In this document: positions 1 through 64,000 of the stretch, in pieces | How positions within the stretch are numbered: the stretch's first letter is position 1 | Layout: each line of letters begins with the position of its first letter | From: Thermoproteota archaeon | GTDB taxonomy: Archaea > Asgardarchaeota > Njordarchaeia > Njordarchaeales > Panguiarchaeaceae | Direction: 5' to 3' | Length of the DNA: 64,000 bases | Assembly (NCBI GenBank): GCA_024720975.1 | Contig: JANJXX010000005.1 | Span: forward strand, 7,059-71,058 | The notes under the pieces: generated by a model | The model's database searches: none | Seen by the model: the letters and a program-made list of their open reading frames with translations, nothing else | What the model was told of the DNA's origin: nothing | Program-made: the position numbers and the translations under genes

Positions 1-2
1 CT

Positions 3-611
3 CTGAAGTACATAAAGAAATTCCTGAAACTTGAGAGAACTAGCAAGATATTATTAACAGGTTTGATTGCCCTAGCTTTTCACATGGCGAAAGGATATAA
101 AATTCCATCGAATACTGAGAAGTTAATCTTGGACCGACTAGGGGGCGAAAGTATCATCGAAATTAAGAAGTTAGCCAATAGCGAGAAGATAGTCCTGCCG
201 ATAGACTACGGGGTAGAAATTAATGGGGATAGGATAAACATACCAGTCGATCAGCTGAGTACGATGAATGCACCTCCTAAGGATATAGGCCCAGAGACGA
301 TAAAATACTATCTCGACATAGTAGGAAGCGGACGAGTAATCCTTATGAAAGGACCCGCTGGTGTAATTGAAGACGAAAAGTTCGTCTGGGGTTCCGAGAA
401 CCTGTTACGAGAGTTATTTAAAATGAATAATTATGTCATTCTCCTTGGTGGACACTTAGTGAGTGTCTTAGATCGTGTTGGAGATTCAACAAAGCATAGA
501 AGATACTTCATCAGCACAGGAGGAGGTGCATCAGTCGAATTCTTTATCGAGGGTACACTACCAGGCCTAGAGGCGCTTAAACTATCATATAAGATTTTTT
601 CACAAAGATGA
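3..611 (+). CDS. pgk: Phosphoglycerate kinase, C-terminal part (5' end cut by window edge)
   Basis: Frame stays open to base 3. The C-terminal PGK-like sequence includes LMKGPAGV.E and ISTGGGASVEF, and the gene lies 8.5 kb from gap. Confidence 0.85.
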   Translation: MKYIKKFLKLERTSKILLTGLIALAFHMAKGYKIPSNTEKLILDRLGGESIIEIKKLANSEKIVLPIDYGVEINGDRINIPVDQLSTMNAPPKDIGPETIKYYLDIVGSGRVILMKGPAGVIEDEKFVWGSENLLRELFKMNNYVILLGGHLVSVLDRVGDSTKHRRYFISTGGGASVEFFIEGTLPGLEALKLSYKIFSQR

Positions 612-708
612 CAAAGTAGCAGCCTCATAATAAGACACTGAACAGAGTTTCAGGTTAAACCAAAGGAACAACATATTTTAATAAATTTTGGACTCTTTTA
701 GATAGCTA

Positions 709-1227
709 TTGATGATTAATGGTTGGTGCACGCGCATGTCCCTAAGCTTCATAGACCATGTTAGGTATGCTGAAGAAAATGAAGCGCAAGAACTCATAGA
801 AGATTTTATCCGCAAAAACGAAGGCAACGTAGAGAAGGTAAAGTCAATGTTAATATCTCTACTGAGAAGCCCAGAAAGAAAAGTTAGAAGAGCAACTTTG
901 ATGGCGATAAAAAACACAAAATTCTCTGAAGTGGATTTAATACATAAGTGTGCTACTCTAACTCGCGAGGATCCAGAAAATTCTATCCGAGCCGCTGCAT
1001 ATGAGACAGTTATGCACATACTACAAAATGCTAGTGCAGATACAAAGAGGGAATTAGCAATTGCCGTTCTCAAACTTATCTCAGAGGGCAAAGCTACAAT
1101 TGATGTAACAGATATTGTAAAAAGTATAGGCGAAAATTTCGCAAAGGAACTTCTTCAAGATACTACATTGGATGAAGAAATTAGAGATGTAATTAAATAT
1201 GCCTTAGAGTACTTAGAACAGAAGTAG
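709..1227 (+). CDS. Hypothetical helical-repeat (HEAT/ARM-like) protein
   Basis: 172-aa ORF with repeated helical units (VRRATLMAI, SIRAAAYETV). No catalytic motif seen. Start uncertain (alternative at 736). Confidence 0.35.
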   Translation: MMINGWCTRMSLSFIDHVRYAEENEAQELIEDFIRKNEGNVEKVKSMLISLLRSPERKVRRATLMAIKNTKFSEVDLIHKCATLTREDPENSIRAAAYETVMHILQNASADTKRELAIAVLKLISEGKATIDVTDIVKSIGENFAKELLQDTTLDEEIRDVIKYALEYLEQK

Positions 1228-1291
1228 CTTTCTCTCATCGGTCTAATTTTTAGAGATCTTTGTTAAATACCGTTGGGGAGGCTGCCATGTC

Positions 1292-2401
1292 TTGAAGCAC
1301 AGTAAGGAACTACTGCTAGAATTTCTTAAAAAAGACCCATTCTCTCGGCTTAAAGCTGTAGCAAAGTTTGGCATCAAAGAGATCCTAAGGGCACTTAACT
1401 GGGCTGCTGCTGAGGAAATTCTAAACACATTTTATGAACTCGGTCTTGATAATACTCTAAAGACTCCCTGTTCCACAACGGAAGTTGCCTTAGAACATGC
1501 AATAGAGGATATAGAATTTTTGCATGAGTTCCTCTTGGCTCTAGTAAAAGTTGGTTTACTGGACGAGGCAGCGGGTAGATTTAAGCTAAGAACACTAGCT
1601 AGAAGACCTAAGAAACCAGAAATCGTGGATATCCTTATGAAAACTCCAATGAAAGCGTTATTTGAGGTAATAAAACTCACCGGCGAGAATATCGTTGATG
1701 TTTTAATCACAGCAAAAAGAGAGCTAAAATGGCTCACTGACGCTGCAATTGCTTTCGAACCTCTCGAGTTCTCGCCTCAATTCGTCGCTCTTCGCATCAA
1801 AGCACTTGAGTTACTATACAAGATGCTGAAGGAAATAGCCAAAGTATGTGGTATTAATGAGTATCTAATACTCACAGTAGGCTTAGCATCAGGCTTCGGA
1901 TTAGTTAATGTGGCGCAATTCTTTCGAGAATCAAAATGTAAGATCATAGCATTAGACCCGTCAGAGAGAGAAGTCAAGCTTGCTATGGGGCTCCTAGAGG
2001 ACTTCAAATTAGAAGGTGCCGTAAATGTAGAAACTTTTGATATATCGAAAAATCTCAAAGAATCGTCATTGGTTGCGGAACTATTGAAGAAGTTTAGTGG
2101 ATTCGATGCTGTAATCTCAATTGAACGCTGGCGTTTTTATGATAGAATCATGAGATCTCAAATATTAGCAAATTTGGCCATCCATACGGCCCCCTACAGT
2201 TCGTTAGTTGATGTTGATCTTACAAGAGAGCAAGTCACGCTTTTAAACACAGTCTTGCACGCTATAGAAGGCTGGATAGGATTTCCTAATATTCATGAGA
2301 AGAGGGACATGTTTAGTTTAGTTTACCAAAAGATAAAAGAACGCGCCAAAGGAATGATAGTAAGGGCGGATCTACCCCTCATAAAAGAAATATGGATGTA
2401 G
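1292..2401 (+). CDS. Hypothetical protein, possible wHTH plus Rossmann/methyltransferase-like fold
   Basis: 369-aa ORF with a TTG start 10 nt after GGGGAGG. The ILTVGLASGFG...IIALD segment weakly resembles SAM-MTase motifs I/II. Confidence 0.3.
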   Translation: MKHSKELLLEFLKKDPFSRLKAVAKFGIKEILRALNWAAAEEILNTFYELGLDNTLKTPCSTTEVALEHAIEDIEFLHEFLLALVKVGLLDEAAGRFKLRTLARRPKKPEIVDILMKTPMKALFEVIKLTGENIVDVLITAKRELKWLTDAAIAFEPLEFSPQFVALRIKALELLYKMLKEIAKVCGINEYLILTVGLASGFGLVNVAQFFRESKCKIIALDPSEREVKLAMGLLEDFKLEGAVNVETFDISKNLKESSLVAELLKKFSGFDAVISIERWRFYDRIMRSQILANLAIHTAPYSSLVDVDLTREQVTLLNTVLHAIEGWIGFPNIHEKRDMFSLVYQKIKERAKGMIVRADLPLIKEIWM

Positions 2402-4104
2402 TGGGGATAAAGATGAAAAAAAGCATGGTTGGATTTTTAATTCTACTAACAATGCTCGCATTACTGCTCACACTAGCATATAGTTTTGAATACGTTGGTG
2501 TAGCCAGGGTTTCATCTATAACAATTGAAAACGGCGGGACTTTAATCATAGCGGCTAAAGTATGGGAACCGGTTGGCACTAGGCTTGGAACTGTCGTTCT
2601 GATACACGGTGCTCTGGCCTCAAAAGAAATGCTTCATCCTCTAGCATCGGATCTAACGAGAGCCGGTTGGCGTGTGGTTTTATTCGATCAACCCGGACAT
2701 GGAGGGACCACAGGAGGGTACTTTATAAGCTCAGGCGAGCTAGTCAACACGACGTTAGCATTAAAGAAAGTTCTCAATCAAACAACTGAGTATCGCAAAA
2801 TGATAATTGATTATCTGCGACGAGAAACAGATTCGAATGAAACCGTAATTTTTGGTGGGCATTCCCTAGGTGCTTTTCTAGCCATATTACTAGCTGTTGA
2901 AGCTCAAAATGAATTTAATGTTCTTGCAACAATTGCTATAGCCCCTCCATATTTTCCAGGTTTGGTAAATTCCTCAGTTCCAAGGAATCTTCTCATATGT
3001 CTTGGAGAACATGATGAGTTTATAAAATTTGATGCCGTTAGAATGTATCTTGATCCCACAAACTCATCTGACATACGAGCGAATAGGATCTACGGATCTT
3101 TTGAAAATGGAACAGCCAGGATGATATTCGTATCTAAATTCTCGGACCACATCCTAGAGGTCTACGATCCGGCCATTATTTCGAGAGTTCTAGAGTGGAT
3201 AGATAATGCTAGAGGCATCTCTGGTGTAAGATACGTGAATCTAGGAACTTTCATCGCCGCTCTTAAAGCAATAGCAGGCCTTACAGGCATAGCACTTGTA
3301 TCGCTCATACCGCTTCCTATTGCTGAAAAACTGGGAATGATCTCCGGAGGAAAGCGATTTCCGATCGGAAAGCATGTAAAAGTTGTAATCATAGCTAGCA
3401 TTATCGTGTGGCCTCTTCTAACAGTGGTATTGTTGATGTCGTTCCTAAGTGGAATAGTATACATCGCTGGAAGCATCGGATATATCGTGCCCATACTCGT
3501 TGGTGGATATCTATTCGTGGCAATAGTAGCTATAATATTCTCTTCGAGTGTTATTTCAAAGTCAAATATCAAAGATCACTTCAAAAAGGTTTTACTCTCA
3601 TTGAAAAGCGATTTCTACCGAGGGACTTTCCTAGGAGTCATCGAAGGCATACTCTACGTTTTACTGCTACATTTAACTTATGGTTCAATTGCAATTCCAG
3701 TAATTCCGCAGACAGTAGGTCGTATGATTATAGCCATACCTACAGCTTTCATGATATTCTGGTATTTCATATTCCATGAGTATTTTTACCGAGCGCAAAT
3801 ACAAGAAATTTTAGGAGGGAGAAGATTCTCAGCAGCGACTTTGTCCATATTAATATCACTGACTTCCAAAATTGTAGTAATAGTTGTGATAATCATCATG
3901 ATGTACTTAATATACCCCGTGGCGACATTTACAATTATAATAGCCTTGTCAATGGTGTTGATAGCGCTTTTAACAGAGGGTCTCTCTGCCGCTAGTTACT
4001 ATGCAACTCGTGAGATTTACCCCCATGCGCTAGCAAGTGCTATAATCTGGGCATCTATTGCGACAGCAGCATTTCCAACGGCATGGCTTGCAGTTACTTT
4101 ATAA
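2392..4104 (+). CDS. Alpha/beta-hydrolase domain fused to a polytopic membrane domain (CPBP-like?)
   Basis: N-terminal signal/TM segment, GGHSLGA nucleophile elbow (GxSxG) and HG oxyanion region. The C-terminal ~300 aa are multi-TM and contain an EYFYR motif. Confidence 0.6.
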   Translation: MDVVGIKMKKSMVGFLILLTMLALLLTLAYSFEYVGVARVSSITIENGGTLIIAAKVWEPVGTRLGTVVLIHGALASKEMLHPLASDLTRAGWRVVLFDQPGHGGTTGGYFISSGELVNTTLALKKVLNQTTEYRKMIIDYLRRETDSNETVIFGGHSLGAFLAILLAVEAQNEFNVLATIAIAPPYFPGLVNSSVPRNLLICLGEHDEFIKFDAVRMYLDPTNSSDIRANRIYGSFENGTARMIFVSKFSDHILEVYDPAIISRVLEWIDNARGISGVRYVNLGTFIAALKAIAGLTGIALVSLIPLPIAEKLGMISGGKRFPIGKHVKVVIIASIIVWPLLTVVLLMSFLSGIVYIAGSIGYIVPILVGGYLFVAIVAIIFSSSVISKSNIKDHFKKVLLSLKSDFYRGTFLGVIEGILYVLLLHLTYGSIAIPVIPQTVGRMIIAIPTAFMIFWYFIFHEYFYRAQIQEILGGRRFSAATLSILISLTSKIVVIVVIIIMMYLIYPVATFTIIIALSMVLIALLTEGLSAASYYATREIYPHALASAIIWASIATAAFPTAWLAVTL

Positions 4105-4148
4105 TTAACAATAAACTCCTCTTTATGAGTTTTTGATTACACTTAGAG

Positions 4149-4583
4149 GTGATTAACTTGATTCCAAAAGAACTTCTAGATGAATTAGCTGGAGCTTTTT
4201 ATGAAAGAAAACTGTCCAGGCTCGAGAATGTAGAATTGGTTCTTTGGATATGTTGGCTGGATAGGACTTCTCTTAGAGAGCTTAGAATAATAAGCGCAGA
4301 AGAGGATTTTAAGGTCATTTGTGTTCATGGAGTTAAAGTTGTGATCGATGGAAAGGAATTTTTAGACGCGATGACTGCAATTGAACTAACCGAAAAATAT
4401 TATGTGAGTTTAAATTCAGCGACAAAAGATGACTGGAAAATGTTTATTGAAAGAATAGTTGAAGAGGAGCACCCTCGCGTAATACCCGGCTACACTTTCA
4501 GAAAGCGTTTTGGTTTACCAGAATCGCTATCTTCCTTCGAGATAAATGTACTAAGTATAGACCTCAGGGAAGAGAAGAAATGA
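4149..4583 (+). CDS. Hypothetical protein
   Basis: 144-aa ORF with a GTG start after AGAGGTG. Its stop overlaps the next gene's start (ATGA). Confidence 0.4.
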   Translation: MINLIPKELLDELAGAFYERKLSRLENVELVLWICWLDRTSLRELRIISAEEDFKVICVHGVKVVIDGKEFLDAMTAIELTEKYYVSLNSATKDDWKMFIERIVEEEHPRVIPGYTFRKRFGLPESLSSFEINVLSIDLREEKK

Positions 4584-5341
4584 CCAACATCTACATCGGA
4601 GTCTGTGCCTTCAAGAAGAAGTATTATAAAAGTGGCATAAATTGCGTCGAAGTCCAACAAACCTTTTACAATATACCAATGGAAAAAACCTTGCAGAAGT
4701 GGAGAGAAGAAGCGCCTCCAGAATTCATTTTCAATGTGAAAGCCTTTCAGGGTTTAACACATGACATAAAATCTCCTACATGGAAGAGGTTTACTAAGAA
4801 ACTAGATGAGCACCAAAAGAAACTGGTGGGTAATCTAAATCTCAATGAGCTTACTAAGGAATGGATTAACAAGCACATAAATTTCATGAGAATACTCAAC
4901 GCACGAGTACTTTTGATTCAGACCCCAGCAAGCTTTAATCCTACTAGTGAGAATATAAAGAAGGCTTTGAGATTTTTTGAGTATCTATCCGATAAGATTA
5001 AAGAGTCAAAGGCTGACTTCTGGATTGGTTGGGAGCCAAGAGGGGAGTGGATGAAAAATTTTCATAATTTGGATAATGTCTTCAGTAGTTTCAATAATAT
5101 TACTCATGTGGTCGACATATTCTTTCATGAACCGATCACAGTGCGTAAGATCATGTACTTTCGGCTTCATGGAAAACCGTATCTAAACTATAGGTACAAA
5201 TACTCCGACGAAGATTTCAAATTCCTGATTCAAAGGATAGATAGTCTAAAAAAGACTTCAGATTCAATTTTCTTAATGTTTAATAATGTTTACATGGAGC
5301 AAGATGTCCTGAGATTTAAGAAATTTTTGGGTGTTAAATAA
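4580..5341 (+). CDS. DUF72 (UPF0759) family protein
   Basis: The N-terminal pattern IYIGVCAF...VEVQQTFYNIP...W...PPEFIFNVKAFQGLTH is typical of DUF72. Confidence 0.7.
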   Translation: MTNIYIGVCAFKKKYYKSGINCVEVQQTFYNIPMEKTLQKWREEAPPEFIFNVKAFQGLTHDIKSPTWKRFTKKLDEHQKKLVGNLNLNELTKEWINKHINFMRILNARVLLIQTPASFNPTSENIKKALRFFEYLSDKIKESKADFWIGWEPRGEWMKNFHNLDNVFSSFNNITHVVDIFFHEPITVRKIMYFRLHGKPYLNYRYKYSDEDFKFLIQRIDSLKKTSDSIFLMFNNVYMEQDVLRFKKFLGVK

Positions 5342-5915
5342 ATTGTTTGAGGGTGCACTATTCTCCTATGAAACCCATCCTAGAGATTTAACAGAGTCTG
5401 CGATATATCAAGTTGAAACGCTTCTCGGAAATCTCGCGAGTATAATTCCTGATAGTGAAAAAGCTAAGCTTATTCCTAGACCCGGAGGGATAAATGGCTA
5501 CATACTTCTGGACCTTCGCGAATGTTTGCAGAAACTTAATTTTGATGCAAGATTGGAAATTCGTGCGAAATTCATAGAATTCATCAAAAAAGCTTTTGAT
5601 GAAGGAGCACTTCTTAGCATATTGAAGGTGCGAATTTTAGATTTTATTGTTCCATTAGATCTCGAAAAAATAGTTGATGCTGCCAAATACTTGGCTCCCA
5701 AGATAAAAGGCACGTGGAAGCTTGAACCGAGAACGAGGAAGCTTATAGATAGGATGGAGCTTATAAAGAAAGTCGCGGAGGTAATCGATGAGCCCGTAGA
5801 TCTCCAAAATCCTCGCTTCTCTCTTAACGTAGAAGTTCTCAGTAATGACCTTGTAGCAGTTTACCTTGTTGATAATACAAGAGAGCACGAAAGTATAATC
5901 AAACCTGGGTACTAG
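5331..5915 (+). CDS. Hypothetical protein, THUMP-like C-terminal region
   Basis: The 194-aa ORF overlaps the previous stop. The C-terminal segment VDLQNPRFSLNVEVLSNDLVAVYL resembles the THUMP core. Confidence 0.35.
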   Translation: MLNKLFEGALFSYETHPRDLTESAIYQVETLLGNLASIIPDSEKAKLIPRPGGINGYILLDLRECLQKLNFDARLEIRAKFIEFIKKAFDEGALLSILKVRILDFIVPLDLEKIVDAAKYLAPKIKGTWKLEPRTRKLIDRMELIKKVAEVIDEPVDLQNPRFSLNVEVLSNDLVAVYLVDNTREHESIIKPGY

Positions 5916-6859
5916 ATCAAATACTTAAATAAAACTATAAGCGCCACGGCGGAAAGTATAGGAATTGGTAGAGCTGGTAAAGCCTCAGCCTCTAATTTGA
6001 ATAACAAAACTTCAGTGATAACTACTCCTAATATTATCATGATGCAAATAATGAGAGTCTCAAGTGGGCTGAGAACGGCAAATGAGTAGCCGACAGCAAA
6101 GCTATAGAAGAAAATGTCTCCCAAACCCATTGCGGAACCGAATTTGGGTTCATACTCGGATTCTACTATGTCTTGACGCAAACTTTTAGCTAACTCTTTG
6201 AGTGGTCCTCTGAGAACACTATACAAGTCGTATAAGGCAAAACCTAAGAGTAAAACTATGGGGGTTAGCTCGCCAAGGCTCCAACTAAGCCAGACGCCAA
6301 CCCAACTTGCAGTGAGGACGAGAATGATATTTCTAAGTTGCAGAAGAGTTCCTCTCACGCAGGAAATTATGTATATCATAGTGGAAACTGCCGAGAGTGA
6401 TACTGAGAGCATAATGAGATAGGTAATGGTTGCTTGATTGAATTCCGAAAAGCCGGCTACGCTTGCAAGTGCATAAGCGCCCATCACAAAGCTCATGTTA
6501 AGCGTCATTATGAATATTATATATGACATTAAAACGACTAGGATATTTCTCAGGAGAATTATTTTGCCGCGCTTTACTAAGAATACTAGTAGGAATGTGA
6601 TTAAGACAACAATAAGGAGGAAGTAAAGCAGGTTCAAGACCGCTGCGAACGCTCCGAGCTCAGATTCTCCCACAGGTGCTGCGCTTTCACTTATTTCGAG
6701 CTGTAGAAAATACTTCAAGATGCTTGAGGTAAATATAGCAAAAGTCACTGATGATATAGTGAGTATACCCACAACCGTCAGAACTTTTTTCTGCTTTCGT
6801 TCAATCGGAAAGATAAGCATTGGAAGTGCTAATGAGAGCTTTTCGATATCACTGCTCAT
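5912..6859 (-). CDS. Presenilin / signal-peptide-peptidase family intramembrane aspartyl protease (GxGD type)
   Basis: Multi-TM protein with YD (FALYDLYSV), GLGD (MGLGDIFFY) and PAL (LPALPIP) motifs in canonical order. Confidence 0.75.
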   Translation of the reverse strand: MSSDIEKLSLALPMLIFPIERKQKKVLTVVGILTISSVTFAIFTSSILKYFLQLEISESAAPVGESELGAFAAVLNLLYFLLIVVLITFLLVFLVKRGKIILLRNILVVLMSYIIFIMTLNMSFVMGAYALASVAGFSEFNQATITYLIMLSVSLSAVSTMIYIISCVRGTLLQLRNIILVLTASWVGVWLSWSLGELTPIVLLLGFALYDLYSVLRGPLKELAKSLRQDIVESEYEPKFGSAMGLGDIFFYSFAVGYSFAVLSPLETLIICIMIILGVVITEVLLFKLEAEALPALPIPILSAVALIVLFKYLI

Positions 6860-7156
6860 TGTTGTTCCCTATGATTACAAAGATAGTCTTAGACAATATG
6901 TTGTACTTAATTAATTAAGCCGGTCAGAAAATTTCAATTTTATTCTTAGTTTTAGTTTAGTCTGCGGCACTTGGCAATCTATTTTAAGAGCTTCATTAAA
7001 CCATGGGGCAATCTTTTAGGAACTCAAAGTTGCTCACATCCAAGTCAATATCAATAAACAGATAATTACAAATTTGCCTGTTCGATTTTCCGACAAACAT
7101 ACTTGATAATATTAAAAGGCATTAAACTTTTTCTAGTTTTAGAGCTGGTGACAATA

Positions 7157-7522
7157 ATGGATGAAAAAGTATGGGCTGAATTTCTATCAGCTCTAATGAG
7201 ATATGCATCACAAATATTCTCAAGCATCGAGGAATTTAAGAATGGAAAATTAACCGTTGAAGCCGAGGGTAAATCATCGATAAAAATAGCCATATGGAAA
7301 AATGCAAGGGGAGACTTAAGATTGCATTTCGAATTTCTTCCGACTATGCACATAGAAAGTGCAATGAACGAGCAGAAGCAAGTTGAGGAAAAGGAACCAA
7401 AACCAGTTAGCGAGAGAAAATCTGAGATTCTTCCAATAACAAAAGAGAAGACCCCTACTGAAGTCTCGGAAGAGCTGAAAGATCTGGAGGAATTCTTTAG
7501 TAGAGTCGAAAGCACGGAATAG
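7157..7522 (+). CDS. Hypothetical protein with E/K-rich C-terminus
   Basis: ORF 7103-7522. The ATG at 7157 is preferred over the TTG at 7103. No recognisable motif. Confidence 0.4.
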   Translation: MDEKVWAEFLSALMRYASQIFSSIEEFKNGKLTVEAEGKSSIKIAIWKNARGDLRLHFEFLPTMHIESAMNEQKQVEEKEPKPVSERKSEILPITKEKTPTEVSEELKDLEEFFSRVESTE

Positions 7523-7559
7523 AGCAGTATTTTTAATTAATTTCTAGGATATCTTTTAT

Positions 7560-7919
7560 CTAGCTTCGCTCAGCTTGAGCTATGTACTCGTACAAGTATA
7601 TGCCTGGCCCTGCAGATTCCAGCCTCCTCAAGAATCCTAGCCTTGTAAGTTCCTCAAGGAACTTTCTACATGTTGAGACTTTTACTTTAAACCTTTCAGC
7701 TAGATTGTTAGGAGAAACAACACGCGTTTTTTCTATGAAGTCAACCATGCTTTCTAGTGTCTTTTCATCCATAAATGTCGTACGAACTATTAGCTTCCAC
7801 TCTTTAGCTTTTCCAAAACGAACCTTACGAACGAGTCCTTCTAGCCAGTCACCAGTTGATGCTTTCTTGAGGACTTTCCTTACAACCTTACCATATATAG
7901 GCAACTCCTTTTCACCCAA
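7560..7919 (-). CDS. rps25e: Ribosomal protein S25e-like winged-helix protein
   Basis: 119-aa basic protein. The C-terminal segment VVSPNNLAERFKVKVSTCRKFLEELTRLGFL....GPGIYLY matches the S25e wHTH pattern. Confidence 0.5.
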   Translation of the reverse strand: MGEKELPIYGKVVRKVLKKASTGDWLEGLVRKVRFGKAKEWKLIVRTTFMDEKTLESMVDFIEKTRVVSPNNLAERFKVKVSTCRKFLEELTRLGFLRRLESAGPGIYLYEYIAQAERS

Positions 7920-7979
7920 ATTAAGCTACTTGGAATATCTCGTTGAGTGATTGATAATATTAAATAAAAACAATAAGGT

Positions 7980-9122
7980 TTACTCTCGTCTCAGCTCTAC
8001 GTGTCGGAAGCGTGAGACAGTTTCTTCGCTCCCGACGCACCTATTAATTATCACTTCATTTATCGTTGAAACGCTTTCTACGATATCAATAAGTCTTGAG
8101 ATTAACCGTGTTAAGTAGACTAGTAACTTTTTATCGGAGATTTTTTCGGCAAGCATTAAGCTAACATTTCGAAGTTCCTGCCTGAGTGTGGATGCATCAT
8201 CTAAGTTATCACTGGCTCTAATCGGGTCCAAAGCATGCAAGGCATATATCGAGTGGCTAATTAAATCCTCACAGCGGTCTATTGCTTTCATGATGATATC
8301 AATAGCATCTTCTGGAATCTTGTCGAAATTTTGGGTTAGCTCCGTAAGATCCTGTGCGACCTCATAAGCATAATCTCCAGACAATTCAAGCGCCCTAATG
8401 ATTGCACGATTTCCAATTATGTGACCAGGATTGCGGAATCCGAGATTAATGGCAAGTCCTCTGTTGACTTGCGAAGCGATGAGAATTCGCAAAGCCCATA
8501 GATAGTCCCTGTCAACGTCATTTTCCATCCTCTCAATATTTTTAAGCAGCTCTGGTTTGCCATTAATCGCTCTTTTGATATAGGCTATCATACTAAGGAG
8601 ACTAGCTGAGAGTCGAATGATAAGATTTGTAAAGTCTGTTTCGAAATTTTGCTGAAATTCGAATTCAATAGCATCTGGATGTATTATATGTCGGGCACCT
8701 ACAAACTTTTGGGAGATTTCTACTAGTCGTTTGAACTTAGGATCCTTGGGATTGCCTGTTTTGAATATTGCTTTTTGAACCCCTTCCAAGTATGCGCCAA
8801 CTAGTATTCGTTCTAGAATTCTTGGATTTTGTATGCTATCGGCATTAACCTCCAAAACTAGGGATATTCTAGGGGCTGTTTCGGTTGTCATTGGGTATAA
8901 CGCCAGGGAACCGTCTTGGTTTGTTACTAGTAATACCTTGTCTCCTCTTCTAAGTCCCATCAACCGCAGCCAATCATGTGGAAGCGTTACAACATAACTG
9001 CTTTTTCCGAGTCTCAAAATCGAACGTAAGCTAGAGCTTCTTCGTACACGTTCCCCTGCATGTTCGCTAGACAATTTAATCACTATACTTAAACTGGTAA
9101 TTATCGACATATATACATACAA
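7980..9122 (-). CDS. AbrB/SpoVT-domain plus PhoU-domain regulator
   Basis: An N-terminal SpoVT/AbrB swapped-hairpin segment (SSYVVTLPHDWLRLMGLRRGDKVLL) is followed by two PhoU-like helical repeats. Confidence 0.7.
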   Translation of the reverse strand: MYVYMSIITSLSIVIKLSSEHAGERVRRSSSLRSILRLGKSSYVVTLPHDWLRLMGLRRGDKVLLVTNQDGSLALYPMTTETAPRISLVLEVNADSIQNPRILERILVGAYLEGVQKAIFKTGNPKDPKFKRLVEISQKFVGARHIIHPDAIEFEFQQNFETDFTNLIIRLSASLLSMIAYIKRAINGKPELLKNIERMENDVDRDYLWALRILIASQVNRGLAINLGFRNPGHIIGNRAIIRALELSGDYAYEVAQDLTELTQNFDKIPEDAIDIIMKAIDRCEDLISHSIYALHALDPIRASDNLDDASTLRQELRNVSLMLAEKISDKKLLVYLTRLISRLIDIVESVSTINEVIINRCVGSEETVSRFRHVELRRE

Positions 9123-9219
9123 ATAGTTTGCTTTAATATAAATACCTCACAAGAATCTACGATTGCATGTGACTTTACCCTTATTAATGCATTTTTCTGA
9201 AGGTATTCCGGTGAGTTTA

Positions 9220-10242
9220 ATGGTCGCACGTGTATTCGTAAATGGGTTTGGTACAATTGGTAAACGTGTAGCCATAGCAGTAATGAAGCAAGGGGATATG
9301 AAACTTCTTGGTGTGGGAAAGAGGACGCCGGACTTCAAAACCATTATCGCGGAGAAGTTAAATATACCCATTTTCGTAGAGAACGAGGAACAGGAAAGAA
9401 AATTTGAAGAGTTAGGATTCAAGATTGCTGGTCAAGTAAATGAAGCCTTGGAAGAGGCCGATATTGTTGTTGATGCTTCTCCAGAGGGTATGGGAGAAAA
9501 GAATAAGGCAATATACCAACAGTATAATAAAAGGGCAATATTTCAAGGTGGAGAAAAGGCATCAATTGCAGAAGTTAGCTTTGTGGCTCAGGTCAACTAC
9601 GAGAAAGCTCTCGGAAAGAAATACATAAGGGTAGTTTCATGTAATACAACTGCACTTGCACGCGTGATACATGCTCTTCGCAATTTAGCTGGAATCAAAA
9701 GGGTTAGAACCCTACTGATACGCAGAGCTGCTGATCCATGGGAAACGAAGAAAGGGCCTATAAATGCTATCGTACCAACATTTCAAATACCTAGTCATCA
9801 CGCACCTGACGTAAAAACTGTCTTAGGTGAGTTAGATATATTATCCATCGCAGTCGTAGTCCCAACAACATTAATGCATCTACACGTTCTAAATGTGGAA
9901 TTCGAGGGAAATGTTAGCGAGGAGGATGTGTTAAATGCGATGGAGGAAGCCCCCCGAATTTTAGTTATTCCAGTTGATTTAGAGTTAGACTCCACGGCGA
10001 GCATTATAGAATTTGCTAGAGATCTGGGTCGACCAAGGAATGACCTGTATGAGGTTGCAGTATTTGATAAAAGTGTGAAGGTGGCTAATGGAGAACTATG
10101 GATGAGCTATGCGGTCCATCAGGAGGCAATCGTTGTTCCTGAAAATATTGATGCTATTCGGTCAGCATTAAAATTGGCTATTTCGGCAGATGAGAGTATA
10201 AGGAAAACGGATGATAGTCTAGGTATATTAAGAAGGTTATAG
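9220..10242 (+). CDS. gap: Glyceraldehyde-3-phosphate dehydrogenase, archaeal type II
   Basis: Contains NGFGTIGKRV (NAD(P) binding) and the SCNTT active-site Cys. The ATG at 9220 is preferred to the ORF start at 9163. Confidence 0.9.
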   Translation: MVARVFVNGFGTIGKRVAIAVMKQGDMKLLGVGKRTPDFKTIIAEKLNIPIFVENEEQERKFEELGFKIAGQVNEALEEADIVVDASPEGMGEKNKAIYQQYNKRAIFQGGEKASIAEVSFVAQVNYEKALGKKYIRVVSCNTTALARVIHALRNLAGIKRVRTLLIRRAADPWETKKGPINAIVPTFQIPSHHAPDVKTVLGELDILSIAVVVPTTLMHLHVLNVEFEGNVSEEDVLNAMEEAPRILVIPVDLELDSTASIIEFARDLGRPRNDLYEVAVFDKSVKVANGELWMSYAVHQEAIVVPENIDAIRSALKLAISADESIRKTDDSLGILRRL

Positions 10243-10244
10243 AT

Positions 10245-10511
10245 ATGAGCAACATTATGAAGTTAGTGACACTTGGTTTTCTTCCACCAGACTTGAAATG
10301 GGAAGATATAGAGCTTACAATTTACTATAAGATTTGGGAGTACTTTCGCGTAGTTTGCATACACGCTCAATACAGCCTGAATGATCTAAATAATATTCAA
10401 TGTAAAAAAATTGAGAAGCGCTGCGATTTTGATGCGTGTCCTGTTGTTACCAGAGCACTTACGATGTACCAACAGGCACTAAAATATGCCGCAGTGGAAA
10501 GACGCGACTAG
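10245..10511 (+). CDS. Hypothetical small Cys-containing protein
   Basis: 88-aa ORF that starts 2 nt after the gap stop codon. Confidence 0.4.
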   Translation: MSNIMKLVTLGFLPPDLKWEDIELTIYYKIWEYFRVVCIHAQYSLNDLNNIQCKKIEKRCDFDACPVVTRALTMYQQALKYAAVERRD

Positions 10512-10559
10512 ACTTTTTATCAATTATTCTTGCATAAATGTAGTCGATGGGATGTTCAA

Positions 10560-11195
10560 ATGACAAGAAGAACATGTACATTGATTATCATAACATTACT
10601 ACTTACAGTCTATTCAGTGGTGCTGTTCGACGCACAGAGTTTAAGAACATCAACGATACATTCACAAATGGAACTTCACGCTGCAAGAGTTTTGAACGCA
10701 ACTGTGGTTAGTCGTAATGAGGCCGTACAAATATACACGGTGATAAATAACCCTGAGACATGGACGCTGCACAATATGACCGGGTATTTTATAATACGTC
10801 CCGCTGTTAAGCTCATAATTGTTGATGTCTTGAATATAACAAATATCTCCACGACAAGATACGAGTTTGTGCTCGAGGAGTATGTTAATATAACATTTGA
10901 GATTGTATCCGTTAAACCACAAGAAAAGTTCATCCATTGGGTTATCGTGCGATTTGGAGCAGAAGGAATATATAACATAATTTCTGGTGAGATTAGCGGC
11001 GTAAGAACGAAGGGTGAGCTAAAGGAGGAGTTCACGCTTAGCGTCAACAATGCAAGTATAAAGGTTACAGGCCGTACAGAAAGGTATCCCCCTGAAGGTA
11101 CTAAAGACGCAACTTTACTGGTGATATTATCGACGATATGTCTGCCCCTGGTACTTATTGGAAGTATTGGTAAAATCTCTAGGAGACACGGGTGA
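10560..11195 (+). CDS. Hypothetical secreted / membrane-anchored protein
   Basis: N-terminal signal-anchor (TCTLIIITLLLTVYSVVLF), several N-x-S/T sequons and a C-terminal TM followed by basic residues. Confidence 0.45.
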   Translation: MTRRTCTLIIITLLLTVYSVVLFDAQSLRTSTIHSQMELHAARVLNATVVSRNEAVQIYTVINNPETWTLHNMTGYFIIRPAVKLIIVDVLNITNISTTRYEFVLEEYVNITFEIVSVKPQEKFIHWVIVRFGAEGIYNIISGEISGVRTKGELKEEFTLSVNNASIKVTGRTERYPPEGTKDATLLVILSTICLPLVLIGSIGKISRRHG

Positions 11196-12169
11196 AACAA
11201 ATGCGTGCGATAGTTACTGGGGGAGCTGGCTTCATAGGCTCGCACATAGTAGATGCTCTAATGCAAGACAAGCGTTTTGAAGAAGTTATAGTGATAGATA
11301 ATTTATCCTCTGGAGCCTATGAGAACATTATGCATTGGGAGAATGATGAGAGATTCCACTTTGCTAGAATGGATCTCACTAATATCGATGAAATTGCCGG
11401 AATTTTTAAGAATGTAGATGTGGTATTTCATTTCGCAGCTGAGTCAAGTGTCAAGATTGGCTCAGAATATCCAGAAAAAATGTGGCGCTGTAATGTTGTT
11501 GCAACATTCAACGTTCTAGAGGCAATGCGGCTAAATAATGTGAAGAATATAGTCTATGCATCATCATCAACTGTTTATGGCGATCAAGTGAAAATTCCGA
11601 CTCCAGAAGAGGCTATATTGCAACCGATATCTATGTACGGGGCATCAAAATTAGCAGGGGAGGCACTAATTCTAGGATATGCAAATACCTTCAAAATGCG
11701 CGGTTTAATACTAAGGTATGCAAATATTACCGGTCCACGTATGAGGCGAGGCGTTGTGTACGACTTCGTTGTTAAGTTGCTTAAAAATCCAAATGAGCTC
11801 GAGATTCTTGGGGATGGAACTCAAAGAAAAAGTTACCTACATGTAAGTGATGCTGTAAGTGCAACAATGTTTCTCTTTGATAAGTTTCTTAATGCGAGTA
11901 GCCGCTTTGAGATATATAACGTTGGGAACATAGATTGGATAACCGTAAAGGAGATAGCCGATATCGTATCAGAAGTCCTTGGAGTTCATCCTGAGTATAA
12001 GTTCACTGGTGGCGTTGAAAGCGGAAGAGGTTGGATTGGTGATGTAAAACTAATGTTACTAGATATATCGAAACTCAGAAGTAAGGGCTGGCAGCCAACT
12101 ATGAATTCTCACGAAGCAGTAAGGCAGAGTGCCAAAGAGGTATACAAGGAAGTAAAGGACAAGATTTAG
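11192..12169 (+). CDS. NAD-dependent nucleotide-sugar epimerase/dehydratase (UDP-glucose 4-epimerase-like)
   Basis: GGAGFIGSH Rossmann motif and YGASK catalytic motif (extended SDR family). Confidence 0.8.
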   Translation: MKQMRAIVTGGAGFIGSHIVDALMQDKRFEEVIVIDNLSSGAYENIMHWENDERFHFARMDLTNIDEIAGIFKNVDVVFHFAAESSVKIGSEYPEKMWRCNVVATFNVLEAMRLNNVKNIVYASSSTVYGDQVKIPTPEEAILQPISMYGASKLAGEALILGYANTFKMRGLILRYANITGPRMRRGVVYDFVVKLLKNPNELEILGDGTQRKSYLHVSDAVSATMFLFDKFLNASSRFEIYNVGNIDWITVKEIADIVSEVLGVHPEYKFTGGVESGRGWIGDVKLMLLDISKLRSKGWQPTMNSHEAVRQSAKEVYKEVKDKI

Positions 12170-12927
12170 ATAAGGCCTAGGATTTTAAGGTACTCAATAC
12201 TCTTATCTAAAGCATTTTCATCTCTGGGTTCTATCGTAATGTACAGCTCATTCAGACTTATACCATTCTCCTCAAGTTTTGAGAATACATGCCCCCAATC
12301 AATTAGGCCAGATCCTACGGCCAAATGTTCATCACTTCCAGGGCGAGTTTCATGTACGTGCAGCTCCTTAATGTAACTCGAGAGCTTAGAGATCCATGTC
12401 TCTAATGGAACATTTGAGTATGCTATTGCGTGACCAACATCAAGCGTGAATCCAAATAAGTCGCTTTGTAGCATTCTAAAAACCTTGTGAAAGATTTCAG
12501 GGTCTCGTTCGTATGCATTTTCAAGGTAGATTTTTATCTTCTGCTGCAACAGTTCCTCAAGAACCTCGACGGAGTTCTCTATCCAAGCCTTCTTAAAGTA
12601 TTTATGCATATTTTCAACGTAATTAAGATGAACCACGACATAAGTAGCCCTTATGTCAGATGCCAGCTTTATGGTCTCGAGAAGCCGCATCTTTGTAACT
12701 TGTCTTATTGCCGGATCTAACGAACCCAGGAGCATGTCATGAGGGGGCGCGTGAACAGCCACGTCAATTTTTTCTCTAAAATCTTTGATAAGCTTAACGG
12801 TGTTAGAGTTTAATTCCATAAGCCTGTTTGCCGTTAGACCTAACAAGCAGTTTAATCCTCTGTCCTTAGAAATGGAAAGTTGTTTTTCTACTGGATATTG
12901 GAATAGGTGTACATATGGTGTTTTCAA
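12166..12927 (-). CDS. Xylose-isomerase-like TIM-barrel protein (AP endonuclease family 2 / sugar-phosphate isomerase superfamily)
   Basis: Metal-ligand pattern HAP...VVVHLN...YLEN...LDVGHA...HVHE...DEH typical of the Endo IV / xylose isomerase-like fold. Confidence 0.6.
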   Translation of the reverse strand: MKTPYVHLFQYPVEKQLSISKDRGLNCLLGLTANRLMELNSNTVKLIKDFREKIDVAVHAPPHDMLLGSLDPAIRQVTKMRLLETIKLASDIRATYVVVHLNYVENMHKYFKKAWIENSVEVLEELLQQKIKIYLENAYERDPEIFHKVFRMLQSDLFGFTLDVGHAIAYSNVPLETWISKLSSYIKELHVHETRPGSDEHLAVGSGLIDWGHVFSKLEENGISLNELYITIEPRDENALDKSIEYLKILGLI

Positions 12928-13379
12928 GAAATCTCACCAATAGTTACAATACTGTATTTTAAGTTAAGCTCACGTAAAATTTTCTCGATATCCCTCACAT
13001 TGCTAATCACAAACAGGTGGCTTTCGCAATTACAATCTGATGATCCAAATCCCTCTACGAATTCTATACCTCTTGTAATCAGAGCCCTAGCTATTTTGCA
13101 CTCCAACTTTTGGTTAGACACTATAAAATATACGGCCTTTACTCTAGCGTGCTGTAAAAGATAGTCGATATGCCAGAAGATTTTCTTCTTGTTGTGCAGG
13201 TGTCTAGAAATTCTTGCGCGGAGTCCACTTTTACCAAGAGCTGATCCTACATAAAGGTAGTTACTATTGTTGAAAAAAACATTACCTAGACATCCCACCC
13301 GTAGAGTCATTGGGTGTGATACTTCTAACAACAGTAAATAAGTACCTGGCTTTTTAGGGATGTGCACAAGGCCGCCCAA
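12924..13379 (-). CDS. GIY-YIG superfamily nuclease (DUF123 / Uri-type)
   Basis: PGTYLLLL...YLYVGSA...L..R..RH...KK.FWHIDYLL pattern. The gene overlaps the downstream TIM-barrel gene by 4 nt. Confidence 0.6.
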   Translation of the reverse strand: MGGLVHIPKKPGTYLLLLEVSHPMTLRVGCLGNVFFNNSNYLYVGSALGKSGLRARISRHLHNKKKIFWHIDYLLQHARVKAVYFIVSNQKLECKIARALITRGIEFVEGFGSSDCNCESHLFVISNVRDIEKILRELNLKYSIVTIGEIS

Positions 13380-13414
13380 ATCACGTATAGAGGAATTTTT
13401 TAGAGGCCGAGGAT

Positions 13415-14356
13415 TCAGAGTTTTTCACTGGTTAACACTGATGCAAAAACGGCTTTAGTGGTATGAAGTCTGTTTTCTGCCTGGTCGAACACTATACTGT
13501 GCTTAGATTCAAATAAGTCATCACTTACTTCCTCCCCGCGATGTCTCGGTAGGCAATGCATGAACTTAAAGTCAGGATGAGCAACCTTTACAAGCTCAAA
13601 GTTAACTTGGTATGGCCTAAATACTTTCAATCGTTGCTCTTTTTCTGCCTCTTGGCCCATCGAAACCCAGACATCAGTGTAGATCACATTAGCGTCTCGA
13701 AGTCCCTCCTTTGGATCGTCTGTGATTAGGAACTTAGCATTATGTTCCTTAGCTAATCGGTCTAGAATCTCTTTGAACTCTTTCTTTGGCCAATATTCCT
13801 TAGGACCCACTAGCCTCATTTCCATACCTAACTTTAACACTCCTATGGACAGGCTACGCGCCACATTATTATTCACATCACCTACAAAGGCGATAATTAA
13901 GTTAGAAAAGTCGCCGAAATGCTCTTTTATGGTCATCAGATCAGCAAGTCCTTGAAGCGGATGCTCCAAATCACTAAGGGCATTAATAACAGGCGCTTTA
14001 GCGTACTTTGCTAGAGTCTCTAGTGTACTGTGGGAGTAAACCCTAGCGGCTATGATATCCACGTATCGGTCAAGTACACGGGCAAAATCCTCCAAAGGTT
14101 CACCACGAGCAAGTTGCGTTGTCCCCGCCTCTATGTACATAGGAGCTATGCCCAGATGATGGCAGGCAACCTCCATTGATACCCTCGTTCTAGTTGATGG
14201 TTTCTCGAATATCAGAGCAGCAGTCTTGCCTCGAATCCTAGTGAGTTTTTTGGTATTTACCTTTCCTCGTTTGAACCTGATCGCAAGATCGATTAGATAA
14301 GTAATTTCTTGCGGAGAGAAATCTGTAAGTGCTAAGAAATCCCTCCCAGTAATCAT
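13415..14356 (-). CDS. argF: Ornithine carbamoyltransferase
   Basis: STRTR, DLEHPLQ, DVWVSMG and HCLP motifs. HCLP and SMG distinguish OTC from PyrB. Confidence 0.9.
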   Translation of the reverse strand: MITGRDFLALTDFSPQEITYLIDLAIRFKRGKVNTKKLTRIRGKTAALIFEKPSTRTRVSMEVACHHLGIAPMYIEAGTTQLARGEPLEDFARVLDRYVDIIAARVYSHSTLETLAKYAKAPVINALSDLEHPLQGLADLMTIKEHFGDFSNLIIAFVGDVNNNVARSLSIGVLKLGMEMRLVGPKEYWPKKEFKEILDRLAKEHNAKFLITDDPKEGLRDANVIYTDVWVSMGQEAEKEQRLKVFRPYQVNFELVKVAHPDFKFMHCLPRHRGEEVSDDLFESKHSIVFDQAENRLHTTKAVFASVLTSEKL

Positions 14357-14422
14357 AGACTTTCACCAGATATTGCATCAACAAAGCTTCCTTTTTTATA
14401 GCAACTAAATGTATAAGGTTAT

Positions 14423-14788
14423 ATGTCTTTTGAAAATTTTTATGAAGTAGCTAATAAGGCGAAAAGCATGCTCATAGAACTACTTAAAATTGATCAGTTT
14501 CTGACAAAACTCAAAAGAACTCACCCTAGCAATCACAAAGAGCGAGCGCCTATAATTAAGCAGATGACAACAGTAGTAGATAATTGGATAAGTCGAAATA
14601 ATTTAGATTCCGAGGAAAACCTCTTTGCACTAGCACAGGCGCTGGAATATATAGATCAGCACGACCGGTATGCATATGAAGAAATGAGACAAATAACTAA
14701 ATATCCAAAGATCTATGAGAGAGCAATTAATTATATGAAATGGGCGCAGTTACACAAAAGACTTGGTGGCAAACTACCTGTAGAGTGA
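14423..14788 (+). CDS. Hypothetical protein
   Basis: 121-aa ORF lying 6 nt upstream of the next gene on the same strand. Confidence 0.45.
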   Translation: MSFENFYEVANKAKSMLIELLKIDQFLTKLKRTHPSNHKERAPIIKQMTTVVDNWISRNNLDSEENLFALAQALEYIDQHDRYAYEEMRQITKYPKIYERAINYMKWAQLHKRLGGKLPVE

Positions 14789-14794
14789 CAGATC

Positions 14795-15817
14795 ATGAGC
14801 AGTGAGCTTGAGTACTATGGCTTTCGAGATCTTGTAAACTTGCGAGATAAATTAGCGACCCTAGAAGTGCTTGAAAATGCCATCAAGAGCAATAGATACG
14901 ATAGAACCTCATTGCAAAAATATTTTGGCTTAGCAGAAAGTCACATAGAATTCATATTCTCTCTTTTTCCAGAACTTAAAACGAATCAAAAACCTCCACA
15001 TAACAAACTTTTAGAGACATATAGACAGTACAAAGCCGAGTATCGACGCATCCAAGCAAAGATGCTCCAGGGAATGGAACTTTGGATCTTTCCAAAGTTT
15101 CGGTCGCTAGTCGGAGCCGTTTGTAAGGGAATGTTTGAAGGGCGCCCCATCAGTGACATTATAGATAGCTTAGTTGTAATACTGGTTCCCTCCATCGAGA
15201 ATAATATACTGCTTCTTCACATGTTTAGTGGCGAGAAATGCGTGGGAATATTTGGTTTGGGCAGTTATATAGTTAAATTTACCCCGGAGGTAGCAAAGGA
15301 GCCGACGATATTCTTACTGCCTATTGATGCTATTATCATGGACCTGAACTTTTATGAGCTCGCTCTAAACAGTCCCAAGAAACTGTCTATCCCGAAATAC
15401 AGCGACTTTGTAAGGGAGCACGTAATAAGAGTACCACTGGCACAAGTGGCCGAAAGTGACTTTGTCCTGAGACTATTCGCTCCAGTAATGCGTGATATAT
15501 CGGAATATCTACTAAGTTACCTTAAAGTGATAGGAAGTCTTCCAAAAGGCCAAACACTCGATGACGTACAAATTCTTAGCGCCTGGCGAGGTGCTATGAA
15601 CAAGATACTGGTGACTCGAGAAAAGTTTGATAGGATCTTAGAAGAAGTCAAGAAAGGCATTCCAGGACTGATGGGTTATGAGGGCATACTAGATAAACTC
15701 GATGAGTTACCACTCGTTAAAGCTGAATTTGCCCATATAAGCTCAAAGTGGATTGCGTGGGCTAGATTTGTGGTTGCAGGATATGATTTAATAGAATCGT
15801 TGGCTAAGCTTAGGTGA
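14795..15817 (+). CDS. Hypothetical protein
   Basis: 340-aa ORF with no recognisable motif. Confidence 0.5.
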   Translation: MSSELEYYGFRDLVNLRDKLATLEVLENAIKSNRYDRTSLQKYFGLAESHIEFIFSLFPELKTNQKPPHNKLLETYRQYKAEYRRIQAKMLQGMELWIFPKFRSLVGAVCKGMFEGRPISDIIDSLVVILVPSIENNILLLHMFSGEKCVGIFGLGSYIVKFTPEVAKEPTIFLLPIDAIIMDLNFYELALNSPKKLSIPKYSDFVREHVIRVPLAQVAESDFVLRLFAPVMRDISEYLLSYLKVIGSLPKGQTLDDVQILSAWRGAMNKILVTREKFDRILEEVKKGIPGLMGYEGILDKLDELPLVKAEFAHISSKWIAWARFVVAGYDLIESLAKLR

Positions 15818-15822
15818 GTTAT

Positions 15823-15972
15823 GTGAGTCTGAAGTTAAAGTCTGCTAGATTGATCCTTTTTCTAATTGGAACTATTTGTCTAGCCGTAGCAATCTATGTA
15901 GGACAAGCAGAAGTTGTAAAGGAGTTATTATCGCAATTCTTAAAGGAGGAGCTAGCTGGCTATGTGTCCTAG
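15823..15972 (+). CDS. Possible small single-TM protein (49 aa, below ORF-track cutoff)
   Basis: GTG start 5 nt after AGGTGA. Encodes SLKLKSARLILFLIGTICLAVAIYVG... and fills the gap before the NapH-like gene. Confidence 0.3.
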   Translation: MSLKLKSARLILFLIGTICLAVAIYVGQAEVVKELLSQFLKEELAGYVS

Positions 15973-15984
15973 TAGGTGTTGCTA

Positions 15985-16881
15985 ATGGCGGAATCTAAAA
16001 AGAGAATTCTCGAACGATATTGTGCTACAATAGCACGTAAGTTTACGCAAATACTAGTATTCATAGTGATCTTTGGTGGTATATTTGGTTTTGCAGCTAC
16101 AAGTATTGTTCTTCCAATAAGGGTAGGTCTAAGTAATCCGTACGTCATTATAGCCGATGCTTGGATGCTCATGGAAATTATGCTCACTAGAGCTATAGTG
16201 CCTCTACTGGCGTTAGCAAGCATAGCGCTATTCTCACTATTCATCGGGCGAGCTGCATGTGGCTGGCTGTGTCCCTTTGGGTTAATCAATGACGTCATTG
16301 GTGCCATAGGTAAAAGGAAAAAACTATCTCCTAATGTGGTATTATCCCTCTGGAAATTTGCCCTATTTCTAGCTGGACTGTTTATCTTTATAGATGTGTC
16401 AATTTACTATAATGAAGTCATCAATCGAAGCATTAAGGGATATTTTGGCGCATTTTATGGCGCGCCTTCGACGTTTATAGACCCCGTAACTCCGATGTTC
16501 TCACTATTATTTTGGATGACGTACAATGATAAATGGCCATCAAACATGAGCGGTTGGTTTAGTTTACCGGCGGAATTCTACTGGAGAATCTTCATTATGA
16601 TCGCGGTGATAATAGCTTGCTATTACTTCCCGCGCCTCTACTGTAAAGCATTATGCCCACTTGGTGCAGTGATGGGCCTAGCTTCTCAGTACTCACTCTC
16701 ATTCCTGAGCATAAGTAAAGGACTATGCAACGAATGCAAACTATGTGAGCGTGTTTGTCCTATGGATGTACCAATATTAGACTTTCTAGAGAGTGGTGAA
16801 ATTAGACATCCCCAGTGCATATTATGTCTTAAGTGCGTTGAAGCTTGTCCAAAAAGAGCTCTAACACTGAAATTCGGGTGA
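15985..16881 (+). CDS. NapH/MauN-like polyferredoxin membrane protein (4Fe-4S binding)
   Basis: Membrane CxxCP motifs (CGWLCPFG, CKALCPLG) plus two ferredoxin motifs (CNECKLCERVCP, CILCLKCVEACP). Confidence 0.7.
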   Translation: MAESKKRILERYCATIARKFTQILVFIVIFGGIFGFAATSIVLPIRVGLSNPYVIIADAWMLMEIMLTRAIVPLLALASIALFSLFIGRAACGWLCPFGLINDVIGAIGKRKKLSPNVVLSLWKFALFLAGLFIFIDVSIYYNEVINRSIKGYFGAFYGAPSTFIDPVTPMFSLLFWMTYNDKWPSNMSGWFSLPAEFYWRIFIMIAVIIACYYFPRLYCKALCPLGAVMGLASQYSLSFLSISKGLCNECKLCERVCPMDVPILDFLESGEIRHPQCILCLKCVEACPKRALTLKFG

Positions 16882-16909
16882 TTTCCCTAGAGATTCAGAG
16901 GGTTCCATC

Positions 16910-17272
16910 ATGTTACAAAATCAAGAAAAGACTTCCGATAATGAAACTCTGAAGCCAGCTTCAGAATTGATTAAGGAAATCTTAGCCGAGGTCGCTAAAA
17001 AGGACCCAAGCATAAAGCTCATAGCAGTTGTTGATGATAGCGGCCTCGTCGTTGGCGCATATCCAATGAGAGGAGATCAAATAGAAATCATTGAGAACAT
17101 AGGCGGTGTGATCTCCGAAGTTTATAGGTGTGCGTTAGAAACTTTGAAAGATAAATCAGTAGAGTTCGCAGAAAAAGTGAGTGCGATTGTAATCGGACTT
17201 GGAAAACATAAAGTAGAGTTTCACAAACACATGAATTATGCTGTTATCATCTTTAAATCCATAATGGAATAG
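16910..17272 (+). CDS. Roadblock/LC7 (MglB-like) domain protein
   Basis: 120-aa protein with the IKLIAVVDDSGLVVGAYPM... pattern typical of Roadblock/LC7. Confidence 0.6.
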   Translation: MLQNQEKTSDNETLKPASELIKEILAEVAKKDPSIKLIAVVDDSGLVVGAYPMRGDQIEIIENIGGVISEVYRCALETLKDKSVEFAEKVSAIVIGLGKHKVEFHKHMNYAVIIFKSIME

Positions 17273-17299
17273 AGCATAGGAAGTATATGGTGGCTTGAT

Positions 17300-17701
17300 A
17301 TGGATATACCAATGCTTCCAATAGGATCAGAGCTCTCCAGAAAGTATATAGTAACGTCTGAGCATACAGCAAAATTCCTGGGTTCAGGAGACGTGGAGGT
17401 ACTATCAACGCCCTCAATGATAGCCTTCATGGAAAATACTGCGCGGGAAATCTCACAGATGTATCTTCCAGAAAACTTAACTACGGTCGGGATTAAAGTA
17501 GACGTAAGACATCTTAATCCAGCACCAAAGGGTGCCGAAATTACTGTCTCTGCTAAACTAATACAACAAGATCGAAGAAAGCTAGTGTTCGAAGTTAAAG
17601 CATTCTGGAAAGATGAATTAATTGGAGAAGGATTACACGAAAGGTTTATAGTCGATAGGGATAAATTCCTTTCTAAGATTAAGGACAAACTCAGTAGGTG
17701 A
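17300..17701 (+). CDS. Hotdog-fold thioesterase (FlK/COG5496-like)
   Basis: VTSEHTA...GSGDVEVLSTPSMIAFME...VGIKVDVRHLNPAPKG pattern. Confidence 0.65.
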   Translation: MDIPMLPIGSELSRKYIVTSEHTAKFLGSGDVEVLSTPSMIAFMENTAREISQMYLPENLTTVGIKVDVRHLNPAPKGAEITVSAKLIQQDRRKLVFEVKAFWKDELIGEGLHERFIVDRDKFLSKIKDKLSR

Positions 17702-17705
17702 TCCC

Positions 17706-18143
17706 ATGCTTATAGTGCTAACTAAGGAGGTTATAAGTAGGATCCAGCTAGGTGCCGAAAGAGCAGTAGAATTTCTCAAAAAGTATAGTACACAAGTAGG
17801 TGAAATTGCAAAAAATTTGGAGTTCTCTTACGCATATTTATACTGCCTCTTAGTACTTTCGCAAGCGATACTAACCATGGCCAACTATCTAATCGTAAAA
17901 CTGGGCTTAAAGATACCCAGAAGCTTCCGAGAAGCGCTGGAGATCTTAATTGATGAGGATGTAATCCCGAAGGACTTTGAGCCTCAGGCGAAAGCAATTA
18001 TTGAAATCAGAGATATGATATTGCATTACTGGAATGAAAGCGCGCATGATGTTATTTATAGCATAACTAAGGATTTTTCATCTATTGAAGAAATATACAA
18101 TCTCGTGAAGAATCAAGTCAATAAGGTACTTGAGAAAGAGTAG
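17706..18143 (+). CDS. HEPN-domain protein (DUF86-like)
   Basis: 145-aa helical protein with an intact Rx4H motif (EIRDMILHYW). Confidence 0.55.
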   Translation: MLIVLTKEVISRIQLGAERAVEFLKKYSTQVGEIAKNLEFSYAYLYCLLVLSQAILTMANYLIVKLGLKIPRSFREALEILIDEDVIPKDFEPQAKAIIEIRDMILHYWNESAHDVIYSITKDFSSIEEIYNLVKNQVNKVLEKE

Positions 18144-18151
18144 CTTGCAGC

Positions 18152-18862
18152 TTGCGTGAGTTTGTGACAGACGTAATAAATGATGTGATTGAGTTAATTG
18201 AGAGTAAGAAGAGAATTTTGATATGCTCAGAGCCTAACATTGCTACATACATTACTCTGAAAGCTCTAAAAGAAAAACCGGATGTGGATAGCAAAGCTAT
18301 AATATTCAAATTCTCAGGTTGGACGAAACCTAAAGCCTTAGAAAATATCATAATGCTTTGTAACAGGTTCAAAGTTGACTACTACATCTTTGAGGCAGAA
18401 GATATTGTAGCATTGATTCTTCACAGACTCAAACCATATGTAAAGTCAGGCACAATGCTCCTAAATGCTTGCAGATATGCTGTCAGGAGTTTGATCCTAA
18501 TGGAGTTTGCATTAATCGACGATAGAGTACCCATAATAGCCAAGAGTCTAACAGATTTAGTAGTTAATCCAGAACCGAGGTTCGACAGTTTGAGCTATCC
18601 GTTAGTGCGGTACACTGACACATTTCTTGCGAGTCAATTAGACGATGAGAATGTTGTGAGAGACCTCTCCAAGAAAGCCTGTGAGTTAGGAGAATTTGAG
18701 TACCTAGAAGTAGATAGGAGACTCAATAATCTTAAAAGCAGGATTTTAGCATGCAAACACGGAGAACTTTTTGTTCAACCTAAAAATCTAGATGAGTTAT
18801 TAGATAGGAATATCTGTGTTTTAAAACACCTAGGGTGGAATCTTTGGAAATATACACAATAA
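18152..18862 (+). CDS. Hypothetical protein (possibly a degenerate PP-loop/Rossmann-like N-terminus)
   Basis: 236-aa ORF 8 nt downstream of the HEPN gene. No SGGxDS motif is present. Confidence 0.45.
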   Translation: MREFVTDVINDVIELIESKKRILICSEPNIATYITLKALKEKPDVDSKAIIFKFSGWTKPKALENIIMLCNRFKVDYYIFEAEDIVALILHRLKPYVKSGTMLLNACRYAVRSLILMEFALIDDRVPIIAKSLTDLVVNPEPRFDSLSYPLVRYTDTFLASQLDDENVVRDLSKKACELGEFEYLEVDRRLNNLKSRILACKHGELFVQPKNLDELLDRNICVLKHLGWNLWKYTQ

Positions 18863-19452
18863 AGACTGGGATCCTGAGAACGAATACGTATGTCGTTGTC
18901 TCAAAGGGGGAAGCAGTTATTTTGGATCCTGGAGGTGAAGTTAATAAAATCCTAGAGCTAGCAAAAAATCTTAGGGTACGAAGCATAATAGCAACCCACG
19001 GTCACTTTGATCATGTGTTGGGTGTACCAGATCTTAAGAGAACAACAGGCGCAGAATTTCTCATTCATGCGGATGATCAAGACATACTAGAAGCCTCCTG
19101 GAACTTATATGGTTCAGGTGAGGTACCCAAGCCAGATAGATACCTACAAGAGGGTGATATTATAAGGTTCGGTGATGCTGAGCTTCGCATTTTGCACACG
19201 CCGGGGCATACTCCAGGAAGCATTAGCCTTTTTGATGTTAGTGCTGGGGTTATATTTACTGGTGATACACTCTTTCGCGGAGCAATTGGCAGAACAGATT
19301 TTCTTGGAGGCGATCCAAAGAAAATCCTGGAGTCTGTTAAGAGAATTTTGGAATTTCCAGAAAGCTTTAAAGTTTATCCTGGACACGGTCAATTAACAAC
19401 AATTCATGATGAGCGTAAAAACCTCAGCTCGCTTCTTAAGATGACTTTTTAA
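18835..19452 (+). CDS. Metallo-beta-lactamase fold hydrolase (glyoxalase II-like)
   Basis: HGHFDH (HxHxDH) motif, HTPGHTPGS and GDTLF motifs. Confidence 0.8.
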   Translation: MESLEIYTIKTGILRTNTYVVVSKGEAVILDPGGEVNKILELAKNLRVRSIIATHGHFDHVLGVPDLKRTTGAEFLIHADDQDILEASWNLYGSGEVPKPDRYLQEGDIIRFGDAELRILHTPGHTPGSISLFDVSAGVIFTGDTLFRGAIGRTDFLGGDPKKILESVKRILEFPESFKVYPGHGQLTTIHDERKNLSSLLKMTF

Positions 19453-19520
19453 TTTTGACAAATCAGGTAGCAATTTCTTCAAGACACATAAATTGCCAGC
19501 AGTATTCCTGGTGTGAATTT

Positions 19521-19928
19521 TTGCATGAATGGGCACTTGCAGAATCTATCATTATGGCTGTCGTTGATTTGGCTAAGCGCGAAAATGCTAAAGAAATCCT
19601 CGAGGTAGAACTTTTAGTTGGAGAACTTCAGACACTAAACATTGAGGTACTTGAATTTGCTCTAAATGAACTGAAAAGGGGAACAATGGCTGAGAACGCA
19701 AAAATAAAGTTCTCCAAGCAGTTTCCTAGATTTAAGTGTATTGCATGCGGAAATGTATGGGAGATAAGAAATTTAGAGAATATTCTCTCGAGAGATGAAA
19801 TAGAGTCTATACACTTTATCCCAGAGCTCAGCCATGTCTTTATAAAATGTCCCAGATGCGGCAGTAATGATTTTCAAGTGACTGAAGGTAGAGGCATAAT
19901 ACTCAAGGGGGTGGTTCTGAAAAAATGA
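19521..19928 (+). CDS. hypA: Hydrogenase nickel-insertion protein HypA
   Basis: A TTG start gives MHEWALAESI. Zn site CIACG...CPRCG. The ORF-track start at 19455 is probably too far upstream. Confidence 0.8.
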   Translation: MHEWALAESIIMAVVDLAKRENAKEILEVELLVGELQTLNIEVLEFALNELKRGTMAENAKIKFSKQFPRFKCIACGNVWEIRNLENILSRDEIESIHFIPELSHVFIKCPRCGSNDFQVTEGRGIILKGVVLKK

Positions 19929-20665
19929 TGCCCGACATCAGATTATACAGACTAAAAAAGACTATGGACAAAGTAAAAAATATAATAAGTGTCGCTTCTG
20001 GAAAAGGTGGCGTTGGTAAGACAACAATTTCCACTGTATTAAGCCTAATTCTAAGTGAGAGAGGATATATCACCGGGCTCCTTGACTTAGATTTTCATGG
20101 CCCGTCCTGCCATACTATCCTAGGAATAGACAAAATGGAATACGAAGAAGAAAAGGGAATAAATCCGTACAAGGCAGCGGAAAATTTATACTTTGCATCA
20201 ATATACCCATTTGTTAAGAATGGCTACGTACCACTTCGGGGAATGGAGCTTTCAAATGCACTTATAGAATTTCTATCAATCCTCAACTGGAAAGAGCTGG
20301 ATTGCCTTATAATTGATATGCCACCTGGGATGGGAGACGTACTTTTAGATTTTATACGTCTTGTCCCCTCTCCGAAGTTTTTGATAGTTGCAACGAACTC
20401 TGCACTTGTGATCCAGACCGTTAGAAGACTTATAAAGTTTATGATTGAAGGCAATTTCAATATACTTGGAATTGTAGCCAACATGATAAGAAACGACGAC
20501 GCGCTCGTAAGGGAATTAGCAAAGGAATTCTCCATCAAATTCTTAGGTAGCGTTCCTTTTGATCAATACTTCGAGAAAGTCTTAGGCAATATGCAGGAAA
20601 TTCTCAGAACAAATCTCGCAGCAGCTCTTAGTGATATTGTAGAGCAATACATTAAGTTAAAATGA
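19925..20665 (+). CDS. Mrp/MinD-family P-loop ATPase (HypB-equivalent partner of HypA)
   Basis: Deviant Walker A SGKGGVGKTT. The start overlaps the hypA stop (ATGA). Confidence 0.8.
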   Translation: MMPDIRLYRLKKTMDKVKNIISVASGKGGVGKTTISTVLSLILSERGYITGLLDLDFHGPSCHTILGIDKMEYEEEKGINPYKAAENLYFASIYPFVKNGYVPLRGMELSNALIEFLSILNWKELDCLIIDMPPGMGDVLLDFIRLVPSPKFLIVATNSALVIQTVRRLIKFMIEGNFNILGIVANMIRNDDALVRELAKEFSIKFLGSVPFDQYFEKVLGNMQEILRTNLAAALSDIVEQYIKLK

Positions 20666-20742
20666 CACAGCTTTGACTCTTCATTATGCTTAGTATTATT
20701 TTCAGAGTTCATAATCGCGTGAAATTCAATAGATGACATTTC

Positions 20743-21885
20743 ATGAGAAGAGTAAGTACTTTCGAATTAAGACTTCATGAAGGTAAAGCACCACCTTGGT
20801 TAATAACTAGAATGGAAAAGGTTGCTAAACCTATTCTGGAGCTCCTAGTTATTAACTTTGGAACCACTGAACTGTTGAGGCGTCTTGCGGATCCCCTGTG
20901 GTTTCAAGCACTAAGTTATGTATTAGGGTATGATTGGGATTCTTCTGGAGTAACCACAGTAACAATTGGAGTACTAAAGGGAATTTGTACACCAGACTTG
21001 GGCCTAATGATAGCAGGCGGGAAAGGCAGGAGAAGCCTTAGAACTCCAGAGGAAATAGTAAAAATAGCCCAGACATTTGGTTTCTCTGAGAGCAAAACGG
21101 CCTCATTGATACGCGCCTCGCGTCTAGCTGCGAAGGTAGACAACGCTGTTCTCCAAGATGAGCATAAACTTTACCATCACGCAATGCTAATAGATAAGAA
21201 CGGCAATTGGGCCGTAATACAGCAAGGCATGTGTCCCGCTAGAAAAACCGCTAGGAGGTATCATTGGACTTCACTATCTCTGAAAAGCTTTGTCATCGAT
21301 CCCCACGAAATTATAGGAGACGTACGACTTCCTATAGTTTTAAACATGGCCTCTAGTGAATCAATCAATGCTCAAAAAGTATCCCTCGACCTCGTGAAGG
21401 ATGGCATTGAAAGTTTAAAGAAGGACTACAGCAAGCTTATGAGGTTAGCTAAACGCTTGGCACCACTAGACAAGTTCCTGACGAATACGCCAGACAACAT
21501 TAGCCTTCCAGGTGAGTTAAGGATAAAGCTAATACCAATGCGTTTAAATTGGGAAGCTCTCAATAAGGCTTACGAAATACAACCAAGCAGTTATGAGGAG
21601 TTAGTAGAGATAAAGGGTCTCGGACCTGGAACTATCAGAGCTTTAGCTCTTATTGCGGAACTTATATATGATGCCAAGGTTTGTTGGAAAGACCCAATAC
21701 GTTATACATTCGCTCATGGTGGAAAGGATGGAGTGCCCTACCAAGTTAATGTGAAGCGCATGGAAGAAGTTGCTGAATTCCTGGAGAGCATAATTGAGGA
21801 CCTGAGTATCGGAAAGAGGGAGAAGTTGGAGATGCTCAATAGACTCTCAAGGCTTGTTCCTAGAGACGCTAGTAAGTCAGTCTAA
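20743..21885 (+). CDS. DUF763 family protein
   Basis: The N-terminal LHEGKAPPWL...DPLWFQA....GYDWDSSGVTT pattern is characteristic of DUF763. Confidence 0.6.
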   Translation: MRRVSTFELRLHEGKAPPWLITRMEKVAKPILELLVINFGTTELLRRLADPLWFQALSYVLGYDWDSSGVTTVTIGVLKGICTPDLGLMIAGGKGRRSLRTPEEIVKIAQTFGFSESKTASLIRASRLAAKVDNAVLQDEHKLYHHAMLIDKNGNWAVIQQGMCPARKTARRYHWTSLSLKSFVIDPHEIIGDVRLPIVLNMASSESINAQKVSLDLVKDGIESLKKDYSKLMRLAKRLAPLDKFLTNTPDNISLPGELRIKLIPMRLNWEALNKAYEIQPSSYEELVEIKGLGPGTIRALALIAELIYDAKVCWKDPIRYTFAHGGKDGVPYQVNVKRMEEVAEFLESIIEDLSIGKREKLEMLNRLSRLVPRDASKSV

Positions 21886-21904
21886 AAAGAAACATGTTTC
21901 TTTT
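21885..21904 (+). terminator. Perfect 20-bp palindrome ending in a T-run, at the stop of the DUF763 gene
   Basis: The sequence AAAAGAAACA/TGTTTCTTTT is read directly. An oligo-T tract follows, and oligo-T is the archaeal termination signal. Confidence 0.4.
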
Positions 21905-21962
21905 AGTAGATAATTCATACGTATTATTTAGTTTAGCTACTTGAGCTATTCGCGGATTAGTC

Positions 21963-22616
21963 TTGGTGAGTTATTTGAGCTTCATACCAACGACAGTAGG
22001 TAAAAAAGTCTATTCAAGTGACGGAGTACTTCTAGGTGAGGTTACTCGCGTTTATATGTCCGAATTTGGTGTACACATGGCAGAGATAAAGACAGCTTTC
22101 GAGGAATTTCCTAAGCTCGAAGTTGTGGTTACGCAACTCAGACCAACAAAGGTAAAACTAGGAGCAGTAGAAGAGGACGCATACGTACTTAGAGAGCTTC
22201 CCATCAAGTTACAAATGTTAATAATCGAAAAACTCGGACTAGAGAAAGCTAGGGCGCCTGTCCTGCCTAAACCAGTAGGTCCATATTCTCTGTACACGCG
22301 AGCCGGAAACTTTCTCTTCGTCTCTGGTCAGTTACCTGTTGATCCCGTATCAGGTTTCATCGTTAGCGGGGGAATAAAAGAACAAACAGCCCAATGTCTG
22401 GAGAATATCAAAGCTATACTAGAGATGGCGGGATACACTCTGAGCAATGTTGTTATGGTGTTTGTATACCTAACGGACCTATCAAAGTTTAACGAATTTA
22501 ATGAAGTATACGCTTCGTACTTTTCTTCAATAAAGCCTGCACGTGTGACCGTCGGCGTATCTCATCTTCCTCAGAATGCACTTGTGGAAATTTCAGTTAT
22601 AGCGTATAAAGAGTAA
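21963..22616 (+). CDS. RidA/YjgF-family deaminase with ~100-aa N-terminal PRC-barrel-like extension
   Basis: The C-terminal half (PVGPYS...[12 protein letters not shown]...[10 protein letters not shown]....VEI) is RidA-like. The N-terminus reads [19 protein letters not shown]. Confidence 0.7.
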
Positions 22617-22626
22617 GGGAGATAGC

Positions 22627-23106
22627 TTGGAAAAGAATGAGAGTCTAAAAGTTAAAAAGATAGAACAGGGCACGGTAATAGACCACATCCCTAAGGGACG
22701 TAGTTTAATAGTTCTGAAGATCCTGGGAATCACGGGAAATGAGGAAAATACAATTGCTGTCCTTATCAATGTGGAATCCCAAAAGCTGGGTCGTAAGGAT
22801 ATAGTCAAAATCGAGAATAGAGAATTAACAGAAGATGAAGTTAATTTGATAGCACTCGTAGCACCAACAGCTACAATAAACATAATAAGGGAATGCCGAG
22901 TCATAAAGAAATATAAAGTCGCATTGCCTAGTGTGATAAGACGCATTCTAAGCTGCACAAATCCAACTTGTATAACAAACGCAGAAAAAAATGTGGAGAC
23001 AGTATTCGAGGTATTAAGCACTGATCCAGTCAAACTGCGTTGTACCTATTGTTGGTCATACCTGACGCTTAGTGATATATTATCGCAGCTAGTGGAAGCT
23101 CGATGA
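22627..23106 (+). CDS. pyrI: Aspartate carbamoyltransferase regulatory subunit
   Basis: IEQGTVIDHIP allosteric-domain motif and Zn domain CTNPTCIT...CTYC. Confidence 0.85.
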   Translation: MEKNESLKVKKIEQGTVIDHIPKGRSLIVLKILGITGNEENTIAVLINVESQKLGRKDIVKIENRELTEDEVNLIALVAPTATINIIRECRVIKKYKVALPSVIRRILSCTNPTCITNAEKNVETVFEVLSTDPVKLRCTYCWSYLTLSDILSQLVEAR

Positions 23107-23939
23107 AAATAAAGTTCCTAGCAGCGGACTCCCTTGGAGTTCGATCAATGGCGACCTTTGTTGAAACCTCTGACACTACCATATTAATCGACCCTGCTGC
23201 AGCACTTGGTCCAAGAAGATATGGTCTGCCCCCGCACAAACTGGAAAAGGAGGCTTTAGAATACTCCTGGCAGAAAATCTCTGAAGCATCTGAGGAGTCT
23301 GAAGTTATAATAGTGACACATTACCACTATGATCATCATAGTCGTAAAAGGAACGTTGAAATCTACAAAAACAAATTGCTACTGATAAAAGACCCTAACT
23401 CATTCATAAACAGAAGTCAACGATGGCGTGCTTATGCATTTCTAGAAAGCATCAAAGAACTGCCGAGCGAGATAGCTATTGCAGATGGCAAAGAATTATT
23501 TATTGGAAACACACAGGTGGTTTTCAGTAGACCCGTCTTCCATGGAGAACCTAAAAGTAAATTGGGCTTCGTTCTTGAGGTTTTCATTTCTGACTCAAAT
23601 AAAAGTTTTATATTTTCATCAGACGTTGAGGGTTTGCTTGATGAATCTCAGATAGATTTCATATTGAGGATGAAAGCAGATATAGTGTATCTCGATGGAC
23701 CCCCAACATACCTAGGAAGTAAAAAGATGGATCAGCTATTGCATATCAGCCAGACTAATATAGAACGAGTAGTTAGGCTGGTAAGGCCGCAGTTTCTCAT
23801 TATAGATCATCATCTCACTCGCGACTTAAACTTTAAAGCATACTTTGAAGGTTTTAATAATTTCATCACAGCAGCAGAATTTATGGGCCAGAACCCCAAT
23901 CTTCTCGAAGCGAGGCGAAAAGAACTATGGAACGAATGA
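23103..23939 (+). CDS. UPF0282-type metallo-beta-lactamase fold protein
   Basis: KIKFLAADSLGVRSMATFVET...ILIDP...THYHYDH pattern. The start overlaps the pyrI stop. Confidence 0.6.
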   Translation: MKIKFLAADSLGVRSMATFVETSDTTILIDPAAALGPRRYGLPPHKLEKEALEYSWQKISEASEESEVIIVTHYHYDHHSRKRNVEIYKNKLLLIKDPNSFINRSQRWRAYAFLESIKELPSEIAIADGKELFIGNTQVVFSRPVFHGEPKSKLGFVLEVFISDSNKSFIFSSDVEGLLDESQIDFILRMKADIVYLDGPPTYLGSKKMDQLLHISQTNIERVVRLVRPQFLIIDHHLTRDLNFKAYFEGFNNFITAAEFMGQNPNLLEARRKELWNE

Positions 23940-24508
23940 CTATCGAGTTCGGTCATCATTCAATGAATCTAGTATTCAAAGCAAAGCAGATAAACTTGAA
24001 AATATATCTTCCAAGACTCCACCACCGCGCAATTAGGGAATTCAAAGTCCTCCAGATTCTGCATAACCATGGCTTATGTGTTCCGCGTCCGATGAAATTA
24101 ATGAATGCCTCAAATTGCTCAATATTGATTAGAGAATACGTAGAAGGAATGGCGTTTCATGAGGCACTAGATAAACTTGACGCAGAATCTTTGAGGAAAG
24201 TATTAACAAGCTTAATAGAACAGATTCACATGATAGAAAATCTTGGGATATACATACCAGAGTTTACATCACTATCAAAAAATGTCGTAGTCAACAGGGA
24301 CAAGCCATACATAATTGACCTAGAGAGAGCATTGTTTAGGAAAAAACCAATAGTCACACAATTACTCGGCTTGATAATTAAACTCTCCAAGAACCCGAAA
24401 TTGTATAGAAAGCTCTCTCAAATTATCAAGTTAGAAGAAATAAAATCTGCGGCTAAGGTTTATAGGGAAACAAATGACATCAAAGCTATCCGGAATATAT
24501 TCGTTTGA
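23927..24508 (+). CDS. Small protein-kinase-like fold protein (Bud32/RIO-like) lacking obvious catalytic motifs
   Basis: Layout ...REFKVLQIL..HGLCVPRP......ILIREYVEG...IIDLE. The HxD...N and DFG positions are not conserved. Confidence 0.3.
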   Translation: MERMTIEFGHHSMNLVFKAKQINLKIYLPRLHHRAIREFKVLQILHNHGLCVPRPMKLMNASNCSILIREYVEGMAFHEALDKLDAESLRKVLTSLIEQIHMIENLGIYIPEFTSLSKNVVVNRDKPYIIDLERALFRKKPIVTQLLGLIIKLSKNPKLYRKLSQIIKLEEIKSAAKVYRETNDIKAIRNIFV

Positions 24509-24906
24509 TTATTGATCCACCTCGTGCGTTTAACAACACAGTTCCACTTGGAGTTTTCTTAGAACTTTAAGGATGGGCCATTGGAGGTTTTTCTGTGAAT
24601 CAGAAAATAAACACTATCGTTGTGATGTTATAGTTCCGTTCGCACACGATCCTTTGCTTTGAGGCAGTTATGTCTTTCTATCCTTTCGCTTGGTATTACG
24701 AGTAAGCACGCATTACGTCTCTTTTGGTGTTTTGCACGCTAGAGTAAGAAGTTACGATGTGTTTGACTTATGGAAGCATCAACATGAATTAATACCCCGA
24801 ATATTTCATATGTATCAGCTTTCTCTTATATTTACCCTTATTTAACTTTTATTAGGGGAATTAGCAAATAATATTGTCCCGCTAATTGCTAAAGCAGGTT
24901 TTTTGA

Positions 24907-25410
24907 ATGGTCGAAAGTTTAGATTATTACATAAACCTACGTCAAAAAGTTTTATCTAAGCTAAGGGAAAGACTGAGTGAAATGGAGTCGCTATTAGAGA
25001 ACGCAACACTTATCCTAGGAAAAGCAATGATTCATCCAGTCGACTTAACCGTTGTAGAGAGCATTGTAAGACTCCTAGATTTTAAGTATAGAGCTCTGTT
25101 CTTTGATCTTGAATTCATGGATGTAATAGCCGTAGACGGAGAGCTTTGGTTCGATATTAAAGTGAGCATTATAGAGAAACTTAATCCAATGATGGAAGAA
25201 ATGAGTCGCACGTTTTCGCGGTTATCAGCATTATTATCAGTTCCAGAAGTTTTTCCTGACAATATTCCGCACGGGACAGTAACAGAACTTAAGGAAAAAC
25301 TTAGGGAGCTTCTTGGAGACATGCTTAAAACTGTTAGAGGTTTCAAAACGTATACTCCTAAAATGCTTCCCGAAGATAAAATCAAGAGAAGGATAGAAGA
25401 TTTTAGATAA
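24907..25410 (+). CDS. Hypothetical coiled-coil protein
   Basis: 167-aa ORF with no motif. Confidence 0.45.
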   Translation: MVESLDYYINLRQKVLSKLRERLSEMESLLENATLILGKAMIHPVDLTVVESIVRLLDFKYRALFFDLEFMDVIAVDGELWFDIKVSIIEKLNPMMEEMSRTFSRLSALLSVPEVFPDNIPHGTVTELKEKLRELLGDMLKTVRGFKTYTPKMLPEDKIKRRIEDFR

Positions 25411-25454
25411 GTCTCCCCTTATTTTATATTGCATCTCACCTCCAAGTGTGTTGA

Positions 25455-26552
25455 TTGTCTGACGTTATAATTGTGGGCGGAGGCTTCGCCGGAAACTTCT
25501 TGGCGTATAAGCTAGCAGATAAAGGCATTAGCGTGAAAGTTTTTGAGGAGCATAGAACTATAGGGTATCCATCCCACTGCAGTGGATTAGTTAGTAGAAA
25601 AGGTCTAAGTAGATTAGGGATACTTCAGGAAATATTAAGCAGAGGTATGGTATTATCAGCGCATAGATGTCTGCGAATTCGAGCTTATAATAAGTCTAGG
25701 ATAATTCAGCTCAGCGGTGATGAGCTTTTTGTTATTGATAGACCCTCTCTCGACAGACTCCTATTCGAAAAAGCAGTGAATCGCGGGGCAGAGTATTACT
25801 TGGGAGAAAAGGTAAGCGCGATAGAAAAGGATGGCTGCATTAAAATTCGCACAAAGCACTACAGATCTAAAATTGTCGTTGATGCAGAGGGAGCTGCAAA
25901 AAAACTCGCACGTGGATTTGTATCTAGACTTACAGAGACAATACCAGCCCTTCAGATAGATGTAAGTGCTCGATCTAATAAAAAGACAGATGGTATTATA
26001 GATATTTACTTTAATACTCCTGATTTTTTCTCGTGGATTATACCCATCGGGGATAACGTCTTTAGACTAGGCGTTGCCAGTAGATGGATCAATGATAAAT
26101 ACAAATTCCTAAGCGATCTGGCGAAGGTCAAACTAGGTTCATTCAAGGTAATCAACATTTTTGGTGGTCTCGTAAATACCGGTGGACCATTGGATAAATT
26201 CGTCTTTGGCAAAGTCGCGCTTGTAGGTGACGCGGCGGGCCAGACAAAACCAACGACAGCTGGCGGAATTGTATGGAGTGGAATTTCGGCATGTCTCCTT
26301 GCAAAAGTGATAGAATTAAATATTAGCGGATATGTAAACATGTCCGCCTATGAGAGGCTCTGGGAAAAACTGTTCGGTTCTCATGTTTTGTTAATGTCAA
26401 TGATCCGCAAAATCCTATATCTTGGCAATCCTCAAACGAAGTTGAACTTCCTACTATCGTTGCTTCCAAGCGTAATTACTGTGAGTTTTGATTATGATTT
26501 TCAATTCGATTTAATTCAAAAATTAACTATGTACTCTAGGAAAAATCACTAG
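25455..26552 (+). CDS. FAD-dependent geranylgeranyl reductase family protein
   Basis: The N-terminal dinucleotide motif VIIVGGGFAGN, a later GDAAG motif, and the length fit archaeal GGR. Confidence 0.75.
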   Translation: MSDVIIVGGGFAGNFLAYKLADKGISVKVFEEHRTIGYPSHCSGLVSRKGLSRLGILQEILSRGMVLSAHRCLRIRAYNKSRIIQLSGDELFVIDRPSLDRLLFEKAVNRGAEYYLGEKVSAIEKDGCIKIRTKHYRSKIVVDAEGAAKKLARGFVSRLTETIPALQIDVSARSNKKTDGIIDIYFNTPDFFSWIIPIGDNVFRLGVASRWINDKYKFLSDLAKVKLGSFKVINIFGGLVNTGGPLDKFVFGKVALVGDAAGQTKPTTAGGIVWSGISACLLAKVIELNISGYVNMSAYERLWEKLFGSHVLLMSMIRKILYLGNPQTKLNFLLSLLPSVITVSFDYDFQFDLIQKLTMYSRKNH

Positions 26553-26600
26553 TGATGAAAAGAGGGTCATCCGACTGTAATGACGAAAACACTTATCTGA
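26552..26600 (+). ncRNA. Probable C/D box sRNA (2'-O-methylation guide)
   Basis: Read in order: GUGAUGA (C box), 12 nt, CCGA (D'), 5 nt, AUGACGA (C'), 10 nt, CUGA (D). Total is 49 nt. It starts at the stop codon of the upstream CDS. Confidence 0.5.
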
Positions 26601-26694
26601 AGGATATAAATTTCTCATATACAAAGTTTTATGCAGGTAGTGGTAGTTACCCGCCCAAGTGCAGGTTCAGGAACGCAAACCACGGGGAATTATC

Positions 26695-27294
26695 ATGAAG
26701 GTACTTCAGAGTTGTATTGAAATAAAGATAGCTGTGATTGGAGATGAAGCCGTAGGTAAGACCGCAATTACGCGTAGATATCTTGGAGAGCCATTCACTG
26801 ATTATAAGCCAACTTTAGCTGCAGACCTATACTTGAAGCGTACTTCATACAATGTTGAACCTTTCGGGCGATGTGACATTATGTGGATTATAGTTGACAT
26901 GTCGGGACGGCAGATATTTGAGTTTATTAGACAACAATACTATAGGGGTGCCAAAGCAGCAATTGTGGTTTTCGATGTTTCACAACCAGAGACATTCAAA
27001 TCCATTCCAAGATGGATAAAAGAATTTTGGAAGTATAGTGGTGGCATGAATCCTTTTATAATCATCGGTAACAAAATAGATCTTAGAGAGACAACGAATT
27101 GCATCCCCTATGAATACGGAGCTAATTATGCTAAGGAGCTCTCTAGAGTAGCTGGGATGCCGATAACTTATGTTGAAACTTCAGCAAGGAATGGAATTAA
27201 TATTGAAAAAGCATTTGAACTATTGGCGAATACTATAATTACCTCCCTAATCATGAAGCAAGAGAGCAGAGAGGTAGGAAAATTGCATGAGTGA
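26695..27294 (+). CDS. Ras/Rab-like small GTPase
   Basis: G1 GDEAVGKT, G3 DMSG, G4 NKID and G5 TSAR motifs. The ATG at 26695 is preferred to the GTG at 26659. Confidence 0.8.
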   Translation: MKVLQSCIEIKIAVIGDEAVGKTAITRRYLGEPFTDYKPTLAADLYLKRTSYNVEPFGRCDIMWIIVDMSGRQIFEFIRQQYYRGAKAAIVVFDVSQPETFKSIPRWIKEFWKYSGGMNPFIIIGNKIDLRETTNCIPYEYGANYAKELSRVAGMPITYVETSARNGINIEKAFELLANTIITSLIMKQESREVGKLHE

Positions 27295-28456
27295 GATTAT
27301 CCTAGGAAGGCTCTCCGGTGAAGTGACCCTCAAATCTCGTGGAGTAATAAGGAGTTGGCTTAACCTTCTTGTCAAGCAAATAGAAAGAAGACTCCAGAGA
27401 AAGAACCTAAAAGCAAGCATTCAAATTCTAGAATTGCGTGTAATTGTAGAGCCAAAAGAAGATTCTAATATTGAACTAATAGCCGATAGTGTTGCAAAGA
27501 CTTTCGGTATAAAAGAAGTAATCATTGCTAAGAAAGTACCCTTAAACATTGATGATATAATTAGCGCATCAAGAGAAGTTGTGTCGAATTTCTCTGGGAC
27601 ATTCGCTGTCAGGACACACAGAGCCTACAAAGGATTTCCTGTAACAAGCATTGAGCTCAACAAAATTATTGGCGAGGTCTTGGTGAGAGAGAATAAAAAT
27701 CTTAAGGTAGACCTCAAAAATCCAGATTTGGAACTGAGGATAGAAATACGGAAAGATGGCGCATATGTTTATAGAAAGAAAAAAGAGGGGCCCGGCGGTT
27801 TGCCGTATAGTGTTTCAGGAAGAGGCATAGCACTAATATCAGGTGGCATCGACTCATCAGTAGCTGCCTGGTTGGCGATGAAGAGAGGCATGAAGATAAT
27901 CGCACTTCATGCTGATATGGGGGAGTATTACTCTGATCGTGCGAGAAACAGAGCTAGGGCTGTATTAAAGTGGCTGGCTGACTGGGTGCCATCAGGTAAA
28001 TTAAAAGCATATATAGTTCGTGTAGCAAAACTACATGAAAGGGTAAAGTTGCCCTCAGACGAGTTTAGGTGTGTCTTCTGTAAAATGCTGCTAGTAAAGC
28101 TAGCAGAGTTGGTAGCTAAAAAAGAATCTGCTCATGCGATCATAACTGGAGAAAGCCTGTCACAAGTAGCCTCGCAAACACCACAAAACATCAAAATTAT
28201 AAACCTTGTGACGAGTTACCCGATATTGCGGCCCTTGATATTTATGGATAAGTCAGAGATTGATAGCATAGCTCAAAAAATTGGTCTGTACAATATTGTA
28301 AGTATTGATGTGGGCAGCTGTCTCCTTTTACCTCGCAGACCAGCTTTAAAAACCGACGATAGGTTTGCAACTAGGTTAATTGAGATCTTGTACTCATTAC
28401 CACTCGAGGAGACTTTAGAAAGAGATGCTGTGGTTGAATTTATAAGTTCGGCATGA
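27287..28456 (+). CDS. thiI: tRNA 4-thiouridine / thiamine sulfur-transfer protein ThiI
   Basis: THUMP-like N-terminal half plus PP-loop SGGIDSSVA. Overlaps the GTPase gene by 8 nt. Confidence 0.85.
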   Translation: MSEIILGRLSGEVTLKSRGVIRSWLNLLVKQIERRLQRKNLKASIQILELRVIVEPKEDSNIELIADSVAKTFGIKEVIIAKKVPLNIDDIISASREVVSNFSGTFAVRTHRAYKGFPVTSIELNKIIGEVLVRENKNLKVDLKNPDLELRIEIRKDGAYVYRKKKEGPGGLPYSVSGRGIALISGGIDSSVAAWLAMKRGMKIIALHADMGEYYSDRARNRARAVLKWLADWVPSGKLKAYIVRVAKLHERVKLPSDEFRCVFCKMLLVKLAELVAKKESAHAIITGESLSQVASQTPQNIKIINLVTSYPILRPLIFMDKSEIDSIAQKIGLYNIVSIDVGSCLLLPRRPALKTDDRFATRLIEILYSLPLEETLERDAVVEFISSA

Positions 28457-28661
28457 TATGGAGTATATACTCAGCGATTTATTGTGTATTGGCAATTTCT
28501 TGCTATGTGCATAACGATTAACACGAACAAATAACAGCCACAAAAGTCAATATGATGTGAATACTAAAGGTTATAGATGGAGTTTAGCAAGTGCAAAACT
28601 TTTTAAGGTAAATACAGGGTATATATTTATATGGAATAAAGTTAATTCAGGTCTGGTGGAT

Positions 28662-29693
28662 ATGGCGCTGCAGCATGCAAAAAAGAATACAGAGAAAAAT
28701 ACTATGCACCTAGTGACAATGAGTGACATGGATATGGATGCCCTTGAAAGCAATTTTATGCCAAAATACGGCGTCTGTCAATACTGTAATGTGCCTCTGG
28801 AATATGATAATGAAAGGGATGAAGTTCGTTGCCCGGAGTGTGGACGCGTTTATGATAGCTTCATAGAACCTTATGCTGAGCTTGAATTTCCAAGAACGGA
28901 AGGGGAAGAAGAAGTCTCTCAGATGCACAGAAAGATAAGTTTGGCCGATAGATATTCAATAGAAAGTGAGATTCGAAGAAAACACTTAAAGGAAGCTAGT
29001 GACATTCTTCGTAAAGCAGCTGAAATGCTAGGCTTGTCGGCTAGTAGTGCAATTGTTAGGACTGCTCAAGAATCTTTTGCTAAATATACTAAGATGCAAA
29101 AAACTAGAAGTGACAGTTTGGAAATAACGGCATATGCTGCGTTATTAGCTACAGCTAGAGATTTGGGATATGCGATCACTGAGGAGACCCTGCTTACAGT
29201 CCTTGGAAAGAATGATCCTCAAGAGATAAAAAAGCTTGCTAAGCAAATAAGATCTAAGAGACGTGAAATAACTAATGTGCTAAAGTTGAGAACGTCGCTC
29301 GTAGAAGACTTAGATCAGCCTCTTAAGCTTCTTGAAATATATAGGGAGAGGTTCAAAAGTGTACCTATTTTAAGCGAGCACGTTGAGGCCATAACTCAGA
29401 AAGTTTATGATCTATGGAACAAGGCAAAAAACGACCTAATGAAACTAAATAAAATTCCAAAGAGTATAATAACGTCGCTAACGTATGTTGCGGCCTTGCT
29501 GGTATTGCCACCGGAAAAGAGAGTTCGCATAAGGCAATTTGACATTACTGAAGTATTCCAGACGACACCAATAACAATAAGGGATGTACTGCCTATAATT
29601 CTTAAATACCTAACCCCCGAAGAGCGTCAAATATTGAAAGTTTGCATGAGGAGGGGAAGAAAGACATCAAAGTTAGTTAATAAAGATAAGTAA
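28662..29693 (+). CDS. Transcription initiation factor B (TFB) paralogue, divergent
   Basis: Zn ribbon CQYC...CPECG followed by two cyclin-like helical repeats. The ATG at 28662 lies downstream of TATA-like ACTTTTTAAGG / TATATATTTATAT. Confidence 0.65.
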   Translation: MALQHAKKNTEKNTMHLVTMSDMDMDALESNFMPKYGVCQYCNVPLEYDNERDEVRCPECGRVYDSFIEPYAELEFPRTEGEEEVSQMHRKISLADRYSIESEIRRKHLKEASDILRKAAEMLGLSASSAIVRTAQESFAKYTKMQKTRSDSLEITAYAALLATARDLGYAITEETLLTVLGKNDPQEIKKLAKQIRSKRREITNVLKLRTSLVEDLDQPLKLLEIYRERFKSVPILSEHVEAITQKVYDLWNKAKNDLMKLNKIPKSIITSLTYVAALLVLPPEKRVRIRQFDITEVFQTTPITIRDVLPIILKYLTPEERQILKVCMRRGRKTSKLVNKDK

Positions 29694-29914
29694 ATCAAGT
29701 TAATAAACAGCTCACATCTATTTCTTTGATGCATCTCGAAACCGAAATAAGTTTGAGTATCAACATACCTTTGAAAGTCGTTAAACAGCGTTTTCAACTC
29801 AATTTCTAGCAGATTCTAAAATAATTAGACAAACGCTGAAACGGATCCTAATTTGACATTTTCATAGCAATGGAAAGCATACTACGGGCTCTTAGGCTCT
29901 TTTGCAAATGAAAA

Positions 29915-31252
29915 TCAGAGGATATATGTTTCAGTCCAATTAAAGTTGTTAACAAAGTTCATTAGATCGCTCTCTATATACTTAAAGTTCTCCTCAACGC
30001 CGTACAAAACAATCATTCCGGTTAAGTCGTATTCCTCTATATTCGTGACAAACACATAGCACAGTAATTTAAGTTCCACACGGGGACCGAAGTCTGAAAT
30101 CGTCCTCATAGTTGAGTTTAAATTAAGATACATTCTCGCAGTTTGTGAAGCTTGATACTTTCCTACCTTATATAGGGTCACAGTGGGTTCGAAGTGTCTG
30201 ATACCCTGCATTATTAGCCATGCTAGAAATTGCAGACTTATTATCTCCTGTAGAAGAGTCAGATCACAATCGCCTGTCTTTAAATCTATTATTTTCTTCG
30301 CACTGCGGATTAGATATAAGTTGATGCCTGCTTGGTACCAATAACTGTCCTCATATATATGTTGAGTAGGATATGTTATGAAAACTGTCCCGGAAACGCC
30401 TAGTGGCGACCATACGTAAGACATGCGCATTTCATGTATGCTCCAGTCGCCCGGCAGGAAGTTCTTGATACATTCATGAACTTTTCTCTCGGGAGACAAC
30501 ATGTAAAATCCTCCAACAAGCGCAATTGGCGCAACGATTATCAGTAGAAGAGCCAGCCCGAATGCTTGTCTCTTATAGTTAATCTTTCCCTTCACAGAAG
30601 AAAGCACAGTTTCGAGATCTAGCGCGAGCCATACTATGCCGTATAGAATTAGCGGTCCGGCGCTATCTATTATCATCAGGTATATTGTTGTTTTCACAAG
30701 CTCCAGCATAGTTCCAGAGAAGACATCTACAAACAATGTAGAATATAGCGTTAGATCTATGATAACCAATGCCGGAGGAGCTACTAATAGCATAATTGCA
30801 CCCAAGGTTTGTGGTGGTATTCTGACCTGAGTGAAAACCGGCAGAAAACTTATTGCTAGAAGAAACAATCCAAATCCAGTTAACGAAATGCCGGCAATTT
30901 TTATCCCCAATTCCGGTGAAGACAATAGAAAAACGCCCGAGCTCAGGAATAATACTGGGATAAGTATGTGTCGGGGACCAAGTTTTTCTAATCTACCTTG
31001 AATGAGGCTGAAGGCGACTCCAAGGAAAAGTGAGTATATTATGTATGATGGCACCTTCCACGCCAATAAGGGATCATGAAGAAGTGTAGCCATCACAAGA
31101 GGCGTTAAAGTTGCAATTATCGCTGTATCAAGAATTGGGACAAGGCTAGCTGCGAAAACTATGCCTACCTTATCTAGAACAGTGTAACCGAAACTTTCAC
31201 CTACCAGGCCAAGTATTGAATTCATCAAAACAAAGCACAAGATTATCAACAA
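29915..31252 (-). CDS. Hypothetical polytopic membrane protein with soluble C-terminal domain
   Basis: 445-aa ORF with about 8 hydrophobic segments in the N-terminal 250 aa. Confidence 0.5.
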   Translation of the reverse strand: MLIILCFVLMNSILGLVGESFGYTVLDKVGIVFAASLVPILDTAIIATLTPLVMATLLHDPLLAWKVPSYIIYSLFLGVAFSLIQGRLEKLGPRHILIPVLFLSSGVFLLSSPELGIKIAGISLTGFGLFLLAISFLPVFTQVRIPPQTLGAIMLLVAPPALVIIDLTLYSTLFVDVFSGTMLELVKTTIYLMIIDSAGPLILYGIVWLALDLETVLSSVKGKINYKRQAFGLALLLIIVAPIALVGGFYMLSPERKVHECIKNFLPGDWSIHEMRMSYVWSPLGVSGTVFITYPTQHIYEDSYWYQAGINLYLIRSAKKIIDLKTGDCDLTLLQEIISLQFLAWLIMQGIRHFEPTVTLYKVGKYQASQTARMYLNLNSTMRTISDFGPRVELKLLCYVFVTNIEEYDLTGMIVLYGVEENFKYIESDLMNFVNNFNWTETYIL

Positions 31253-31559
31253 TTTACGCAGATACCTTATCAGTTATGACACCTAGCTAATCAAACTACG
31301 CCTCTCAATGGTTCGAAAAGCTTGAAAAACCCAAACCATAAAATTGACAAAAATTCGTCAAATATCCTTAAGTACACAGTAATAAAGCTTTTTTAGACAC
31401 AAGTAGCATTTATCTAGATAGATCTCGATTCAAAGTGATTCGATGAGCCGGTAATTTCCAAATGGTTGAGACTTCTATCGCGGGTTCCCCATAGCCATAT
31501 ATAGATTCTTTGCGCTTTTGTCTAAGTAGGTAACATGTTGGACTGTTTTCTTTGTGAAC

Positions 31560-31568
31560 TTTTTAAGC
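31560..31568 (+). promoter_or_regulatory. TATA-like box of repeated RNA element, copy 1
   Basis: TTTTTAAGC lies within the block GTGAACTTTTTAAGCTATTTTAGCTAC. That block is conserved upstream of all three copies. Confidence 0.5.
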
Positions 31569-31660
31569 TATTTTAGCTACTACAGATACATAGAAACAAA
31601 AGAGAAACCAGTGAGCATAAAGATTTTTATACCTTAATTCTATATGAACTGATATTAGGC

Positions 31661-31861
31661 TCTCGCCTCAATGACGGCGTGGTGGTCATCAGAGGCGGGA
31701 GGATACACCTGTCTCTCGAGGCGGGCTTAGTGGTGCCCGTCGATGTAGCTCCCGATGACCCTGCGACAAATGAGCAGGTGCTGAGGGAGAAGCCCGTGTC
31801 GAGTATATCTATGATATTTAAAATACCTAAACAAACCCAAATAAGCGACACGGACAACCAC
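31661..31861 (+). ncRNA. Unclassified GC-rich structured RNA element, copy 1
   Basis: ~200-nt GC-rich island in AT-rich DNA, homologous to 34402-34602 and 46576-46779(-). Shows conserved and compensatory stems. Its ORFs are not preserved in copy 3. Confidence 0.6.
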
Positions 31862-31954
31862 TTAATGATGATTTTATATTTGTCTTAAGCTACTGCAATA
31901 TCATAGTTGATTTCCTAATGTATTATTGTTGGAATAGAGTATCGACTGAGTCCC

Positions 31955-32653
31955 GTGGTGAAATTAATGAGCGAACAGAAAGGGGAAGAATCCAAAATGT
32001 CAGAAGAATCGCAAGTCGAGGCGGAAGCTGAGAAGATCCTCAAAGAACTTGAAGCTGGCGAGATTAAGCTTTTTGATAGATGGAGTTGGAAAAACATAGT
32101 TGTAAGGGATCCGGGTCTTGTAACGTATATATCTTTAAAACCTATGTATGTTCCTCATAGCTTTGGTAGGCACGAAAAAACGCGTTTTGCGAAGGCGAAA
32201 GTTAATATAGTTGAGAGATTGATAAATAGATTAATGACACCGGGCAGAGAAAAGGGTCAACCTAAGACCGGCAGGTTTACTGGTAAAAAACTTCATGCCA
32301 TGAAAATTGTAGAGGCAGCATTTGAAATAATAGAAAAATTGACAAAGGAGAATCCTATACAGGTATTCGTGAGAGCAGTGGAAAATGTTGCTCCGAGAGA
32401 GGACTATACATCTTTCAGAGTTGCAGGAATTATCAAGAAATTTGCAGTTGATATAAGTCCGCAGAGAAGGGTAGATTTAGCTCTTAAATTCATAGTATTA
32501 GGTGCTAGGCAACGTGCATGGAGATCACCAATTAGTATAGCCGAAGCCCTTGCAGAGGAGATAATTGAAGCAGCAAAGGGTCCAGATAATGTAAACTCAA
32601 TAGCCGTAAGCAAAAAGATAGAATTAGAAAGGATAGCAGAAGCCGCCAGATGA
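31955..32653 (+). CDS. rps7: 30S ribosomal protein S7 (uS7)
   Basis: Strong archaeal S7 pattern (VERLINRLM.PGR..GKK..A..IV..AFEII...T..NPIQV.V.A.EN..PRE). Start ambiguous (GTG 31955 or ATG 31967). Confidence 0.9.
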   Translation: MVKLMSEQKGEESKMSEESQVEAEAEKILKELEAGEIKLFDRWSWKNIVVRDPGLVTYISLKPMYVPHSFGRHEKTRFAKAKVNIVERLINRLMTPGREKGQPKTGRFTGKKLHAMKIVEAAFEIIEKLTKENPIQVFVRAVENVAPREDYTSFRVAGIIKKFAVDISPQRRVDLALKFIVLGARQRAWRSPISIAEALAEEIIEAAKGPDNVNSIAVSKKIELERIAEAAR

Positions 32654-32655
32654 TA

Positions 32656-33408
32656 CTATTCCACAGTTTTCAAAAATTCTTCTATTGCTTCTATCGTTTG
32701 CTTAAGCATAGCTGAGAATAGTCTTTCCCCCTTTTCCCTTGATGCTCTACTAGGATAGCCCAGCGCACCAGTATCGGTAAATTCTATTGTTCTCCAGGGA
32801 TATATAGCTCTGCTCTTGCTTCGAAAATCGAGATGTTTACCCAAATGACGGAGCTTTGGATCGATAACCTTGTTAAGACGTACTAGATTAGGTTCTTCGA
32901 ATAGCATTATGGATGTTTCAAATTCACAAGCATGTCCCCATACATCGCTCTCAAGAATTTCTTTTACTGTGTCGTTAATTAGTTCCCAAGGATTAATAAG
33001 GAGAGCATTGATCTTATATTCAAATTTCAATTTCCTAACAGCTTCTGAAAGTGCATTAGTATTACCCCCATGTCCATTTATAATTATTATGGCTCGAACG
33101 CCATGCTTTGCTAAACTATTTGCAATTTCACAAACGAGTCTGATAAGAGTCTCAGAGGAAATTGTTATTGTTCCTGGAAAATCCATGTGATGCTCAGAGA
33201 CACCATAATACACCGGAGGAAGAACAAGTATAGAACCACCAAAATTCTTGGCTACTTCCAGGGAGAATTTGTATGCACTTATTGTATCAGTTATTAAGGG
33301 CAAATGATATGCGTGTTGTTCCGTGCTTCCGATGGGTAAGATAGCGGCTCTTAATCTGGGAATAGCATTCTTGATTTCGTCCCAACTACAGAATCCCCAT
33401 TCATGCAT
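32656..33408 (-). CDS. Creatininase-family amidohydrolase
   Basis: GSTEQHAYHLP and INGHGGN motifs. Confidence 0.8.
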   Translation of the reverse strand: MHEWGFCSWDEIKNAIPRLRAAILPIGSTEQHAYHLPLITDTISAYKFSLEVAKNFGGSILVLPPVYYGVSEHHMDFPGTITISSETLIRLVCEIANSLAKHGVRAIIIINGHGGNTNALSEAVRKLKFEYKINALLINPWELINDTVKEILESDVWGHACEFETSIMLFEEPNLVRLNKVIDPKLRHLGKHLDFRSKSRAIYPWRTIEFTDTGALGYPSRASREKGERLFSAMLKQTIEAIEEFLKTVE

Positions 33409-33569
33409 ATAAAATCCCTAGCACTAATTGCAGAATAGTTAGTCTCAAAATAAGATCCAGTAGAGTTTCTTTCAACTGAGAACAGAATTCAGCACTTAAT
33501 TGCTCGTATTTTAAAAAGGTTATTTGGACTTAACAACCTAGCAAATATACCATTGAACGGTGAAAAACA

Positions 33570-33887
33570 ATGGCCGGAACAGAAGCTCCCACAATATATG
33601 TTGGAAAGAAGCCCATCGTTAGGTATCTAATGGCCGCGATTTCAATCCTATTGAATGAAAAGCCCGAAAAGCTCCGCATTAGTGCACGCGGGCGCATGAT
33701 AAGCAAGGCTGTCGATGTAGCAGAAATGCTCAAAACACGCTATTTGCCTGGGATAGTTGATATAGATGCGATAAAAACTGGTACAGAAGAACTTCAAGAT
33801 CCCAACCAACCCGGTAGAGTTAACAGAGTCTCAACAATAGAAATCACCCTAAGAAGAACCGGCGAAATAGGAATTTCTAGAAGATAA
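33570..33887 (+). CDS. albA: Chromatin protein Alba
   Basis: IYVGKKPIVRYLMA......LRISARGRMISKAVDVAEML...RVSTIEI is the canonical Alba sequence. Confidence 0.9.
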   Translation: MAGTEAPTIYVGKKPIVRYLMAAISILLNEKPEKLRISARGRMISKAVDVAEMLKTRYLPGIVDIDAIKTGTEELQDPNQPGRVNRVSTIEITLRRTGEIGISRR

Positions 33888-34297
33888 AAACTAGCTTCTG
33901 TGCAGTCAGCCACTCTTTTTTCATTCCTCATTTATCAGACTATTATATTAATTTCTGCTGCCTTCATCTATCGAACTAGGATGACGACCCAATCCTAGTA
34001 ATCTAACAATAGTAATACGTCTAGAACCCTTAACTTTAGATTAACCACTCTCTAATGTGGGTATACTCCACTTCTCCGGCTATTGGTCGTTATTCCGGAT
34101 GATATCCTACAGTTCATATCCTAATAGGAACCCAGCCAGCGCAAAGAAACTTTACCAGGCCGTGCCATAAGCTTTTATAATCATAGCCTTCCAGAGAGCG
34201 TAGTACCCTTGAAAAATCTCCAGCCTTTGGGTTAAAGCAAGGTATATATGCCTATAACTTAAGATAAAAAGTAACAAGACTGTGTCTTCCGTAAAAG

Positions 34298-34306
34298 TTT
34301 TTAAGC
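34298..34306 (+). promoter_or_regulatory. TATA-like box of repeated RNA element, copy 2
   Basis: TTTTTAAGC within GTAAAAGTTTTTAAGCTGTTTTAGCTAC. Confidence 0.5.
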
Positions 34307-34401
34307 TGTTTTAGCTACTATAGGTACTTGGAATCAGATTCAAGTGCAAGAAATGCGGATTCGAGTTTAACTCACACTACGTAGCTTGCCTAAACCTCTT
34401 C

Positions 34402-34602
34402 TCTCGCCTCAATGACGGCGTGGTAGCCATCAGAGGCGGGAGGATATATGCATACCTCGAGGCGGGCTTAGTGGTGCCCGTCGATGTAGCTCCCGATGAC
34501 CCTGCGATAGATGAGCAGGTGGCGAGGGAGAAGCCCGTGTCGATAATACCCAAGATAATCAAAACACCTGAACAAACCCAAATAAGCGACACGGGCAACC
34601 AC
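34402..34602 (+). ncRNA. Unclassified GC-rich structured RNA element, copy 2
   Basis: Near-identical core to copy 1. The terminal stem GCCCGUGUCG/CGACACGGGC is perfect. The element ends 1 nt before the rps12 stop codon on the opposite strand. Confidence 0.6.
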
Positions 34603-34603
34603 T

Positions 34604-35044
34604 CTATCTCTTCTCTTTCTTCTTGCGGCCAGATACAAGCTCATATAGGGATATTCCATTAACCTTAATTACACGGTATTTTACACCGGGAATATCGCCA
34701 AACGAGCGTCCACGAACTCCTCCTATGGGTTGAATTAGAACCTCATCATGCTCATCAATCATTAAAAGTCCACCGTCATAAGGTACAAAGGCAGTTACAA
34801 TTTTCCCATTTTTCTTTAATTTTACCTTCACACACTTTCTAAGAGCGCCTGTTGGTTTTCGTGCCTCGACTCCAACTTTTTTGAGGACAATCCCTAACGC
34901 CTGCGGAGCTCCCTCAAGTGGATCAAACTTCTTCTTGAATCTTAGGACTCTCCTCTTATAATCGAGGTCAGCCCATCGTGCTTTACTCCTCTTTTTCCTC
35001 AGTATCCTTACTGCAAACTCTCCCCTTGGTGATTTCGTTACCAT
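34604..35044 (-). CDS. rps12: 30S ribosomal protein S12 (uS12)
   Basis: [40 protein letters not shown]....[27 protein letters not shown]. The ATG at 35044 is preferred to the ORF start at 35116. Confidence 0.9.
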
Positions 35045-35305
35045 TTCTCCTTCCTCATTCTTATACATGCTTGCTAGGTAGTACACTATCATTTCAGGCT
35101 TTTTAAGGTAAGTCATTGCTTCACCTGGTTTGAATATGACCTATCAGCTATAGAGCTCAAGTAGATGGCTTAGTTTAAAGAACTTTAAAGTCGTGGTTAC
35201 CTAAGATACCTTTCCTGCATTGAAGTAAGTCAGAAGAAGATACCCTACTCTAGCTCACTCAATAATCAAGTTTCTCGGCAACCGCTAAGTCTACAAGTCT
35301 AACTT

Positions 35306-35353
35306 AAAATTTCAAAATTCTTAGCAAAATTTCTTAAAAATTTCAAAAATTTC
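35306..35353. repeat. Phased A-tract repeats (AAAATTTC x4) upstream of the secreted protease gene
   Basis: AAAATTTC or AAAAATTTC occurs at 35306, 35326, 35336 and 35345, spaced roughly 10-20 bp apart. Confidence 0.5.
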
Positions 35354-35422
35354 TTTTAAAAAAGCTTTTTCAACTATACTGTATCAGAATATTATTCCTG
35401 ATAACTTCCCCAAGGCGATTCC

Positions 35423-37057
35423 ATGAAAGCGAAGGCAATAGCAATCCTAAGTTTCCTTCTAGTAGCCGCCCTTACTGCAATAAGTGTAAGCACAGTCTAC
35501 GCAAAAAGCTATAATAAAACGCTTCCCGATTTCTCTGATTTCCTAGAGTCTAGAGACGTGGCTGCTATAATTTACGAATTTGTAGGATCCCTCAGTGCTG
35601 GCAAGGAAACTCCCCAATACAGCTTCTCCGTCGACTCTACAGTTACTAAAATAGAAGTAACCCTCAATATGCCAAGTGGTACTGACTTTGACTTGTCCGT
35701 CTGGGATCCCCAAGGCAGGCGTACTGGAGGCTGGACTTCGACGGATAAGTCTGTAAAAACTCAGATTCCAAATTCGAAATATTCAGGAGACTCAGCGAAT
35801 CCTGAGTGGGTCACTGTAAGTCCTCCTGCAAGTACAGGTACTTGGAAGACTAGTTGTTATGCGTACTCAGGTTCTGGCAACTTCAAGATCACAGTAAAAC
35901 TGTACGTCACGTCAACAAGCCAGTATAAGTACATATTCTCGGGCTCAGTTAGCAGTGGCAAGGATAGCACGCAACACTCATTTAGTGTTCCATCTACAGC
36001 GACCAAAGTTGAAGTAACCCTTAATATGCCAAGTGGTACTGACTTTGACCTATCAGTTTGGGATGCTCAAAACAGGCGTACTGGAGGCTGGACTTCGACG
36101 GATAAGTCTGTGAAAAATCAAATTCCAAACGCGCAGTACTCAGGATACTCAGCGAATCCCGAGAAGATTACCGTAAGCCCTATAGACTCCACGTCAGTTG
36201 GTACTTGGAAGACCAGTTGCTATGCATACTCAGGTTCTGGAACATACACAATAACAGCCGTGGTCACTCTGTCTACTAGCAACGGTGGTGGAAGTAGTGG
36301 AGGCAGTAATGGAGGTAGCAGTGGAAGTGGCGATGGTGTAGTTAGAAAGTGGGCTGTGATAGTTGGTATATCTGACTATAAGGCAATCTCAGACTTGTCA
36401 TACTGTGATGAGGATGCAACGGATTGGTATAACTTCTTAACAGGAAAACTCGGCTGGCCCTCCTCGAACATCAAAGTTTATGGAGATGGCAGTAGTAGCA
36501 GTTATTATCCAAAGTATGATGGTAAGGCGACGGAGTATAACGTCAAGCAGGCATTGAACTGGCTCGTAACAACGGCTGATGCCGATGATATAATCGCATT
36601 CATATCATCCGGACACGGAAGTGGAGACGGTAAAGGAAACTCATACCTCTGCATGTGGGACAGTGGAGCTGGCGAGAACGGTCAAGATGGAAATCTCTGG
36701 GATTACGAGCTAGCAGCAATACTCAAGAATGCAATTGCCGCTAAAATATTCGTATTCCTGGACCATTGCTACTCCGGTGGATTTGGAAACGACTTAATGA
36801 GCATGCCCAATAGTGCTAGAGTATACCTGACGACAACATGTACTGAAAAAGGATATGGATATGATGATCCAAATCACAAAAACGGTGCATGGACATATTA
36901 CTTCCTAGAGTACTCATGGATAGGAAAATATGGAGGATCCCCAGACGTAGCTCTAGAAGATGTATACGCATACGCTAAAAGTGCATACCCATACAGTGGA
37001 GGCGACGCACCACAGCAATTCGATGGAAACCCCAACAGTCCATTCTACCTCAAATAG
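35423..37057 (+). CDS. Secreted clan-CD cysteine peptidase (caspase/legumain-like) with two N-terminal PPC-type beta-sandwich domains
   Basis: Signal peptide, two ~117-aa repeats carrying GTDFDLSVWD, a Gly/Ser linker, then KWAVIVGISDY...SSGHGSG...FLDHCYSGG (His-Gly / Cys dyad order of clan CD). Confidence 0.7.
   Translation: MKAKAIAILSFLLVAALTAISVSTVYAKSYNKTLPDFSDFLESRDVAAIIYEFVGSLSAGKETPQYSFSVDSTVTKIEVTLNMPSGTDFDLSVWDPQGRRTGGWTSTDKSVKTQIPNSKYSGDSANPEWVTVSPPASTGTWKTSCYAYSGSGNFKITVKLYVTSTSQYKYIFSGSVSSGKDSTQHSFSVPSTATKVEVTLNMPSGTDFDLSVWDAQNRRTGGWTSTDKSVKNQIPNAQYSGYSANPEKITVSPIDSTSVGTWKTSCYAYSGSGTYTITAVVTLSTSNGGGSSGGSNGGSSGSGDGVVRKWAVIVGISDYKAISDLSYCDEDATDWYNFLTGKLGWPSSNIKVYGDGSSSSYYPKYDGKATEYNVKQALNWLVTTADADDIIAFISSGHGSGDGKGNSYLCMWDSGAGENGQDGNLWDYELAAILKNAIAAKIFVFLDHCYSGGFGNDLMSMPNSARVYLTTTCTEKGYGYDDPNHKNGAWTYYFLEYSWIGKYGGSPDVALEDVYAYAKSAYPYSGGDAPQQFDGNPNSPFYLK
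35570..36280 (+). repeat. Intragenic tandem duplication (two ~351-354-bp units) encoding the PPC-like domains
   Basis: Units lie at about 35570-35920 and 35927-36280. They share long identical runs such as CCAAGTGGTACTGACTTTGAC and CAGGCGTACTGGAGGCTGGACTTCGACGGATAAGTCTGT. Confidence 0.8.
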
Positions 37058-37337
37058 TATTTGATCCTTTCCTACATTCCTTTTTCTAGTCCTTTCTCCC
37101 CTCTGATTAAGTTTGTATCAGGAGTGCACTTACAAGGCTGCCTTCTCGGGTTTAGAAGTTTCTCAATCACTCATTACTGTTAATTGACTTAGCGCAGACT
37201 TATATCATGAGAATCGGAAGATTTGCAAAAATATTTCAAGACTTAATTGCATTTGGAGAAAGGCTATAATGAAGTACCTTGGGTCTTCAATATAAGTGGA
37301 TCAGTCCTTTACAAGAGACTTGTCGTCCGGGTTTAAT

Positions 37338-37739
37338 TTATCGCCTATGCTGTGTGGAGAATTTGTATGGTAGTAATCTAGAGAGTTCTAGTATTACAGG
37401 TTCTCCTTCCTCTGAGCAAATAATCACCTCAAAATTGTCGTCAACGAACTCACTCATGACCTGTCTACAGGCACCGCATGGGGATGGGTTGATGTCAGGT
37501 GAATATATGAGAATTCGGTAGAATTTCTTTGCCCCCTCTGAGATGGCTTTAAAAAATGCTACCCTTTCAGCACATACGGTCAGTCCATATGATGCATTTT
37601 CTATATTGACTCCAACAAAGTAGCCTTTGTCTGTTTCAAGCACAGCGGAAACTCTTATTCTAGAGTAGGGGGCGTATGAGTTCTGAATGTATTGTTTTGC
37701 AATTTCTAAAAATCTCTCAATAAAGAGTTCTCTAGCCAT
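37338..37739 (-). CDS. cdd: Cytidine deaminase
   Basis: CAERVA and PCGACRQ zinc motifs. The ATG at 37739 (MARELF) is preferred. Confidence 0.85.
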   Translation of the reverse strand: MARELFIERFLEIAKQYIQNSYAPYSRIRVSAVLETDKGYFVGVNIENASYGLTVCAERVAFFKAISEGAKKFYRILIYSPDINPSPCGACRQVMSEFVDDNFEVIICSEEGEPVILELSRLLPYKFSTQHRR

Positions 37740-38089
37740 CGGATAACACCTTAGGTCTACTTTGATCATGAGAATGAATTTTTGTAAGGTCCTAGGAGGC
37801 GTATAAATCACTATTTTTGATTATTAGTCGTCACTTAATTTGAAATTGCGGGTAGCTTAACTTAGCTTCTCTCTAAAAGGTAAACGACTTTAAGCTAGGG
37901 CAAGCGAATGAGTATTAAAAACGTACTAATAATGACTAGCCGTTAAGTAAGTCAGATATCGTTAGAAGTCTTTAAAAAGTGAGAATGAGTAAATCTACTA
38001 TATCGTGCTAATTGAATATGATATCCGATTATCTTCCTCAACTCTAGCTTATAGGTATAGTCTACTTAATCTTCCACAGGAGGAGAGCT

Positions 38090-38485
38090 TTGAGTAGTGA
38101 TATTCACGATAAGCTGCACGAAATTGCCAACTCATACGATATAATATCACTCTACAGAATGGAAAAAGACGGGGAAGTCTTGCTCTATGTATTGACTTAC
38201 GATGAGCTAAACTATGAGAAAAAGAAAGAGATCGAAAAAAGTTTAATCAGCTTATTTGAACCTACTAAATGCACTGTACTTTTTGTCTCAGATCTTCCTC
38301 CTCAGCATCTTAAACAAATGGTCGAGGGGTCAGAAATAATTTTCGTTCGTGACAAAAACTTGAGTGACTCAATACTAGCTGGAATACTTACTCTGAGTCT
38401 CGACTTTCAATACCTTGCAAACGAGGGAATGAGCCTAATACTGAGGAGAAAAATAGCTGAAGCTCTAACCTCACGCGGTGAATAG
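38090..38485 (+). CDS. Hypothetical small protein (first gene of a five-gene overlapping operon)
   Basis: TTG start after GGAGGAGAG. 131 aa. No GSx(n)DxD nucleotidyltransferase motif seen. Confidence 0.4.
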   Translation: MSSDIHDKLHEIANSYDIISLYRMEKDGEVLLYVLTYDELNYEKKKEIEKSLISLFEPTKCTVLFVSDLPPQHLKQMVEGSEIIFVRDKNLSDSILAGILTLSLDFQYLANEGMSLILRRKIAEALTSRGE

Positions 38486-38912
38486 GATGTTAGAGAGTTT
38501 ATCGAGCGACCCGCTAAAGAGAGCATGCAAGATCATTGATTGTGCTCTTGAAACTCTTAAAAAAGTTCTAGGAAAGAGTGATAGCGAGGTGCTTTCATCA
38601 GAGCTTGAAACTTATGCGCTTAAGGGCTCGGCATTGTCTCTTGTTCAAGGTTTTTTAGATCTTGCGAACTATCTATCCGCGATTAAAGAGTATCATCCAC
38701 TGAACTACAGTGATATGATCTTGTACCTGATTCAGAATGATATTGTTGATAAGGAATACGAGAAGCTTGCAATAAAATTGGTAGATTTAAGGAATAAGCT
38801 CTTATTTGTGAATAGTGGCGAATCCGTAGGGGATCTTCTCAATTTCCTCCGCGAAAATCTTAAGCGAATAGAAGAATTGTGCAACTCCCTGATTAGAGCA
38901 TGTCTCTCGTGA
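38478..38912 (+). CDS. Hypothetical helical protein, possibly a degenerate HEPN/DUF86-like domain
   Basis: Overlaps the upstream gene by 8 nt. The DLRNKLLF motif sits where DUF86 has RNxxxH, so His is replaced by Phe. Confidence 0.35.
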   Translation: MNRMLESLSSDPLKRACKIIDCALETLKKVLGKSDSEVLSSELETYALKGSALSLVQGFLDLANYLSAIKEYHPLNYSDMILYLIQNDIVDKEYEKLAIKLVDLRNKLLFVNSGESVGDLLNFLRENLKRIEELCNSLIRACLS

Positions 38913-38918
38913 AAGCGG

Positions 38919-39203
38919 TTGACTACTATGTCAAGAGGTAAAAAGGCAAGAATATGGGAGCGCCCACTTAGAATTGCTATTTTGGAAATTCTGGAGAGAA
39001 AGGGGGGTAGAATAACGGAGAAGGAACTCACGGATAAACTTAAGGAAATGTATACATCCATCTCAGAACATGAGATAAATGCTGAGTTAATGCATTTAGA
39101 ATTAAACAGGCTAATCTATGTTGACTCATCTACGCCAACGAATAAAGTAATAGAGCTTCTCACAGAAAAGAAATGGTTCAAAGCTATAGGGGGAACGGAG
39201 TGA
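38919..39203 (+). CDS. Small winged-helix (wHTH) protein
   Basis: RIAILEILERKGGRITEKELTDKL pattern, 94 aa. Confidence 0.45.
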   Translation: MTTMSRGKKARIWERPLRIAILEILERKGGRITEKELTDKLKEMYTSISEHEINAELMHLELNRLIYVDSSTPTNKVIELLTEKKWFKAIGGTE

Positions 39204-40210
39204 TTCCACGCAAATTACCTCTAGGGAAAGTGCCTATAGATGTTCTTAAAAGGCTACTAGAACTAGCGCCACTAAGCGAAGATGTGATCGTAGGACCAGG
39301 TATTGGAATAGATGCGGCGATCATGAGATCAGAAGACGATTATATTATAGCTGCCTGTGATCCAATAACAGGTGCATCAAAAGAAATTGGCTGGCTATCG
39401 GTCCATGTAAACGCAAACGACATATACGCGAGTGCCGGAAAACCTAGGTGGTACGTAGCAACTCTCCTTTTTCCCAAAGACTCAACAGAGGAGCAAATAG
39501 TAGCAATCATGCGGGGCATAAGAGAAGGTTTAGAAGAAACAGGCGCATCGCTTGTCGCTGGGCATACAGAGCTTACTAACAGAGTTACCGAAGCCATTGT
39601 TGTAGGAACAATGATAGGAAGTCCATTTATTCCGGGCAAGTATATTTCAAATAGGAGTGCGAAAGTGGGGGATGCGATAATAATGACCAAAGGTGCTGGA
39701 ATAGAGGGTACATGGATTCTACTGGAAGAAAGGGGTAGCGAACTAGAACTACCCGCAAGAATCCTGAGTAAAATACCAGAACTTAAGAAAATGGTAAGTA
39801 TCAGAAAGGACGTTCAAGCTCTCCTTAGAATAGGTATAAATAATATTCATGCGATGCACGACGCCACTGAGGGAGGGGTCCTAGGAGCCATATATGAAGT
39901 ATCGGAGGCGTCCAGGGTAGGCTTCGAAATTTATGAGGAGAGCATTATTGTTAGAGAAGAGACTCAAATACTGTCTGAGATTCTGGGCATAGACCCCCTT
40001 AAGTTGATATCATCTGGCACGCTTCTAGCTACCGTCGATAAGGACTATGCAGAGGATGCCATAAAAGTGCTTAAAAAGGAAGGCATAGATTCATCAGTAA
40101 TAGGGTATATAAGGGAGAGCGACAGGATATTAGTTAAGAAGGCTGGTGAAAGACTGCGCATTTCATCGCCACCCACAGATGAACTTTGGAGAATAATTGG
40201 AAGCTGTTAA
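39200..40210 (+). CDS. PurM/AIR-synthase-superfamily protein (HypE/ThiL/SelD-related), C-terminal Cys
   Basis: GIDAA...ACDPITG...VHVNANDIYASGA-like and VAGHTE motifs of the PurM fold. The GTG at 39200 overlaps the upstream TGA. The protein ends ...IIGSC. Confidence 0.65.
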   Translation: MIPRKLPLGKVPIDVLKRLLELAPLSEDVIVGPGIGIDAAIMRSEDDYIIAACDPITGASKEIGWLSVHVNANDIYASAGKPRWYVATLLFPKDSTEEQIVAIMRGIREGLEETGASLVAGHTELTNRVTEAIVVGTMIGSPFIPGKYISNRSAKVGDAIIMTKGAGIEGTWILLEERGSELELPARILSKIPELKKMVSIRKDVQALLRIGINNIHAMHDATEGGVLGAIYEVSEASRVGFEIYEESIIVREETQILSEILGIDPLKLISSGTLLATVDKDYAEDAIKVLKKEGIDSSVIGYIRESDRILVKKAGERLRISSPPTDELWRIIGSC

Positions 40211-41454
40211 AATTGGTTGCGATAATCGGCTTAGCAACACGTCTTCAGATAGATTCTGTTGAGAACCAATACGAATACATCAAGCAGAACTTAGCAGACT
40301 CATATGATGAAGACTTTGGTATTTTAACGAATGAAGCTTCACTACGAAAACTCATCACGAGACTAAAGAATCACAACATTATAATATCAGTTGTGCTCAC
40401 TGGTGGAACTAAAAAGCTGATAGTCAACCTGGGAAAGCTAAGGAAGCCTATGATTCTAGTATCAAATGACAAACAAAATGCACTTTCATCATCTTTGCAT
40501 GCACTCTATATCCTTAGAGATCACAACAAAAAAATTCTACACATACAAGGCGACCTGAAGACGGTACCGTGGAATTCGGTAAGAAAAGTTATCTCAGGAA
40601 TAAATGGACTATTATCAAACCCGGCAAGAAATATAGTACTTATCGGCGTTTCTAGCAACTTTCTAGAGGAGGAAAAATATAACCTACATTCATTAAAAGA
40701 TAAATTTGGCTTGTCCGTAAAAACGGTGTCTCTTAGGAAGTTTCTTAAGCAGTTAACGAAAGCTGAACCCGATGAAGGCGCTATATCAAAGATGTTAAAA
40801 ATTCTAGAAAAAACGAAGACGGATGATATCTGCGAGAAGATAGCTAAAATTCACGCCGTTAGCAAACTGTTAATGAAGGGATCCATTGCTGGGGGAATCA
40901 GATGTTTTCCAATAATTTCAAAAGTTGGAGTAACTCCCTGCTTTGTTGTCTCTGATTTTCTTGATGAAGGAAAAATTTTCGGATGTGAAGCAGATTTAGC
41001 GGCTATAATATCAATGCTTCTAGCTAAGTACATAACCGGGGAGATACCATTTGTAGCAAATCCGATAACTCTAGAAAAAACTGGTAGACTAACTTTGGCT
41101 CATTGTACGGCCGCAACAAAGCTTTTTTCATCGGATGCGAAGTTATCCGAACATTTCGAATCAAAGAAAGGATATGCTGTGGAGGGAAGTTTTAGAGAGA
41201 ACTCAACAATAACGCTTTTGAAAGTAGATCCCGGGTTTTCAAAACTCCTTTTGATCAGAGGACAAATTCTCGTCGGAAAGCGATTTTCCAACGAATTTTG
41301 TAGGAATCAAGTTGTAGTAGGCTTCGAGAAAGAGCCACTAAGAATACTTTCCGGAGAGTTTGCGCACCATTTGATAATGATATATGGGGATCATACAACC
41401 GAACTTAAATACGCGGCAGAACTATTAGGACTTGAACTCGTGAATTATTACTAA
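40186..41454 (+). CDS. L-fucose/arabinose isomerase-like protein (COG2407-type)
   Basis: GCEADLAAIISMLL....G..PF.ANP....LAHC and a C-terminal HHLIMIYGDH pattern. Start ambiguous (40186 or 40213). Confidence 0.55.
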   Translation: MENNWKLLKLVAIIGLATRLQIDSVENQYEYIKQNLADSYDEDFGILTNEASLRKLITRLKNHNIIISVVLTGGTKKLIVNLGKLRKPMILVSNDKQNALSSSLHALYILRDHNKKILHIQGDLKTVPWNSVRKVISGINGLLSNPARNIVLIGVSSNFLEEEKYNLHSLKDKFGLSVKTVSLRKFLKQLTKAEPDEGAISKMLKILEKTKTDDICEKIAKIHAVSKLLMKGSIAGGIRCFPIISKVGVTPCFVVSDFLDEGKIFGCEADLAAIISMLLAKYITGEIPFVANPITLEKTGRLTLAHCTAATKLFSSDAKLSEHFESKKGYAVEGSFRENSTITLLKVDPGFSKLLLIRGQILVGKRFSNEFCRNQVVVGFEKEPLRILSGEFAHHLIMIYGDHTTELKYAAELLGLELVNYY

Positions 41455-41567
41455 CCACCTTCTTAGTTACTTAGAATAATTCTCGTCATGATTAAGAAAT
41501 CAGTGGTAAGAGTTCCAAAAAAGTGGGAGAGTATTATTTTAGATGCCAAGTGGTGTGGCTTCAATGA

Positions 41568-41599
41568 CCCCGAGGAGGATTGTAGTTGCCTCCTCGGGG
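41568..41599. terminator. GC-rich 11-bp perfect hairpin between convergent genes
   Basis: CCCCGAGGAGG, a 10-nt loop, then CCTCCTCGGGG. It lies 3 nt from the speH stop codon. Confidence 0.4.
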
Positions 41600-41602
41600 C
41601 CA

Positions 41603-41962
41603 TCAAGCACGTTGCTTTTCTGTGTGGGGCTCCCCCCGCATAAGAGTAATACTGAAATATTTTTCAGGCTTTAGCGATTCGATGATTAGCTGAGAGGCTT
41701 TGTGCGGGTCTATACCCCGACAAGTAAAGACGTCAACTGCAGCATAACAGAATTCAGGCCATGTATGTATTGAGAGATGCGACTCAGCTATAGCCACTAT
41801 GCCCGTTACGCCTTGCGGATTAAACTTGTGAAAGTGATATGCAAGCACAGTACCGCCAGCCTCTTTACTGGCCCTTAAAAATAACTCTTCCAGAAACTCT
41901 TTGTCATTTAATAACTTCGGATCTACCCCATGTAGTTCTATAATTATGTGTTTTCCCAGCAT
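41603..41962 (-). CDS. speH: S-adenosylmethionine decarboxylase proenzyme (pyruvoyl type)
   Basis: The AESHLSIHTWPE self-processing site and the ~120-aa size fit. Confidence 0.85.
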   Translation of the reverse strand: MLGKHIIIELHGVDPKLLNDKEFLEELFLRASKEAGGTVLAYHFHKFNPQGVTGIVAIAESHLSIHTWPEFCYAAVDVFTCRGIDPHKASQLIIESLKPEKYFSITLMRGEPHTEKQRA

Positions 41963-42135
41963 CTTCCACCGCCGGTGGATATATGCTTAGAGTTATTAGA
42001 GATATATTTAACTTAAAAAAGTGTAATTGCGTTACTCGTCTCGAAATTCATGCAACACAATAATTGTTTCTATATTGCTTAAAGAATCTTCTGTTGTTTA
42101 ACCTAGGAAAAAAAGAATTACTGAGGTAATGCACA

Positions 42136-43224
42136 ATGACTAGGGAAAAAGCCTATGATTTGTTGCTTGAGATCGCTAAAAATGCAGAGAAAAAAACAGG
42201 TATTCCCGCATATCCTCGCTCAGTTTTAAATGTTATGTCAGCAGCAGCACTTTCTAACAATGTCTTTTGGGTGGCTAGATACTCTCGGGAAGCCTTCAAT
42301 CTTCTTATCGAAATTCTCAAGGAATTAGAAAAAAGAAACCTGGTAAATCTGCAGGCTGGTGTTGAACTTACAGAAGAGGGGAAGAAGCTTCTACAAGATG
42401 TTGGGTACGAGATCAAGTTTAGAATCTGTGACCATTGCAAAGGACGAACTATACTGTTTGACGAGATCTTGGATAAAGACGTTGTGAGAGAATTTATTAA
42501 GATACAAGAAAATAGACCCCCAGCAATCCAGGAATTTGATCAGGGTTTTGTTACTTCAGAGACAACCCTTGCAAGAGTAGCGTACATGTACTACAGAGGG
42601 GACTTAAGAAATAGAGACATAATAATACTAGGAGATGATGACTTACTTTCGATAGCTGTGGGGCTCACAAATTTAGCGAATAGGATCGTTGTAATAGACA
42701 TAGATAAAAGGTTAACTGAATTCATACAAAGAGTGTCTAACGAATATGGACTTCGCATAGAGGTTTATACAGAGGATTTGAGACGCCCGCTACCCGAGGA
42801 TCTCTGCCGAAAGTTTGATGTATTTCAGACAGATCCGCTAGAAAGCTTGAATGGATTTAAAGTTTTTGTAGGCCGTGGAATCGCTGCACTTAGAGGGGAA
42901 AGATGCGCTGGCTACTTTTATCTCACATTAGTTGATGCTTCGATAGACAAATGGAGAGAAATTCAAAGGCTTTTGTTGACAGAGTTCAATGTAGTCATCA
43001 CTGATATAATACCTGACTTCTCAGAATACGTGAACTGGAATTTGTATTTCGAGGAAATGCAAGCATGGAAAATCCTTCCAGAATCCCTAAGGCAAATACC
43101 AAGAGATGGCTGGTATGTTTCAACGCTCTTCAGAATCGAGACTCTTCGAGGCTCGCGGGGATTATTCGAGACCATATCTTCGGAGGAAAACATATATTAT
43201 GATAAAGAGTTAGCATCAGCATGA
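42136..43224 (+). CDS. bpsA: N4-bis(aminopropyl)spermidine synthase-like (DUF43 / BpsA family)
   Basis: DUF43 core DQGFVT.ET...R...M..RGDL..RDIIILGDDDLLSIA. Divergent from speH. Confidence 0.7.
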   Translation: MTREKAYDLLLEIAKNAEKKTGIPAYPRSVLNVMSAAALSNNVFWVARYSREAFNLLIEILKELEKRNLVNLQAGVELTEEGKKLLQDVGYEIKFRICDHCKGRTILFDEILDKDVVREFIKIQENRPPAIQEFDQGFVTSETTLARVAYMYYRGDLRNRDIIILGDDDLLSIAVGLTNLANRIVVIDIDKRLTEFIQRVSNEYGLRIEVYTEDLRRPLPEDLCRKFDVFQTDPLESLNGFKVFVGRGIAALRGERCAGYFYLTLVDASIDKWREIQRLLLTEFNVVITDIIPDFSEYVNWNLYFEEMQAWKILPESLRQIPRDGWYVSTLFRIETLRGSRGLFETISSEENIYYDKELASA

Positions 43225-44687
43225 CAAAACAATTTCTCCCAGCTAGATCTTGCATAAATACATCCAGGATCCGGTGCCAAGAAATCTCCAAAATAGTTGT
43301 AAGCTCTAGCACGGCATCCTCCACACACGTATTTATATTGGCATTGTCCGCATTCACCCTTAAGTAAATCTCGATTGCGAAGCGACTCCAGAACCTTATT
43401 TTCTCTCCAGAGCTTTTCGAAATCATCCTCGAGGATATTGCCGATTTTCTTTCTAAGGAAAACGCAGGGATAGATATCACCATTGGGTTCTAGTGCCAAA
43501 TAGACACGCCCCGCACCGCAACCTCCTATTAATTCTAGCATGCTACCAAAACGCTTAGATTGTTCCCTAATTGTGTAGAAGTGGCCGGCTATAAACGGTT
43601 TTTCTGAGAATTCCAATCCTATCTCATAGGCGACCGCGGCATATTGTGGGGCTGTTGAAGCGGCAGAGAAACCATTATAAAGAGCGTTAGCTAGTATTTT
43701 CAAGACCTCCCAGCGTTCCTCGGGACTCAGATCCCATTCTACAATATCTCGCCCCCTACCGACTGGGACGTAGTTGTATGCCATGAACATGTCAACTTTG
43801 AGCTCATTCTTGGCAAATTCAAGCATACGCTGGATTTCTTTGTGGTTCCTCTTTGTAATCGTCATGGAGACTTCGACAATAATGTTATGCTTCTTGAGGT
43901 TTTTTATGCCCCTAACAGCTTTTTCCCAGGCTCCAGGTACGCCTCTAAATTCATCATGGAATTGACTACTAGGCGAATCTAGACTAACTTGAGCAAAGAT
44001 TAAACCACTTTTAGCGAGCTTCTCAGCGATTTCATCTGTTATTAAAGTAGCATTCGTAGCCATGGCCAGATACATGTCATAATCATGGGCTCTTTTTAGA
44101 ACTTCCCAGAAACCTGAGCCAAGTATAGGTTCGCCACCTGAAAGAGCAAGCATAGCTACGCCAGAATCTGCAAGCGTGTCAAGAGCTCTCAATTTTTCCT
44201 CGACGCTCATTTCTGGTAATTCTATGCCTGCTGATGCATAACAATGCTTGCATTTTAAGTTACATCGGAAAGTGAAATCCCAGACTATCAGTAATGGAGC
44301 ACCAGAGGAAAAAGGAACGCGCACGCCAAATATTTTGAAACCCTTAAGTAGGCTAGCTATGATTTTTCTTGCATAAGGCAACTTGAGCATGTTGAGAAAT
44401 TCATTCTTATCGACATCAAATTCTTTAATCAACCTGTCCATGTAGTACCTGAAAAATGGGTAAACAACATAAGCCACTAAAGATTCTCTAACATCCTCAC
44501 CACAATACATAGCGAGAAGGTATTCAATATAAGTTCTCTTTTTACCGCTCTTTCGGAGTAAGAATGACAGCGCTAGCTCTGAAAGCCGCGACTCGGCTAG
44601 TCGCTTTAAATTCATAATAACTTTTTTTGCATCCGTAGTAGTACTCATTTGAGATTCAGTACACGAAAATGCATTCAAAATAGTCAC
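43197..44687 (-). CDS. Radical SAM protein with C-terminal SPASM-type domain and ~130-aa N-terminal extension
   Basis: CNLKCKHC (CxxxCxxC) and GGEP motifs. The C-terminus carries a Cys cluster (CGQCQYKYVCGGCRARAY). Confidence 0.8.
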   Translation of the reverse strand: MTILNAFSCTESQMSTTTDAKKVIMNLKRLAESRLSELALSFLLRKSGKKRTYIEYLLAMYCGEDVRESLVAYVVYPFFRYYMDRLIKEFDVDKNEFLNMLKLPYARKIIASLLKGFKIFGVRVPFSSGAPLLIVWDFTFRCNLKCKHCYASAGIELPEMSVEEKLRALDTLADSGVAMLALSGGEPILGSGFWEVLKRAHDYDMYLAMATNATLITDEIAEKLAKSGLIFAQVSLDSPSSQFHDEFRGVPGAWEKAVRGIKNLKKHNIIVEVSMTITKRNHKEIQRMLEFAKNELKVDMFMAYNYVPVGRGRDIVEWDLSPEERWEVLKILANALYNGFSAASTAPQYAAVAYEIGLEFSEKPFIAGHFYTIREQSKRFGSMLELIGGCGAGRVYLALEPNGDIYPCVFLRKKIGNILEDDFEKLWRENKVLESLRNRDLLKGECGQCQYKYVCGGCRARAYNYFGDFLAPDPGCIYARSSWEKLFCHADANSLS

Positions 44688-44867
44688 CTTAAGTAATCAT
44701 TAAGATTTATTCATTACTATATATCATTAACTAAAGTTAATGACATTATTGAAGAAACTAAGTGAGCATTATAGTAGTCCTGGTCCGAAGAAAATGACTG
44801 CTATCTCTAATGGCATCGTAATTAGCGAGCAAGACGGGAGATTAATGCTTAGGGAAATAAAAACGAC

Positions 44868-46550
44868 TTAGCCAACGGATTTGAAGCGCCATTTACTATA
44901 AGCCCGACGCGCGCTTATTATTGCATGTGCATTAAGGCTCATCCAATACATCCCAGATTCTTCGAAGAGCTTTGCTGCTTTCTTAAGCAGTTTAATCGCT
45001 AGTTTTTCCCTCTCGTCAATGATTTTGTTGGAGATTTCGTTGAGAAATGATGCGTAAACGGGAGCGCTTCTGGGGAGTAAAAGTTTTTCAGCAGTCTTTA
45101 CGGTTTCTAGAAGTAGGTATTCCTGGTGATTTTGAACAGATCCTAAAGCTACTGCGAATAGTATCTCACCAAGTTCATTTGCTCGAAGTTTTGCATGCTC
45201 TAGATTGTTCAATATGTACCGAATGCCGTCAGTAAATTTTTTCTTCGAAAGATATTTGACAGCAATAATTAGGTAAAGTGGATCACTTAAACCGATCAGT
45301 CTTTCTATAGCTTTAGAGATGTCGTTCTCGCTGTCTGAGACTATGATTGTAATGAGTGATTCTAATCCAATCTTGTGTCTGGCTTCATTAATCAACTCTG
45401 AAGTGCTACTGAAAATTTCAGTGAGCTCACGAAACTTCTCATTGCTAGTTGCTACTTGAAAGAGCTCATTCCAAATCTCTAGGTGCTGAAGGCCGCTTAT
45501 TTTGTTCTCTTTATTGAACGTTCTGATAGCATTTACCAGTAAAGTCTTAAGCCCAAGTCGCAAGGCAGCCGCGGCATATGCTTTAAAAACTCTTAGCGTA
45601 CATGGTTGATCTTCAACCTCATAGCAAATGTTTATGGCCAAGTCTAGGTATGCTTGGCTACTTGATGCATCTTTGCTAAGCAAGTTTATTGCGTATTTTA
45701 GTGCAAGCTCTATTAATCCATTTCTTGCGCCTAGGTTATATAACTTGCTGATGATCAAATTCATGATTCCTATGGATTCGATATCACACTTCTCGAGTGC
45801 AACGGCTAATATTTTAGCAAGCATGTCAGCTTGATCCTTGGTTTCGACTTTACCCAGCGCCTTCGCAATCAATTCTGGAAAAAATCCAGGAATGCATTCA
45901 ACTTCGTTTATATACTCCCAGAGAGTAATTAAGAAGTTACTGAGATCATTATTGACTAAATCAAGAAATTTCTTGTTAGTTTCCTCATTCGGTAGGTACG
46001 AAAGAGCAATTCCTAGTAAACTAAAATACAGTCTAGGATCAATAACTCTTATCTTATTGATGAAGTCGAAGCAAAGTGCATTGTTTCCTCTTTTAAGTAG
46101 CACTCGGATTAGATTTCTCGATAATAGTCTATCCTCAAAATCTGAGAATCCCCGCGATAGCAGTAGGTCAAAAACTTCGGTAGCATTCGGATTGACGAGA
46201 AATAGCTCTCTAAAATATATAACTTTGGCTTGATCAAAAGCGCTAGCATCGAATAGAGATAATAGTTCCCCGAGTTTCTCTAGATACTTCCCACTAGGAA
46301 CAATTCTCTTGATAAGGTACTCAAAAATTGTAAGTGCCGCTTGTTGCATCGAAGCCTTAAGAAAAGATACTATCGCTAAACGACCATATTGTAGCATAGA
46401 CTCAAGGGTGTTAGAAAGATAGAGTAACTCCCTGTAGAATTTAGCAACAGCAAACCAAATAATTCTAGATTCATATCCGATCTCAGGCAATATTGGCTCG
46501 TTTTCCAATTGTCTTAGTATGCTCCTAGCTAATTTATAATCCTTAAGCAT
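44868..46550 (-). CDS. Hypothetical all-helical repeat protein (560 aa)
   Basis: Long ORF with no motif recognised. It lies immediately downstream of RNA element copy 3 on the same strand. Confidence 0.5.
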   Translation of the reverse strand: MLKDYKLARSILRQLENEPILPEIGYESRIIWFAVAKFYRELLYLSNTLESMLQYGRLAIVSFLKASMQQAALTIFEYLIKRIVPSGKYLEKLGELLSLFDASAFDQAKVIYFRELFLVNPNATEVFDLLLSRGFSDFEDRLLSRNLIRVLLKRGNNALCFDFINKIRVIDPRLYFSLLGIALSYLPNEETNKKFLDLVNNDLSNFLITLWEYINEVECIPGFFPELIAKALGKVETKDQADMLAKILAVALEKCDIESIGIMNLIISKLYNLGARNGLIELALKYAINLLSKDASSSQAYLDLAINICYEVEDQPCTLRVFKAYAAAALRLGLKTLLVNAIRTFNKENKISGLQHLEIWNELFQVATSNEKFRELTEIFSSTSELINEARHKIGLESLITIIVSDSENDISKAIERLIGLSDPLYLIIAVKYLSKKKFTDGIRYILNNLEHAKLRANELGEILFAVALGSVQNHQEYLLLETVKTAEKLLLPRSAPVYASFLNEISNKIIDEREKLAIKLLKKAAKLFEESGMYWMSLNAHAIISARRAYSKWRFKSVG

Positions 46551-46575
46551 TTAGTAAAACCAGCTAACACCATCA

Positions 46576-46779
46576 GTGGTTGCCCGTGTTTTTTTGTTCA
46601 GGTTTGCCTAGGTGTTTTGGATAACATGAATACTATTAACACGGGCTTCTTCCCCAGTACCTGCTTACCTATCGCGGGTCATAGAGGTACATCGACGGGC
46701 ACCAACGAGCCCGCCTCGGGGGATAGACATATCCTTCTGCTCCCCCTGGTGGCTACTCTACCGTCATTGAGGCGGGACA
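46576..46779 (-). ncRNA. Unclassified GC-rich structured RNA element, copy 3 (most divergent)
   Basis: The reverse complement aligns with copies 1 and 2. Stems are maintained by compensatory changes (GGGGGA/UCCCCC and GCCCGUGUU/AACACGGGC). No ORF is present. Confidence 0.6.
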
Positions 46780-46814
46780 CTTTTTGATTCCAAGTACCTA
46801 TGGTAGTTAAAATA

Positions 46815-46823
46815 GCTTAAAAA
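46815..46823 (-). promoter_or_regulatory. TATA-like box of repeated RNA element, copy 3
   Basis: The reverse complement reads GTAAAGTTTTTAAGCTATTTTAACTAC. Upstream homology to copy 1 continues to 46869. Confidence 0.5.
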
Positions 46824-46920
46824 CTTTACAGAGAAAACAGTCCAAGAGATTTGATGACATAAAAGCGCAGTAGTTGGAGCTTCCTAATAGCATATTGAAG
46901 AAGGATTACTGGAGTATATG

Positions 46921-47751
46921 TCAGGTACTCATGGCAATTAGCAGCTCGCGAGCAATGGCTGCTGCTAGGGTCGCTGTTGTACTTCTGAGTTCCCCTCCTG
47001 TCAGCTCTACAATATCGGCGAACTTAGGCCTTAAGTATTTTAAGTATCGTAGCAGCAAGTTAGGAGGCAGACCGAAGGGCTCCGGTGTACCAACATCTGG
47101 GGCATAAGCGGGGTCGAAAACGTCCAGGTCTAGGGAGATGTAATCAGCTTTTTTGAAAATGTCCTTAAGTACTGCTTCATTTTCAAGTATGTCATATGTC
47201 GAGTATGCCTCAACACCAAATTCCTCCAGTGCTTTTAACTCTTCGGGGATACCAGTCCTGTAACCTAAGAGCACTACTCTGTCATAACCAAGGAGCTCAC
47301 CAGCTCGCCTTAATGTGCATCCGTGCGAATACTTCAGTTCTTGATATGTATCTTCAAAATCTGGATCAGCATCAATATGCACATACATTTTAACTTGATT
47401 GTGCAAGTGCTGGAGTGTCATAATTGTTATAGAGTGATCTCCTCCAAGAAATAGGTATTTCTTTGCACCTATCGTTCCAAGTGCTTCACGAACCTTTTGC
47501 ATTGTTTCTAAAAATCCGCCATGAATCACCTCAACATCTCCCCAGTCTGATATTGGAAACTCGCTGACGCTCCTCTTGAAAAACAAACTAAATTCATTTA
47601 GCGTTTTAGATGCTAACCTTATGAGTAGGGGGCCATGTCGACTTCCAACGAAAGCAGATTGGGTACTATCAAATGGTATGCCAAGCACTGCTATGTCTAG
47701 GTTTTTTGCAGCGGGCAAACCAAAAAGGGTTACATGGTTCAAGATAGGCAT
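46921..47751 (-). CDS. speB: Agmatinase / ureohydrolase family
   Basis: GGDHSIT, HIDADPD and SLDLDVFDPAYAP Mn-binding motifs. Confidence 0.85.
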   Translation of the reverse strand: MPILNHVTLFGLPAAKNLDIAVLGIPFDSTQSAFVGSRHGPLLIRLASKTLNEFSLFFKRSVSEFPISDWGDVEVIHGGFLETMQKVREALGTIGAKKYLFLGGDHSITIMTLQHLHNQVKMYVHIDADPDFEDTYQELKYSHGCTLRRAGELLGYDRVVLLGYRTGIPEELKALEEFGVEAYSTYDILENEAVLKDIFKKADYISLDLDVFDPAYAPDVGTPEPFGLPPNLLLRYLKYLRPKFADIVELTGGELRSTTATLAAAIARELLIAMST

Positions 47752-47865
47752 TTTTGATTACCTCCTTTATGCATAGCGGGCATATTTGACTTAAATGATA
47801 ATACTTAACTACTTAACTTTGTAATTCTAAGATTAGCGAGCTTAATGACTGGAGGCATTATGATC

Positions 47866-48849
47866 CTAAACACGCGAATTAGAAAAGAAATTCTCTAGAC
47901 GTATTCTTTCAGCCGTCCTGCTCCTCAATTCTATCCTGCTTGGAATTAAGTGTGTTCCATCACACGATGGTGCTCTAAAGTACTTCGGTGTGGTTAAATT
48001 CTCTCGGCAGGTTGCATATGTAAGTTTAAGTTTGTTTGCTTCATCCACAACGGGCCATAAAATTCTCCTCCTTAATTGAATGGGAGCATAAGCATAACCC
48101 AACTTTATCTTCCCTCCCGGATAATAAAGTTTCATCCATTTGGCTTTCAGCTCTGGAAAGGCATTTACCATTCTAGCAAAGTTATCTGGTCGTGCTTTAT
48201 ATGTTGATGTTACTACATGCTTTGCTCCAATGCTTGCCACTTCCCTCACAAGCTCTCTCAAACTATTTTCATCGTCATTTAGGTACGGTATTACTGGATC
48301 CACCCTCACAGAAAATGGGACATTATGATCCTTAAGGATCTCCAGCGCCTTTAAGCGATTACTAGGCGGGGGTGCGTTCGGCTCTAGTCTTCTTGCCAAA
48401 CTATCATCCAGTGTAGTAATAGTAACACTTACAGCAACGTTATATCGAGAAAGCAAATCAATGTCCCTCAAAAGCGCATCACTTTTCGTCGTTATCTGAA
48501 CACGCAGGCCCGCTGGAAGTAAGAGCTCAAGAACAGCTCTGGTTATGCCTAGAATCCTTTCCTCCGGTGGATATGGATCAGAGCTAAGACTCATATCTAC
48601 AGGAAATCTAGGATCAATATACTTAAGATCTCTCCGGAGTCTATGATTGAGATATTGTTTCGGTTTGCTCTCTCTAGATCTAATGTAGGCAGTAGTATAG
48701 CAGTAGAGACAACGGTGCGAGCAGCCCGTGTAAGGATTTATAGTATACTTACGAGGACATGTACATAATGGGCTTCGCCAAGGATCAAAAGAGGTTAATA
48801 CAGTGCCCAATAGAACCACTTCACACCTCTGGATTAGAAAACATATCAA
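47866..48849 (-). CDS. Radical SAM protein, SplB/COG1533-like (DNA-repair-photolyase-like family)
   Basis: NPYTGCSHRCLYCY cluster motif. Start ambiguous. Confidence 0.7.
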   Translation of the reverse strand: MICFLIQRCEVVLLGTVLTSFDPWRSPLCTCPRKYTINPYTGCSHRCLYCYTTAYIRSRESKPKQYLNHRLRRDLKYIDPRFPVDMSLSSDPYPPEERILGITRAVLELLLPAGLRVQITTKSDALLRDIDLLSRYNVAVSVTITTLDDSLARRLEPNAPPPSNRLKALEILKDHNVPFSVRVDPVIPYLNDDENSLRELVREVASIGAKHVVTSTYKARPDNFARMVNAFPELKAKWMKLYYPGGKIKLGYAYAPIQLRRRILWPVVDEANKLKLTYATCRENLTTPKYFRAPSCDGTHLIPSRIELRSRTAERIRLENFFSNSRV

Positions 48850-49135
48850 TCAGTGTTTTACGCATATAGAATGCCACTTTTGCAGATTCTTCACTCAAAG
48901 AACAGGCACAGGCACTGCAATTGGAACATTTGTACCAACCGCATTTGGGACAAAGATTACTCTCTGTACCATCAAATTTTGTGCCGCACACAAAACAGAA
49001 GAATTTAGGCTTAATGAAGTAGCTGAGAGCATTTTCGATTATTTTAGACAGGGACAAACCTAGACTTGCGGCCTTTTCTTTCGCGCTTTTGAGTATTTCA
49101 TCAGATATAGTAACAGTTAATTTTCTCTTTGCCAT
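48821..49135 (-). CDS. Ribbon-helix-helix plus Cys-rich zinc-ribbon protein
   Basis: MAKRKLTVTISDEILKSAKEKA (RHH strand-helix) followed by CFVCG...CPKCG..KCSNCSACAC. Overlaps the downstream radical SAM ORF. Confidence 0.5.
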   Translation of the reverse strand: MAKRKLTVTISDEILKSAKEKAASLGLSLSKIIENALSYFIKPKFFCFVCGTKFDGTESNLCPKCGWYKCSNCSACACSLSEESAKVAFYMRKTLIDMFSNPEV

Positions 49136-49272
49136 ATAAGTGACTCCTTCACAAACTGGCAATACGCTGCTCTCTACCTACTACACTATAATGTAACTGA
49201 TAAACATTTTGCTTAGTATTTATATACGCCTAATGACTACTCTAAAAAACGGCTTCATACGTACAAATACGT

Positions 49273-49842
49273 ATGGTGGAGTCCATGGACAACTATGAGA
49301 AAATCTCACCAATATTGGTCGGCATAACTGCGGCACTATATGCAGCGATAACCATTGCCATAGCGCCCTTTGCATACGGACCCATACAGGTTAGAATCTC
49401 AGACGCAATGCTTGTCTTGCCCTTCCACAGGAAGTTCGGGAAGTCGGCAGTCTTGGGCCTTGCTGCAGGAGGATTTTTGGGAAACATAGCCTCACCATAT
49501 TTGCCTTGGGACTTAATCACGGGCTTCGCGCTCAACTTAGTGGTAGGTTGGATAATGTATACACTGGGATACCATGCTAACAAGAGGTTTAAGATAAACG
49601 GAAGAACTAGGTTAACACTTGCATGCCTTGGAACAATAATAGGGTCCACTATAATTGCGTTAGTTGTTGGGTTTATGATAGTTTTAGTAGAACTACAAAT
49701 AATCGATACAGTGTCATGGATGAGTATATCCCTGTTAATTTTCATAGGCGAGCTAATTGCACTTGCGGTTGGTGGTCTAATATTGTTGAGTGCTTTAGAG
49801 CGGGCATTGCCACCAAGTACTCAGGCTGCAAGTTCGATATAA
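49273..49842 (+). CDS. ECF-transporter S component, QueT-like
   Basis: Small protein with about 6 TM segments and a PIQVRISDAMLVLP motif. EcfA-like and EcfT-like genes follow. Confidence 0.55.
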   Translation: MVESMDNYEKISPILVGITAALYAAITIAIAPFAYGPIQVRISDAMLVLPFHRKFGKSAVLGLAAGGFLGNIASPYLPWDLITGFALNLVVGWIMYTLGYHANKRFKINGRTRLTLACLGTIIGSTIIALVVGFMIVLVELQIIDTVSWMSISLLIFIGELIALAVGGLILLSALERALPPSTQAASSI

Positions 49843-49873
49843 ATTACTGAATTTTCCTTTTTTGGTGCTGTAA

Positions 49874-50596
49874 TTGATTTCTCTAGAAGCCAGAAACTTG
49901 ACTGTAACGCTTAACGGACGCGCAGTATTGAGGGACATAAATTTGGGGTTTCAAGGGCCAGGATTATATTTTGTGCTCGGACAAAATGGTTCTGGAAAAT
50001 CGACACTTCTTAGAAGCTTAGCTGGTTTGATACCCTTCGAAGGCGAAGTGTTATTGAATGGTATAGATATCAGAAAATATAGCAGAAAAGAGCTATCAAA
50101 AGCAATAGGATACGTCTGGCAGAATCCTCTCTATGGGTTCTTCGAATCAACAGTAGAGCGGGAGATAAAATTTATACTTAGGAATTTAGATTTGGAGCAA
50201 ACGAACAGATTCGAGGAAGTAATCAAGCATTTTGGAGTTGGAAATTTTCTCAAGAGATCGCCATTTTCCCTTTCAGGTGGTGAAGCAAAAAGAGTATGCA
50301 TGTGTAGCGTCCTAGTCGCGGACCAGCAAGTATATCTCCTAGACGAACCCGAAGGTGAACTTGATTATCAAGGTCTTGAAAAACTCATTGATTTTGTTAA
50401 ATCTGAAAGCAAGAGAAAACTCATAATAATCGCAACCCATAACGCACTCCTATCATATAAAATGAGAGACACTACAGAGCGAATATTCATAATTTACAAC
50501 GGAGAGATAATCAATAGCATAAAGCCAGAAGATCTTCTAAGCAACAACTCTCTCGTAAAAGTGGGAATAGTACCCATTCAATGGTGGCTAAGTTGA
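49874..50596 (+). CDS. ECF/cobalt-type ABC transporter ATP-binding protein
   Basis: Walker A GQNGSGKST, signature LSGGEAKRV and Walker B LLDEPEGELD. Confidence 0.8.
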   Translation: MISLEARNLTVTLNGRAVLRDINLGFQGPGLYFVLGQNGSGKSTLLRSLAGLIPFEGEVLLNGIDIRKYSRKELSKAIGYVWQNPLYGFFESTVEREIKFILRNLDLEQTNRFEEVIKHFGVGNFLKRSPFSLSGGEAKRVCMCSVLVADQQVYLLDEPEGELDYQGLEKLIDFVKSESKRKLIIIATHNALLSYKMRDTTERIFIIYNGEIINSIKPEDLLSNNSLVKVGIVPIQWWLS

Positions 50597-51228
50597 ACTT
50601 GCTGAAGTTTATTGAGCTTCAGCAGAAAGAGACGCCACTTCATAAGATATCGATTCAAGTGAAGATATCATTGATACTTGCCCCGCCAATATTGGTTTCT
50701 TTACTTCGCATTGAACCACCGCTCTCATATGTGATATATCTAACTCTTATACTGTCGCTTGAAGTTTCTATAGCGTTGGGGCTTAAGGCACCTAGATATC
50801 CTCTTGACATATTTGCTGCATTCGCTCTCCTCTTTGTCCTTGGGGGCATAGTATACAGCTTAAGAGGCAAGAGCATTATAAGCTTCTTTGCAGAGAGAAA
50901 ATTTTGGTTTATCACACTGCTCTATATCGCATACTCGTTAGCATTTATTCTATCAACAACGAGTGTAGAACAACTTGAGATACTTCTTTCCAAAATCAAA
51001 CTACCCAAGCGATGGATAATAGCAACAATCATAGCTTACAACCTTATACCAGCAATGTACAACGAGGCCCGGCAGGTGCTAATGCACCAAGCAGCAAGGG
51101 GACTCCAACTGTCTAAGAATCCCTTCATCAGGCTCAGGCAATTAGTAGCCCTGTATATACCAATGATCTTTGTCTCCCTCCTACGCGGGGAATACCTGGA
51201 ACAATCACTAAGGGCAAGAGGGTACTAA
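50581..51228 (+). CDS. ECF transporter transmembrane (T) component, CbiQ family
   Basis: Multi-TM protein with two Ala-Arg-Gly coupling motifs (QAARGLQL and RARGY). Overlaps the ATPase gene. Confidence 0.65.
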   Translation: MVAKLNLLKFIELQQKETPLHKISIQVKISLILAPPILVSLLRIEPPLSYVIYLTLILSLEVSIALGLKAPRYPLDIFAAFALLFVLGGIVYSLRGKSIISFFAERKFWFITLLYIAYSLAFILSTTSVEQLEILLSKIKLPKRWIIATIIAYNLIPAMYNEARQVLMHQAARGLQLSKNPFIRLRQLVALYIPMIFVSLLRGEYLEQSLRARGY

Positions 51229-51315
51229 TTGCTAGTCAAAAATTTGCTTTGCAAGCTGCTCATTTTTTTAGCTTTGAAGGAGCTTTTTATAGGATAGCGT
51301 ATAAAAGTTATTTAC

Positions 51316-52818
51316 ATGGTGAGATCCTTTATATCACATATTTTTCTATTTTCTCTCCGGTTGACTATCTGGAGATCTACCATGTCTATCAAGAAAATGA
51401 TGAGTATAGAAGAAGTTGATGAAGTGCTTTCTCTCCAAGAAAAAACCTCCAAAAAGCTAGCGTACGTAGTGCTAGTGGCCATCGGATACTTTTGGGCAGT
51501 AGGCTTTGGTTTGCCAATAATGCTTTACCAACCGGGACTAAGCTACTTACTGAGTTTGTTATCAAGTATCCTCGGTGGGCTAGCAGGGTACATGCCCATA
51601 ATCGTTACTGCAATTGCTATCGTATTCCTGTTAATGTTTGCTGCAGCAATTATTTTCCTCAAGCTCATAGCGAAGTTTGCTAAGGAATTCCTAATGGCAG
51701 TACACATTATGGGCAGCATGTTTATATTAATCCTTGGGCTCATGTGCTTTGCAGCACCGTACGCAGAAGTGTGGGTTATTGGCGCATTATATATAGGGTT
51801 GGGTGTGCTAGCACTAATATCTTCCATTATGCAAAGGAGACGCATAATTCTCGTTGGAAGATTAATTGAAGTTTCAGGAAGGGCAGTTTATGATGAGAAA
51901 GGTACAATATTGGCGGTGTTAGTCAAATCATTATTGATATTCTTAACATCGATAGCATTCATTATAACGGAAGTGCTCACAGTATTTTTTGCAATCGAAG
52001 TGTTTCAGGGATATGAATATGGGTCCTACATAGTAGTCGCGATTGCGAACATAACAGCGATTTTTTATTCGTGGGCAATAACATTTATAGATGTATTCTT
52101 CTCAGCGGTGATAGTTAGGATTATACATGATTGGTATAGATCACCAGAGTTGGACGTCGCTAGTTTCTCAAAAGGATTATCAAAAGCCTGGGAGGTTTCG
52201 GGAACCATCGCGAAATATTCTCTTCTAATGGCAATACTGTACTTTGTTGTTCGTAGGGCTCGAAGGGAAGCACAAGATAGAAAAATTGGTTTTGCAGCAA
52301 AGTCAGTAGCTTTAGCAGCTGGAATCTCTGTCGCAATGCTTGAATTCTTGGGATTCTACTTAATACCAGCCGCGGTTATCAGAAGAGCAGGTTTTAAAAA
52401 ATCCCTTAAGGATTCTATTGACAAGTTAAGGGGTCTCTTTATAGAGACCTTAATAGGGATGTACGGATTTGGCTTCACTCTTGCTATGTGTGCCTTCATA
52501 GCAGCTCTACTAATGGGCGGAATAGGCTGGATAATTGGTGTCGCGATATTTACTCCGCTACTTGGGCTAACTGAGGAAACAATTCGGGTCGGAATAATCA
52601 CTGGAGTTGCATTCCTACTATTGACTCCAATACCCATAGCATTTGCCACATCTGCGGTCTCTGTTGCATTTAAGACAATAATGTACGAGTATGGTCTCGA
52701 TATAGAGTTCGCTATCCGAGGCATGTATCTCCCGTCAAGGTTACCAGAAGATGTGAGAAAGATCTTTAATGAAACACTGGCCAGAAAAGGTCTGCAAATC
52801 CCGCAGATGATTGCCTAG
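51316..52818 (+). CDS. Hypothetical polytopic membrane protein (500 aa)
   Basis: At least 10 hydrophobic segments. No motif recognised. Start uncertain. Confidence 0.5.
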   Translation: MVRSFISHIFLFSLRLTIWRSTMSIKKMMSIEEVDEVLSLQEKTSKKLAYVVLVAIGYFWAVGFGLPIMLYQPGLSYLLSLLSSILGGLAGYMPIIVTAIAIVFLLMFAAAIIFLKLIAKFAKEFLMAVHIMGSMFILILGLMCFAAPYAEVWVIGALYIGLGVLALISSIMQRRRIILVGRLIEVSGRAVYDEKGTILAVLVKSLLIFLTSIAFIITEVLTVFFAIEVFQGYEYGSYIVVAIANITAIFYSWAITFIDVFFSAVIVRIIHDWYRSPELDVASFSKGLSKAWEVSGTIAKYSLLMAILYFVVRRARREAQDRKIGFAAKSVALAAGISVAMLEFLGFYLIPAAVIRRAGFKKSLKDSIDKLRGLFIETLIGMYGFGFTLAMCAFIAALLMGGIGWIIGVAIFTPLLGLTEETIRVGIITGVAFLLLTPIPIAFATSAVSVAFKTIMYEYGLDIEFAIRGMYLPSRLPEDVRKIFNETLARKGLQIPQMIA

Positions 52819-52887
52819 TTTCCTAAAGTCTTTTCAGCTTTTGTATTTTTTAACTTTTTTTGTTCTTATTCCTCTTGGTGCAATAAG

Positions 52888-53364
52888 TTGTCTGCCTTAA
52901 AAGAGGCATCTAAAGCAACTCTCGCTGTATTTTTAGCAATAATAATAGGCTTGCTCATACAAAAGGCAATGACAGACCCAAGTCACTTCCACAATATGCT
53001 ACTAGATCCAAAACAGATAATCGATTATATCTTCAGTAGTTTACTTAGTCCAGTGGGTAGTATTTCTCCATTTGTGATTCTGTTAGCAGTATTTGCCCTC
53101 ATGGTATCTTCGTTTAGTTCGCTGCAGAAATTAGGAGTGGCTCCAACAGTTAGCATGGAGAAAGCGCCAAAGAAAAAAGTCAGAGAGGAAAAAGCCGAGG
53201 CAGCCCCTAAAGTCCCTGAAGTGAGGGAGCCGACTCCAACAGGTCCTACCGAACCGTGTCCAATCTGTGGTAAGCCAAAACCCATGGGAAGAGCAATTTG
53301 CAAGGAATGTGAAGAAAAACTCAAAGCAGGTCCAGAAGCTTTTTCAAAACCATCTGAGGGATAG
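52888..53364 (+). CDS. Hypothetical membrane protein with C-terminal zinc ribbon
   Basis: Two TM segments, a K/E/P-rich linker, then CPICG...CKEC. Confidence 0.45.
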   Translation: MSALKEASKATLAVFLAIIIGLLIQKAMTDPSHFHNMLLDPKQIIDYIFSSLLSPVGSISPFVILLAVFALMVSSFSSLQKLGVAPTVSMEKAPKKKVREEKAEAAPKVPEVREPTPTGPTEPCPICGKPKPMGRAICKECEEKLKAGPEAFSKPSEG

Positions 53365-53494
53365 CATCACGCTAGATGCCGCTTTAGCATTATTAAAAGC
53401 GTTTTTTGATCCTAACTTTTGAGCAATTTGATGTAGCGAGTTATTAAAATGTAATTGCAGCTGCATATTATCCTTTTTAGACTGGTGATCATCC

Positions 53495-54205
53495 ATGTCT
53501 AGCGATTATTTGATAAAGTTGGAGAATGTAACGAAGGAATTTAGCGGTAAAAAAGGTCGTGTAAAAGCTCTAGAGGACATAAATCTTGAGATTAAACGCG
53601 GAGAGTTTGTCGTTATTGTTGGTCCAAGTGGTGCAGGAAAGACAACTTTGCTAAATATAATGGCTGGTATGGACAGGCCGACAAAGGGGCGAGTTATATT
53701 CTCTGGGAGAGATTATGGCGATCTGGACGAAGAAGAACTCGCTAAATTAAGGAGGGAGAAGTTTGGTTTCATATTTCAGTTCTTTAACCTTATAGATTCA
53801 CTAACAGTAGTTGAGAATGTCATTGCACCGGCTTTGCCCTCTGACTTACCAATACGCGAAATAAGTGCAAGAGCTGAGGAGCTCCTAGCAGGAATGAAAC
53901 TATTATCAAAGAAATATAGATTTCCAAAAGAGCTTTCAGCGGGTGAACAACAGAGAGTTGCCATCGCTAGGGCTATGATAACTAAGCCTGAAGTTCTCTT
54001 TTGTGATGAGCCTACTGCACAGTTAGATGAGGAAATGACCGAAAAAGTACTTAATGACCTAATAGAAATAAACCGAGCTGGTACTACAGTAATCCTCGCG
54101 ACGGCCTCAGAAACGGTAGCAAATAAATTGCGGCGCTCTGGAGCAAGAACGATACACATTGAATATGGGAAGATAACAAGTACTGAGACCCCGCGAAGGA
54201 GTTAG
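53495..54205 (+). CDS. ABC transporter ATP-binding protein (MacB/LolD/FtsE-like)
   Basis: GPSGAGKTT, LSAGEQQRVAIARA and LFCDEPTAQLD motifs. Confidence 0.85.
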   Translation: MSSDYLIKLENVTKEFSGKKGRVKALEDINLEIKRGEFVVIVGPSGAGKTTLLNIMAGMDRPTKGRVIFSGRDYGDLDEEELAKLRREKFGFIFQFFNLIDSLTVVENVIAPALPSDLPIREISARAEELLAGMKLLSKKYRFPKELSAGEQQRVAIARAMITKPEVLFCDEPTAQLDEEMTEKVLNDLIEINRAGTTVILATASETVANKLRRSGARTIHIEYGKITSTETPRRS

Positions 54206-54225
54206 CTCTTCTCTTAAATCATTTT

Positions 54226-54957
54226 TTAGTTTCCAAGCATTTTCTTGAACACAATAGGAGACACGACTATGTACCCTAGAATCGCAGATAACAACAACCA
54301 GAGAATGTTCTGCAATGGATCAAGCGATAGTGAGATCATGGGATAAACTCCGAAGCAGAGGATTCCAATAATAACAGACACCAAAACTGATTTAATTCCA
54401 GCGCGCGTTTTAGTACTAGGAAAGCTTATGCTTGATATCATTAAGAATGCAGCCGCCAGCATCAGTGCTAGTGCTACTGCGGGACTTAAGGGATATATGC
54501 AATTAATTATGAGTCCTCCGAATAATGCAGCTCCAGTTATTGCCAATCCTTCAAAATATTCCTTAGAGCCGAATAAATTAAACCTCGCTAGTCTAAGTGC
54601 ACCAAATGAAGCAAAAATAGCTCCTATTACTATTGCATATGGGGTCAACTGAGGATTTTTGTCAACGGTAATTCGTACTAGTAGAAATGCTGGTGCGACG
54701 CCGAAGGACACCTCATCGCAAAGTGAATCCAGTTCCCTACCAAAGTCACTAGCAGCGCCAAGTTTTCTTGCGATGAATCCGTCTGCGCCATCGAATATGA
54801 TAGCCAATGTAATGAATAAAAAGCTAGTTAGGTAGTCACCGACGGATGCAAAGTATATCGCTATAAAACCTGAGACAACATTAGATAGCGTGAATATGTT
54901 AGGTATTGTAAAGAAAAATTTCATACCGCCTTTTCTAATGGTAACGCCCATTTTCAA
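54226..54957 (-). CDS. CDP-alcohol phosphatidyltransferase (archaetidylserine-synthase-like)
   Basis: Complete DGx2ARx8Gx3Dx3D motif: DGFIARKLGAASDFGRELDSLCD. Multi-TM protein. Confidence 0.8.
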   Translation of the reverse strand: MKMGVTIRKGGMKFFFTIPNIFTLSNVVSGFIAIYFASVGDYLTSFLFITLAIIFDGADGFIARKLGAASDFGRELDSLCDEVSFGVAPAFLLVRITVDKNPQLTPYAIVIGAIFASFGALRLARFNLFGSKEYFEGLAITGAALFGGLIINCIYPLSPAVALALMLAAAFLMISSISFPSTKTRAGIKSVLVSVIIGILCFGVYPMISLSLDPLQNILWLLLSAILGYIVVSPIVFKKMLGN

Positions 54958-55064
54958 CGAACCAGAATCGACACTATGGTGTTAAAGTTCTAAAAGCTCC
55001 GAAAATCGCTAAAAACACCGCTGATATAAATGAAAAATGATATAAAAACACTTGGTGTCTATAG

Positions 55065-57047
55065 ATGAATAAAAAGCTCTACACATTTCTAATACCTCTA
55101 CTTACTCTTTACATGGTAATTTTTGCAACGGTGCATGAAGCAGAATTTAGCAACCAATGTTGTAGTCCTATAAGTACAATCCTCCATTCCAATGAAAATC
55201 AAACAAAGAATATGATTAAAATCACACTTTTTGTAGCACCGGATTCATCTTATGAAGTTCTTAAGAGGCTCTTCGAGATGGCGAATACCTCAGTAGATAT
55301 CATAGCGTATGAAATGTGGAGCGAGAACATACTAGACTTGATAAATAAATCAGCCCGGCGAGGTGTAGAAGTTAGGGTTCTACTCGAAAAAGATCCGTAT
55401 GGAGGAAGCGAATGGAATTTGAATATGTCTGCAATGCTGTATAAGCTGAAGCTAGAGGGACTTCCAATTGAAGTGAAACTAGAAAACAATGCAACTAGGT
55501 ATCTTCACGCTAAAGCTCTTATTGTGGATAGCTCAGTAGTACTAATTACCAGCGAAAATTTTCTACCAACAGCATTTCCTCCGAATCTTACGAATATAGC
55601 TTTGCAACCATATCGCACTGTCTCTAGGGGTTGGGGCGTCGTAATTTTCGACGCAAACTTCGCTGCAGAGTGCAAAAAAGTATTTGATAATTTGTATGTT
55701 AATGAGTCAATTTACTATGATCCAAGTATGGGAGCAGGAGAGAAACCTACCATAACCGGGTATATGTCGTTTTCTCCTGTTTTTGAGGCCAAGGAAGTTC
55801 ATGTGAATAATGTTAAATTTGTTTTGTCTCCATCGAATTCTATAACTTTGATGAAGGAAGCCCTTAATCTCGCTAAAAATATGGTTCTTATCGAGCAGAT
55901 GTACATTATTGAAAGCGATCAAAGTGTATCAGATTTAATAAATATACTCGACCAAAAAGTCGACGAAGGTACGACAGTGCAAATAATTCTAGAGGACAAC
56001 CCGCCTGGAAATTATAACAGCACCGCGCAAAGTCTAATCCAACGGGGGTTTCATGTAGTTCCAGCGTTCTACTACGAACCCAAGTTATTTTTGCATAATA
56101 AGGGAATACTAATTGATGACAGGTACGCGTTAGTGGGATCAATTAACTGGTCGGGCTCAGCATTACTCAAAAATATTGAGTTCGCTGCATTAATAGATGG
56201 TACTGAGGCAGCTCTATACTTTAAGAAAGTTTTTGAGTGGGATTGGAACAAAAGCTCTAGTGAGCCATTTGACACAGACTCTGATGGGCTTCCAAATTGT
56301 TATGAACGCGATAATGGTTTAAATCCCTACGAAGTTGATAGTGACTCCGATGGTCTAACTGATTATGATGAAGTGTTTAAATATGGCACAGATCCTAAAA
56401 CTTCGGATGCAGTAACCGCAACAATAGAAAACTATACCAACGTAAGTGTTGTACCAAGTAAGAGTATTGTCATAAAATGGTCGCTCAAAAATAGGCATCA
56501 TGTGTCTGAAGTATTAATCTGCGTTAATGGAACAGAAGTTCAGCGACTAGATCCTGATAAAACAAATGCAACTATTGAACTTAATGATAGGGCTTGGTCA
56601 ATGGTAGAAGTTATACCAAAAGTTACAATACCCGTTAAAGTATTCCCATCGAGGGTAATTATCTACGTAGACTCTCAGCCTCCAGCTCTGGAGATACTAT
56701 CCCCGCAGAACAATACTAGTGTAAAGAACAGAAACGTGTACATAAGACTCATTGTAATAGACGATACATCGGTAACGCTCACAATATATTTAAATAGCAC
56801 TCAAGTTTACAAGAAGTCGATACAAACAAACATCACTGTGGATATACAAATTCATTTAGACTACGGCTTAAACTTAATAACTATTGTTGCGCGTGATGCT
56901 GCTGGTAATGAAGCAGAGAAACTTCTCTATATCTACACCACACCGGGCGCAGAGACGTTTTTATCTAATATGCTTAGTTTTGTTATAATACTGTTGTTGC
57001 TAATTGCAGCGATAGTCCTGCTACGGAGAAAAAGGTCGGACTTTTGA
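55065..57047 (+). CDS. Secreted, C-terminally anchored phospholipase D superfamily protein with TSP3-like Ca-binding repeats and Ig-like domains
   Basis: Two HKD motifs (HAKALIVD...TSEN and HNKGILID...GSINW). Asp-rich DTDSDGLPN...DSDSDGLTDYDE repeats. N-terminal signal and C-terminal TM plus RRKR. Confidence 0.75.
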   Translation: MNKKLYTFLIPLLTLYMVIFATVHEAEFSNQCCSPISTILHSNENQTKNMIKITLFVAPDSSYEVLKRLFEMANTSVDIIAYEMWSENILDLINKSARRGVEVRVLLEKDPYGGSEWNLNMSAMLYKLKLEGLPIEVKLENNATRYLHAKALIVDSSVVLITSENFLPTAFPPNLTNIALQPYRTVSRGWGVVIFDANFAAECKKVFDNLYVNESIYYDPSMGAGEKPTITGYMSFSPVFEAKEVHVNNVKFVLSPSNSITLMKEALNLAKNMVLIEQMYIIESDQSVSDLINILDQKVDEGTTVQIILEDNPPGNYNSTAQSLIQRGFHVVPAFYYEPKLFLHNKGILIDDRYALVGSINWSGSALLKNIEFAALIDGTEAALYFKKVFEWDWNKSSSEPFDTDSDGLPNCYERDNGLNPYEVDSDSDGLTDYDEVFKYGTDPKTSDAVTATIENYTNVSVVPSKSIVIKWSLKNRHHVSEVLICVNGTEVQRLDPDKTNATIELNDRAWSMVEVIPKVTIPVKVFPSRVIIYVDSQPPALEILSPQNNTSVKNRNVYIRLIVIDDTSVTLTIYLNSTQVYKKSIQTNITVDIQIHLDYGLNLITIVARDAAGNEAEKLLYIYTTPGAETFLSNMLSFVIILLLLIAAIVLLRRKRSDF

Positions 57048-57083
57048 AACACATGTTAAAAATTCGCTAGAGTGTGTTTGGTG

Positions 57084-58244
57084 ATGATTCTCGCTATAAA
57101 AGATCTGACCGTTAGATACAAAGCTACAAGATACTCAATAGCTCATATAAAAGACTCAGTGGCGATGGCTGAACTCTCGAGACATTTTCTTCAAATGGAA
57201 AAAGAGAGTGTGCACATAACATTCATTAACAGAAAGTTTAAAGAAAAAGTGGAACTTCTTTTACGCAAGGAACTAGAGAAATTTAAAAAGACCGGAATAA
57301 TGAGCATATACGCACTTAATGGAGTAAATTTGGACGTAGATGAAGGTAAGGTTGTTGCTGTAATAGGTGAGTCTGGTTCAGGAAAATCCACTTTGGCATT
57401 AGCAATACTAAGAATACTCCCAGAAAATGCTGAAACCTCGGGTGATATAATCTTTGGCGGAGAGAGCCTATTCAAACTCGACGAAGAAAAAATGCGGCTT
57501 AAGAGAGCAAAAGAGTTTGGCTACATTGGACAAGGCAGTTATACGTACCTAAATCCACTAATGGAAGGCGCATTTCAAATATTTGAGTCGTCGCTCGTAG
57601 CAGCTAAGGATTTAGATGAGGCATCAAGGCTTTTTATTGATGCTATAAAAACCGTCAAGCTGGATAGTAGAACTCTACTTTCATATCCTGAAAAACTTAG
57701 TGGTGGCGAAGTTCGGCGAGTCGCTATTGCAATAGCGCTAGCAAAAAACCCTAGATTACTCATTTGCGATGAGCCGTTTAAGGGTATTGATCCATACATG
57801 GCAATGCAACTTGTCAGCACTCTAAGAGAACTTAAGGAAAAACTTAAGGTAACTATGCTAATACTTACTCATGATCTTCCACTAATGGTTGAAATAGCCG
57901 ATGAAATCGCTGTAATTTATCATGGGATAATAGTTGAGAAGGGACCTCTAGATAAGGTGTTCTCAAAGCCTGTACACCCATATACAAAAGGCTTAATAGG
58001 TGCGCTACCTGATATAAGGAATCCTGAAAAGAAGCTTGTATATGTGCCAGGCGAGCCCCTACCTAGAACGATAAGGTATGATTTCTGTCCATTCGCTAAT
58101 CGTTGTCCTAGGTCTGATGAAAATTGCCTTGAGATGCTACCAAAGTTGAAGAAAGTGGATGATCGACAAGTAGCATGTGTGAAAGCTGATGAATTTCTTG
58201 AATTATCCCCGATAGAGTTTTGGGGTCCATATTTGGATCTGTGA
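57084..58244 (+). CDS. Oligopeptide/dipeptide-type ABC ATP-binding protein (OppD/DppD-like)
   Basis: GESGSGKST, LSGGEVRRVAIA and LICDEP motifs, plus the C-terminal oligopeptide-type extension (HPYTKGL, Cys-rich tail). An unusual ~50-aa insertion precedes Walker A. Confidence 0.8.
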   Translation: MILAIKDLTVRYKATRYSIAHIKDSVAMAELSRHFLQMEKESVHITFINRKFKEKVELLLRKELEKFKKTGIMSIYALNGVNLDVDEGKVVAVIGESGSGKSTLALAILRILPENAETSGDIIFGGESLFKLDEEKMRLKRAKEFGYIGQGSYTYLNPLMEGAFQIFESSLVAAKDLDEASRLFIDAIKTVKLDSRTLLSYPEKLSGGEVRRVAIAIALAKNPRLLICDEPFKGIDPYMAMQLVSTLRELKEKLKVTMLILTHDLPLMVEIADEIAVIYHGIIVEKGPLDKVFSKPVHPYTKGLIGALPDIRNPEKKLVYVPGEPLPRTIRYDFCPFANRCPRSDENCLEMLPKLKKVDDRQVACVKADEFLELSPIEFWGPYLDL

Positions 58245-58248
58245 CCTC

Positions 58249-58278
58249 ATGTCTAATAAGAGACATCAAGCGTTTTTT
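58249..58278 (+). terminator. Hairpin plus T6 just after the OppD-like stop codon
   Basis: ATGTCT, AATAAG, AGACAT, then CAAGCG-TTTTTT. Confidence 0.45.
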
Positions 58279-58367
58279 GAGGTTTCTTTAGGTTCCGTCT
58301 AATCATCAATCCTTAGCAATTTGCTATCTTATATACTGTCCTGTTACTTTATTCTTGAAGAGCGTAA

Positions 58368-58601
58368 ATGGGAGACTTGATGAAAAGTAAAAATCCAGAT
58401 ATAAACGCATTTCTTGCAATAATTTTGACATTAATGAGGGTTTCAGAGACCTGGAGTGAAATTCGTGGAAGAGTTGCGGACATGCTAGAAGATGTCATAG
58501 ATGAATTAGACCCCGAAACAGCTGATAGGATTCTATCTATCGCAGAACTTCTAGATAATCTCATACAAATCTTCGAAGGTAGAGTAAAAGCCCAAAAATA
58601 A
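58368..58601 (+). CDS. Hypothetical small acidic protein
   Basis: 77-aa ORF. A comparable antisense ORF exists, so coding status is uncertain. Confidence 0.3.
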   Translation: MGDLMKSKNPDINAFLAIILTLMRVSETWSEIRGRVADMLEDVIDELDPETADRILSIAELLDNLIQIFEGRVKAQK

Positions 58602-58769
58602 CCGGCTACTTTTAGTGCTGCAACTATTCTATTTCCTATGATCAGTATTTTTTACAATCATTAGAGCTCACCCTGAGCAGTTATTAGCATTATAGAAATC
58701 GTCTAGGATATTTCATATGGGTTCCAGTACTTGAAAATAAGGACACCTTTTTAGTCTAGTTGTTTTATA

Positions 58770-59513
58770 TTGATTACAGGACTGGGATTATCCAGCCATA
58801 TTCATTGCTACAGTAAGGCGTTGATTTTGAAAGCTTTAGTTTATGTGGCTAACAAATGTTTAGTCGGAGCGGGACTCGCTCTTATGATGTTACCTATTGT
58901 AGGTATTCTAAAATTCTTCGTGACAGAACTCATATACTTCCTGGCGTTGATTTATGTTATAGTCATTTGTATCATGGGGCTTTTATTGATTCTCTCCTCT
59001 ATAAGCTTCTATTCCCATGGACGCAGACTTGGCAGCGCTCTCGGTCTCACTTGTGCAATTTTAATAGCAATCGTTGGTTTTGGATATGTGCTTTCGGGAT
59101 ATTGGACAATGGCCTATATGACAAATCCCAACGAAGCTAGCCAGCTGGGTTTAGGAATCGCAACGACGATAATAAGAACGTCCCTCTTCTTTTATGGTTT
59201 TATGTCTACGTTCTTCTTTTTTGAAACAAGAAGCGGAGAACTAGGCGGCTACGGTGGAATCCTAGTGTTATTTTTCAGCTCATCAACATTCTTTTACGTC
59301 TTCTTCCTAGAATTCATTAGAACCCTACCAGGAGCAATATTTACACTGCTAGCAAGTGTAGGATACGTACTCCAAGGAGTAGCTCTCGATCATATTCTTA
59401 GTCCTCCAAAATTTAAGTATCCTCCACCGAGCAGAAGGAAGTATATTAACCTATTCGGTCCGGCAGTAGGAGAATACTGTCAGAGCCCTGAGCTCTCCAA
59501 AAACTCAGCTTAG
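58770..59513 (+). CDS. Hypothetical polytopic membrane protein
   Basis: 6-7 hydrophobic segments. Start uncertain. Confidence 0.45.
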   Translation: MITGLGLSSHIHCYSKALILKALVYVANKCLVGAGLALMMLPIVGILKFFVTELIYFLALIYVIVICIMGLLLILSSISFYSHGRRLGSALGLTCAILIAIVGFGYVLSGYWTMAYMTNPNEASQLGLGIATTIIRTSLFFYGFMSTFFFFETRSGELGGYGGILVLFFSSSTFFYVFFLEFIRTLPGAIFTLLASVGYVLQGVALDHILSPPKFKYPPPSRRKYINLFGPAVGEYCQSPELSKNSA

Positions 59514-60716
59514 CCACTTTTTTAATGATGGAGTATTAAGTTGCTTTAGAAGCCAAGATTTTCCTTTAATGTTGATCTCTGTAAGGATTGGTTCCCTTGA
59601 AACAACAAAGTCAACGCATTCACTAAGATCGCCTAAGAACAAGGGTCCCGAATCTAGTGCTAATCTAATGGACTCTCGTATTTGCCAGTTACCAACGGGG
59701 GCAATATATTGAGGAGTAATTATTCTTATAGCTAAAACAGCAGCGATACGATTTTGTTTCTTTAACCATTCCAAAACAGAAGTTCTAATCGCGTAATAGC
59801 CGCCATCCATTCGTGTTGGTTTGCCATCATAGCTTTCATAAATATGGAACGTCACAGGTCTACCAATGCCTTTTAACCAAATAGAACTAGGGAGCCAAAT
59901 CTCAAACATTTCCATGGCCCAGTAGTCGTTTGGAATTATGAAAATGTAGTATTTGTTGCCAAGATACTCCCAGTGAAACAAATGGATTTTTGGAAAAGAG
60001 GGTGAGTGCCTGATTCGTGATAAAGCTGAGTTACCGATTATAGAATCAACTGCAGTTATCGCCCATCTTGTCGGGACTAATCTTCTCCTCTCGGCAATTC
60101 CTAAAAACCCTGCTGAAAATATCTTCTGAAGATAGTATACAGATATTCCGTGCTCCCTAAGATAACTCACGGCGTAGGAGGCACAAACACGATCAGTTAT
60201 TATACTCTCAACTTTTCGTGGAATTCTGGAGTTCGTCGCAAGCTCTAGTCTCTCAAGGGGTGCTGACCCGCCAAAAGGTGGTATGTCGAAATCAAGTCTT
60301 AGTTGTATTTTAGGCTCCTTCTTAAGTATAATCTCAACCTCTACGGGGTCCAAACTAATTATGGTTTCACCTAAGGGCTCCTCTATGGAGGGCGGCCTCT
60401 TTACAATTCTTTGCTGAAATGGATAGAGAGATCGTATCCTTAGATCTAGTATCTGGGAGAAATCAAGTTTCTCCTCAGCCCACTTCTCAGGTTCCCATGG
60501 AATAGAATTAATAGCAGAAATAGGTCCAAGACTGACTTTGGGATATCCGAATTCTCCAACGAGAAACCACTCAGAGTATCCTCCAAGTCGGCGCTTAGAG
60601 AGAGACTGTACCTCCCGTTTTAGTATCTTTTTCATAAGCATGGGACATACTCTTGCTCCGCAGAGCCTTCTAGAGCCTTTACAGATGACACATAGTACAT
60701 CGCTGGATTTTCCCAT
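59505..60716 (-). CDS. nreA: Archaeal Nre family protein (DUF650/DUF651, putative DNA repair)
   Basis: N-terminal Zn motif LCVICKGSRRLCGARVCP, and the length and architecture fit Nre. The ATG at 60716 is preferred. Confidence 0.6.
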   Translation of the reverse strand: MGKSSDVLCVICKGSRRLCGARVCPMLMKKILKREVQSLSKRRLGGYSEWFLVGEFGYPKVSLGPISAINSIPWEPEKWAEEKLDFSQILDLRIRSLYPFQQRIVKRPPSIEEPLGETIISLDPVEVEIILKKEPKIQLRLDFDIPPFGGSAPLERLELATNSRIPRKVESIITDRVCASYAVSYLREHGISVYYLQKIFSAGFLGIAERRRLVPTRWAITAVDSIIGNSALSRIRHSPSFPKIHLFHWEYLGNKYYIFIIPNDYWAMEMFEIWLPSSIWLKGIGRPVTFHIYESYDGKPTRMDGGYYAIRTSVLEWLKKQNRIAAVLAIRIITPQYIAPVGNWQIRESIRLALDSGPLFLGDLSECVDFVVSREPILTEINIKGKSWLLKQLNTPSLKKWLS

Positions 60717-60836
60717 GAAGAATACCATAGCTGAATGCTCTAAATAGTTCTCCTCTATAATGTAGTACAAATTTAACTTTATGTAAGCAGATGATGTTGC
60801 TGTCAGGTTGATGATCCTAACCTCTGGTGAATATTT

Positions 60837-62174
60837 ATGAAGAAAGCACTTACAATTGCCGGTGTTGACTCTGGAGGAGGAGCAGGCATAATTGCCGACA
60901 TAAAGACATTCTCAGCGCTTAATGTTTGGGGAATGGCAGTCGTTACAAGTGTTACAGCGCAAAATACGACTGGAGTGTATGCTATTCAGGACATATCTCC
61001 TGAGATTATTAGCGCTCAGATACGAGCAATAATAGGGGATATAGGCTTGGATGCGGCTAAAACTGGTATGTTAAAGACCAGTGAGATAATAAGAACAGTA
61101 GCCAGAGAGCTCTCTGAGGTCGATGTTCCACTTGTTGTTGATCCAGTTATGGTAGCACAAACTGGAGCTCCACTTATGGAACCTGATGCCAAAGAAGTTC
61201 TTGTGAAGGAACTTCTCCCACTAGCATTAGTTGTAACTCCAAACAGATATGAGGCCGAGGCTTTGTCTGGAATGGAGATAAGATCAATTCGAGATGCAGA
61301 AAAAGCGGCGAAGCTTATATGTGAGAAGTATAACCCAGAGGCCGTGATTGTAAAAGGGGGGCATCTTGAAGAGGCAGAAGCAATAGACGTTCTCTATTAC
61401 AACGGTGAATACCACTACTTCAAAACTCCTCGATTGAAGACTAAGAATACGCACGGAAGTGGATGCACGTTTTCCGCAGCAATAACCGCTGAGTTAGCAA
61501 AAGGAAAAAAATTACCAGACGCTGTAAAAACAGCAAAAGAGTTCATGTACATTGCCATAAAGTACGGTCTAGCACTCGGCCGTGGAAGGGGGCCGGTTAA
61601 TCACATGGCGTGGATATATAGAGAGGCCGAGCGATATACAGCTTTAGTAGCGGTTAGAGAGTTTGTAGAAAAATTAGAGTCGCTGAAGGAGATGAATAAG
61701 CTAATTCCTGAAGTTGGAATGAATGTTGCATATGCACTCAACCACGCTGTGGACAAGAACGACATTATAGCCTTACCCGGCAGAATCAGAGCGACACCAC
61801 GAGGTCCAAAAGCGTGCGCTCCTCCCGACTTTGGGGCATCTCAGCACCTAGCATCGTACATCTTGGTTTCTAGGGATTATGATCAGTCGATAAGAGCAGC
61901 AATAAACATTAAGTTCAGTGAGGAAACAATTGAAAAACTTCGTAAGCTGGGACTCAAAATATCATCTTATGATCGCATGAAGGAGCCTCCAGAGATAAAA
62001 GCTATAGAAGGAGCAACAATACCATGGGGAACAAAGCAAGCAATAGAGGCTCTTGGTGGTCAAGTACCGGATGTTATATATCACAGAGGAGATGTCGGAA
62101 AAGAACCCATGATAGTGATCCTATGTAGAGATCTAAATAAATTGATGCAAGTTCTTGAGAAAGTTTTGAATTAA
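60837..62174 (+). CDS. thiDN: Bifunctional ThiD (HMP/HMP-P kinase) - ThiN (thiamine-phosphate synthase) protein
   Basis: ThiD motifs GVDSGGGAGI and HGSGCTFSAAI are followed by a ~180-aa ThiN-type C-terminal domain. Confidence 0.85.
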   Translation: MKKALTIAGVDSGGGAGIIADIKTFSALNVWGMAVVTSVTAQNTTGVYAIQDISPEIISAQIRAIIGDIGLDAAKTGMLKTSEIIRTVARELSEVDVPLVVDPVMVAQTGAPLMEPDAKEVLVKELLPLALVVTPNRYEAEALSGMEIRSIRDAEKAAKLICEKYNPEAVIVKGGHLEEAEAIDVLYYNGEYHYFKTPRLKTKNTHGSGCTFSAAITAELAKGKKLPDAVKTAKEFMYIAIKYGLALGRGRGPVNHMAWIYREAERYTALVAVREFVEKLESLKEMNKLIPEVGMNVAYALNHAVDKNDIIALPGRIRATPRGPKACAPPDFGASQHLASYILVSRDYDQSIRAAINIKFSEETIEKLRKLGLKISSYDRMKEPPEIKAIEGATIPWGTKQAIEALGGQVPDVIYHRGDVGKEPMIVILCRDLNKLMQVLEKVLN

Positions 62175-62206
62175 TTATGAGTTTTTCTTCAAAAAATTTA
62201 GGGGGC

Positions 62207-63652
62207 TTAGCCTTTCCATACAGCTATTGGTGCGGCGTAAAATACTTTCTTGGCAATCTGTGCTGTATGTGCGCTTTCAATAACTTCATGTAAATCCTTG
62301 TATGACTGAGGTGCCTCCTCGGCAACAACCTCCAAAGATGTGGCCTTAACTAGAATCCCTTTGCTAGCTAGCCATTGGATTACTTGCTTTCCACTAAACC
62401 TCCTCGTAGCACCAGTTCTTGACATCTGGCGCCCAGCACCATGGACAGTTGAACCAAAAACCTCCTTCATAGCGGTCTCTGTGCCTACTAGGACGTAGCT
62501 TCCCTGCAACATATTTCCACCAACTAGTATCGGCTGGCCGATATCCCTATAATCGGCGGGGAGTTCTGGTCTACCAGGTGCAAAACCTCTCGTAGCTCCC
62601 TTTCTATGTACAATAACATCTACACTCGAACCGTCTATAATATGCCTCTCTACCTTAGCAATGTTATGCGCAACGTCGTATAGTAGGTCGAGTTTAACTC
62701 CTTCACCAAAGATTTTCCAGAAAGATTCTCTAACCCAGTGCATTATCATTTGCCTATTAGCGAATGCGTAATTCGCTCCACACTTCATAGCTGCGAAATA
62801 TCTCTCTCCCTCTGGACTCTTAAATGGTGCACATGCTAATTGCTTATCTCGTAATTTGATGTTGTATTTTCTAGCAGCGCTCTCCATAACCTCAATGTAG
62901 TCGGAGGCTATTTGGTGACCGAGACCTCTAGATCCCGTGTGAATCATTACAACGATCTGACCAACTTCTTTGATTCCTAACTTCTTTGCGATTTCCTCAT
63001 CGAATATCTGATCTACGACCTCAACCTCCATGTAATGATTACCAGCTCCTAAAGTTCCGAGCTGTGGAGCTCCCCTCTCCTTTGCTCTTCGCGATACAAA
63101 TTCGGCCCTTGCCCCCTCTAATCTCCCATTATCTTCAATGTGTTCTAGGTCTTTTTTAGTACCGAAACCCTTCTCAACAGCCCAATAAGAACCCTCCTCA
63201 AGAACTTCATCCAATTCCTGAAGGGTCAGTTTAATAACGCCTGATCTTCCCACACCAGCAGGAACGGTTCTCGCCACTTCGTCCAGTAATCGATTGAGTT
63301 TTGGTTTGACTTCATCAACAGTTAGGTCTGTAACGAGCATTCTGACTCCACAATTTATGTCGAATCCTACCCCACCTGGACTAATAATTCCACTTTCGAT
63401 GTCGAATGCAGCGACGCCCCCTATAGGGAAGCCATAGCCTGTATGAGCGTCAGGAAGAGCAATAGCCCACTTTACAATCCCCGGAAGTGTAGTTAGATTG
63501 ATAAGCTGCTGGATTGCCTCTGGCTCCATGTTTGAAAGCAACTTCTTAGACATATATAGTCTAGCCGGCGTTTGCATGTACGGTCTAAAATTTTTGGGAA
63601 TTTCCCATACATTTGGTCTTACTTGTTTCACTTGGTTCCAAAATTCTTCCAT
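62207..63652 (-). CDS. rtcB: RNA-splicing ligase RtcB
   Basis: GFDINCGVRM, HTGSRGLGHQ and NYAFANRQ motifs. There is no intein-sized insertion. The ATG at 63652 is preferred to the TTG at 63700. Confidence 0.9.
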   Translation of the reverse strand: MEEFWNQVKQVRPNVWEIPKNFRPYMQTPARLYMSKKLLSNMEPEAIQQLINLTTLPGIVKWAIALPDAHTGYGFPIGGVAAFDIESGIISPGGVGFDINCGVRMLVTDLTVDEVKPKLNRLLDEVARTVPAGVGRSGVIKLTLQELDEVLEEGSYWAVEKGFGTKKDLEHIEDNGRLEGARAEFVSRRAKERGAPQLGTLGAGNHYMEVEVVDQIFDEEIAKKLGIKEVGQIVVMIHTGSRGLGHQIASDYIEVMESAARKYNIKLRDKQLACAPFKSPEGERYFAAMKCGANYAFANRQMIMHWVRESFWKIFGEGVKLDLLYDVAHNIAKVERHIIDGSSVDVIVHRKGATRGFAPGRPELPADYRDIGQPILVGGNMLQGSYVLVGTETAMKEVFGSTVHGAGRQMSRTGATRRFSGKQVIQWLASKGILVKATSLEVVAEEAPQSYKDLHEVIESAHTAQIAKKVFYAAPIAVWKG

Positions 63653-63719
63653 CCTTATGTCTAATGGAGGACCTGCCACGCTAATCACCGAGTAGAACAA
63701 TATAATTTTGTGAGTTTAA

Positions 63720-63781
63720 ATCTAATAGCATTTGAATTTCAGAATCCTTTCAGAATTTCGTTTAGGATCTAATAGCATTTG
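63720..63781. repeat. 15-bp exact direct repeat (ATCTAATAGCATTTG x2) in the rtcB upstream region
   Basis: Copies lie at 63720-63734 and 63767-63781. TTTCAGAAT is also duplicated between them. Confidence 0.6.
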
Positions 63782-64000
63782 CTCAAAGCAAGTGAATCCA
63801 GCACAAAGTATTTGATAATGGCGTCCGAAAATCAGGCAAGCAACATTAATAATTTGCTTTACAGTTATCTCAACTTTAGGTTGCATGGGCTAATTATTTT
63901 TGAACTCACGAGATTTTTAAATGAAAAATGAAATGTTCATAGTGGTATATACTAACGTTGGTGCCTTTATTGAGCGTAAGAGAATTCGCTAGATTTCTCA

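Follow-up and report, generated by a model that had tools for sequence, protein, structure and literature searches.

Three GC-rich repeats of an archaeal contig derive from an IS607-family insertion sequence that lost its protein genes by internal deletion

The window analysed here, a 64-kb stretch of an archaeal contig, carries three copies of a GC-rich repeat, each descended by internal deletion from an archaeal IS607-family insertion sequence, stripped of its protein genes and similar to MITEs and PATEs. In each copy, a deletion of ~1.7 kb joined the promoter region of the left end (LE) to an intact scaffold of the TnpB guide RNA (ωRNA). The correct class of the repeats is that of a transposon-end/guide-RNA scaffold of a non-autonomous insertion sequence; they belong to a known, already understood class of mobile elements and are not a new cellular RNA. 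The full account, in which these IS607-derived minimal elements combine an LE promoter with an ωRNA scaffold and would use proteins supplied in trans, is in our judgement very probable.

An earlier note on this DNA had described the repeat as an unrecognised family of structured RNAs preceded by its own promoter, and much of that description stood. A block of ~202 nt occurs exactly three times, where the note had placed it (31660-31861 on the plus strand, 34401-34602 on the plus strand and 46576-46778 on the minus strand). A core 16-mer and a 23-mer "promoter" motif each occur three times in the window (0.12 and 0.01 occurrences, respectively, expected in shuffled sequence), and a cmsearch scan of the 64 kb with a covariance model found only copies 1, 2 and 3, at 208.9, 225.2 and 155.9 bits. 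The cores contain 53-55% G+C against 40% for the window. A motif search placed a TATA-containing block of ~60 bp before every copy, the spacers of ~92, 95 and 35 nt between TATA box and core in copies 1, 2 and 3 are correct when counted from TTTTTAAG, and promoter and RNA were indeed multiplied as one whole unit. Homology ends abruptly past GGGCAACCAC (GGACAACCAC in copy 1), likewise in about 45 related sequences elsewhere, because the transposon ends here and the predicted guide starts; all 47 distinct sequences lose similarity past CAACCAC and continue into unrelated flanks. The left boundary had to be moved, from 31511 in copy 1 to 31541/31542, as homology to sister strain L031 breaks exactly at 31540|31541. 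No Rfam family matched: a scan of the whole window at gathering thresholds returned none, and at E <= 10 over 31400-35000 nothing overlapped copies 1 or 2.

Parent element and its three derivatives

What did not hold was the assignment to a cellular RNA family. In relatives, one IS607-family element contains both: its LE corresponds to the "promoter block", and the 3' end of its tnpB to the repeated block. Linkage to a transposase or TnpB gene, named beforehand as what would overturn that assignment, was found in the relatives' elements, and copy 2 is an insertion polymorphism whose empty site is preserved in sister-strain records. Full-length relatives occur in other hyperthermophilic archaea, where the left block is the element's LE and promoter. 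The parent measures 2.0 kb and is ordered as LE (starting GAC|T and bearing an archaeal TATA-type promoter), serine-recombinase tnpA, tnpB, and RE ending in GGGCAACCAC. Its last ~200 nt, comprising the final ~60 tnpB codons and the 3'UTR, encode the ωRNA scaffold; scaffold position 1 falls at about TnpB codon 381 of 437, and the scaffold runs to the RE.

An intact parent was found at 2325-4342 of locus L081, with a 215-aa TnpA (HTH_17 and Resolvase domains) followed by a 436-aa TnpB. TnpA of locus L008 scored 196 bits against NF033518 (the NCBIfam transpos_IS607 equivalog, cutoff 110), and TnpB of L011 and L008 scored 105 and 106 bits against NF040570 (guided_TnpB, cutoff 100); the IS607_TnpB "exception" model NF038280 was not reached by these two proteins (30 bits vs 350). 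The L011/L008 TnpB family matches PF07282 with its Cas12f1-like_TNB domain, and its matches among PDB sequences are Cas12f and TnpB. Six further relatives have a serine recombinase gene directly 5' of tnpB, and L015 is what a deletion in place has left of the insertion found full-length in L011. Throughout the partner TnpB family, Gln or His replaces the canonical RuvC-III aspartate, so cleavage of DNA by this family is at most putative.

A tblastn search of the 64-kb window with the relatives' TnpB found C-terminal TnpB remnants at copies 1-3 only (aa ~360/378-436); no TnpA or TnpB gene was found there, and any function of the RNAs therefore needs proteins in trans. A search of the 175-member TnpB family contained no Korarchaeota-labelled member, and the two members that were looked up come from other assemblies. 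The small ORFs over the copies have no Pfam match, and their frame was recognised only through tblastn with the relatives' TnpB. In copies 1 and 2 the plus-strand ORF is no chance feature but a remnant of the TnpB C-terminal frame, so part of the conservation was inherited from coding sequence, which corrects the earlier claim that it is not protein-coding.

Copy 1 (31542..31862, plus strand) is an element of ~321 bp including the ACT found at both junctions (31542-31544 and 31860-31862), and its RE ends at 31861. Its LE with the transposon promoter (31541..31604) is 85% identical to positions 18-65 of the L011 LE, and the motif search located the TATA-like TTTTTAAG at 31560-31567. A filler follows (31605..31659), without a blastn match to the L011 element between LE and scaffold, in which a second TATA-like sequence, TTTTTATA, can be read at 31624-31631. 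The scaffold (31660..31861; 208.9 bits) has one non-canonical pair and matches TnpB aa 378-435 by tblastn with 74% identity; it derives from approximately those codons, the 3'UTR and the RE. Its predicted guide (31862..31881) is the host flank beyond the RE, upstream of rps7, where homology between the copies stops. Copy 1 was found in every sister strain examined and is intact and fixed.

Copy 2 (34279..34603, plus strand), a 322-bp insertion plus the shared ACT, is polymorphic among strains. Its LE with promoter (34278..34336; TATA-like TTTTTAAG at 34298-34305) is 98% identical to that of the full-length element L011. The tnpB reading-frame remnant (34336..34566, aa 360-436; tblastn 92% over 77 aa, E 8e-42) includes the second CxxC of the zinc ribbon and overlaps the scaffold (34401..34602), the best preserved of the three, with 225.2 bits, zero non-canonical pairs and identities of 96% to L011 and 93% to L081. 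The predicted guide (34603..34622) covers, in antisense, the 3' end of rps12 with its stop codon (ORF 34604-35116, minus strand).

Copy 3 (46575..46841, minus strand; junctions read) spans ~267 bp and is old, fixed and decaying. The gap between the arginase gene and a 560-aa gene measures 369 nt in 5 of 5 sister contigs, and copy 3 is therefore present in all of them. Its LE with promoter (46784..46842) is 85% identical to positions 1-60 of the L011 LE, with the TATA-like TTTTTAAG at 46816-46823 by motif search. The scaffold (46576..46778; 155.9 bits) is degenerate, showing ~10 non-canonical pairs and indels, and the predicted guide (46556..46575) is the flank just upstream of the 560-aa ORF, homology stopping at 46576. 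None of the predicted guides has a second match in the 64-kb window, nor a match with <=3 mismatches beside a GAC motif.

Fold and covariation of the scaffold

Covariation over 47 distinct sequences supports a five-helix fold of ~202 nt with 40 modelled base pairs, in agreement with the earlier description of a structured RNA element. Paired cells amount to 93.1%, compared with 39-52% when the partners were slid as a control, and 19 of the 40 pairs are changed on both sides, compared with 11.6 +/- 1.5 in shuffled alignments (0 of 500 shuffles reached 19). Helix 2 is invariant and hence uninformative for covariation. For helix 4 the model-fitted alignment gives just 67% pairing, a result of loop lengths that vary between subfamilies. 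Copies 1 and 2 fit the five-helix fold, and copy 3 no longer does; the minimum free energy fold of copy 2 equals the consensus (z = -4.4), and that of copy 3 departs from it (z = -2.1).

The earlier, by-eye pairing of the 5' CGCCUC with a distal GAGGCGG needs correction, its actual partner being the proximal GAGGCG ~25 nt downstream, the only one of the two that covaries: in L059 and L061 the 5' strand is CGUGCU, and only the proximal partner changes along with it. Copy 3 is able to form the distal pairing only because its proximal strand is mutated. The terminal stem with its double change between U-A and C-G was confirmed, the relatives being split 26 C-G to 10 U-A. In a separate group of elements, ~245 bp long, the first hairpin has exchanged its strands and the fold is retained, with a capping stem of GGC/GCC or CCC/GGG depending on the subgroup; this strand-swapped lineage was seen only in related metagenome and genome loci.

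Junctions, mobility and a proposed mechanism

The exact ends of the element could be read from copy 2, which is a recent, still polymorphic insertion: seven sister contigs carry it, and the sister-strain records L073 and L074 lack it. The empty site in both records is AAGTAACAAG-ACT-CTATCTCTTC, and the occupied site is CAAG-ACT-GTGTC...CAACC-ACT-CTATC; the two junctions share ACT alone, with no further duplication. In L073 the empty site reads AAGAC, then TCTATCTCTTCTCTTTCTTC, so that AAGAC directly precedes the copy 2 flank, and the sequence after AAGAC in L073 and L074 is identical to the predicted guide of copy 2. The junctions of more distant members have only AC in common, and no terminal inverted repeats are visible in LE and RE as read by eye. 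Among 24 left junctions, all with different flanks, position -1 is a purine in every case and position -2 is T in 16, which gives T-R-GAC and makes a TRGAC-like sequence the candidate target/TAM. The polymorphism of copy 2 fits insertion as a short form and deletion after insertion alike.

Elsewhere the same short form, with the same junction, was found at two different sites (L005 and L027), and short forms of this kind were therefore mobilised after the deletion. The right-hand end points of 7 of 10 independent deletions lie <=20 nt upstream of scaffold position 1; in L011 element coordinates, the natural end points range from 1308 to 1434. A separate proposal, that an inversion of 31862-34277, the span from the RE junction of copy 1 to the LE junction of copy 2, would restore an ancestral rps12-rps7 operon, was tested and rejected: in L073 and L074 the rps12 end is contiguous with the Alba side, without an element.

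From these features we infer expression, 5' processing and guide use of the copies as follows. The LE promoter would transcribe through the scaffold into flanking host DNA; in copy 1 this role may be shared by the second TATA-like box, which lies 28 nt before the scaffold. The resulting ωRNA would carry a 3' guide of 16-20 nt equal to the flank, and the flanks of the window copies would thus act as guides. TnpB acting in trans would bind this ωRNA and recognise the empty site as a TRGAC-type motif plus guide sequence, and TnpA, likewise in trans, would move the element through recombination at the AC core dinucleotide. Retention of the element would be favoured, an effect that experiments have demonstrated for IS605 and IS607 elements of bacteria.

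Known systems, alternative readings and meaning

In archaea the tnpB 3' end is where ωRNA is located (PMC10640517), PATE elements without protein genes frequently code for an ωRNA that needs to be used in trans (PMC10055086), and IS607 TnpA acts at a core dinucleotide without target-site duplication while TnpB prevents transposon loss (PMC10690162). Like the IS607/IStron of C. botulinum (PMC10690162), the parent element has an HTH-resolvase tnpA followed by tnpB, lacks terminal inverted repeats (here as judged by eye) and target-site duplication, has a short core common to the target and both junctions, and carries its ωRNA at the tnpB 3' end and RE, with the flank past the RE as the (here predicted) guide. 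It differs in its core of AC (target ~TRGAC) instead of GG (TGGG), in its hyperthermophilic archaeal host and in the Gln/His at the RuvC-III aspartate position of TnpB, and the window copies further lack both genes. The PATE derivatives of IS200/IS605 in Geobacillus stearothermophilus (PMC10055086) are likewise minimal and non-autonomous, with both ends and an ωRNA and with TnpB encoded elsewhere; they belong, in contrast, to the Y1-transposase IS605 family with hairpin ends, whereas the window copies are of serine-recombinase IS607-type origin and have the transposon promoter fused to the scaffold. SisTnpB1 of Sulfolobus islandicus (PMC10640517), also from a thermophilic archaeon, shares an ωRNA scaffold at the end of tnpB whose conservation reaches to the RE, where a variable guide (here predicted) takes over, and a TAM read from the LE flank (here a candidate); it stems from another element family, has TTTAA/TTTAT as its TAM and shows no sequence similarity that we could find, and its RNA has been shown to guide cleavage, whereas the window scaffolds are putative in this role. 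RAGATH-18-derived reRNAs of bacterial IS607 TnpBs (PMC11061315) are likewise structured guide scaffolds that lie downstream of tnpB and overlap it, although no model of RAGATH-18, HEARO or other Rfam ωRNA-type families scores here, and the five-helix fold of ~202 nt forms a separate sequence family.

A host-encoded family of structured non-coding RNA genes, equipped with a promoter and serving some cellular function, as the earlier note had it, would fit the GC-rich, structured and covarying repeats, the TATA-like box of every copy, the lack of an Rfam match and the position of copy 1 upstream of rps7. We nevertheless regard it as very improbable: both blocks are ends of an IS607-family element in relatives, the 5' two-thirds of the RNA is a TnpB reading-frame remnant, the site of copy 2 is cleanly empty in two sister-strain records, and near-identical copies lie at unrelated sites in unrelated archaeal lineages. 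Still harder to credit is a PATE-type descent from an IS200/IS605 element, with a Y1 tyrosine TnpA moving the copies through single-stranded DNA. TnpB is common to both families, and contig L080 has an element with Y1_Tnp and OrfB beside an IS607-type one, but whenever a full-length relative includes a transposase, a serine recombinase gene immediately precedes tnpB; L011, L015 and L055 keep HTH remnants of this tnpA between LE and tnpB, and the short junction core (ACT/AC) is what serine recombination is expected to leave. The copies are not classical MITEs either, for although short (267-325 bp), non-coding and multi-copy, they lack visible inverted repeats and, in copy 2, a target-site duplication; their likeness to MITEs lies solely in their origin by deletion.

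Within the IS607-derived account, the short forms might be selected "ωRNA-only" mobile elements that exploit TnpA and TnpB made by full-length elements of the IS607 type, a proposal we put forward tentatively. The deletions repeatedly ending at the scaffold start would then fuse the promoter to the RNA and mark its mature 5' end; with the strand-swapped hairpin, an RNA starting ~25 nt past the TATA box can still form this helix, A·C mismatch included; and, given the Gln/His RuvC-III site, the RNAs might guide an enzyme of altered chemistry. That the copies are instead inert relics, neither transcribed nor used, whose fold merely reflects recent descent from functional elements, seems somewhat unlikely to us. 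It accords with a window devoid of TnpA and TnpB, with the visible decay of copy 3, with the youth of copy 2 (~96% identical to a full-length element) and with the search in which no same-species TnpB was identified. What speaks against it are the 7 of 10 deletions that stop close to the scaffold start and not inside it, short forms mobilised after their deletion, the ~245-bp group that keeps the fold through a swapped hairpin and a variable capping stem, and copy 1, fixed in all strains yet with one broken pair only. Less probable by far is an exaptation in which a nuclease-dead TnpB and promoter-fused scaffolds guide DNA binding or transcriptional control in a TldR-like manner. Cases of TnpB domesticated as RNA-guided regulators are on record (PMC10705468, PMC10691335), the replacement of the RuvC-III aspartate extends through the whole family, and the short forms have promoters directly 5' of the scaffold. 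Against it, tnpB has kept its linkage to tnpA in mobile elements whose ends are defined, the insertion of copy 2 is recent, the guide is the adjacent flank with a second target absent from the window, and conserved RuvC-III replacements have been read as rearranged, probably active sites (PMC10691335).

For annotation, the reading as IS607-derived minimal elements removes a false lead, since the "new structured RNA family upstream of rps7" consists of transposon ends, and the 52-aa ORF that public MAG annotations place over copy 1 is what remains of a TnpB tail. Copy 2 shares 96% identity with a copy in a Desulfurococcaceae MAG although the host is labelled Korarchaeota/Thermoproteota, and the sequence comparison therefore points to recent transfer of such elements between distant archaea. 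Finally, the elements provide a well-delimited archaeal IS607-type system from hyperthermophiles. Its ends are known exactly from a natural empty site, and its core is AC, with TRGAC as candidate target/TAM; the ωRNA has been modelled with 40 base pairs, and minimal units of promoter plus ωRNA occur naturally. The parts to test a thermostable TnpB are thus at hand, and, because the deletion end points suggest a minimal scaffold, they could inform the design of compact guide RNAs.

Derivation of the three repeats from an IS607-type element

Reading of the sequence and comparison of the copies recovered three GC-rich cores, at 31660-31861 (+, copy 1), 34401-34602 (+, copy 2) and 46576-46778 (-, copy 3), the same positions at which an earlier note had placed a structured RNA family with its own promoter. 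A core 16-mer and a 23-mer TATA-containing motif each have exactly three matches in the window (0.12 and 0.01 expected from shuffles, respectively), the cores are 53-55% G+C against 40% for the window, and copies 1 and 3 are 89% and 75% identical to copy 2, with several indels in copy 3. Rfam scans yielded no match over the whole window at gathering thresholds, nor anything relevant around copies 1 and 2 at E ≤ 10. With copies, coordinates, G+C and motif counts re-derived, the observation itself was accurate; its interpretation as a new RNA family fails by the test that the note had proposed, the blocks being the ends of an IS607-type element.

The genome collection was scanned with the most conserved 26-nt stretch of the core, which revealed 14 archaeal loci (hosts: Ignisphaera, Desulfurococcaceae, Sulfolobales, Staphylothermus, Baldrarchaeum and Njordarchaeota), and a metagenome scan added 35 further loci. 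In many of these loci the sequence directly 5' of the core codes for the zinc-ribbon C-terminal end of a protein of ~437-476 aa; this protein scores 105-106 bits against NCBIfam guided_TnpB (cutoff 100), possesses the Pfam Cas12f1-like_TNB domain and matches PDB chains of Cas12f and TnpB. Directly upstream of tnpB, the loci L008, L053, L038, L061, L059, L041 and L081 encode an HTH and resolvase protein scoring 196 bits against the IS607 transposase equivalog (cutoff 110). An intact parent of 2,018 bp occupies 2325-4342 of L081, a full-length relative.

The TATA-containing block does accompany each copy, but it is the left end (LE) of the same element, sharing 98% identity with the DNA that lies 5' of tnpB and its neighbouring tnpA remnant in L011, another full-length relative. 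TnpB residues ~378-436 align with all three cores, and the copy 2 spacer retains residues 360-380 (RFKCKKCGFEFNSHYVACLNLF); beyond these, no TnpB or TnpA sequence was found in the 64-kb window. Since the LE matches L011 and the cores and the copy 2 spacer correspond to the TnpB C-terminus, the repeats are internal-deletion derivatives, in which the LE with its promoter is followed by a ~1.7-kb deletion and then by the tnpB 3' end and right end (RE). Searches of TnpB family members and looked-up hits yielded no TnpA or TnpB for the window species.

The 9-mer TGCGCTTTT lies 18-21 nt outside the LE of copies 1 and 3 (31511-31519, +, and 46861-46869, -), which explains the start at 31511 in the earlier note; it is absent beside copy 2 and in the flank of the sister-strain record L031. 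Within the non-homologous filler of copy 1 lies another TATA-like box (TTTTTATA, 31624-31631), ending 28 nt before position 1 of the ~202-nt core (scaffold), the spacing of stand-alone elements at other loci; it could be a chance occurrence in AT-rich filler. A 52-aa hypothetical protein called at 31730-31888 (+) by public MAG annotations (those of L030, L032, L033 and L069) is a frameshifted tail of the TnpB reading frame within copy 1 and unlikely to be a real gene.

At 31955-35116, rps7 (+) and rps12 (-) are neither adjacent nor co-oriented, unlike in most archaea; a creatininase-family gene and an Alba gene lie between them, and neither nusA nor rpoA2 was found beside rps12. The elements were rejected as the cause of this separation because a record without copy 2 has the same arrangement. 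A 544-aa caspase-domain (Peptidase_C14) gene at 35423-37057 harbors an internal ~245-bp direct repeat (35636-35877 and 35993-36240, 82% identical).

Ends, target site and mobility

The window matches a hot-spring MAG contig at 99.97% identity, and in the sources its proteins carry the labels Korarchaeota, Crenarchaeota or Thermoproteota archaeon. The sister-strain records L073 and L074 do not contain copy 2, and their uninterrupted site reads ...AAGTAACAAG-ACT-CTATCTCTTC..., against ...CAAG-ACT-GTGTC[element]GGGCAACC-ACT-CTATCTC... in the window. Comparing the two sites revealed an insertion of 322 bp immediately past the rps12 stop codon, with ACT alone common to both junctions (AC alone in more distant members) and no other duplication; serine-recombinase crossover at a core dinucleotide gives such junctions, with a short shared core and nothing else duplicated (PMC10690162). 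At the left junctions, position -1 is a purine in all 24 and position -2 a T in 16, and the GAC that follows is target DNA according to the copy 2 empty site; from these alignments we read TRGAC as a putative target or TAM-like motif.

None of the sister contigs examined lacks copy 1 or copy 3. In L031 (GCA_024720915.1), unrelated DNA with no counterpart in the window lies left of copy 1, the break falling exactly at 31540|31541, and the sequence rightwards of 31541 is 99.9% identical to the window. One of three things accounts for the break: rearrangement at the end of the element, an additional copy at another place, or joining at the repeat during assembly. The unrelated DNA likewise ends ...ATA ahead of GACT.

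Because the flanks of locus L015 are identical to those of L011, in which tnpB is intact, L015 is an in-place deletion of the L011 insertion. Loci L005 and L027 have one deletion junction in common at different sites, so the short forms have themselves been mobilised. Copy 2 (34401-34602) is 96% identical in DNA to L011:478-680, from a Desulfurococcaceae MAG of a different archaeal class, and MAGs labelled Zestosphaera, Ignisphaera, Acidilobaceae, Bathyarchaeia and Nanopusillaceae contain TnpBs of 85-90% identity, which suggests recent horizontal spread. At L026:5977-6256 (Desulfurococcaceae MAG), 2 nt separate the RE of a short copy from a tRNA-Arg(TCG) gene, at the 3' end of the latter, and therefore the predicted guide would match the tRNA gene.

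Conserved fold and stand-alone elements

RNAalifold on 22 distinct scaffolds produced most of a five-helix fold, the fifth helix being placed by hand from visible compensatory changes. Among 47 distinct sequences, aligned by fitting to the model, which favours structure, 93% of cells pair versus 39-52% with the partners slid, and 19 of 40 pairs changed on both sides versus 11.6 ± 1.5 in shuffles (0 of 500 reached 19). In a MAFFT-only alignment, helix 1 and the terminal stem already show compensatory changes. Every modelled pair of copy 2 is canonical, and its MFE structure reproduces the consensus (z = -4.4); the single broken pair of copy 1 is the GGAC variant previously noted there; copy 3, with ~10 broken pairs, misfolds (z = -2.1). 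The partner of the 5' CGCCUC is the proximal GAGGCG and not, as had been proposed, the distal GAGGCGG. Where the scaffolds lie, how they fold and their abrupt stop at the transposon boundary, with unrelated sequence beyond it, together make up the layout that defines a TnpB ωRNA, documented in bacteria and Sulfolobus (PMC8612924, PMC10640517).

Outside the window, protein-less elements of ~245 bp make up eight related loci, no two at the same site (L039:3406-3569, L040:2558-2721, L058:531-693, L065:2589-2752, L067:3969-4102, L054:290-456, L064:171-338 and L014:4220-4370); their LE starts with GACT and is followed by a TTTATAA box and, after ~25 nt, by the scaffold. In the first hairpin of these elements the strand order is swapped: it reads GCCAUCAGGC-UUGU-GCCGAUGACGGC, against a canonical AUGACGGC-loop-GCCAUCAG with CGCCUC/GAGGCG as its closing stem. 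The 5' domain is circularly permuted in this form, the A·C mismatch is retained and the capping stems vary by subgroup (GGC/GCC, CCC/GGG). These elements are the strongest hint that protein-less ωRNA units may be maintained for their RNA. The clustering of right-hand deletion end points provides one argument that the RNA part may be under selection: of ten independent end points, seven lie within 20 nt upstream of scaffold position 1, two ~70 nt upstream, and one cuts into the scaffold, the search pattern having required the scaffold middle so that end points past it were invisible.

The L064 element seems to be inserted just past the first codons (ATGGAGAA|GAC...) of tnpA in another IS607-type element, like that of L053 (L064:1-100); the right flank shows no continuation of the interrupted gene, so its history is more complex.

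Partner TnpB and proposed working

The whole partner TnpB family (P0001-P0120, L011:509-1822 (-) and L008:3628-5058) has N(A/S/V)(Q/H)YVACLNL versus the canonical NADxNAAxNI, and therefore the RuvC-III aspartate is replaced by Gln in most members and by His in the subfamily closest to the window copies; RuvC-I (LVIDIN) and RuvC-II (IVRENL) are conserved. A TnpB census interpreted archaeal serine-recombinase-linked branches with altered RuvC-III as probably active (PMC10691335). A conserved Asp nine residues downstream of the RuvC-III position (LNDG) is encoded within the first ωRNA helix.

The closest known systems are IS607-family elements, the S. islandicus TnpB ωRNA and PATE-like IS605 derivatives; the last of these encode no protein but retain ωRNAs that depend on TnpB supplied in trans (PMC10055086). 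The window copies differ from these in their archaeal hyperthermophile host, the AC core and TRGAC motif, the RuvC-III variant of the partner TnpB, a sequence family without an Rfam entry and a promoter fused to the scaffold.

With the origin, ends, mobility and conserved fold of the window copies established, a working can be proposed. Transcription from the LE promoter, whose TATA-like box (TTTTTAAG) lies ~47 nt ahead of the tnpA start in L011, would run through the scaffold into the flank, and TnpA made elsewhere would mobilise the element. Guided by the copy-derived RNA, TnpB made elsewhere would recognise the empty site, in the case of copy 2 AAGAC followed by TCTATCTC..., and such RNA-guided recognition would bias the retention of the element, a bias shown for bacterial IS605 and IS607 (PMC10055086, PMC10690162).

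Follow-up and report, generated by a model that had tools for sequence, protein, structure and literature searches.

A probable internally deleted IS607-family element with an omega RNA scaffold adjoins rps12 in an archaeal genome

Results

The locus at the 3' end of rps12

The DNA analysed here, called the window below, is a stretch of 64,000 nucleotides from a Thermoproteota archaeon (GCA_024720975.1, JANJXX010000005.1:7059-71058). It is archaeal, has a GC content of about 40%, and no tRNA or tmRNA genes were found in it. On the minus strand it carries an intact rps12 gene (Table 1), whose assignment to Ribosom_S12_S23 was made by Pfam on identical Logan contigs. The closest named relatives of the encoded S12 protein are those of Candidatus Njordarchaeia (75% identity), and its C-terminus is similar to the C-termini of S12 in relatives.

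The 3' flank of rps12 is now the antisense strand of a 325-nt element, the second of three copies in the window. Copy 2 ends in ...CACGGGCAACCAC at position 34602, with ...GGGCAACCAC as its final motif. A single T (34603) separates it from CTA (34604-34606), which on the minus strand reads TAG and ends rps12. The initial annotation, which described an RNA element convergent with rps12 and ending 1 nt from its stop codon, thus placed the 3' end correctly, and it was also right that no gene follows on the same strand, the next plus-strand ORF being found only at 35423. Its start at 34270 takes in 8 nt of flanking DNA and has to be moved to GACTGT at 34278.

Two features of the surroundings may be recorded here. 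A 390-nt stretch (33888-34277) separates the left end of copy 2 from an Alba-like small gene. It has no ORF longer than 45 aa, and Rfam gave only a chance-level match in it (C/D-box sR24, E = 0.2). In addition, the gene for a 544-aa secreted protein (35423-37057) contains an internal tandem duplication at 35636-36257, made of 189-nt and 58-nt units that are 83-84% identical and about 360 nt apart.

Table 1. Features of the mini-elements and of rps12 in the window
Feature	Position	Strand	Basis or remarks
Copy 1 of the mini-element, 321 nt	31541-31861	+	Right end 93 nt upstream of rps7
Copy 2 of the mini-element, 325 nt	34278-34602	+	Begins with GACTGT
Left end (LE) of mini-IS607 copy 2	34278-34336	+	95% identical over 59 nt to the LE of L030:2983-5013
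tnpB 3'-end remnant, last 77 codons	34336-34566	+	Second zinc-ribbon CxxC, RuvC-III region and C-terminal tail; without start codon context
Predicted omega RNA (reRNA) scaffold, about 203 nt	34400-34602	+	RNAalifold consensus, 18 homologues
Hairpin P1	34400-34443	+	RNAalifold consensus
Hairpin P2	34461-34482	+	RNAalifold consensus
Hairpin P3	34490-34530	+	RNAalifold consensus
Hairpin P4	34533-34596	+	RNAalifold consensus; 10-bp stem, 34533-34542 with 34587-34596
Scaffold tail AACCAC	34597-34602	+	Copy 2 sequence
Predicted omega RNA guide TCTATCTCTTCTCTTTCTTC	34603-34622	+	Analogy with TnpB systems
rps12 (ribosomal protein S12), intact	34604-35047/35116	-	ORF list; Pfam Ribosom_S12_S23; S12 homologues 75-89% identical
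Copy 3 of the mini-element, 267 nt, decaying	46576-46842	-	TnpB frame with stop and frameshift; three P1 pairs broken

Three copies of one element

Repeat finding and alignment within the window revealed three copies in all. Each consists of a left block containing …GTAAAAGTTTTTAAGCTGTTTTAGCTACTATAGG…, a copy-specific segment and a GC-rich core ending in GGGCAACCAC. That copy 2 has its promoter block and core in common with copy 1 had been noted before and holds for all three copies, the left blocks being 83-93% and the cores 73-89% identical. When a full-length relative was compared with the window by BLASTN, the three cores were matched at E = 5e-101, 4e-64 and 3e-28, so their similarity cannot be due to chance.

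The copies differ in their state of preservation. In copy 2, GCCCGTGTCG pairs with CGACACGGGC in a perfect terminal stem of 10 bp. This stem is, as the initial annotation stated, unique to copy 2, since copy 1 has one mismatch (…CGACACGGAC) and copy 3 only 9 paired bases. Copy 1 is 100% identical to the metagenome contig L034; its specific 58-nt spacer (about 31600-31660) has no match in any of the elements fetched. Some of the copies are relics and copy 3 is decaying; copy 2 is structurally intact.

Copy 3 is followed on its own strand by a gene for a 560-aa protein (44868-46550, minus), whose ATG is only 25 nt from the right end of the element. The promoter of this gene must be situated inside or upstream of copy 3, and the gene may therefore be driven by a transposon promoter.

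A tnpB 3' end makes up the core

Homologues of the core were sought with a 26-nt core pattern scanned over one genome per species. There were 14 true archaeal matches, the sources being Ignisphaera, Sulfolobales, Desulfurococcaceae, Staphylothermus, Baldrarchaeum, Njordarchaeota and an uncultured archaeon. Five actinobacterial matches to the 26-nt pattern (L003, L009, L014, L018 and L019) fall in GC-rich coding DNA and were rejected as chance hits.

At several of the loci a coding sequence containing …FKCKKCGFEFNSHYVACLNLFSRLNDG… is found upstream of the core. In locus L008 the core region forms the end of a 437-aa ORF matching Pfam PF07282 (Cas12f1-like_TNB) at 8e-15, and its product aligns with Cas12f and TnpB structures across the zinc ribbon and the RuvC-III region. 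A second TnpB, of 425 aa, encoded at L030, matches PF07282 at 2e-15. When the L008 TnpB was compared with the window by tblastn, its residues 360-436 were found in the remnant of copy 2 (92% identity, E = 8e-42), residues 378-435 in copy 1, and residues 381-430 in copy 3, the latter with a stop codon and an indel. By these matches, the segment that appears as "variable" in copy 2 represents 22 tnpB codons beyond those kept by the other copies. Only TnpB tails were matched by this search, and no full-length tnpA or tnpB of the copy 2 family was found in the 64-kb window.

The GC-rich core of copy 2 is the 3' end of tnpB (about 200-270 nt), which doubles as an omega RNA scaffold.

The left block is the left end of an IS607-family transposon

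Scanning of metagenomes with the left-block pattern yielded 12 contigs. One of them, L030, contains an element of 2031 bp (positions 2983-5013) composed of the left end, a Resolvase-domain ORF (PF00239, 9e-26), the 425-aa TnpB and a right end ...GGGCAACCAC. The HTH part of its tnpA carries a frameshift and a stop (L030:3050-3190), and this reference copy may itself be non-autonomous. In five further loci (L032, L033, L035, L040 and L041) the left block is followed, about 47 nt past the TTTTTAAG box, by GTG-TCC-GAG-AAG-CTC-TAT…, which we read from the sequence, not from a database match, as the probable HTH start of an IS607-type TnpA.

Copy 2 corresponds to nucleotides 1-59 (95% identity) and 1763-2031 (90% over 269 nt) of the L030 element, with nothing between them. 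Deletion derivatives with common ends measure 263, 267, 321, 325, 597 and 1843 bp. L008, with a full tnpB, and L011, a deleted form, occupy one site with an identical flank. Two traits expected of an IS607 derivative were found here: full-length relatives with the ends of copy 2 encode a serine-recombinase TnpA and TnpB, and copy 2 keeps both ends while having lost the internal genes. Since it carries a TnpB tail and shares its ends with the 2031-bp relative, copy 2 appears to be an internally deleted IS607-family element.

What had been taken for a promoter block of the element is the left end of an IS607-family transposon, carrying the promoter of the tnpA/tnpB operon. In copy 2 it includes a BRE-like GTAAAAG (34291-34297) and a TATA-like TTTTTAAG (34298-34305). 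From the archaeal BRE/TATA consensus and spacing, a promoter with a start near 34326-34330 is predicted. The earlier argument against a leader or 5' UTR is upheld: copy 2 is neither for any gene beside it. Its promoter block, of archaeal type, is conserved and belongs to the element itself.

A conserved four-hairpin RNA

The consensus structure of 18 homologues comprises four hairpins with 40 pairs. In the alignment 94% of the cells are paired, compared with 42-52% when partners were slid. Compensatory double changes occur in 18 pairs versus 5.7 in shuffles, and none of 500 shuffles reached the observed values. Copy 2 keeps all pairs of the consensus structure, and the folding z-score of its RNA is -3.96 against shuffles. 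Conserved secondary structure with covariation is expected of an omega RNA. A pseudoknot may be formed by GUGGU in the P2 loop (34471-34475) with ACCAC at the very end (34598-34602): the two segments are complementary in 98.9% of cells, both sides being essentially invariant.

In L008 and L030 the TnpB stop codon precedes the right end by 31 nt, and the scaffold is made up of the last ~172 coding nucleotides plus the tail. It therefore shares sequence with the 3' end of tnpB and goes no further than the edge of the transposon, which is the arrangement of omega RNAs. Rfam reported nothing at gathering thresholds over the whole window, and at E <= 10 only chance-level matches (E = 2.4 and 8) in 34200-34700. 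We also considered the terminal stem of P4 as a DNA hairpin for a Y1 transposase of IS200/IS605 type; this was ruled out, the parent encoding a serine recombinase.

The predicted guide

In TnpB systems the guide corresponds to 16-20 nt directly outside the right end (PMC10097598; Meers et al. 2023). By analogy, the predicted guide of copy 2 would run antisense to the end of rps12, covering the stop codon and the last five codons. Among 19 distinct insertions no relationship between the 3' flanks is seen, and the predicted guides of the three copies have sites with fewer than three mismatches in the window only at each own flank. Guides matching their own flanks therefore fit retention of a TnpB transposon and not regulation in trans. 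No oligo-T terminator was found directly after the guide; the first T4 run lies about 75 nt into rps12.

These observations change the meaning of two earlier proposals. Transcription running out of copy 2 was expected to be antisense to rps12, and the direction is indeed antisense; it need not be regarded as accidental read-through, since TnpB guides sit just past the right end, and the overlap with rps12 arises because omega RNAs take their guide from the flank. The sharp 3' boundary, for its part, had been taken to favour an independently transcribed RNA. It is the right end of a transposon, a boundary of DNA recombination, and does not show where a transcript ends.

Element boundaries and insertion at rps12

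Across 14 left-end and 19 right-end contexts with unrelated flanks, the boundaries |GACTGT and CAACCAC| are sharp, so that several copies with common ends occupy unrelated sites, as expected of an IS607-family element. The only preference seen in the flanking sequence, including the side 5' of the left end where a TAM would be expected, is weak (T-A at -2/-1, T at +1). The junctions of copy 2 read GTAACAA|GACTGTGTC ... GGGCAACCAC|TCTATCTC, and neither a terminal inverted repeat nor a target-site duplication was found at them. IS607 elements have neither (PMC10690162).

The comparison of rps12 3' flanks in related genomes, which the initial annotation proposed, counts against a host RNA gene: no element was found downstream of rps12 in the S12 relatives L024, L025 and L027-29. 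In a Njordarchaeia relative (L025:5001-6104) S12 and S7 are adjacent, with a 12-nt spacer, and follow rpoA-L30e-NusA. L027-29 have S12 and then a convergent L23 (L23-L4-L3), and L024 has no element within 173 nt of S12. In more distant relatives the gene orders around S12 differ or are rearranged.

As for an orthologous empty site, L024 (S12 89% identical) aligns over the coding region only, its flanks having diverged, and a search by the exact S12 protein led back to this strain alone, with copy 2 in place and the contigs breaking inside the repeat. Since no alignable empty site was recovered, insertion of copy 2 at rps12 is inferred from element architecture and distribution and was not seen directly. 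The position of copy 2 by rps12 would be an insertion site, and the predicted junction of the vacated site is ...AAAAAGTAACAA|TCTATCTCTTCTC....

In the window, rps7 (31955-32653, plus) and rps12 are apart and on opposite strands, and right ends of mini-IS607 copies adjoin both genes, with a gap of 1 nt to the S12 stop and of 93 nt to the beginning of S7. The mini-IS607 copies may have split S12 from S7.

Around copy 1, contig L034, from the same metagenome, deserves mention. Its positions 1-822 correspond at 100% identity to 31541-32362 of the window (copy 1 and the start of rps7). Directly to the left of the first base of the left end, L034:823-5359 is unrelated DNA, with ORFs resembling, by sequence motifs alone, GMP synthase and components of a phosphate ABC transporter. 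The difference at 31541 is due either to a chimeric assembly or to a rearrangement whose breakpoint coincides precisely with the end of the transposon. Another observation concerns a Desulfurococcaceae MAG (L016:6030-6054, minus), where 3 nt separate the right end from a sequence resembling, to the eye, a tRNA 3' end in convergent orientation; it is a second case of the element adjoining the end of a convergent gene.

The parent TnpB family and its spread

Alignment of the parent TnpBs (L008, L006, L015 and P0124-P0231) revealed an invariant FN-x-[H/Q]-YVA-x-LN. The family has His or Gln at the position of the canonical RuvC-III Asp, a D/E conserved 12 residues downstream, and DINED as its RuvC-I motif. 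P0124 and P0128 are 86-90% identical to the L008 TnpB. Archaeal branches of serine-recombinase-associated TnpBs with conserved RuvC-III changes are regarded as having rearranged, probably active sites (Altae-Tran et al., PMC10691335), and the site of the parent family looks like this rearranged catalytic site. Its nuclease activity is uncertain, since His or Gln replaces the RuvC-III Asp.

TnpBs at least 85% identical were found in MAGs labelled as Sulfolobales, Desulfurococcaceae, Zestosphaera, Ignisphaera, Acidilobaceae, Bathyarchaeia, Nanopusillaceae and Thermofilaceae, and mini-elements about 91% identical to those of the window in Sulfolobales MAGs (L004/L031). The distribution of the two would indicate wide horizontal transfer among hot-spring archaea, or else contamination of bins.

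Discussion

The interpretation that we consider very probable is that copy 2 is a non-autonomous, internally deleted IS607 insertion, placed 1 nt past the rps12 stop and containing an omega RNA scaffold. A deletion would have removed tnpA, encoding the serine recombinase, and about 85% of tnpB, so that the left end, with the promoter of the tnpA/tnpB operon, now adjoins the final 269 nt, in which the scaffold and the right end lie. Transcription would start from the left-end promoter near 34328 and give a product of about 290 nt, consisting of a short leader, the four-hairpin scaffold up to AACCAC, and the guide from 34603 to about 34622. The RNA would then associate with TnpB, provided by a full-length copy at another place in the genome. 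The serine TnpA would excise the element scarlessly, TnpB would then cut the vacated site, and repair from the sister chromosome would restore the element (retention, or 'homing'). The common ends would also let TnpA mobilise the mini-element in trans. TnpB-driven transposon retention is established for IS605 and IS607 (Meers et al. 2023; PMC10690162). For copy 2 itself we infer transcription, TnpB loading, cleavage and mobility.

The strongest competing explanation, possible and clearly less likely, is that copy 2 is a dead relic, an IS607 deletion remnant that is not transcribed, mobilised or used and whose sole present effect is to supply rps12, on the minus strand, with its 3' UTR and terminator region. 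The T-rich runs of the P4 loop, read on that strand 20-45 nt past the rps12 stop, could indeed terminate rps12 transcripts. Neither TnpB nor TnpA is encoded in the window, the tnpA of the "full-length" L030 element is damaged, and the other two copies show wear, copy 3 by its broken pairs, stop and frameshift and copy 1 by the mismatch in its terminal stem. Nevertheless, copy 2 retains every consensus pair and a left end 95% identical to those of full-length elements, and the occurrence of copy 1 at 100% identity in two contigs with differing left flanks suggests recent activity. Moreover, the mini-forms whose junctions were read (copies 1-3, L004 and L017) keep the entire scaffold, and three different junction sequences (copy 1, copy 3 and L004/L017) begin no more than about 2 nt from the base of P1. 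The retained scaffold counts against a dead relic, since a recombinase site ought to get by with less.

Domestication is improbable. Copy 2 would in this case be a promoter-driven guide RNA steering a RuvC-altered, possibly nuclease-dead TnpB to the 3' end of rps12 or upstream of rps7, a TldR-like regulation of ribosomal protein genes. The parent TnpB family does lack the canonical RuvC-III Asp, rps12 and rps7, neighbours in a relative, each have one of the three copies beside them, and the element has its own conserved promoter. Both transposon ends are kept, however, and the element occurs at many unrelated sites in other genomes, is missing at rps12 in relatives of the organism, and has guides matching only their own flanks in the window. 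The His/Gln change, too, is conserved in a mobile serine-recombinase family, and such sites are read as probably active (PMC10691335). We give just as little weight to a related idea with two variants: either the mini-elements are stand-alone guide-RNA genes acting with a RuvC-III-altered, possibly non-cleaving TnpB on rps12 and rps7, or events at element ends driven by TnpA or TnpB have split an ancestral S12-S7 operon. The exact left-end breakpoint between the window and L034 hints at such TnpA- or TnpB-driven events.

Still less credible is an independent family of cellular small-RNA genes; a host non-coding RNA with a promoter of its own would then occur in three copies and have no connection with mobile DNA. 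The identity of the core with the 3' end of a TnpB gene, that of the promoter block with the left end of a tnpA-tnpB transposon, and the position of the copies at non-homologous sites, absent from relatives, speak against it in spite of the conserved promoter-like block, the structured GC-rich core with covariation and the absence of a downstream gene on the same strand. The initial annotation favoured an independently transcribed RNA; of this, a structured RNA with its own promoter block stands, and a free-standing cellular RNA gene does not, the core being the 3' end of tnpB. Copy 2 is a known kind of selfish element and not a new cellular RNA gene.

Least plausible of all, a small protein gene at ORF 34420-34662 (80 aa, GTG start), encoding a free-standing C-terminal peptide of TnpB, is open in copies 1 and 2 and conserved as the TnpB tail, but its frame is broken in copy 3, its end shifts with the length of an A-run and runs past the right end into rps12 antisense, it has no Pfam match of its own, and no ribosome-binding context was identified.

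Taking copy 2 as a deleted IS607 element, its likeness to known systems can be specified. With the IS607 family (Zedaveinyte et al., PMC10690162) it shares the order of genes in its full-length relatives (a Resolvase-domain TnpA, then TnpB), ends without inverted repeats or target duplications, and a scaffold lying over the 3' end of tnpB. It differs in that the copy in the window has lost both genes and has no group I intron, in its archaeal, thermophilic origin, and in the His/Gln at the RuvC-III Asp of the parent TnpB. Unlike the bacterial IS607 reRNAs, its RNA matches no Rfam family, including the RAGATH-18 type.

PATEs are gene-less derivatives of IS200/IS605 elements that often encode omega RNAs used by TnpB in trans (Meers et al. 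2023). Copy 2 is similarly short and protein-less, has both parental ends and a putative omega RNA, and would need TnpA and TnpB in trans. Its parent, though, is an IS607 element with a serine recombinase instead of an IS200/IS605 element with a Y1 transposase, it lacks subterminal DNA hairpins for a Y1 TnpA, and the parental promoter is fused to the omega RNA. Copy 2 works like a MITE or a PATE and is neither by definition, for its ends GACTGTGTC... and ...GGGCAACCAC are not inverted repeats and its parent uses a serine recombinase.

Compared with the omega RNA of ISDra2 TnpB (cryo-EM structure, PMC10097598), the four hairpins have a counterpart in four stems; overlap with the 3' end of tnpB, a guide past the right end (predicted for copy 2) and the ability of nucleotides 5' of the guide to pair upstream in a pseudoknot are also common to both. 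The scaffold of copy 2 is longer (about 203 nt versus 116 nt) and has no sequence similarity to that of ISDra2, and its candidate pseudoknot is mere complementarity of invariant segments.

In TldRs the transposon ends have been lost and the guides are aimed at host promoters. As outlined in PMC10705468, these proteins are domesticated TnpBs acting as RNA-guided transcription factors. Copy 2 resembles them in having a guide RNA of TnpB type and a TnpB relative with an altered RuvC site; it departs from them by keeping both ends, by occurring in several copies at unrelated sites and by having its own flank as guide. It does not belong to the TldR type, which is immobile, without transposon ends and directed by its guide against a host promoter elsewhere.

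An apparently new "RNA gene" in three copies thus becomes a probable gene-less IS607 derivative bearing a guide RNA, an identity that is testable. For annotation, this means that GC-rich structured blocks of this sort in AT-rich genomes of thermophiles should be taken as omega RNA and right-end modules rather than novel non-coding RNAs or leaders. The biology of TnpB would gain a natural fusion of a transposon's own promoter straight to an omega RNA, an archaeal scaffold of about 203 nt that is supported by covariation and includes a candidate pseudoknot, and a widely transferred thermophilic TnpB family of uncertain activity with His/Gln at RuvC-III. For the host, the 3' end of rps12 now adjoins mobile DNA that may yield antisense RNA.

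Follow-up and report, generated by a model that had tools for sequence, protein, structure and literature searches.

Three homologous copies of a short element are present in the 64,000-nt stretch of archaeal DNA analyzed here (the window), and these are very probably non-autonomous, protein-less deletion derivatives of an IS607-family element that carry an omegaRNA scaffold. This identity is based on homology, on the boundaries of the copies, on an empty insertion site and on a conserved RNA fold. A first-pass annotation had treated copy 3 as a structured leader of the 560-aa gene; this reading gives way to that of a protein-less IS607 derivative, and the label of a 'novel structured leader with covariation' is replaced by a concrete, testable transposon identity. 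The elements are of a known kind rather than a new regulator, and nothing about them departs from what is already known of OMEGA systems.

Extent and boundaries of the copies

The three copies were aligned by blastn over the core (E 1e-26 to 1e-33) and over the promoter block (E 1e-13 to 1e-15). A covariance model (CM) searched against the window gave exactly three matches (E 5.6e-43 to 2e-54), and a pattern for the promoter block matched three times against 0.01 expected. In addition, no family was matched in the whole window by Rfam at gathering threshold, a permissive Rfam scan (E<=10) of positions 46400-47000 returned noise only and a search for tRNA and tmRNA genes found none. A cyanobacterial ncRNA, the HEARO RNA of IscB and a CAST tracrRNA were dropped as candidates, since matches to S7p/S5e, S12/S23 and other archaeal sequences indicate an archaeal origin, with a tnpB context.

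Table 1. Coordinates of the copies, of the parts of copy 3 and of its surroundings in the window
Feature	Position	Strand	Remarks
Copy 3, complete mini-IS607 element, 267 nt	46576..46842	-	Left end (LE) joined directly to omegaRNA scaffold
Copy 3 left boundary, GACTGT			Basis: 12 independent left flanks
Copy 3 right boundary, CAACCAC	last base 46576		Basis: ~20 right flanks
Copy 3 LE ('promoter block')	46779..46842	-	BRE/TATA-like block and start of tnpA 5' UTR
TATA-like box TTTTTAAG in copy 3 LE	46816-46823	-	Putative promoter
Copy 3 omegaRNA (reRNA) scaffold, 203 nt	46576..46778	-	CM R1 192.7 bits, E 5.6e-43
Flank directly 3' of copy 3 right end (RE)	46551..46575	-	Predicted guide segment
Native intergenic DNA left of the copy 3 insertion	46843..46920	-	Outside the element
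TGCGCTTTT within TATA-like GCGCTTTTATG	46861-46869	-	Native DNA outside copy 3
Copy 1	31541..31861	+	LE 31541-31604; unrelated 55-nt filler 31605-31659; scaffold 31660-31861
Copy 2	34278..34602	+	LE 34278-34336; spacer 34336-34400; scaffold 34401-34602
Gene of 560-aa TPR-like helical-repeat protein	44868..46550	-	ATG at 46550

The left flanks of 12 independent insertions diverge immediately before GACTGT and the right flanks of ~20 diverge right after CAACCAC. Because of the former, copy 3 is taken to span 46842..46576 and not to reach 46869. The upstream extension of its homology to TGCGCTTTT, which had been described earlier, is real in that the word is common to copies 1 and 3, but it lies outside the element. 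Other parts of the first-pass description were confirmed: the promoter block is retained in copy 3 by both blastn and pattern match, the ~60-nt spacer of copies 1 and 2 is missing from it, its CAACCAC ends 25 nt ahead of the ATG at 46550, and copy 1 ends 93 nt ahead of rps7 (S7 ORF, GTG start at 31955). The interval between copy 3 and the ATG of the 560-aa gene consists entirely of the segment 46551..46575. The RE of copy 2 lies 1 nt from the stop codon of the S12 gene, which is on the opposite strand, and a copy identical to copy 1 is found in L093 with another left flank.

At the left junction, the base before ACTGT is G in 12/12 insertions, position -2 is A in nine and G in three, and position -3 is T in 7/12. 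The junction is therefore R-G, with GG in only 3/12, compared with the strict GG core of bacterial IS607. On the right, the first flanking base is T in 14/20 insertions. LE and RE have only the weak word TGTTTT in common and are not inverted repeats of each other, and a comparison of the left and right flanks of the three window copies revealed no target-site duplication.

Presence/absence polymorphism at orthologous sites, as in IS607 elements, was also observed. The first-pass annotation had proposed that orthologous loci be checked for the element, and it is absent from the locus in L088, which encodes an ortholog 61% identical to the 560-aa protein; the interval between the arginase gene and this 555-aa gene is 60 nt, while the corresponding interval in the window is 370 nt long. 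Reconstruction of the empty site gives the junction ...ATCTCTTG/TGATGGTG... and places the TATA-like GCGCTTTTATG 41-48 nt before the ATG, which matches the position of CTTTTTTAAT in L088. Furthermore, one insertion site is occupied in two MAGs, by a full-length element in L038 and by an internally deleted one in L048.

Full-length relatives and the RNA scaffold

Full-length relatives from hot-spring archaeal MAGs consist of LE, an IS607 serine-recombinase tnpA, tnpB and then the 202-nt core, which takes in the final ~80 codons of tnpB and then the 3' UTR as far as the RE motif CAACCAC. The core is preceded by coding sequence (..RFKCKKCGFEFNSHYVACLNLF..) in L032, L038, L060, L019 and L076, and the TnpB ORF of both L038 and L089 enters it for ~165 nt. 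The 437-aa TnpB of L038, the ORF of which continues into the core, matches Pfam Cas12f1-like_TNB and Cas12f/TnpB chains in the PDB; it scored 96.6 bits with NCBIfam guided_TnpB (cut-off 100). In L038, L089, L091, L092 and L101 the full-length element opens with the 'promoter block' (~60 nt), which is located ~30 nt upstream of the tnpA/HTH start codon. The small ORF downstream of this block in L038 is of the HTH_17/MerR type, and at its position 445 additional nt are present in L089, L092 and L101; the ORF within these 445 nt in L089 matches NF033518 transpos_IS607 (188 bits, cut-off 110) and a Resolvase Pfam domain, with the HTH part frameshifted. A serine-recombinase TnpA with a MerR-like HTH, followed by tnpB, assigns the full-length relatives to the IS607 family.

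A tblastn search of the 64-kb window found no intact tnpA or tnpB of this family but only C-terminal tnpB remnants in the three copies, which match TnpB from residues 360, 378 and 381 to ~435 with amino-acid identities of 92% (copy 2), 74% (copy 1) and 63% (copy 3). Copy 2 is 95-98% identical to the L038 element by blastn (CM score 241 bits); its tblastn match covers residues 360-436 of the L038 TnpB, and its spacer is leftover tnpB coding sequence (codons ~360-380). Copy 3 is homologous to the L038 element at query positions 20-81 and 1402-1604, and its scaffold matches residues 381-430 by tblastn. At least four deletion forms were distinguished: one in copy 1 and L093, one in copy 2 and L097, one in copy 3, L099, L010 and L078, and one in L048.

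A genome scan with the core motif found matches with a constant 26-nt spacing in Desulfurococcaceae, Ignisphaera, Sulfolobales, Staphylothermus, Baldrarchaeum and Njordarchaeota MAGs, while ~65 of the 80 listed loci were chance matches in GC-rich bacteria with a spacing other than 26 nt. Two matches in viral contigs were likewise due to chance, neither being matched by the covariance model. Throughout the TnpB family the N-D-G motif is invariant and the canonical Asp of RuvC-III is absent, being replaced by Q in 92/108 sequences and by H in 16/108; nuclease activity of this family would depend on the argument of a 'rearranged site'. No Korarchaeota-named protein occurred among the best 120 TnpB homologs. 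Since no tnpB was found in the window either, a trans-acting TnpB partner is only putative.

The scaffold has three features of an omegaRNA: it is formed by the tnpB 3' end and RE, it ends at the element boundary, beyond which the flank is the predicted guide, and it has a conserved secondary structure with covariation. The fold comprises helices P1-P5 and a pseudoknot in which the P3 loop (GUGGU) pairs with the 3' end (ACCAC). Across the family, 94.5% of cells were paired, compared with 36-54% when the partners were slid, both sides had changed in 19 of 44 pairs, compared with 3-7 in the slid controls, and none of 500 shuffles equalled the observed pairing values; these counts come from a model-fitted alignment of related sequences with protein-coding ancestors. 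The P4 helix of distant members (L019, L005, L047 and L076) is out of register in both the MAFFT and CM alignments, and its covariation there was judged by eye and is under-counted. The pseudoknot pairs are invariant and therefore uninformative for covariation, and since the core encoded the C-terminus of TnpB, much of its conservation stems from former protein coding. With these qualifications, the aligned sequences support the fold by covariation across the family as a whole.

However, copy 3 itself contributes little to this support, although it had been put forward as the covariation evidence. It differs from copies 1 and 2 on both sides of only one pair (U:A to C:G), so that one compensatory pair stands against four broken ones. 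The claim that its stems are kept holds for 36/39 nested pairs of the consensus fold; P1 contains three C.A mismatches, and a further pair is broken in the pseudoknot. Its consensus-fold energy (-36.6 kcal/mol) is the weakest in the main family, that of copy 2 being -57.6 kcal/mol. The differences between copies 3 and 2 fall on 10/88 paired positions (11%) and on 43/118 unpaired positions (36%). Copy 3 is the most eroded copy and may be past making a working omegaRNA.

Possible function of copy 3 and alternative readings

The parent element would have comprised LE with its BRE/TATA-like block, tnpA with a MerR-type HTH, a ~430-aa tnpB and RE, with the omegaRNA scaffold as its final ~200 nt (tnpB 3' codons and 3' UTR, to CAACCAC). 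An internal deletion would then have brought LE, together with the first part of the tnpA 5' UTR, up against the scaffold, so that the putative LE promoter would transcribe the scaffold and the flanking DNA directly, the first ~16-20 nt of the flank serving as the guide. Such an omegaRNA could work only with a TnpB provided in trans. If a matching TnpB were made elsewhere in the genome, the RNP would cut the element-free allele at a TAM-like T-R-G followed by a guide match, and the element would be regained when the break is repaired from the occupied copy, giving homing or retention as shown for IS605 and IS607 TnpB; movement to new sites would require TnpA in trans. Promoter activity, omegaRNA production, use of the RNA by a TnpB in trans and any effect on the downstream gene are inferred.

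The gene downstream of copy 3 encodes a protein that has no match in Pfam or NCBIfam and is found in only two clusters among 5.8e9 proteins. Its AF2 model is all-alpha (pLDDT 68) and resembles only generic TPR-type solenoids with low TM-scores, in agreement with its earlier description as a helical-repeat protein. The assignment of the locus to a polyamine cluster is also sustained, by neighboring genes for an arginase-family protein, BpsA and AdoMet_dc. Copy 3 has the same orientation as the 560-aa gene and separates its start codon from the TATA-like GCGCTTTTATG. As the element lies between the two, transcription of the gene very likely begins within it or passes through it, and altered transcription would be a side effect of the insertion rather than the work of a dedicated regulator.

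Whether copy 3 retains any function is a separate matter. It may be an inert, decaying fragment that makes no functional omegaRNA, can no longer be mobilised and does no more than extend the 5' region of the 560-aa gene, which is a serious possibility though short of probable. This account shares the IS607 identity given above and denies only current function. It is favored by the four broken pairs and weak fold energy of copy 3, by its remnant reading frame, which is broken by indels and a stop, by the lack of a cognate tnpB in the 64-kb window, and by scaffold-only, further-truncated fragments at L006, L094 and L077. Between strains, copy 3 diverges by 0.4-3.75%, in most cases far more than the flanking genes (~0.1%); this points to decay or gene conversion more than to strong constraint, unless collapsed repeats have inflated the consensus differences. 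However, at least four independent deletion forms all retain LE and the whole 202-nt scaffold, the combination of an LE-like start (GGACTATTCAC), a TATA-like box and the scaffold recurs in the more distant mini-elements L005 and L047 (Asgard and other MAGs), the differences between copies avoid paired positions, and the lineage of short elements to which copy 3 belongs has itself spread and diverged, as seen from L099. It would go further to regard the mini-IS607 elements of thermophilic archaea, with a promoter and an omegaRNA only, as a selected class of 'guide-RNA satellites' that exploit TnpA and TnpB of full-length elements and, through an outward-reading archaeal promoter and insertion between TATA box and start codon, act as portable promoters capturing host genes, which is speculative and rather unlikely; if so, TGCGCTTTT, which recurs ~20-27 nt upstream of both copy 1 and copy 3, would mean that promoter-like sites are preferred as targets.

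The donation of a promoter and leader to the downstream gene, as proposed in the first-pass annotation, remains reasonable for copy 3, which is co-oriented and 25 nt from the ATG, but it is not a rule of the family, as copy 2 is antisense. A stronger form of this proposal, in which a mobile promoter with a structured 5' leader has been selected to control the 560-aa gene and rps7, is improbable. Copies 1 and 3 do lie 93 and 25 nt upstream of co-oriented genes, the latter between a TATA-like box and the ATG, where it would probably supply the transcription start or leader; the 560-aa protein is 100% conserved among the insertion-bearing strains, and no strong oligo-T terminator is present 3' of RE. 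However, copy 2 abuts the S12 stop codon in antisense, the L088 ortholog works without the element, no Rfam family is matched, and the sequence is fully explained by a transposon end and a tnpB 3' end. The copies adjoin unrelated genes rather than occupying a conserved sense-strand position upstream of one gene family, and the ~20 insertions elsewhere in archaea are placed inconsistently relative to genes, with no regular co-oriented, gene-proximal arrangement. It is far less credible still that the units are kept for a short peptide from the TnpB C-terminal tail (..SRLNDGVVAIRGGRIY..VVPVDVAPDDP..). In copies 1 and 2 the remnant frame is uninterrupted, with ORFs of 69 and 80 aa, and the N-D-G motif that it encodes does not vary across the TnpB family, but in copy 3 the frame has indels and a stop after ~33 codons, the fused start region of L010 is apparently out of the TnpB frame on reading of the sequence, the start codon is not conserved among the deletion forms, and the tail holds no Pfam domain, the TNB match stopping at residue 380.

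Significance and comparison with known systems

The identification as gene-less mini-IS607 elements defines a 202-nt omegaRNA family of thermophilic archaea that is absent from Rfam; the TnpB clade to which it belongs is associated with serine recombinases and has a non-canonical RuvC-III site. Copy 3 is a clean natural example in which the remnant of a transposon has come to lie between the TATA-like box of a gene and its start codon. Furthermore, L038 and L089, together with the compact promoter-plus-scaffold units, could seed thermostable RNA-guided tools.

IS607 elements have neither inverted repeats nor target-site duplications, and their TnpB promotes retention (Zedaveinyte et al., 2023). 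As in IS607 (CboIStron; RAGATH-18-derived reRNA TnpBs, Cell Res 2024), a serine recombinase with a MerR-type HTH is followed by tnpB in the full-length relatives, the scaffold reaches into the 3' end of tnpB and finishes at RE, and the ends are likewise without inverted repeats or duplications. The purine-G left junction recalls the TGGG/GG target of CboIStron (Zedaveinyte et al., 2023), although it is mostly AG here rather than the GG of bacterial IS607. In contrast to the known IS607 reRNAs, the present family is archaeal and thermophilic and its scaffold matches no Rfam family, RAGATH-18 included; in contrast to typical IS607 TnpB, the relatives carry Q or H for the RuvC-III Asp; and in contrast to full IS607, both genes have been lost from the window copies. 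An archaeal, thermophilic TnpB is also known from Sulfolobus islandicus, in which SisTnpB1 is a TAM-dependent nuclease guided by a right-end RNA (Xu et al., 2023); however, that protein belongs to IS200/IS605, with a TTTAA TAM and a canonical RuvC.

The gene-less PATEs of G. stearothermophilus 'often encode omegaRNAs' and need TnpB in trans (Meers et al., 2023). The present elements resemble them in keeping both ends and the omegaRNA and in that they would need TnpB and TnpA in trans. This resemblance is functional, and the elements are not classed as PATEs, since their parent has a serine recombinase rather than a Y1 TnpA: PATEs are bacterial derivatives of Y1-transposase (IS605) elements with palindromic ends, whereas those described here are archaeal derivatives of serine-recombinase IS607. 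Unlike in PATEs, the BRE/TATA-like LE block of the parent is joined directly to the scaffold.

A further comparison can be made with the guides of TldR (exapted TnpB; Wiegand et al., 2023), which reportedly target fixed promoters elsewhere and adjoin an immobilised, nuclease-dead tnpB. Like these guides, the mini-IS607 elements are stand-alone scaffold-plus-guide units that possibly act in a promoter-proximal manner. However, they occur in several copies between transposon ends, are present at some orthologous sites and absent from others, and their 'guide' is whatever sequence flanks the insertion.

Extent of the repeat and its empty site

The minus strand was inspected over positions 46400-47100, and 46500-46950 served as a blastn query against the window. 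The query recovered copies 1 and 2 of the repeat at ~31538-31862 (+) and 34278-34603 (+), with identities to copy 3 of 73-75% over the core (E 1e-26 to 1e-33) and 84-86% over the upstream block. In a three-way alignment, all three copies share a ~60-nt upstream block and a G+C-rich core of ~200 nt ending in CAACCAC; copies 1 and 2 also contain a ~60-nt segment, unlike between them, that copy 3 lacks. Matches to a covariance model were confined to these three sites of the window. Rfam gave no match at the gathering thresholds for the whole window and none at E<=10 for the copy 3 region. The repeat described in the first-pass annotation, its coordinates and the absence of the spacer from copy 3 are therefore borne out, as are the gaps of 25 nt to the ATG of the 560-aa gene and of 93 nt from copy 1 (end at 31861) to the GTG of the ORF with the Ribosomal_S7 domain.

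Coordinates of the repeat copies, neighboring features and loci from other genomes (TnpB remnants: tblastn with the L038 TnpB)
Feature	Positions	Strand	TnpB remnant	Remark
Copy 1	31541-31861	+	residues 378-435, 74% aa identity	
Copy 2	34278-34602	+	residues 360-436, 92% aa identity	antisense to S12, 1 nt from its stop codon
Copy 3	46842..46576	-	residues 381-430, 63% aa identity	267 nt, from left/right flank divergence points
TGCGCTTTT	31511-31519; 46861-46869; 48470-48478			
S7	31955-32653	+		
Creatininase-family gene	32656-33408	-		
S12	34604-35116	-		
560-aa gene	44868-46550	-		
L038 element	478-2059			full-length
L038 TnpB	509-1822	-		
L048 element	3764-4255			internally deleted
L089 TnpB	3705-4982	+		
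L093	823-5359			contig with a 100% match to window 31541-32362 (copy 1 and S7 start)
L077	~5975-6053			right end near putative tRNA gene

Twelve independent left flanks diverge immediately upstream of GACTGT; ahead of ACTGT, position -1 is G and -2 a purine in all 12, and -3 is T in seven. On the other side, ~20 right flanks diverge directly past CAACCAC, with T at +1 in 14 of 20. Since the flanks diverge at these two motifs, copy 3 is delimited as listed in the table, its final C being 46576 and 25 nt (46575-46551) remaining to the ATG at 46550. The extension of its homology to TGCGCTTTT, previously counted as part of the element, falls in flanking DNA beyond the GACTGT boundary. The 64-kb window has three occurrences of this motif, against 0.74 expected; two of them precede the left ends of copies 1 and 3 by 21-27 nt, lie outside the element, and could represent native TATA-like promoter DNA or a target preference.

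It had been proposed to check whether orthologous loci lack the element, and one does. Contig L088, from another genome, has the gene order of the window (QueT, DUF6364, radical SAM, arginase family and a 555-aa gene), and its spacer between the arginase and 555-aa genes is 60 nt long and free of the element. The corresponding spacer in the window comprises 370 nt, namely 78 native, 267 of the element and 25 native. The element is present in three other same-species assemblies. Between the same-species assembly L085 and the window, 10 of the 18 differences over 7.7 kb lie within the 267-nt element (3.75%), compared with ~0.1% in the flanking genes; the element diverges by 1.5% and 0.4% in the same-species assemblies L086 and L087. 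This excess fits gene conversion from paralogous copies, a repeat-collapsed MAG consensus, or relaxed constraint and decay.

Metagenome contig L093 carries guaA, pstS and pstC to the left of GACTGT, where the window has a 445-aa ORF; we interpret this as a rearrangement or population variant with its breakpoint exactly at the left end (LE) of copy 1 (31541). The S7 and S12 genes of the window are convergent, with the creatininase-family gene and copy 2 between them. Archaeal S12 and S7 usually form an S12-S7 operon. As called, both ORFs have N-terminal extensions of ~57-60 aa before the Pfam domain. The elements near S7 and S12 may mark past rearrangements.

An IS607-family parent and the formation of mini-elements

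The window is of archaeal origin: it encodes S7p/S5e and S12/S23 family proteins at 40% G+C and shows no bacterial hallmarks. A scan of 185,579 species genomes for GGCGGGC-N(2-8)-GGTGCCCGTCGATG returned mostly chance matches in G+C-rich bacteria, together with 14 archaeal matches, all with an identical 26-nt spacing, from Desulfurococcaceae, Ignisphaera, Sulfolobales, Staphylothermus, an uncultured archaeon and the Asgard MAGs Baldrarchaeum and Njordarchaeota. In five of the archaeal loci the core is preceded by the coding sequence ..RFKCKKCGFEFNSHYVACLNLF... The 437-aa ORF of L038 extends ~165 nt into the core, stops ~35 nt before CAACCAC, and matches Pfam Cas12f1-like_TNB, Cas12f/TnpB chains in the PDB and NCBIfam guided_TnpB (96.6 bits, just below the 100-bit cut-off). 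The supposed promoter block (GGACTGTGTCTTCCGTAAAAGTTTTTAAGCTGTTTTAGCTACTATAG...) makes up the initial ~60 nt of the L038 element, ahead of a 51-aa HTH_17/MerR ORF and then tnpB. Three further loci (L089, L092 and L101) have 445 additional nt between HTH and tnpB, and those of L089 code for a serine recombinase (188 bits against the IS607 transposase model NF033518; cut-off 110). Because a TnpB ORF, the LE block and a serine recombinase are found in full-length relatives, the parent is assigned to the IS607 family, with the deduced order LE, tnpA(Ser), tnpB, right end (RE), and the core lies where TnpB omegaRNA (reRNA) scaffolds are encoded.

The L038 TnpB detected only three C-terminal remnants in the window by tblastn (see table). 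The spacer of copy 2 corresponds to tnpB codons ~360-380 and that of copy 1 to unrelated filler. In copy 3 the tnpA 5' UTR start runs straight into the scaffold's first helix, and a TCC microhomology appears to mark the junction; this short form also occurs in Sulfolobales MAGs (L010 and L078) and in L099. One insertion site in two Desulfurococcaceae MAGs, occupied in L038 by the full-length element and in L048 by a derivative with an internal deletion, an inverted 48-nt piece of tnpB and new TATA-like filler, directly shows how mini-elements arise. Mini-forms are found repeatedly in MAGs labelled as Korarchaeota, Sulfolobales or Asgard. In the Asgard MAG Baldrarchaeum yapensis (L005, L017 and L049), the scaffold family is represented by at least three more distant copies that lack genes and whose scaffold has 67% G+C. 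Upstream sequence is covered for L005 and L047, and in both the scaffold is accompanied by an LE-like start (GGACTATTCAC) and a TATA-like box. TnpB homologs 85-90% identical to that of L038 are labelled Desulfurococcaceae, Bathyarchaeia, Acidilobaceae and Nanopusillaceae, a spread that suggests frequent horizontal transfer. In L077, the right end of a relative lies 3 nt from a sequence that by eye resembles the end of a tRNA gene on the opposite strand.

In IS605 and IS607 elements, TnpB with a right-end omegaRNA and a flank-derived guide cuts the empty donor site beside a TAM, which drives re-copying of the element; archaeal SisTnpB1 is a nuclease of this type. Within the LE block, a BRE/TATA-like GTAAAAG-TTTTTAAG precedes the conserved start of the 5' UTR by ~25 nt, and this block would drive transcription of scaffold and flank. 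For copy 3 the guide would be nucleotides 46575-~46556, and T-R-G left of LE may be a TAM-like or target motif. As tblastn found no tnpB in the window, any activity relies on a copy elsewhere in the genome. Among 108 archaeal TnpB homologs, the position of the RuvC-III catalytic Asp (N-A-D-x-N in Cas12f/TnpB) is Q in 92 and H in 16, and an invariant Asp (N-D-G) lies 13 residues downstream. Archaeal serine-recombinase-associated branches with such rearranged sites were described, and presumed active, by Altae-Tran et al.

Scaffold fold and covariation

The fold was derived using RNAalifold on 17 scaffolds, followed by a CM-based alignment of 25. The consensus has five nested helices: P1 is a long hairpin at the 5' side, P2 encloses P3 and P4, and P5 is a 3' hairpin with an A-rich loop of ~45 nt. 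A pseudoknot between GUGGU of the P3 loop and the 3'-end ACCAC was added. In an alignment that was fitted to the model, of related sequences whose scaffold was mostly protein-coding in the ancestors, 94.5% of cells are paired, compared with 36-54% for slid partners, and both sides have changed in 19 of 44 pairs, compared with 3-7 in slid controls; the observed values were reached by 0/500 shuffles. Both P4 strands and one or two P5 pairs have changed in the distant L019, L005, L047 and L076, which are partly misaligned in the CM-based alignment, and both P1 strands in L089 and L019. Within P1, the invariant AAUGACGG codes for the N-D-G that is itself invariant in TnpB, and is thereby subject to protein as well as RNA constraint.

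Copy 3 had been put forward as the source of covariation evidence. Relative to copy 2, changes are seen at 10 of its 88 paired positions and 43 of its 118 unpaired ones, with a single true double change (U:A to C:G in P2) and five one-sided changes involving G-U wobble. That its stems are kept holds for 36 of 39 nested pairs; three P1 pairs are now C.A, and the pseudoknot lacks one pair. The consensus-fold energies of copy 2, L038 and copy 3 are -57.6, -60.4 and -36.6 kcal/mol, respectively. Although the fold is conserved across the family, copy 3 is the most degraded of the members compared here and offers little evidence of covariation.

The 560-aa gene and known systems

The reconstructed empty site has a TATA-like GCGCTTTTATG 41-48 nt ahead of the 560-aa ATG, at the position of CTTTTTTAAT in the empty ortholog, and copy 3 is inserted between this box and the start codon. 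An archaeal promoter does not fit into the 25 nt left over, so transcription of the gene very likely begins within the element or passes through it. The displaced native box, the LE promoter and read-through from the arginase gene are very likely the options, with a start in the A-rich P5 loop region as a further possible one. The proposal of a promoter and structured leader is thus fair for the consequence at this gene. However, it does not describe a property of the family, because copy 2 is antisense and ~20 insertions elsewhere have no consistent placement relative to genes. The 560-aa gene lies between arginase-family and radical SAM/SPASM genes, adjoining BpsA and AdoMet decarboxylase. 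Its product is a predicted all-alpha TPR-like solenoid, for which a search of 5.8e9 proteins found a single further cluster, at 61% identity.

In its gene-less state copy 3 resembles the PATE-like omegaRNA carriers of Geobacillus. However, the parent of PATE uses a Y1 transposase, and the mini-element is not a PATE because its own parent uses a serine recombinase. By the features compared, copy 3 belongs with the IS607-family TnpB/omegaRNA elements and would work like them. In contrast to the known IS607 examples, this family belongs to thermophilic archaea, its scaffold family has no Rfam entry, its TnpB has a non-canonical RuvC-III site, and AG predominates over GG at its left junction.
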